Shown here piece by piece: positions 1-20,000 of a stretch of DNA of 20,000 nt (the stretch's first letter is position 1; each line of letters opens with the position of its first letter). The notes under the pieces are model-generated. The model saw nothing but the letters and a program-made list of their open reading frames with translations, did no database searches and was not told the origin of the DNA. Source of the DNA: Jimgerdemannia flammicorona (taxonomy: Eukaryota); the NCBI GenBank assembly GCA_003990765.1, contig RBNJ01000010.1, positions 46,507-66,506 on the forward strand, written 5' to 3'. A program made the translations under genes and the position numbers.

Positions 1-2940
1 ATTTCATTCCATTACCAATGTCAAACTTAATTAAAGGAGCACCACCCAGTAGTGTACAATTCTATCTCCACATTGCTAGGTCCCAAGCCACCTCCCCTTC
101 ATTCCCCTACTAACGAATTCCAATATAGTGCACCCCCTCTGCTATCCCTCACCAAAATCCTTTATATCATAGTTGTTCAGTGTTCTGAAGTCCAACCAAT
201 AAGAGGAGATTGCCAGTTGAACCTCTTAGTGATGACTGCCTCTCCCAGATCTTCTGCAGCAAGAGAACCCAACCACCTCCTCTCAACTCTACTGCACTCT
301 TTAGCCACCATGCTCTTAAGCAGTATAACCATTTTGGAAAGTCCACCAGCCCAAGACCACCTCTTGCCACCAGTAAGGACAAGGTCTCCCAACCAATCTG
401 ACTCCTTCTGCCAGCCCAAATCCATCCCTTTGCCAACTTCATCAATCTCTTCACTACCTAGACTGGGAAGTCCAGATGATAAGCCAGATACCACAGCTTT
501 GGCAGCCAGTAGATATTCAAAATTGAGACCTGCCCTGCCAGAGAAAAGTGCCTTCCCCCCCAACCCTGCAGGGCCTCCTCCCAGATTCCAATTCTCTGCT
601 CTCACCAAAGCCTGGGCAGAACTGACCCATAGACTGACAAATAGATGCCCAAGTACTGTACTGCCTCACTGGTGGGGATGATTGTTCCTATAACTTCCCC
701 TCCCACCAGACTATTGCCTAGCACTATCATTTCACACTTGTGCCAATTCAGCTTAGCCCCACAGTTCTCCTCATACTACTTCACTGTCTTCTTAAGCTCT
801 TCGACATCAGTGATCGATCCCAAACCAACCACCATGTCATCTGCAAAGGCCCCAACTTTCCACTCAATGTCAAAGACAGAGAGCCCCACTATCCTCTGCC
901 TAATTCTGTCCATTAGGGGTTCCAGGGAAAGAGCATACAAAATGGGGGACAGTGGGTCCCCCTGGGGCACCCCCCTACCCAAGGGGAATGCAACCCCTCT
1001 ATGTCCATTATACATGAGTGCAGCCCTACTTCCTTCCAGTAGGCTGACCATTACTGACCAGAATTGGCATGGAACTCCTGTTCTATCTAATACTTTCACT
1101 AGCCAAACTCATTGCACCCAGTCATAAGCCTTCTCCTGGTCTAAGAAGACTAGATGCCCACCCAGTCCACAGGCCCTTGCCTCTTCAATAACTCCATGTA
1201 CCCAGGCTGTGCCATTTCTAATGAGCTGACCACCCACAAATCCCCTCTGCTCAACACCCATGACTTGCTGGGCCACCTTCTGTAGTCTTGCAACCACCAC
1301 CTTAGTCACCAACTTTCTGTCCATATCTAGCAACATTATCAGTCACCAGTTCTTCCAATCCTCTCATCTTCCTTTGTTCTTATAAAGCAGTATCACCAGC
1401 CCAAGATCCTACTCCCCCACCCATCTCCCTATCTATAGGATAAAGTCACACAATGCCATTATCTCTCCCATTACACCTGGGACTCCAACCATTTGCTTCC
1501 AGAAGTCCCAGGGCAGACTATCCTCCCCAGGTGCCATATCTGGTATTATCGCAGCAAGAACCTGGTGGATCTCATCCTCCTGTACAGGCATCACCAGGTC
1601 ACCTAGCCCCTCTACTGGTGGTGGGTACCAATCCTCCAATATTTGGTCAATGGCAGCAGCATCTGCCCCACCCTCCTCCTCACTCCACAATTCACTCCAT
1701 CACTCCTTCAACAATCCAAGAATGTCCTATACACCATGTACTAGTATACCATCTGAGTCAAGTACCCCTTTCCACTATTGCTGTACCCTTCTTGTCCTAA
1801 GGGCCCTTATAAGAAACTTGGAAGACCTCTCCCCTTTCTCCAGATTCTGCTAACAAAGCCATGCTGCCAAGCTTTGTACCCTTGCCTCTTCCTCTTCCCA
1901 CAGTACCTATTGTAGTTCCCCAACCTCCATCTTCACTCTCATTAATCTCCAATCTTCTTCTTCCTCCAACATTGTCAGCCTTGCCCACTCCTCCAGGAGC
2001 CTAGCCAATCTAGTAGAAGCCCAATGTACTCTTCACCTCCTCTGCTTCCCTGCCTCCTTGCCAGCCTCACTCCAGTAAATCTTAGCCATCTCCTTCATCC
2101 TCATTCACCAAACCCCAACTGAGGCACCTTCCTGCCACTAGTTCTCCACCCTCAGCTGAATATCTTTAGCCCACTCATCCCACTGGGTCTTGTCATCTAA
2201 CAAAGAGGAATTTAGGCACCAATGTCCAGGCCCATCTCCACTTCCCTCAAAGCACCCCTGTCCCAAAAGCCCCCAGTGATCCAACCATGGACACCATTCC
2301 ACCTCCAGCAACTTCCAAGCATCTAGGCCCCAGCAACTGGCCATCAGAATCCAGTCAATCCTTGTCCCCAGGCCCCCTGCCCAATGTGTATAAACCCTCC
2401 TATCCCCCAAGTACTCCCTACCAGCATTTACTAGCACACTTAGTCTTTCTACTTCCTCCCATACCACCAGCTCTCCACTCCTACTCTCAGCACCCTGTCC
2501 TCCATCTGTTCTATCCATCAGTATGTCCTGAACTATATTGAAATCCCAAGCATATCTACCCCAACCTCTGCAAGGATCCCACTCTCCTGTAGATCTTTCA
2601 CCCAATCTACACACTCACTCCATATAGCAGGGCAGTAACAGGAGCCAACTGTAACTGGCTCTCAGCCTGCATGAATCCACTCATCCCAGACCAGTCTCTC
2701 CTCCTAGCTCCTCTCCCCTCTGCCTTTCCAAACCAGAATCCCAACCTTGCCCTTCCAAATCACCACACCTCTCCATTCCTTTGTCCATTTCATCCTATTG
2801 GAATCATCCTCACACCTGATATCCTGCAAGAGAAAGAGATTGGCCTTCAATCTCTTCATCCAAGTAAAAATATTCCTACATCTAGCCATGCCCCATAACC
2901 CATTCATATTCAAAGAAAAAATATTGGTTGTATTGTTCAT
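1..2940 (-). pseudogene. LINE ORF2 remnant (APE endonuclease + reverse transcriptase)
   Basis: Endonuclease motifs: IFSLNMNGL..LFLLQD, YCP, (G)DFN with a frameshift near 2547, TRIDWIL, WLDH. RT motifs: APGED, QRGFVGG, LDQEKAYDWV, GVPQGDPLSPILY, FADD, YLG. Post-RT L1/Tx1 motifs: LPKLWY and GGLGLVD. Mostly one reading frame interrupted by stops. Confidence 0.93.
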
Positions 2941-2959
2941 AATGAAATATGTTATGTTA

Positions 2960-4993
2960 TCAATCGATCTCTACTACTCTATGTTCATCTCCTCCTGTGC
3001 TGTGTCCAGATTATATTCCACAGCCACCTCTTTCTCTTCAGCCCTCTGAGCCTCCAATCCAGCCAGTAGGTCATTCATCTCCCCATCTGCCTTCTCCTTG
3101 AACTCCTCTCAGTATTTTAGGCAGGCCTTCTGCCAGAGCTACAATCTATAATGCTTGTTCCAGCAGTATTCAGCCCTCTCTCCAGCAATGACTACCATCT
3201 CTGCCTCCCTCTCTTTATCCACCTCATACCCTTCCTCCTCCAGGTACACTGCAAGAATTTCTACCTTCAATGCCTTCATCACACCATCTCTCTGTAGTAT
3301 CCTTGCCTAATGCTCATCACCCATCACTCACAAGTCCACCTCCCCCAACTCTTCTGCTGCAGGTTATTCATCATCTGGTACATCCAAAGTAGGTTCCCCA
3401 CCTCCTTCCCACTTGGAGTTGCCAGCCTCCCTCCATTCAGCATTGTGGTATCAGCCCCAGTACTTGCAGACTCATCCCATACCTCTAGGACATCCACCAG
3501 TTCCTCCTCTCCAGCTGCCACCACCTGTCTCCTGTATGCTACCTCTGGAATTCCAAATTACACCCTCTGGGCCCCCTGCATTGGCACATTCTCTACCACC
3601 CTGTTTCGGGAAGCTGGGCCTTATCTGATAAGAGAGGTAGGGGTAGGAGAGTCCTCCCAGTCCACCTCCCAAACCTTTAGTGTACCATCAGTATATGGGT
3701 CATTACTAGGCTTCTCCTTGTCCTCCCCTGCCTCCTTTCCAGCCTTCCCCCCCCCCTTGCCAACCCAGACACTCACTTTGGCCCCCCCTGTGCTCTTCAA
3801 CTTGCTCACATCCTCCAGTGGTCTGTTTTCCAGCTTAGCCAGCAGCTCCTTCTGTCTCTTATACCCCTGAGCCCTTTCCCACTACTTCTTGTCCACTCAA
3901 ATCCACTTTCCATCTACTACCTCCAAGTGTGTTAACTCCACAAAGGCCTCTCAAGCCTTCACTCGCCTCTCTACAGTACCACTTAACTCTTCTAGTGCTT
4001 CTAATAAATCCTCCTCCTCCTCCTCACTTCCCTTCACCCTTGTCACCTTGCACAAGATTGCTCTCCAAACCATCACTGAAGGTCAGTCCCTTGTCTTCCC
4101 AGTAGCTTCTTCCCAGCTAGCTGAATCCTTACATCTATGTCATCAGTCCTAAGTGAGGTCTCTTTCCAGACCCTGAATCCGATATCCACCACCTCTCTAT
4201 ATTCTGCTATGACTTCCTCAACTCTCCTCCTTGTCTCCACTACTGTCACCATAGACACTCCTTTCACCAGCAGTTGGACCACCCTGGGATCTCACTTCAG
4301 GCAATGTGCCATCAGAACACACACCTCCCCAACTACCAATCCAATCTTCAGTGCCTCCTCCAGTGGTGCAGCCTCCTCAAAACCCACCTCCACTCCCTCC
4401 AGTCTCTTCAATAACTTCACTGACATGGCTCCTGCCACCTGCTTAGCAATGAGCCCTAGCATCATTTTTACTATCACCACTAAGCCCTGGAAGTACAGTA
4501 TAACCATGAATACCAAGATCAATTTTTTGAGTAATGGGGCCACTGCCAGGCCTGTCACACTATCTGCCAAATCTCCTTGTCTTCCAAGCCTCAGCTGCTC
4601 AGCCTCACTATCAGCCATCACATCTGGAATTTTTTCCAGATTAGCAGTCCCATTGCCATCAGTAGTTACACTCCCCCCAGCCACTACTCCCCCAGCTCCA
4701 CTGTCCCCCCTTCCAAGGGCTACTCCCCCATACACTGCTGCCTTCTCAGTCTCCTTGCCCCTTTGCAGCCAGCCCTCCAGCCCTGACACCTACTGTCTCC
4801 TCTTTACTGTCTCCACAAAGCTCACCCTCCCAGACCCTTGGCCTTCACCACTACCTCCACCCCTTCTATGTCCACCTGCCAGCAGCCCCCTCATGCCCCC
4901 TCCCAGGCCTGGGCCCCTCTCCACCTGCTGCCAGTCAAAAGCACTTGGGCCACCCTACCCAGTATGCACCTCAGATTACCTGTCAGTCACCAT
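2960..4993 (-). pseudogene. LINE ORF1 remnant (3' end approximate)
   Basis: ATG at 4993 is in frame with ORF fragment 4292-4789. N-terminus is Gly-rich with an SFVETVK motif resembling the SY/FAxxVK motif of L1/Tx1 ORF1. RRM-like segment at 4073-4282 (VIAEYREVVDIGFRVW..TDDIDVRIQL). Lies directly upstream of ORF2. Confidence 0.65.
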
Positions 4994-5088
4994 GTTGTTA
5001 GTCTCTTTTCTCCAAAAACGATGTTGTAAGTGCTTTTCAAAGGTTGTATAACCTGAGTGGTACCAGAGAAAGATGTAAATACCAGAGT

Positions 5089-6103
5089 TCAGTCTTTGAC
5101 TAGAATGGTGACTTGATTGATGGAGTATAGGTCAAGACTAATGACTTCTTCTGATTGACATTGAGAGATCTGGATCTTCAGATGAAGCTTCTTGATCTTG
5201 AGTTCAGATTGACTAGTGGTAGGGTTGATAGATATATCTTTAGACAATATAGTAACTGGTCTTGAGAGTTTGCTAGTCTTCTTAGGATATTTAGTTACAA
5301 TGTGTTCTGTTTGATAACAGAAGAAATAAGCTCTAGATTTCTTTAGATAGTCTTTTTTTTCTAGAGTAAGCTTGGTATTCTTTTTATTTATAGCATCTAG
5401 GTCCATTAGTGCTGGACCAACTGCTTTGGGTTGGTTCTTATAATAGTTCTCAAAATAGTCCTTCTTATAGTGCTCTGGTTCAAAGTAATTATTAAAGATA
5501 TGTAATGATATCAAATCTATTGATAATTCTCATAGCTTTATTGAGGATCTGTAGCTCTTTTAACTTGACCTTGACTTTTGTATTTCCTTTCAGATCTTAA
5601 ATATAGTGGTCTATCTTTTCATCTTTAGATATTACTAGTAGTTTAAGTAGAATTGACAGAAATTATATATTGTAACTTTGTACAGACTTGAGTTGCTTGA
5701 TATTTGCTAGTTTATCTCAGATTAGCTTAGTAATATTAGCAGACTTGAACTGCTGAAAAAGGGCCTCTTTGAAGGATTTCCAATCTTAGATTCTTGTATT
5801 TGAATAGATAGTAGTAGTTATAATATAATTGTATTATTAAATAACTGCATTTCCTCAGAGAAGTATAGTAGCAAATTAGACTTATATATCTTCTTCTATT
5901 CTTATAAGTTCAAAGTATTGGTCCAACTGAAAGGTCTATGCATCTGTGGTCAGTCCTCTTTAGTGACTATTGAAGGTATCTAGTTTGAGTAACTTAAAGC
6001 TAACTAATATAGTAGTAGGATATAATGTGGCTGCAGTTCTTGTTTTCTAATATTCTAGTTATACTTAAAGTAGTTAAATCTGATAGATCATAGAGATAAT
6101 CAT
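5089..6103 (-). pseudogene. Ty3/gypsy LTR-retrotransposon gag remnant, heavily mutated
   Basis: Reading through stops gives KLDTF..DA*TFQLDQYFEL..FATILL*GNAVI** (the WW codons are now TAA TAA at 5834-5839), then SVQSYN..DEKIDHYI, GPALMDLDAI, and a decayed CCHC knuckle YFFCYQTEHIVTKY at about 5288-5328. Confidence 0.85.
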
Positions 6104-6210
6104 TTCCTCTAGATTGACTTGTAGTTCTATACTATCTACTTCTTTTGTGGTAGAGAGGTCTGGACAGTAAGCTGATTCTCTATAGCTTATTTTGTACTTA
6201 TATGACTAGT

Positions 6211-6733
6211 TGTAACTAGTTTATAAATTTATATGAGATTTCTTAATAAGGTAAGATATAACTACCTACTGCTATCAAGTATAATAGTTTTAGTTTCTTT
6301 AAGAGAAAGCAGCTAAATCTAATAGTTCTAGTAAATTTAAAGTAGCTCAAAGAGATACTTGTAGATTTAAGTATTCTTAAAGGAATTCTGAGAGAAAATA
6401 TTCTAAGCTTTATTTATATAGAGAACAAGAATATTTATATATATAAGATCTGAAAGAAAGATCTAGAAGAATCTTAGAAAAGAAGAGAAAAGCCAAGAAA
6501 TAGATTTTTAGTAAAGATGACTAATAGTATTCTATAATATTTTAAAAGATTCTATAATTAGCTAAGATAAGATACTTAGTACCAAAAAAGATAAGAATGT
6601 TTTTATGATATCTTGATGCTAAGAAAATATTTCTAGGTATTTAGAAGATGCTGGAATATAGTAGAATATTTAAGAAAAGATAAGAAAAGATTAGAGAAAA
6701 GATATAAAAAAGTATTAAGACTAAAATATAACT
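6211..6733 (-). repeat. Probable 5' LTR of the gypsy element (outer boundary uncertain)
   Basis: On the minus strand it ends in GTTACA (6211), followed by AC-TAGTCATA, which looks like a TGG-type PBS mutated to TAG. TATA-like tracts at about 6411-6445. Lies upstream of gag. No second LTR in the window to confirm it. Confidence 0.45.
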
Positions 6734-6805
6734 GTGAAATTATTGCAACTATATATACTTTATCTTATATTGATCTTAGTATCATATATATCTAATACTC
6801 TCTAA

Positions 6806-7073
6806 TCATAATACAGAATCAGTTTATAATAATCTGTATAAGACATATATACTTACTTATATTTGGTCTCAAGACTACAGTAGTATAGAATTTTATAATT
6901 ATAATTGAGTCTTCACTACTATGATATTAAATCAGTCTATAATGATCTATATAGAATATATCTATTTTGCACCTTATCTCTAGACTGTAGTAGTACAGGA
7001 TTTTATAATCATAGTTTAGTATAGTCTACTATAATATAGAATTAATCTATAATAATCTATATAGAACATATCT
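6806..7073. repeat. Degenerate tandem repeat, ~110-113 bp unit, ~2.5 copies
   Basis: AATCAGT(T/C)TATAAT(A/G)ATCT(G/A)TATA-like block at 6817, 6930 and 7040. AGACT(AC/GT)AGTAGTA(T/C)AG..TTTTATAAT block at 6872 and 6982. Confidence 0.75.
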
Positions 7074-7793
7074 TATATCAATTATCTTCACTATTATATA
7101 ACTTTTACTCCCACCCACCTCTCTATTTATATATATATATATTATATATTGAGTTCTTTGAAACTAACTGATATAATATATTTAAGACAGAATATTTCTC
7201 ATATATACATTTGTCCAAATATATAAATATATACTTATTTAATTTATTATTATATATAATTTGATATAAGGATAACAGCTGTGAGAGAGTATAGGTTATA
7301 TAAGATGAGAATTTAATAATAAATTCTTCAGACTTAATCTAGTAAATAGACTAAATCAATAGACTTCTCTTTATATCAGAAAGTAGATTAGAGTAAAATT
7401 AGACAAAACTCATAATCTCCTAAATAGTGGCTTTAGAGTAGGTATTTCTCCTAAGTATTGTAATTTTTTTTTTTTAGAATTAAGTAGCTCTTGGTAGACA
7501 TATCTCTTAAAGTATATTAGGCAGACTTATCTTTTGCTTTTGAACTTTTTGGACTGAGGTTTATTCACTCAAATCTCAGAAATATTTTATATAAATATGA
7601 TTGCTATCTAGTTGCTATCAGAGTAATTATAGAATATACTCCTTTCTCTACTATCTTACCAATTACAAGATTTGGTAGACAACCTTCCAAGTCTACTTTC
7701 TATAACTAATATCTCCTCTACCTTGAATTGGTTTGCTATATCTATTGTAGGATAGTAGAAGGGAGGCAATGATGATAAGTTGTCTCTTTATTA

Positions 7794-8020
7794 TAGTGAC
7801 AGCCAAAACTGTAACAATATTTAGTTATTTTTTATATATAATTATATTATAGCTTCAATATAAATACAATAAAATCCAAATTTTTACCATTAATAATATA
7901 GTATCTTAGCTTTTGAATAGTATATTTTTTATTTTATTTGGATAAATATAGATATTAATATAACCATTTTAAGTTATATTACCATTGTTACAGTTTTGAC
8001 CCTCTTGGCCATCCAAATCT
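7794..8020 (+). repeat. Left TIR of the Tc1 element (227 bp)
   Basis: Reverse complement of 9167-9393 with 10 substitutions and no indels (manual alignment). Confidence 0.96.
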
Positions 8021-8131
8021 GTTTGGGTTCACCACATGCTATTAAGTTGGGCTATAATTATCCACTTTTACTACAGTGTTGTTTCAGACATTCTTTACTA
8101 CTCTATGGTGCTTTGCCATCATTTTCAAGCA

Positions 8132-9151
8132 ATGAAAAAGCTTTCTGTCGACATTCATAACCATATCATCCACTTACTGCAATCTGGTTTATCCACATGT
8201 AAGATTGCCAAAGAAACCAATGTGAGTGTGATGACAGTAAACCATGTAAAAACGGTGTATTGCAACAATATTCCTTCATCAAAAGGTGGTCATCCAGCTA
8301 TGTTTTCAGCCCAGAATGAAGCATGGATTACCTGCCAAGTTATAATTGGCAAAGCAGATAATGTCACCAGAGTCATAAAAGCCCTTCAAGAAAGTGGCAA
8401 AAAGGCGAGTCTTAGTATGATAAAACGAATGCTCTGAAAGACTGGCCTCAAAGCATACGTAAAGCAAAAGAAACCACTTTTGCTGCCTCACCACATAAAG
8501 GTGCGCTATGAATTTGCCATGAAATACAAGCATTGGACAGTTGCCAACTGGAAAACCATTGTGTTTTCTGATGAAATGAAGATTAACCATTTGGGCTCCA
8601 ATGGATGCAAATGGATATGGCATAAATCAGGCAGTGGTGGAGAGCTCCAACCAAACCAGGTGACTGGAATGCTAAAATTCAGTAGTGGATCATTAATGCT
8701 TTGGGGATATATGACATACAAGGGCATTGGATATATATGCCAAATCGAAGGCCGAATGAATGCCGAATTATATACTAGTATCCTTAGTGATAAATTGCTT
8801 TGAACGATCAAGTATTACAAACTTAATCAAAAAAAGATCACCTTCCAACAGGATAATGATTCCAAATATACATCCAAAATGGCATGCGAATGGTTCAAAA
8901 ACAACTCTATCCACATGTTAGACTGGCCAGCACAATCGCCAGACTTCAACCCCATCGAACATTTATGGTGTGAACTTAAAAAATGGTTGAATGCATACGA
9001 TGAACTACCTAAAGGAATGCTGGAATTATGGGAGTGCATACAGCATGTATGGAATAATATTCCTAAAGATGTTTGTATCAAATTAATTGAAAGTATGCCC
9101 AGGCGCATTGCAGCAGTATATAAAGCCAAAGGTAGATATGTTAAATACTAA
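8132..9151 (+). pseudogene. Tc1 transposase, 339 codons, two premature TGA stops (8435-8437 and 8801-8803)
   Basis: ORF fragments 8036-8437, 8480-8803 and 8879-9151 share one frame. N-terminal HTH region, GGHP (from GGRP), KKPLL, VFSDE, FQQDND, WPAQSPDFNPIEHLW. Exactly 34 residues lie between the second D and the E. Confidence 0.96.
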
Positions 9152-9166
9152 ATAAAAATAAATAAG

Positions 9167-9393
9167 AGGTTTGGATGGCCAAGAGGGTCAAAACTGTAAC
9201 AATAGTAATATAACTTAAAATGGTTATATTAATGTCTATATTTATCCAAATAAAATAAAAAATATATCATTCAAAAGCTGAGATACTATATTATTAATGA
9301 TAAAAATTTGGATTTTATTATATTTATATTGAAGCTATAATATAATTATATATAAAAAATAACTAAACATTGTTACAGTTTTGGCTATCACTA
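9167..9393 (-). repeat. Right TIR of the Tc1 element (227 bp)
   Basis: Inverted copy of 7794-8020. Confidence 0.96.
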
Positions 9394-10452
9394 TAGTATC
9401 AGATCAGTATCTTCTCTACTTTTTTATAATTTCTAGTATCTTTAGCTATATTTAGAGTATACTCATTTTGGTGTAGTACTTTCTTTCTTTTGCTATCATC
9501 AATAAGATATTATCTGAAGTATCACAGGCTATATATAGAGTTGGCCAATCTTGGGTATCAAGTGCTAGTATAGATTATCTACAGATCTTCAATATCTATA
9601 GTAGAGCCCTCTGAGCTTTGGTGAGCTTCTCAGTAAGTGCAGTTCTGCCATAGATGACTACTTTTTGGATAGAGTCAGAATGGGAGGGGAGATGGCCATC
9701 ACAGATAAGAGAAAGAGTAATTATAGTAAATTAGTAGGATACCAGACTGGGGGCAGTCATTAGAACTGAGGTAAGTACTGCATTGGTGGGGCCTTCTGAT
9801 TGTTATAGGGTAGTTAGATAGTAGATATTACTCTTGGCTTCTTTTAGCAATTCATGAAGTTGGGTCCTAGTTATTGAAAGAGATTGGAGGGCCCAAGACT
9901 ACCCATTTTAGATATCTTGACTACACTTAACTGGAACTGGAAACTGATATAGTAATGTGATTGAGGCTCATAGGCTTGAGTAGTAGAGTATTGGGGGTCT
10001 TCTCTCACCTTACATATAAGTTCTTTACTTATCTCATCTGAGAGAATCAGGCCCTACTTACTGTGCCATACTTTGATAACAATTTTTCTTTATCTGTCAT
10101 TCTCCTTGGGGTAGCAGAGGCTATTCTATTTAGCTTGGGTGTGGCCTTATATATATGTTGGGGTTTCAGGCATGTACCTTCAGTTGTAGGCATATGGTTA
10201 TTCCCTCCTGGTAGTAGAGAGAGCATAGTGTACAGAATGAGATACAGGCAATAATGCCCTACTATATCTGATATGGTTGAGCTGCTAGACAATAGCTAGC
10301 CTAGGTTAATGGAGATATAGTGCTTGGGAGGTAGTGAGGGAGGGTTTCAGCCTATATAGTCTAGGTTCTCTTCCAATAAAATCCATGAGACTTTGGGTAG
10401 GTTAAAAAAAAAAAAAAAGATAATTATAGAATGTGCAGTAAGGCTAGTTTAG

Positions 10453-10563
10453 AAAAGTGTTTCTTGTAAGACAGGTGTTCTGCTTGAGATGAGTATTCCA
10501 GTTGGAACAGGTGTTCCACTTGGGATAGATATTCCAGTTGGAACAGGTATTCCACTTGGGATG
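10453..10563. repeat. Tandem array of ~6 x 18-bp units with 36-bp higher-order period
   Basis: Units start at 10453 (degenerate), 10471 ACAGGTGTTCTGCTTGAG, 10489 ATGAGTATTCCAGTTGGA, 10507 ACAGGTGTTCCACTTGGG, 10525 ATAGATATTCCAGTTGGA and 10543 ACAGGTATTCCACTTGGG. Confidence 0.85.
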
Positions 10564-10709
10564 AAATCAATATGCCTGATTTGGTACACCTGGTTATTTA
10601 TACAAATTGTAGTGCATGTGGTTAACTATGTGGGGTAACTATGCTATGTGTTCTTTGTACATCATCTGGCTATATTATAGTGTTCGCTCATCACACTAAT
10701 AAGGTCACG

Positions 10710-10742
10710 ATTGCCTTATGATTGCCTTATAATTGCTTTATT
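10710..10742. repeat. 3 x 11-bp tandem repeat ATTGC(C/T)TTAT(G/A/T)
   Basis: ATTGCCTTATG ATTGCCTTATA ATTGCTTTATT, read directly. Confidence 0.8.
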
Positions 10743-11214
10743 ATAATGGGTGCTGCAAGAGATGTTCTAAAGATTAGTCTCACTCATCGGTTACTGTATC
10801 CAAATAATTAGTTTGCTTCCTTTTACAGCTTTTCACAATTGATTTGTTTTTTCTCCTATCTCTCTGGGCGGGGGTGGGAGCTTTGTAAGATCTCTAAATG
10901 ATAGCTCGATTGGGAAGTTCAAATACTCCAAACATTGTATTGTAATTACACTGTGATCAGATGGGGATAGCCTTGGTGTGGCACTTTCGCTTTGGGCGAT
11001 AACAGGAGTTGAAACAATAGGAGCTAGTGCAATAGACGTTGAGAATGTGCAACAGTTTTATATCCAATAGTTGCCGGGTCGTATCCGCGGAGACGTATAT
11101 ATATACTATTGAAAATTCGATGGCACAGCGTTTTGGTCGTTTAACGTTCCAAACCAGAAGTTCACATACATATTTTCTTAATTTGGCACGATATACATTG
11201 TCTATAACTGGTCA

Positions 11215-11750
11215 TTACACAGCATATTTGGGTAACTTTTCTGTGCTCACGGCACCAGGGTTATAGTGGCTAGCAAAAAAAAAAAAAAACCTGTGTTCGA
11301 GTCTGCACCAATTCCGTCACCGATGTGCTCCAAATAAACGTAGATCGCATACTTGCAAGGTGATTTTTTCTCTTGACCATGATCTGGGACCCCTTTTCGA
11401 ACGTAAAAGATCATTTCCAGATCCAGATTCAGATCAAGCAACCCCAATCAATACTTACGTAATAGAATCCGCGTGATGTCTGTGCAAATACCAGGGCGGG
11501 TTGTTTCGAAAATTATTGGTGTGGCGCCCTGGACCCATTCTGTCGTATCTCTTAGCAGCGATAATGCTATAGATCTAGTTCGCATGAATGGTCAATAGTT
11601 GAGAGTATTTGGTGGACCCAGTAATGTGCCTCCGTCCACAAAACTCAGAGTATATACAAACTTGAGCTTCCCATTTTTCTGTCGGCTCGGGCAAGGGGAC
11701 GACCACGAAGTGGCGCTTGTATGAACTACCAGTGATCAGTGATAAATGGG
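11215..11750 (-). CDS. Candidate small multi-exon gene or gene relic of unknown function; 5' end unresolved
   Basis: Three consecutive intron-like segments: GTTTGT..TAG (11661-11575), GTAAGT..AAG or CAG (11458-11393 or 11384) and GTATGC..TAG (11352-11270). Sizes are similar to the introns of neighbouring genes, and the spliced frame stays open to TAA at 11215-11217. No homology recognised. Confidence 0.3.
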
Positions 11751-12737
11751 CTAAGGACAATGTCGACCAACTTTATTTGTCGGTTTTCACCCGTTTTTTT
11801 TTTTTTATTTTTTTATTTTTTTTATCTCAAACATTGGGATGTCATAATATCCCTGTCCTGATGACATACAAAAAGTACCGACATTTCATAATCAAAATTC
11901 TTATTCTCGACGGATTGTCCAACCACAAAGAAATGGGTTCACTCGATCAATATCTATTCGCCGCTCTGTAGGGTTTTATGTGCATATGCGTTTTCTTTTG
12001 TTTCTCACCCTAGGTTTCTCCACGTTTTCTCGCCTCTACTTTTGGCAAAGTTATCCATATTCGTCTGACTAGCAGTACGACCTAGTTGTCTCGGCAATGT
12101 TGACAAGCCGGTTACACCAGCGGATACAAAAAAACCGGCATCACGGTTCCATAGGTCCATGTATGAGATCGAGTGTCACAACTCAAGGGTTCTGCTGTTG
12201 GATAATTCACGGTTGTTCTTGCAAAAAATGCCCGTGCAAATTACAGCGTCGTTGGCGTAATCGTACGTTTTATTTTTATACCACGCCATATTCGTCATTT
12301 CGACATTTCTCGAAACACTTTAATGTATTGTTGTTGTCGGTGGCTACCGATACTGCTCTCGACGATTTTTGGGGTTCTCGGATGATACATTTTCTCCAGG
12401 AAAATGATTTCTTCTGTGAAAGCCCTTGCTCTACGGAAAAACAAACCCGATGCGAGGTCAGACCCGCCATGCTAGTCCAACTCTTTATGGCAAATTCGAC
12501 CAAAAAGACATGATGCATGGTGAAACCAACCAAACTTCGGCTCAGAAATTGCATGTCCCATCAAAAACATCAAAACCCTTTCTGGGAGAAAATGATCAGA
12601 CTGTTTTTTTTTTTTTTTCTCGGACAATGGTTTGCTATGCAGCGATCCTAATTTGCACAGGATTGCTGTTCTTGGCCAAAGGGCTCCACCGCTTCGAGAA
12701 CTCACTTCCTTGTAAGCTTCCTATCCGACTTGTTAAA

Positions 12738-12769
12738 GCCTCATTTAGGGTTTGCCTCATTTAGGGTTT
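12738..12769. repeat. Perfect 16-bp tandem duplication GCCTCATTTAGGGTTT x2
   Basis: Read directly from the sequence. Confidence 0.85.
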
Positions 12770-13354
12770 GGTTCCGTCGCGATGTCTTCAATTTCTTTCA
12801 TTTCCGATGACTCAGTGGGCCATTTTGTCCGATCGCAAGGGCATGTGAATAGTCCCAGCCTGGCTTGTTCCGGCCGTTTTTCGCTTGAGAGACATGTGGG
12901 CAACATTCATCAAAAAGCCGAAATTGCTGCAGGTGCAGAAAATATATTGAGAGATGTAATGATACTTCTATTTATCAATGAGCGAGGTGTGAGACCCAGA
13001 CATGGATACAGACAAACGGCGTACAAAATCAGGAAGTATACAGCATAGCGGTAGAACAAGTGGTCCCAGATAGTTGAAGGTTCCAATGAACTTTGCACGC
13101 GGGGATATTCATAGTTAAATGGAAGCTATATAACCCAAGATGCCATATGTACAAATTATTCGAGACAAGAAAAATTAACAAAAAGAAAAGAAAAGCTTTT
13201 GTTGGTAGGTTAGTCTACTTGCGCATCGACTAAGGCAAAAAATTATCTTATGAAGGAGAGGAAGGAGTCGAAGCAGCAGTGTAGAATTGTTCATAAGTCA
13301 TCGATAATAAAATAACCGAATGTGGCTCAGAAACGACCTCCGTAAGCACCGAAT

Positions 13355-14734
13355 TTAATAGTGGCAGGCGCTTCCGTTCTGCTTTTCAAGTCCCATCATC
13401 TTGGAAGGGGCGTCACCTGCATGGAGCATCGAGGCAGAATAGGGTGCCATTTGTGGGTAACCATTGGGAACTCCGTAAGGTTGTGGAAAGGCTGACGCGG
13501 TCGGTGCCCCCGTTTGGAACGCAAGCTTGACCAGCATCGGACCCGAGGTGCGCGCCTGTTGAGGGCCAATATGTAAATGCTCCACTCCAGGCAACGAGAT
13601 GGGCCGAAGGGTGATTTGTTCGGGCTGCTGTGGGGAATGATACCCGTTGGGCGAGTTCGGCACGGAGTAGGTACGAGGAGCTGACGTAGGGTACATGCGC
13701 GGAGAGCTGGGGAGCGAACAGGGCGATCTGGGGAGTGCAGGTATCGACAGGTTAAACTGATGGTGAGGCTCGAGCGTGGCTGCCGGGGTCAGTGTGTCGG
13801 CGGAGTTGGGATGCTTTTGGTACCGGGTGTATATTCCGAAGGGGCTTGCGGGATCGACTGGTTCGAGATGAATCACCGGGACCGAAGAGATGGCTGGTGC
13901 AGGGGACGTCTTGTCAGTGTCCTCATTGGACACTGATTTCTCGACTGGTTCTGGAGTACGCGGACTAGATCCGTCTCGAGTAACCCCCAGTTCCTGACGT
14001 AATGAGCGATTTTCAGATTGCAGTTCCTAAATTGACATATGTCAGTGAGATTAGATTTGGAAGAGTGATTGAAATGATAATCTAGAGGACGAAGGAGACT
14101 AACCTTGATATGCTCCAACGCCAGTCTCAAGATGTTGCCCTTGTTTGGCTTCTGGCCAGGTTGGAATGCGTTAGGCACAACCTCGGAGATTTCAAAAATT
14201 GTGTGGTTAATATTGTCTCGGCGGCGCCTTTCCACGTAGTTGTGGTTTTCACGACGACGCTTGAGACGCTCCATCGCAACGTTGCTATCCAAGCTATTCC
14301 TGTAACGCAAAATACCAAATATATTTATATTGGTCAGATCGATGACTGATAATGACGTATTTTACATAATACCGCCGTACGCACCTGTTCAGAATATTGA
14401 CGCCATTAACTTTGTACGTGGTATTTTTCTTCGCCTTCGGTTTCTTCTTGGTGGCCGTCTGAGGCGACAGATCAGGCGTGAAATTCAGGAACAGTGGCTG
14501 ATTGCTATTTATGCGTTCCTTGATATCAAGTTCATCATCATCGGACACTTCTTCGTCATCTTCAAACCGGGGCGAGGAGGCGCGGGAGGAGGGCGCCGAC
14601 GAGTCATAGTAGGTGAAATCGTAGACAGATGGATTGTGGAGAGTTGGGGGGTGCGAGGCGGTGATGGTGAATTGGTGTTGTCCTTTCGAGAAGGTGTTAG
14701 AGAACGTCATGGTGGAGTCGATGGCAGGAGACAT
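13355..14734 (-). CDS. bHLH(-ZIP) transcription factor, USF/MiT-TFE/Rtg3-like E-box binder, 405 aa; exons 14734-14385, 14299-14104 and 14026-13355
   Basis: Basic-HLH RRRENHNYVERRRRDNINHTIFEISEVVP..KPNKGNILRLALEHIK is spliced to a short zipper ELQSENRSLRQEL. Introns are GTGCGT..CAG (85 nt) and GTTAGT..TAG (77 nt), each with a CTGAC branch motif. Phases are consistent (350+196+672 nt). Confidence 0.93.
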
Positions 14735-14787
14735 CCTAGGCTAGTTTGAGGGTTTTGCTACAGGAGCGGGCCCAGTGCGGGGCGGTA

Positions 14788-14794
14788 TTATATA
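14788..14794 (-). promoter_or_regulatory. Putative TATA box of the bHLH gene
   Basis: TATATAA on the minus strand about 54 nt upstream of the ATG, in a GC-rich context. Confidence 0.45.
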
Positions 14795-16640
14795 GGAGAG
14801 GGCGTTTGTTAGTGACAGATGGAAATCAAGGAGTAATAAGCCAGATGGAGAAATACGAACACATGCGCCATTTTATTTTATTTTTTGTCCTTCTAGGAAT
14901 GGACGGTCCGTTTAGTCAATTTGTCGGAGCACATGGCTAGTTTTGCTCCAAACCGCACCCTGATAATTGGTGGTACAGCTGGACGACGGGACCGTGTAGA
15001 TTGTAGTTATTTTTGCCCGATGAAGGATAATCCGTTAAAAAAAGAGATCATCTGACATAGCCACAAATGTCGGTGACCACCTGGATTTATGACGAGTATT
15101 CCGTATTCCTTGCACGGTCAAATGCCGGAAATTTGAATCCCAGCTAACCTGTTTAGAATATATGTATAATCGTGCTGGAAATACTATATCGGCGACACTT
15201 ATTCTGTAACACTACATTACATAGGAGCTGTGGATCGGTAAGTACATGTCCACATCGAAAAGCTCCAAAGTTCTGGAGCACAAGACAAATAGGGTGCCAA
15301 CAACGATCGTCATGTTTATACGGCGCCTGCAAGTAAACGGGCCGCATAACATCACATGCACCAAGCAATGAACATTCATTTCACAGTCAGCTCAGCCCGG
15401 CTCGGGGCGCTTCTTCGATGCTTCTGCCATTAAAGAACGGCATTCAAATCGGGAATAGGTTACAACGAAGAGAATATGGCAAAACAAAATATATTTAGTA
15501 ATTCACTAAGGGACGATTCCAACCCAGACATGGGTTCCGAGGCTTTCATTGACAAAGTGCGGAAGCACCCTGACGCAGCCGCATGATTTGTTTTGCGCAC
15601 CTGTGCCAAATTTCGTGAACATTATCATGTGCATAATTTGGGTGAAGGCAACAAATAGAAACGCCGCGCCCGGCAATTTGTGGTCGGCCATCTCGCATCT
15701 AAGCCGATCCGAAACGTGTTGAAGGCACCATACAAACGCGGCTGTATTTCCCAAATCATCGTTGGCAAAATTGGTTCTTGTCCTCCCAAGGCACCGAGGG
15801 TCATAGCCTTTCCCGAAATGTCCGCACCTGTCATTGGCCCAAATCGAACATCATTTGCTTGCTAGCCACTGGGAATCCAAGCCGTTTGGTGCAGTGGAAG
15901 ACCCCATTTCTATTGGAACGAATATACCCAGTTTTAGTTTTAGTTTGTTTTGTTTTTGGTTTTTTGTTTTTCCCTGTAGCCTTCCATTTGATATCTGCCT
16001 TTGATTTAAACCGAGCCTCACGGAGACAAGCGCCATTGGCTAAGACGTTATGCAGTTTGTGTCATATTGAATCTGCGGTATGATGTGCGCCGAAAGAATG
16101 GAAAAATGACGGGAAGGACTGGTAAAATTACGCGCACGTCCTGCTCCGTCCCGTCGGGCCCACGGCGATGGTTTGTAGTGTCCGTGCTCGGTTGTTGACT
16201 GACGTCAGGGTGGAGCACGTTTTACAGTTGGGCCCAGCCGCCTTTTGAACCATAACAAGGAGTGAAGCGGTCTCCTCACTGCAACACGCATTCCCAGGCA
16301 GCGAGATGATTCGGCAGAAGAGTGCCATATGCGGGGAAATAATTACGGTTTACAAGATCTGATAAAAACGGAACTAAATAAATGCGGAACCAAAAAAAAT
16401 CACGCTTTCTTTAGCTCCGTGGTGCAGTACAGATTCCCTGGACTGGGCAGCTTCTCAATGGTCCATAGCACGCGGACATCAAGATGCTAAATGAATGTTG
16501 GTAGGCCGCTCGATGGTACTTGCATGCGGACACAGACTGATGTTTAGCGAGTCTCCTCACTCCTATCCGACCTCGCGGTGATCGAGCCAGATACGCCGAG
16601 ATGGTCAGATGTAACCTTGATAGCATCTGTGGACATGCTC

Positions 16641-16642
<2 letters not shown>

Positions 16643-16672
<30 letters not shown>
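16643..16672. repeat. Poly(T) homopolymer, 30 nt
   Basis: Read directly; the longest of many A/T tracts in the host half. Confidence 0.9.
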
Positions 16673-16673
<1 letters not shown>

Positions 16674-18833
16674 GTGCCAGCGCCCAGGTATATTTGCGTG
16701 TATTACCAGATGGTCGGCCCAACCGCAGAGGTATAAATGCCAACAACGACTGTTCCAGTTGGTATTTCTGTTGCAAAATGGTGAATCAGGGAGAAAAATG
16801 ACAAGATAGGGCCACATGGTCCGTGCCGATAAAGTTATTGGAGGGGTGTCCAGATGTTCGATGACCGTGGGGCGTATAGAATTAAAAGACGCAATATATA
16901 GATTAGAGTAAAGATAAACATAAAATATCCCGAAATCCACACACATGAAGATAAGAAAAATCACGTTCAAAAGCTGCTTTGCACCGCTCGAAAAGGCAGA
17001 TGGCCAACAGCTATCATGCCATACACAAAAATTATCCATGTACCGTCCGCGCCCCACCCCACCCTACCCGACTCTCGTGAGACGCCACGTACGCGTACAA
17101 ACATCAATATAAGTTTGGGAAACCTGATTTAATGTTCCGTGGCGCCCATCTTTCCTGTTGGCGGTGTCACGAATCGGGGGAGGGAAACACGATCGCTCAC
17201 ACCCCGCCGATCCGCACCCCTGTAGAAGGCCACTCTATACTCCGAATCTCCGAATGGCGCGATGAGGGATGGGACGGAGATTATGTGTGGATTTTTTTTA
17301 TTCCGATTCCTATTTTATCACCACGAGGACTTTAGCTCCATTCCCGAATTATCCACGATGCCCGAATTCCCCGCATCGTGCTTCTCAAGATTGCGTAACA
17401 CTGGGCCCCTGAGGCAATGGTGGGTACAGCAAAACGCTCTGTCCCCCATCCTCTGGCACCGTAGCTCCCCACCTTCCTCTGTAAAGTCATCGAGTCTTTA
17501 AGTCATTGTGTGAGAGTATCGTATTCTATCCCCCGTCGAATTCTTACGGCTCCAAGGCATCAGGCCATTCGTCGCCGCTCTAGCCTGGAATGGGACTAAT
17601 AGCCACGATGCTTGCATCTGGGTTTCCAAAGCCCCTCGCGCCATAATCCGGTTTGAAAAAACTTGAAGCATGGACCGGCGTTACGTCATATTGGGTCATG
17701 ATGATTTGAAGTCTGTCCGTGGCAACTGGAGACCTCTGCTAAAGACACCATTTTGGTAACCTGGACTCGAGCTCGAGCAATAAAGGTAGATCGTGCTCTT
17801 CCTGGTTACTCTGACTTGTTGTCGCACGGCACCTCGCTTATTGCACATAGCAGCTACTCGAAAAAACGCCTCTCGGACAAAAACGTTGCCCTTAGTGATG
17901 CTCTTCAACACCCTCAAACCCTCATACCCCAAACGTGAGGATACAAGCCTCATTTGATGATAAATTCTGAATCTTGTAGTACAATTGCTTGGGAATCGGA
18001 ACCCGTCACCGGAACAGAGGGATACCAGGGTTCGACGGCTAATAAAGAAGAAAAACGAAGGATACACTTGACGACCAGTTACGACCATTTGGCAATATAT
18101 CATCGTAAGGGTCATGCATCCTACAGTGTGGGATGCGACATGACAAGCGGGCACTGACAGCAGTGAGGATGCAATGGGCTCTCTCTTCATGCTAGAAAAG
18201 ATGTCCAGTTACTTTGTTGGATTGGTTTGAGGGAAAATACTTTCTTGACCCCTAACGTTTTTCATAAAAAAAAAGTGCGTGTTTTTAAGTGTTGACGAGT
18301 TTCGTCTCATAAGCGAAATGAAATTTAGGAGGCCAACCGTATCGACCCGACCAGCCAAATCAACCCCACCCCATTTCGGTTTCCCAATTTTAGTCCACTG
18401 TATTTCTACAACTGTTTATTATTGTAAACGACATAGAAAGCATGGAGGAACGGCATGCTGTTGAACAGGCAATATCTGCGCCATCTAATTATACACGTAC
18501 TCTTACTGGCCTAAGAAAACAAAAAAAGGTGGAAAATTTAAATTGCATGTGCGTTAACTATTTCGCAGTTACTTCAAGGTGGAAAAGTATGGGAGACGTA
18601 AAAAGATGAGGGAAAAAAAAAAAAAAAAAATCTTCGACACAATGTAATGCAGAGTTTGTTCAGGACTGTTGAGACAAATCTAGGAAATCCTGTAAACATA
18701 TAAAAGGAACTTTATAATAACTCGAGAGGAATAACAGCTAACGTGGGGTCCCCTCCCTAAAAAGAGCAATAAAACGAGAACTCTTAAAGAAACCGGAAAA
18801 GTCCACACCGTCACTTTCCTACCGAACCCTCTT

Positions 18834-19985
18834 CTAGACCAGATCTCCATCCTCAGCCTCCAAATCCACCGCCTCGATCTCAAAATCGCTCAGACCCCGC
18901 TCACTCCCCCCATTCGCGCTCACCTCCACCTCCTCCCCATTCCCACTCTCAACCTCTTCCTCCACCACCACGGCCTCAACCTCGCTAGGCTTCCCGCCGC
19001 CGCCGAATCCCATCACAACCTCATCCCACTCGACTTCCTCCTTCTCAACCCTATTGGCCTCAGCCTCCATCTCCTCGGGCGGAATCTTGGTCATCGACAA
19101 TCCCATCCTCTTCGGGTTTCTTCCGGTTTCCCTGTCCCTTCCCCTTCCCCCTTCCTTTTCCCTTTTCTCCTCCTTCCTCTCCTTCTCCACCCTACTCCTT
19201 CTCTTCTCGCGCACTCCCTCCTCCTCCAGGCCAGGCACGCTCGGTGTGCTTCTGCTCCTCACGGGCGCGGGAATTGATAGCGGCCCAGGACCGGGAGGCG
19301 GCGGACGAGCGTCGGCGAGGTCGTGCGCCGACGTGAATACTAGGCCCTTTCGCCATGCGAATCCCGACCCCGTCACTAAGTCGTGCTCCCCCACGGATGA
19401 CCGGTGGTGCCGTGGGTGAAGCGGCGCAAGCAGATCAGCGTTCGCTTGCTCGGGGGATTGCGCTTGCTTGTCTTGATCGGCTTGTTGAAGTGTCTCAGCT
19501 AGACGGCGAAGGCGGAGGCGATAGATGATCGCGTCAATCGTTAACTCGATTTGAAGGTGATTCTTCATGATTGAAACCTCTGGTGTAGGGGTGGCAGGAA
19601 AAGGTGGAAGCGTGAGAATCAGAGGCGTAAATGAAATGTACGGCCAAGCAGTCCCCTAAAAAGATGAATCGCAAAACTCACTTGGCCACGCCGCCTGCTC
19701 TCCCCTAATCGTAGCCTCAACAACCATCTTCGGCGTCGGATTTGACAGGATATTCACGAAATCTGCGTATCCAATATCGGGCACGATGGTGATATCCCCA
19801 TAGTACCGTTGTGACATGATAGCCTGAACCTTGCAGAAGAAGGATGGGAAGATGCCCAACTCCGTCACCTGGTGGCATCGATGCTGGATCTCGGATCGAG
19901 CCAGAAACATGGCGAACGCCGCAAACTCGTGCAGCTTCGATGGGTTTAGTGACTTTTGGAGGAACGGGATTACGTGCGGGTTCAC
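18834..19985 (-). CDS. TGL4: 3' part of a patatin-like triacylglycerol lipase (Tgl4/Tgl5/SDP1 family); exons ~19985-19682 and 19579-18834; 5' part outside the window
   Basis: VNPHVIPFL..SQRYYGDITIVPDI..ILSNPT..GEQAAWP is spliced (GTGAGT..CAG, 19681-19580, 102 nt) to KVSIMKNHLQIELTID. This matches the conserved C-terminal block of the family. The symbol is family-level only. Confidence 0.88.
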
Positions 19986-20000
19986 TTTTTTTTTTTTTTT

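Follow-up and report, generated by a model that had tools for sequence, protein, structure and literature searches.

The 20,000-nt window analyzed here (assembly GCA_003990765.1, contig RBNJ01000010.1, forward-strand positions 46,507 to 66,506) raises the question of why CpG dinucleotides are so scarce in its left half and what process changed the DNA there. An earlier interpretation made from the letters alone, henceforth the sequence-only reading, had proposed a graded, RIP-like mutator acting on CpG first and then on CpA and CpC in a probable Mucoromycota genome. Canonical RIP in Neurospora crassa and other Pezizomycotina depends on RID and DIM-2 and prefers CpA, and 5-methylcytosine (5mC) is usually said to be scarce in Mucoromycota.

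Layout of the locus and its host

The right half of the window carries a bHLH transcription-factor gene that matches a named Jimgerdemannia flammicorona protein in tblastn with 99.6–100% identity over two cleanly aligned exons (100% for residues 117–182 and 99.6% for residues 181–405), and the residues of the first exon agree with that protein up to the intron. These matches assign the window to J. flammicorona (Endogonales, Mucoromycotina, Mucoromycota), and the guess of Mucoromycota was therefore right. The features of the window are as follows.

1..5050, minus strand: non-LTR (LINE) retrotransposon, incomplete because the window starts within it (RVT_1, E 8e-28)
641..1357, minus strand: LINE reverse-transcriptase domain (Pfam RVT_1, residues 1232–1470 of the minus-strand frame 2–5050)
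5092..5911, minus strand: Ty3/gypsy gag relic, 3'-truncated at the LINE start (Ty3_capsid, E 6.2e-7; Retrotrans_gag, E 0.0018)
5912..7788: unclassified AT-rich (22–30% GC), CpG-free DNA upstream of gag
7789..9398, plus strand: Tc1/mariner DNA transposon (DDE_3, E 1.6e-12; HTH_Tnp_Tc3_2, E 2.6e-11)
7789–8023 and 9164–9398: Tc1 terminal inverted repeats of 235 nt, 95% complementary
8126–9148, plus strand: Tc1 transposase ORF with TGA stops at 8435–8437 and 8801–8803
9399..10684: unclassified CpG-free DNA (38% GC; 0 CpGs, 44.5 expected)
10685..11040: transition zone with sparse CpG (8 CpGs in ~350 nt)
11041..20000: host DNA with CpG at expectation (O/E 0.7–1.26 per 500 nt)
13358..14734, minus strand: bHLH transcription-factor gene, three exons, matched by the named J. 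flammicorona protein

Taken jointly with the methylation and deamination discussed below, a nested transposon graveyard is the likely reading of the left half, in which an old Ty3/gypsy relic would have been split by the LINE insertion and the Tc1/mariner element would have inserted into the neighboring AT-rich DNA, which includes ~110-nt tandem repeats at 6805–7073. The segment 9399..10684 had no Pfam match, contains an A15 run (~10404–10418) and a 36-nt tandem repeat (~10493–10560), and is probably more transposon debris. The transition zone may be either the edge of a repeat or flanking DNA reached by spreading methylation.

The CpG deficit and its limits

We compared CpG counts with those expected from base composition and found 9 where 249.0 are expected in the LINE (1–5050), 0 where 50.6 are expected in 5051–7788, 15 where 40.5 are expected in the Tc1 interior, 0 where 44.5 are expected in 9399–10680, and 507 where 511.6 are expected in host DNA (10700–20000; O/E 0.99). 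Because GpC, counted as a control, is normal throughout (233, 44, 56, 43, and 497 in the same order), the CpG deficit is far beyond chance. The sequence-only reading had described about nine CpGs in the 5-kb LINE, none in 5050–8020 or 9167–10680, and abundant CpG in host DNA after 10680, and the counts agree: the LINE has exactly nine (at 114, 802, 815, 1550, 2965, 3607, 3964, 4180, and 5019), 5051–8148 and 9105–10684 have none, the 15 CpGs left in the Tc1 interior lie within 8149–9104, and host DNA is CpG-rich, although densely so only from ~11075. The two CpG-free blocks needed redrawing, as part of each is a Tc1 inverted repeat. The first CpGs past 10684 are at 10685, 10708, and 10788, O/E is 0.38 in 10501–11000, and the step thus sits at ~10.68–11.04 kb.

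Within this one window, CpG loss is restricted to the transposon island and the neighboring unique DNA is spared: adjacent noncoding host DNA has 39–45% GC with CpG O/E near 1, and the Arg codons of the host bHLH gene are 4 AGR to 19 CGN. The layers rank from Tc1 (CpG O/E 0.37, 38% GC) through the LINE (0.03, 50% GC) to the gag block (0, 27% GC). CpA/TpG, symmetrized, is in excess in the LINE (O/E 1.25) and in the Tc1 interior (1.44), compared with 1.05 in host DNA. Decay of 5mC predicts a CpG deficit with normal GpC and an excess of TpG/CpA, limited to repeats, and we observed each of these in the window, where 19 of the 23 Arg codons of the host gene are CGN.

Direction of change in the three elements

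The direction of change was determined for Tc1 from 20 homologs at columns conserved in at least 80% of them, 40 of which differ in the window copy. With ancestral states taken from homologs 50–56% identical (the best transposase homologs being 55–56% identical), the polarized transitions divide into 16 G>A, 11 C>T, and 3 A>G with no T>C; a further 5 changes are transversions and 7 are ambiguous. Fifteen of the 27 GC>AT changes are at CpG, among them R>H, R>C, and T>M, and 12 are at other sites (CpA 5, CpC 4, and CpT 3), which suggests a modest non-CpG excess when these 12 are set against 3 AT>GC changes and 5 transversions. Counted as replacements at conserved sites, 25 are explained by GC>AT only, 1 by AT>GC only, and 8 by transversion only, compared with 52:33:84 for the 20 homologs pooled as a control (Fisher p = 4.5e-4 and 1.5e-4). 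Because the coding strand shows many changes of both kinds, G>A as well as C>T, the process acts on duplex DNA and not on cDNA. The transposase ORF (341 codons) has no frameshift, and its two stops fall where some homologs have Arg. Of the 12 differences between the inverted-repeat arms, 11 are transitions and 1 is a transversion, and no CpG is involved; the arms are 100% identical over 232 nt after purine/pyrimidine collapse; 11 transitions among 12 differences give p = 0.054 against a 2:1 expectation, and the CpA share of the changes (7/11, p = 0.15) is not significant.

The gag relic has 15 in-frame stops (11 TAA and 4 TGA). Reading its minus-strand codons reproduced the damage described by the sequence-only reading: the "WW" site is TAA TAA at 5839–5834, and the zinc knuckle at 5328–5287 reads TAT-x2-TGT-x4-CAC-x4-TAT with the first x4 ending in GAA, so that Cys1 and Cys3 of the CCHC motif have become Tyr (TGT to TAT) and the Gly before His has become Glu (GGA to GAA). 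The search for homologs of the gag block found none. Its surviving cytosines are 61% CpT, 28% CpA, 11% CpC, and 0% CpG, compared with 23/28/26/23% in host DNA.

The LINE had been described as C-rich, which is correct for the plus strand, but the element lies on the minus strand, and its coding strand, with 36% G and 13% C, is the G-rich one. Its ORF2 frame (2614 to 2) has 21 stops in 871 codons, compared with 60 and 54 in the other two frames. Its Arg codons are 53 AGR to 1 CGN (CGT), which shows that much of the CpG poverty of the LINE is older than the window copy; part of the loss is inherited by the family. The stops (12 TAG, 9 TGA, and 0 TAA) agree better with the proportions expected from GC>AT paths (0.56/0.38/0.06) than with those from transversion paths (0.45/0.32/0.24); the latter would give a probability of 0.003 for no TAA among 21. 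The scarcity of indels noted earlier also holds, with no frameshift in the LINE or Tc1 frames and one required over ~310 codons of gag.

Changes specific to the window copy of the LINE, with ancestral states taken from unnamed fragments 57–70% identical by tblastn, number 8 GC>AT, 1 AT>GC, and 7 transversions in 132 usable columns, and R>Q, R>H, and T>M among them are polarized CpG losses. Change of CpG to TpG/CpA is thus polarized in single copies of both Tc1 and the LINE. The 7 transversions among these 16 LINE changes count against a deamination reading. Near-exclusive C:G>T:A change is seen in Tc1 (25/1/8) and between its arms (11/12), and the LINE (8/1/7) falls short of it. The earlier claim of damage beyond CpG therefore stands for Tc1, its inverted repeats, and the gag relic, but the damage is uneven and the LINE changes are not confined to transitions.

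Explanations and known systems

We regard transposon-targeted cytosine methylation followed by deamination as the best reading of the window and a probable one. The host would place 5mC on repeats, chiefly on the cytosines of CpG and to a lesser degree on others, and spare adjacent unique DNA; the methylated cytosines would then deaminate to thymine, spontaneously or with enzymatic assistance. CpG would be lost first (to TpG/CpA) with CpA and CpC decaying more slowly, Arg CGA would become a TGA stop and Trp TGG would become TAG, TGA, or TAA, and the oldest layer would drift down to ~27% GC. A methyltransferase of the DNMT1 class and a DIM-2-like one, the latter reported for Endogonales in the literature, are the likely candidate enzymes. 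Passages of PMC9963178 place DIM-2-like homologs in Endogonales, in a species that may not be J. flammicorona, and in Glomeromycota, and confine RID to Pezizomycotina; this distribution favors the methylation–deamination route. According to passages of PMC11258239, the Phycomyces genome has genes for both DIM2 and DNMT1, and 5mC occurs on its transposons in CG as well as CHH contexts; the same passages describe 5mC in Mucoromycota as low overall, and a review passage has early-diverging fungi largely exchanging 5mC for 6mA (PMC13297926). The last two statements stand against this reading.

Close counterparts are described in passages of Amselem et al. (2015, PMC4352252), where transposons of Tuber melanosporum, Microbotryum, and rusts decay from CpG to TpG and Masc2/Dnmt1 class IIA enzymes accompany the CpG mutation signature. 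As in those systems, C>T change in the window is mostly at CpG and in transposon copies only, transitions outnumber transversions, and RID is not required; unlike in those systems as they are described there, the loss is almost total (O/E 0–0.03), has a non-CpG component, and includes AT-rich DNA whose RIP index is positive. Our literature search found no report of such methylation-linked CpG decay for Mucoromycotina. Members of the same phylum target transposons and not active genes, as passages on Phycomyces blakesleeanus (PMC11258239) and Rhizophagus irregularis (PMC8647823) state, the latter with bimodal CG methylation of transposons. Non-CG methylation of the kind reported in passages on these Mucoromycota relatives could account for the non-CpG decay in the window. 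Those passages report methylation and contain no mutational footprint, whereas the window offers the footprint alone.

A true RIP-like defence is unlikely, although it is the most probable of the alternatives; here a mutator triggered by duplication would turn C into T in repeats with the preference CpG >> CpA > CpC > CpT, possibly during the sexual phase and possibly through a DIM-2-like enzyme. We applied the RIP criteria TpA/ApT > 0.89, (CpA+TpG)/(ApC+GpT) < 1.03, and a composite RIP index (CRI) above 0, an index check that the sequence-only reading had proposed. CRI is positive in 3 of the 20 1-kb windows (+0.11, +0.52, and +0.25 for those starting at 5001, 6001, and 7001) and negative in the other 17. 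The gag block overall has CRI +0.29, TpA/ApT 1.19, and (CpA+TpG)/(ApC+GpT) 0.90, compared with −0.51, 0.69, and 1.20 in host DNA, and this signal, together with the order of its surviving cytosines, the numerous stops with nearly absent frameshifts, and the normal composition of adjacent noncoding host DNA, speaks for such a mutator. However, CRI is −0.70 in the LINE, −0.80 in Tc1, and 0.0 in 9399–10680, and a positive CRI is possible without RIP in AT-rich low-complexity DNA; the indices of the LINE and Tc1 look like pure CpG decay. By these indices the window lacks a Neurospora-type CpA preference, CpG being the main target. Clustering by strand in Tc1 (9 runs among 27 polarized changes, p = 0.03) also favored a RIP-like process, but the signal disappeared when the inverted repeats were added (16 runs among 38, p = 0.16). 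A metagenome scan for further copies returned one locus, which proved unrelated.

C:G>T:A transitions, nonsense codons, and few indels in repeats, and an AT-rich relic at 5001–8000 with TpA/ApT > 0.89 and (CpA+TpG)/(ApC+GpT) < 1.03, are shared with Neurospora RIP; the window differs in that its first target is CpG and not CpA, in that the LINE and Tc1 fail the indices, and in that RID is reported absent outside Pezizomycotina (in passages of PMC9963178). Passages of PMC8647823, citing Venice 2020, add that no RIP signatures were detected in Mucoromycotina. The TpCpG/CpG hypermutation of Pucciniomycotina and other Basidiomycota (Horns et al. 2012, PMC3318451), described in passages of PMC4352252, shares a CpG-centered "RIP-like" signature without RID; the window belongs to a different phylum, and the resemblance is drawn at the level of CpG. 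Zoophthora radicans (Zoopagomycota), with a RIP-index signal over 24% of its genome according to a passage of an eLife 2024 paper (PMC11105155), likewise shows RIP-like composition by dinucleotide indices outside Dikarya; its signal as given there is the composite index only, and the window differs in phylum, in having 3/20 positive 1-kb windows, and in its dominant CpG loss. The graded mutator proposed earlier fits the data insofar as CpG is hit first and Tc1 has non-CpG GC>AT changes, but Neurospora-type indices are confined to 5001–8000. It is rather improbable that Endogonales possess a RID-independent, DIM-2-like-dependent repeat mutator, an analog of RIP outside Dikarya acting in any repeated DNA on CpG first and then on CpA and CpC.

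Still less probable is that the composition was inherited, because the families had evolved that way over a long time or had avoided CpG, with the LINE already CpG-poor and the gypsy element and Tc1 inverted repeats already AT-rich at insertion and little arising here. The 53:1 ratio of AGR to CGN Arg codons in the LINE ORF2, in contrast to 4:19 in the host gene, speaks for it. Relatives of the LINE, unnamed metagenome fragments 62–79% identical by HMMER and 57–70% by tblastn over longer stretches, share its protein composition with abundant G, W, V, and E; at 28 Arg positions of five related fragments the window copy still has Arg at 14, and at 11 of 31 AGR sites of the window copy the relatives carry H, C, W, or Q. 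These Arg comparisons point to CpG loss throughout the family. Inheritance leaves unexplained, however, the copy-specific GC>AT excess of Tc1, the Q, H, or stop at 9/28 of the LINE Arg positions, and the gag nonsense codons at Trp and Cys positions; the deficit is common to four unrelated element types, and family-level loss requires the same mutational pressure anyway. Editing of retroelement cDNA by an AID/APOBEC-like deaminase during reverse transcription, giving coding-strand G>A, is very improbable: the gag examples of the sequence-only reading are all coding-strand G>A and the gag coding strand has less G (13%) than C (19%), but Tc1/mariner, which moves without passing through RNA or cDNA, is biased on both strands, the G-rich LINE coding strand is contrary to prediction, and CpG specificity is left unexplained.

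The left half of the window is a CpG-stripped transposon island that most likely records DNA methylation directed at transposons and is not a demonstrated case of Neurospora-style RIP. Endogonales genomes are the largest and most transposon-rich of Mucoromycotina, and that of J. flammicorona is given as 240 Mb in a passage of PMC7928374, citing Chang 2019. The 15 surviving Tc1 CpGs and the host CpGs ~1.5 kb away are natural test sites. If the non-CpG component is duplication-dependent, it would bear on when RIP-like mutagenesis originated in fungi and would contradict the statement, cited in a passage of PMC8647823, that Mucoromycotina lack RIP signatures; a RID-independent Endogonales mutator, if true, would mean that repeat-directed C>T mutagenesis predates the Mucoromycota/Dikarya split. 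Near-total CpG loss limited to transposons would point to cytosine methylation as a sustained genome defence in this lineage.

Organization of the window and distribution of CpG

The window consists of two halves, with transposon remains nested in positions 1–10684 and ordinary host sequence from about 10.7 kb. The whole analysis covers this one 20-kb window and one genomic copy of each element, and the features identified are as follows.

Features of the window
1–5050, minus strand: LINE (Pfam RVT_1, E 8e-28, mapping to 641–1357)
5092–5911, minus strand: Ty3/gypsy gag relic (Ty3_capsid, E 6.2e-7; Retrotrans_gag, E 0.0018)
up to 7788: unclassified AT-rich DNA
7789–9398: Tc1/mariner element, here Tc1 (DDE_3 and HTH_Tnp_Tc3_2 matches; 235-nt inverted repeats, 95% complementary)
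further 1.3 kb, ending at about 10684: unclassified CpG-free DNA
13358–14734, minus strand: three-exon bHLH gene (Pfam bHLH; match to a named J. flammicorona protein)

The scarcity of CpG in the transposon half that had been claimed from the sequence alone was borne out by counts of observed against expected CpG in the LINE (9/249), in 5051–7788 (0/50.6), and in 9399–10680 (0/44.5); the Tc1 interior, between the inverted repeats, has 15/40.5. The host DNA past 10680, described in the same reading as CpG-rich, is at expectation (507/511.6 over 10700–20000). The GpC control was normal in all five segments, and a per-500-nt CpG profile was consistent with the segment counts. The first CpG after the CpG-free block is at 10685, and CpG is sparse to about 11040 (8 CpGs in the first ~350 nt) and at expectation beyond; this sparse interval could be methylation spread into the flank or an additional repeat piece. 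An A15 run at 10404–10418 terminates a G-rich CpG-free stretch (9399–10403) and is a possible poly(A) tail belonging to another non-LTR element, one on the plus strand, and a 36-nt unit is present in two tandem copies at 10493–10560, shortly 3' of this run. Long A/T homopolymer runs of ~30 nt are found in host DNA near 11792–11823 and 16640–16672.

In a six-frame search of the 9.3 kb of host DNA (10700–20000), bHLH was the sole Pfam domain. The product of this gene is listed in the database as [quoted passage not shown], and tblastn placed its residues 117–182 on the window at 100% and residues 181–405 at 99.6% identity, with the exon-1 residues agreeing as far as the intron. The runner-up matches are Mucorales and Umbelopsidales proteins with 63–77% identity. 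Because of the near-identity to the J. flammicorona protein, the earlier assignment to a probable Mucoromycota genome proved correct and is narrowed to Endogonales.

Direction of change in the Tc1/mariner element and the LINE

We aligned the Tc1 transposase with 20 homologues (48–56% identity) and used the columns conserved at 80% or more. The window copy deviates at 40 of these conserved columns, and nearest-codon inference assigned 16 G>A, 11 C>T, 3 A>G, and no T>C changes, 5 transversions, and 7 ambiguous cases. Among the 27 GC>AT changes, 15 hit CpG and the other 12 fall elsewhere (5 CpA, 4 CpC, 3 CpT), the non-CpG rates being indicative only because ancestral states were taken from distant homologues. 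As a control, the test was run at the amino acid level with each of the 20 homologues in turn. At this level the window copy has 25 GC>AT-only, 1 AT>GC-only, and 8 transversion-only replacements, compared with 52, 33, and 84, respectively, in the pooled homologues (Fisher p = 4.5e-4 and 1.5e-4). Together with the polarised changes, this difference indicates that a burst of GC>AT transitions, specific to this copy, has affected both strands, with over half of them at CpG. Its ORF contains two stops, both TGA and both at sites where some homologues have Arg.

The arms of the Tc1 inverted repeats differ at 12 sites, 11 of which are transitions (none at CpG) and 1 a transversion, and their identity is complete over 232 nt when transitions are collapsed. 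The 11:1 ratio gave p = 0.054 against a 2:1 expectation, and the CpA share of the transitions, 7/11, is not significant (p = 0.15). A strand-run test for processive mutation gave p = 0.03 when limited to the Tc1 interior, rising to p = 0.16 once the inverted repeats were added. The inverted repeats (7789–8023 and 9164–9398) have 20–21% GC and no CpG, and the interior (8024–9163) has 38% GC and 15 CpGs. These CpG-free ends around a CpG-bearing interior resemble the peak of 5mC at transposon ends reported for Phycomyces (PMC11258239), but an inherently AT-rich composition of the inverted repeats may be enough to account for the contrast.

For the LINE, changes were polarised over 132 columns using five metagenome fragments (57–70% identity, tblastn) and one more distant relative. 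The window copy has 8 specific GC>AT changes, 1 AT>GC change, and 7 transversions, and the five close relatives pooled have 25, 3, and 15, in addition to 9 mixed and 9 multi-step changes, so that GC>AT greatly exceeds AT>GC across the family, yet transversions are common. A single frame carries ORF2 through 871 codons and contains 21 stops, compared with 60 and 54 in the other frames; together with the lack of frameshifts in the Tc1 ORF, this agrees with the earlier remark that indels are few. These stops (12 TAG, 9 TGA, 0 TAA) fit GC>AT paths from TGG, CAG, and CGA (expected TAG/TGA/TAA 0.56/0.38/0.06) and fit transversion paths poorly (P(no TAA) = 0.003). Arg is encoded by 53 AGR and 1 CGT in the ORF2 frame, compared with 4 AGR and 19 CGN in the host bHLH gene. 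Where the relatives have Arg, the window copy has R at 14/28 sites, with Q, H, or a stop codon in its place at 9/28; reciprocally, 11 of the 31 Arg sites of the window copy are H, C, W, or Q in relatives. This codon bias and the reciprocal replacements show that CpG loss has been long-running throughout the LINE family, besides being in the window copy. The earlier claim that damage goes beyond CpG is upheld by Tc1 (12/27), its inverted repeats (0/11 at CpG), and the gag relic; in the LINE, 7 transversions stand beside the 8 GC>AT changes.

Purines, and G in particular, are extremely abundant on the LINE coding strand (~36% G, 13% C, GC skew ~+0.45), and ORF2 encodes much Trp, Gly, Val, and Glu. 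Because the metagenome relatives have this protein composition as well, it is a family trait rather than damage to the window copy. In a metagenome scan with the LINE RT, 127 stretches matched the pattern and one, L001, was confirmed; this locus was dropped as a LINE relative (60–67% GC, normal CpG, no tblastx match to the LINE). Among 10 proteins looked up by cluster as LINE or Tc1 relatives, one distant match is from an alga.

Composition and motifs of the gag block

The CpG-free gag block (~5051–7788) has a GC content of 27%, and non-coding host DNA adjacent to the transposons holds 39–45%, so the AT drift is specific to transposons. Symmetrised observed/expected ratios in the block are 0 for CpG, 0.77 for CpA, 0.81 for CpC, 1.68 for CpT, and 1.16 for TpA (host DNA: 0.99, 1.05, 1.11, 0.86, and 0.71, respectively), and CpT accounts for 61% of the surviving cytosines.

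The gag WW position reads TAA TAA (5839–5834, minus strand), and the zinc knuckle reads TAT-x2-TGT-x4-CAC-x4-TAT with GAA before His (5328–5287, minus strand), exactly the codon changes read earlier from the sequence (WW to TAA TAA, Cys TGT to TAT, Gly GGA to GAA); these sites are recognised as the WW and CCHC motifs. Because a query with X at stops found no gag homologue at E ≤ 0.01 among 669 candidates, changes could be polarised only at these two motifs.

Tandem repeats of ~110 nt at 6805–7073 have 75.5% identity in the plain sequence, which rises to 91.8% with transitions collapsed. Among the copies at 6808–7140, the one pair that aligned well shows 21 transitions against 9 transversions; the other two pairs (13:14 and 15:14) were excluded for poor alignment with 34–37 gap columns. 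A search of the window in a purine/pyrimidine alphabet revealed no LTR pair; the repeats that surfaced were the inverted ones of Tc1 and the 110-nt tandem repeat alone.

Probable methylation-linked decay and alternative explanations

The simplest account is a putative transposon-targeted cytosine methylation followed by deamination, in which CpG would be lost first via DNMT1-class maintenance methylation and non-CG cytosines later and more slowly via a DIM-2-like enzyme. RID has been described as exclusive to Pezizomycotina, and DIM-2-like homologues have been described in Endogonales and Glomeromycota (PMC9963178). Phycomyces is reported to carry transposon 5mC in CG and CHH contexts and to encode DIM2 and DNMT1 (PMC11258239), DIM-2 activity is reported to promote C>T in methylated repeats (PMC13297926), and a CpG mutation signature is reported to track Masc2/Dnmt1-IIA enzymes, with CpA and CpT signatures tracking RID (PMC4352252).

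A genuine RIP analogue seems unlikely. The Neurospora-type RIP composite index, a check proposed in the sequence-only reading, is positive in no part of the window but the gag block at 5–8 kb (+0.11, +0.52, and +0.25 per kb) and negative in the LINE (−0.70), Tc1 (−0.80), and host DNA (−0.51), and index-based criteria for strict RIP, defined here as duplication-triggered and acting before meiosis, fail outside 5–8 kb. RIP signatures are cited as not detected in Mucoromycotina (PMC8647823, citing Venice 2020), and RIP-index signals have been described in Zoopagomycota, with RIP stated to have been observed previously only in Dikarya (PMC11105155). APOBEC-type cDNA editing was rejected because Tc1, a DNA transposon, shows the same GC>AT bias on both strands.

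Searches of the literature on Endogonales, Mucoromycota, and early-diverging fungi did not turn up any description, for Endogonales, of CpG-depleted transposons or of RIP-like mutation; Chang 2019 (an Endogonales genome) and Bewick 2019 may hold relevant repeat or DNMT data. We rate what is seen in this window as probably a known kind of process, namely, methylation-linked transposon decay.
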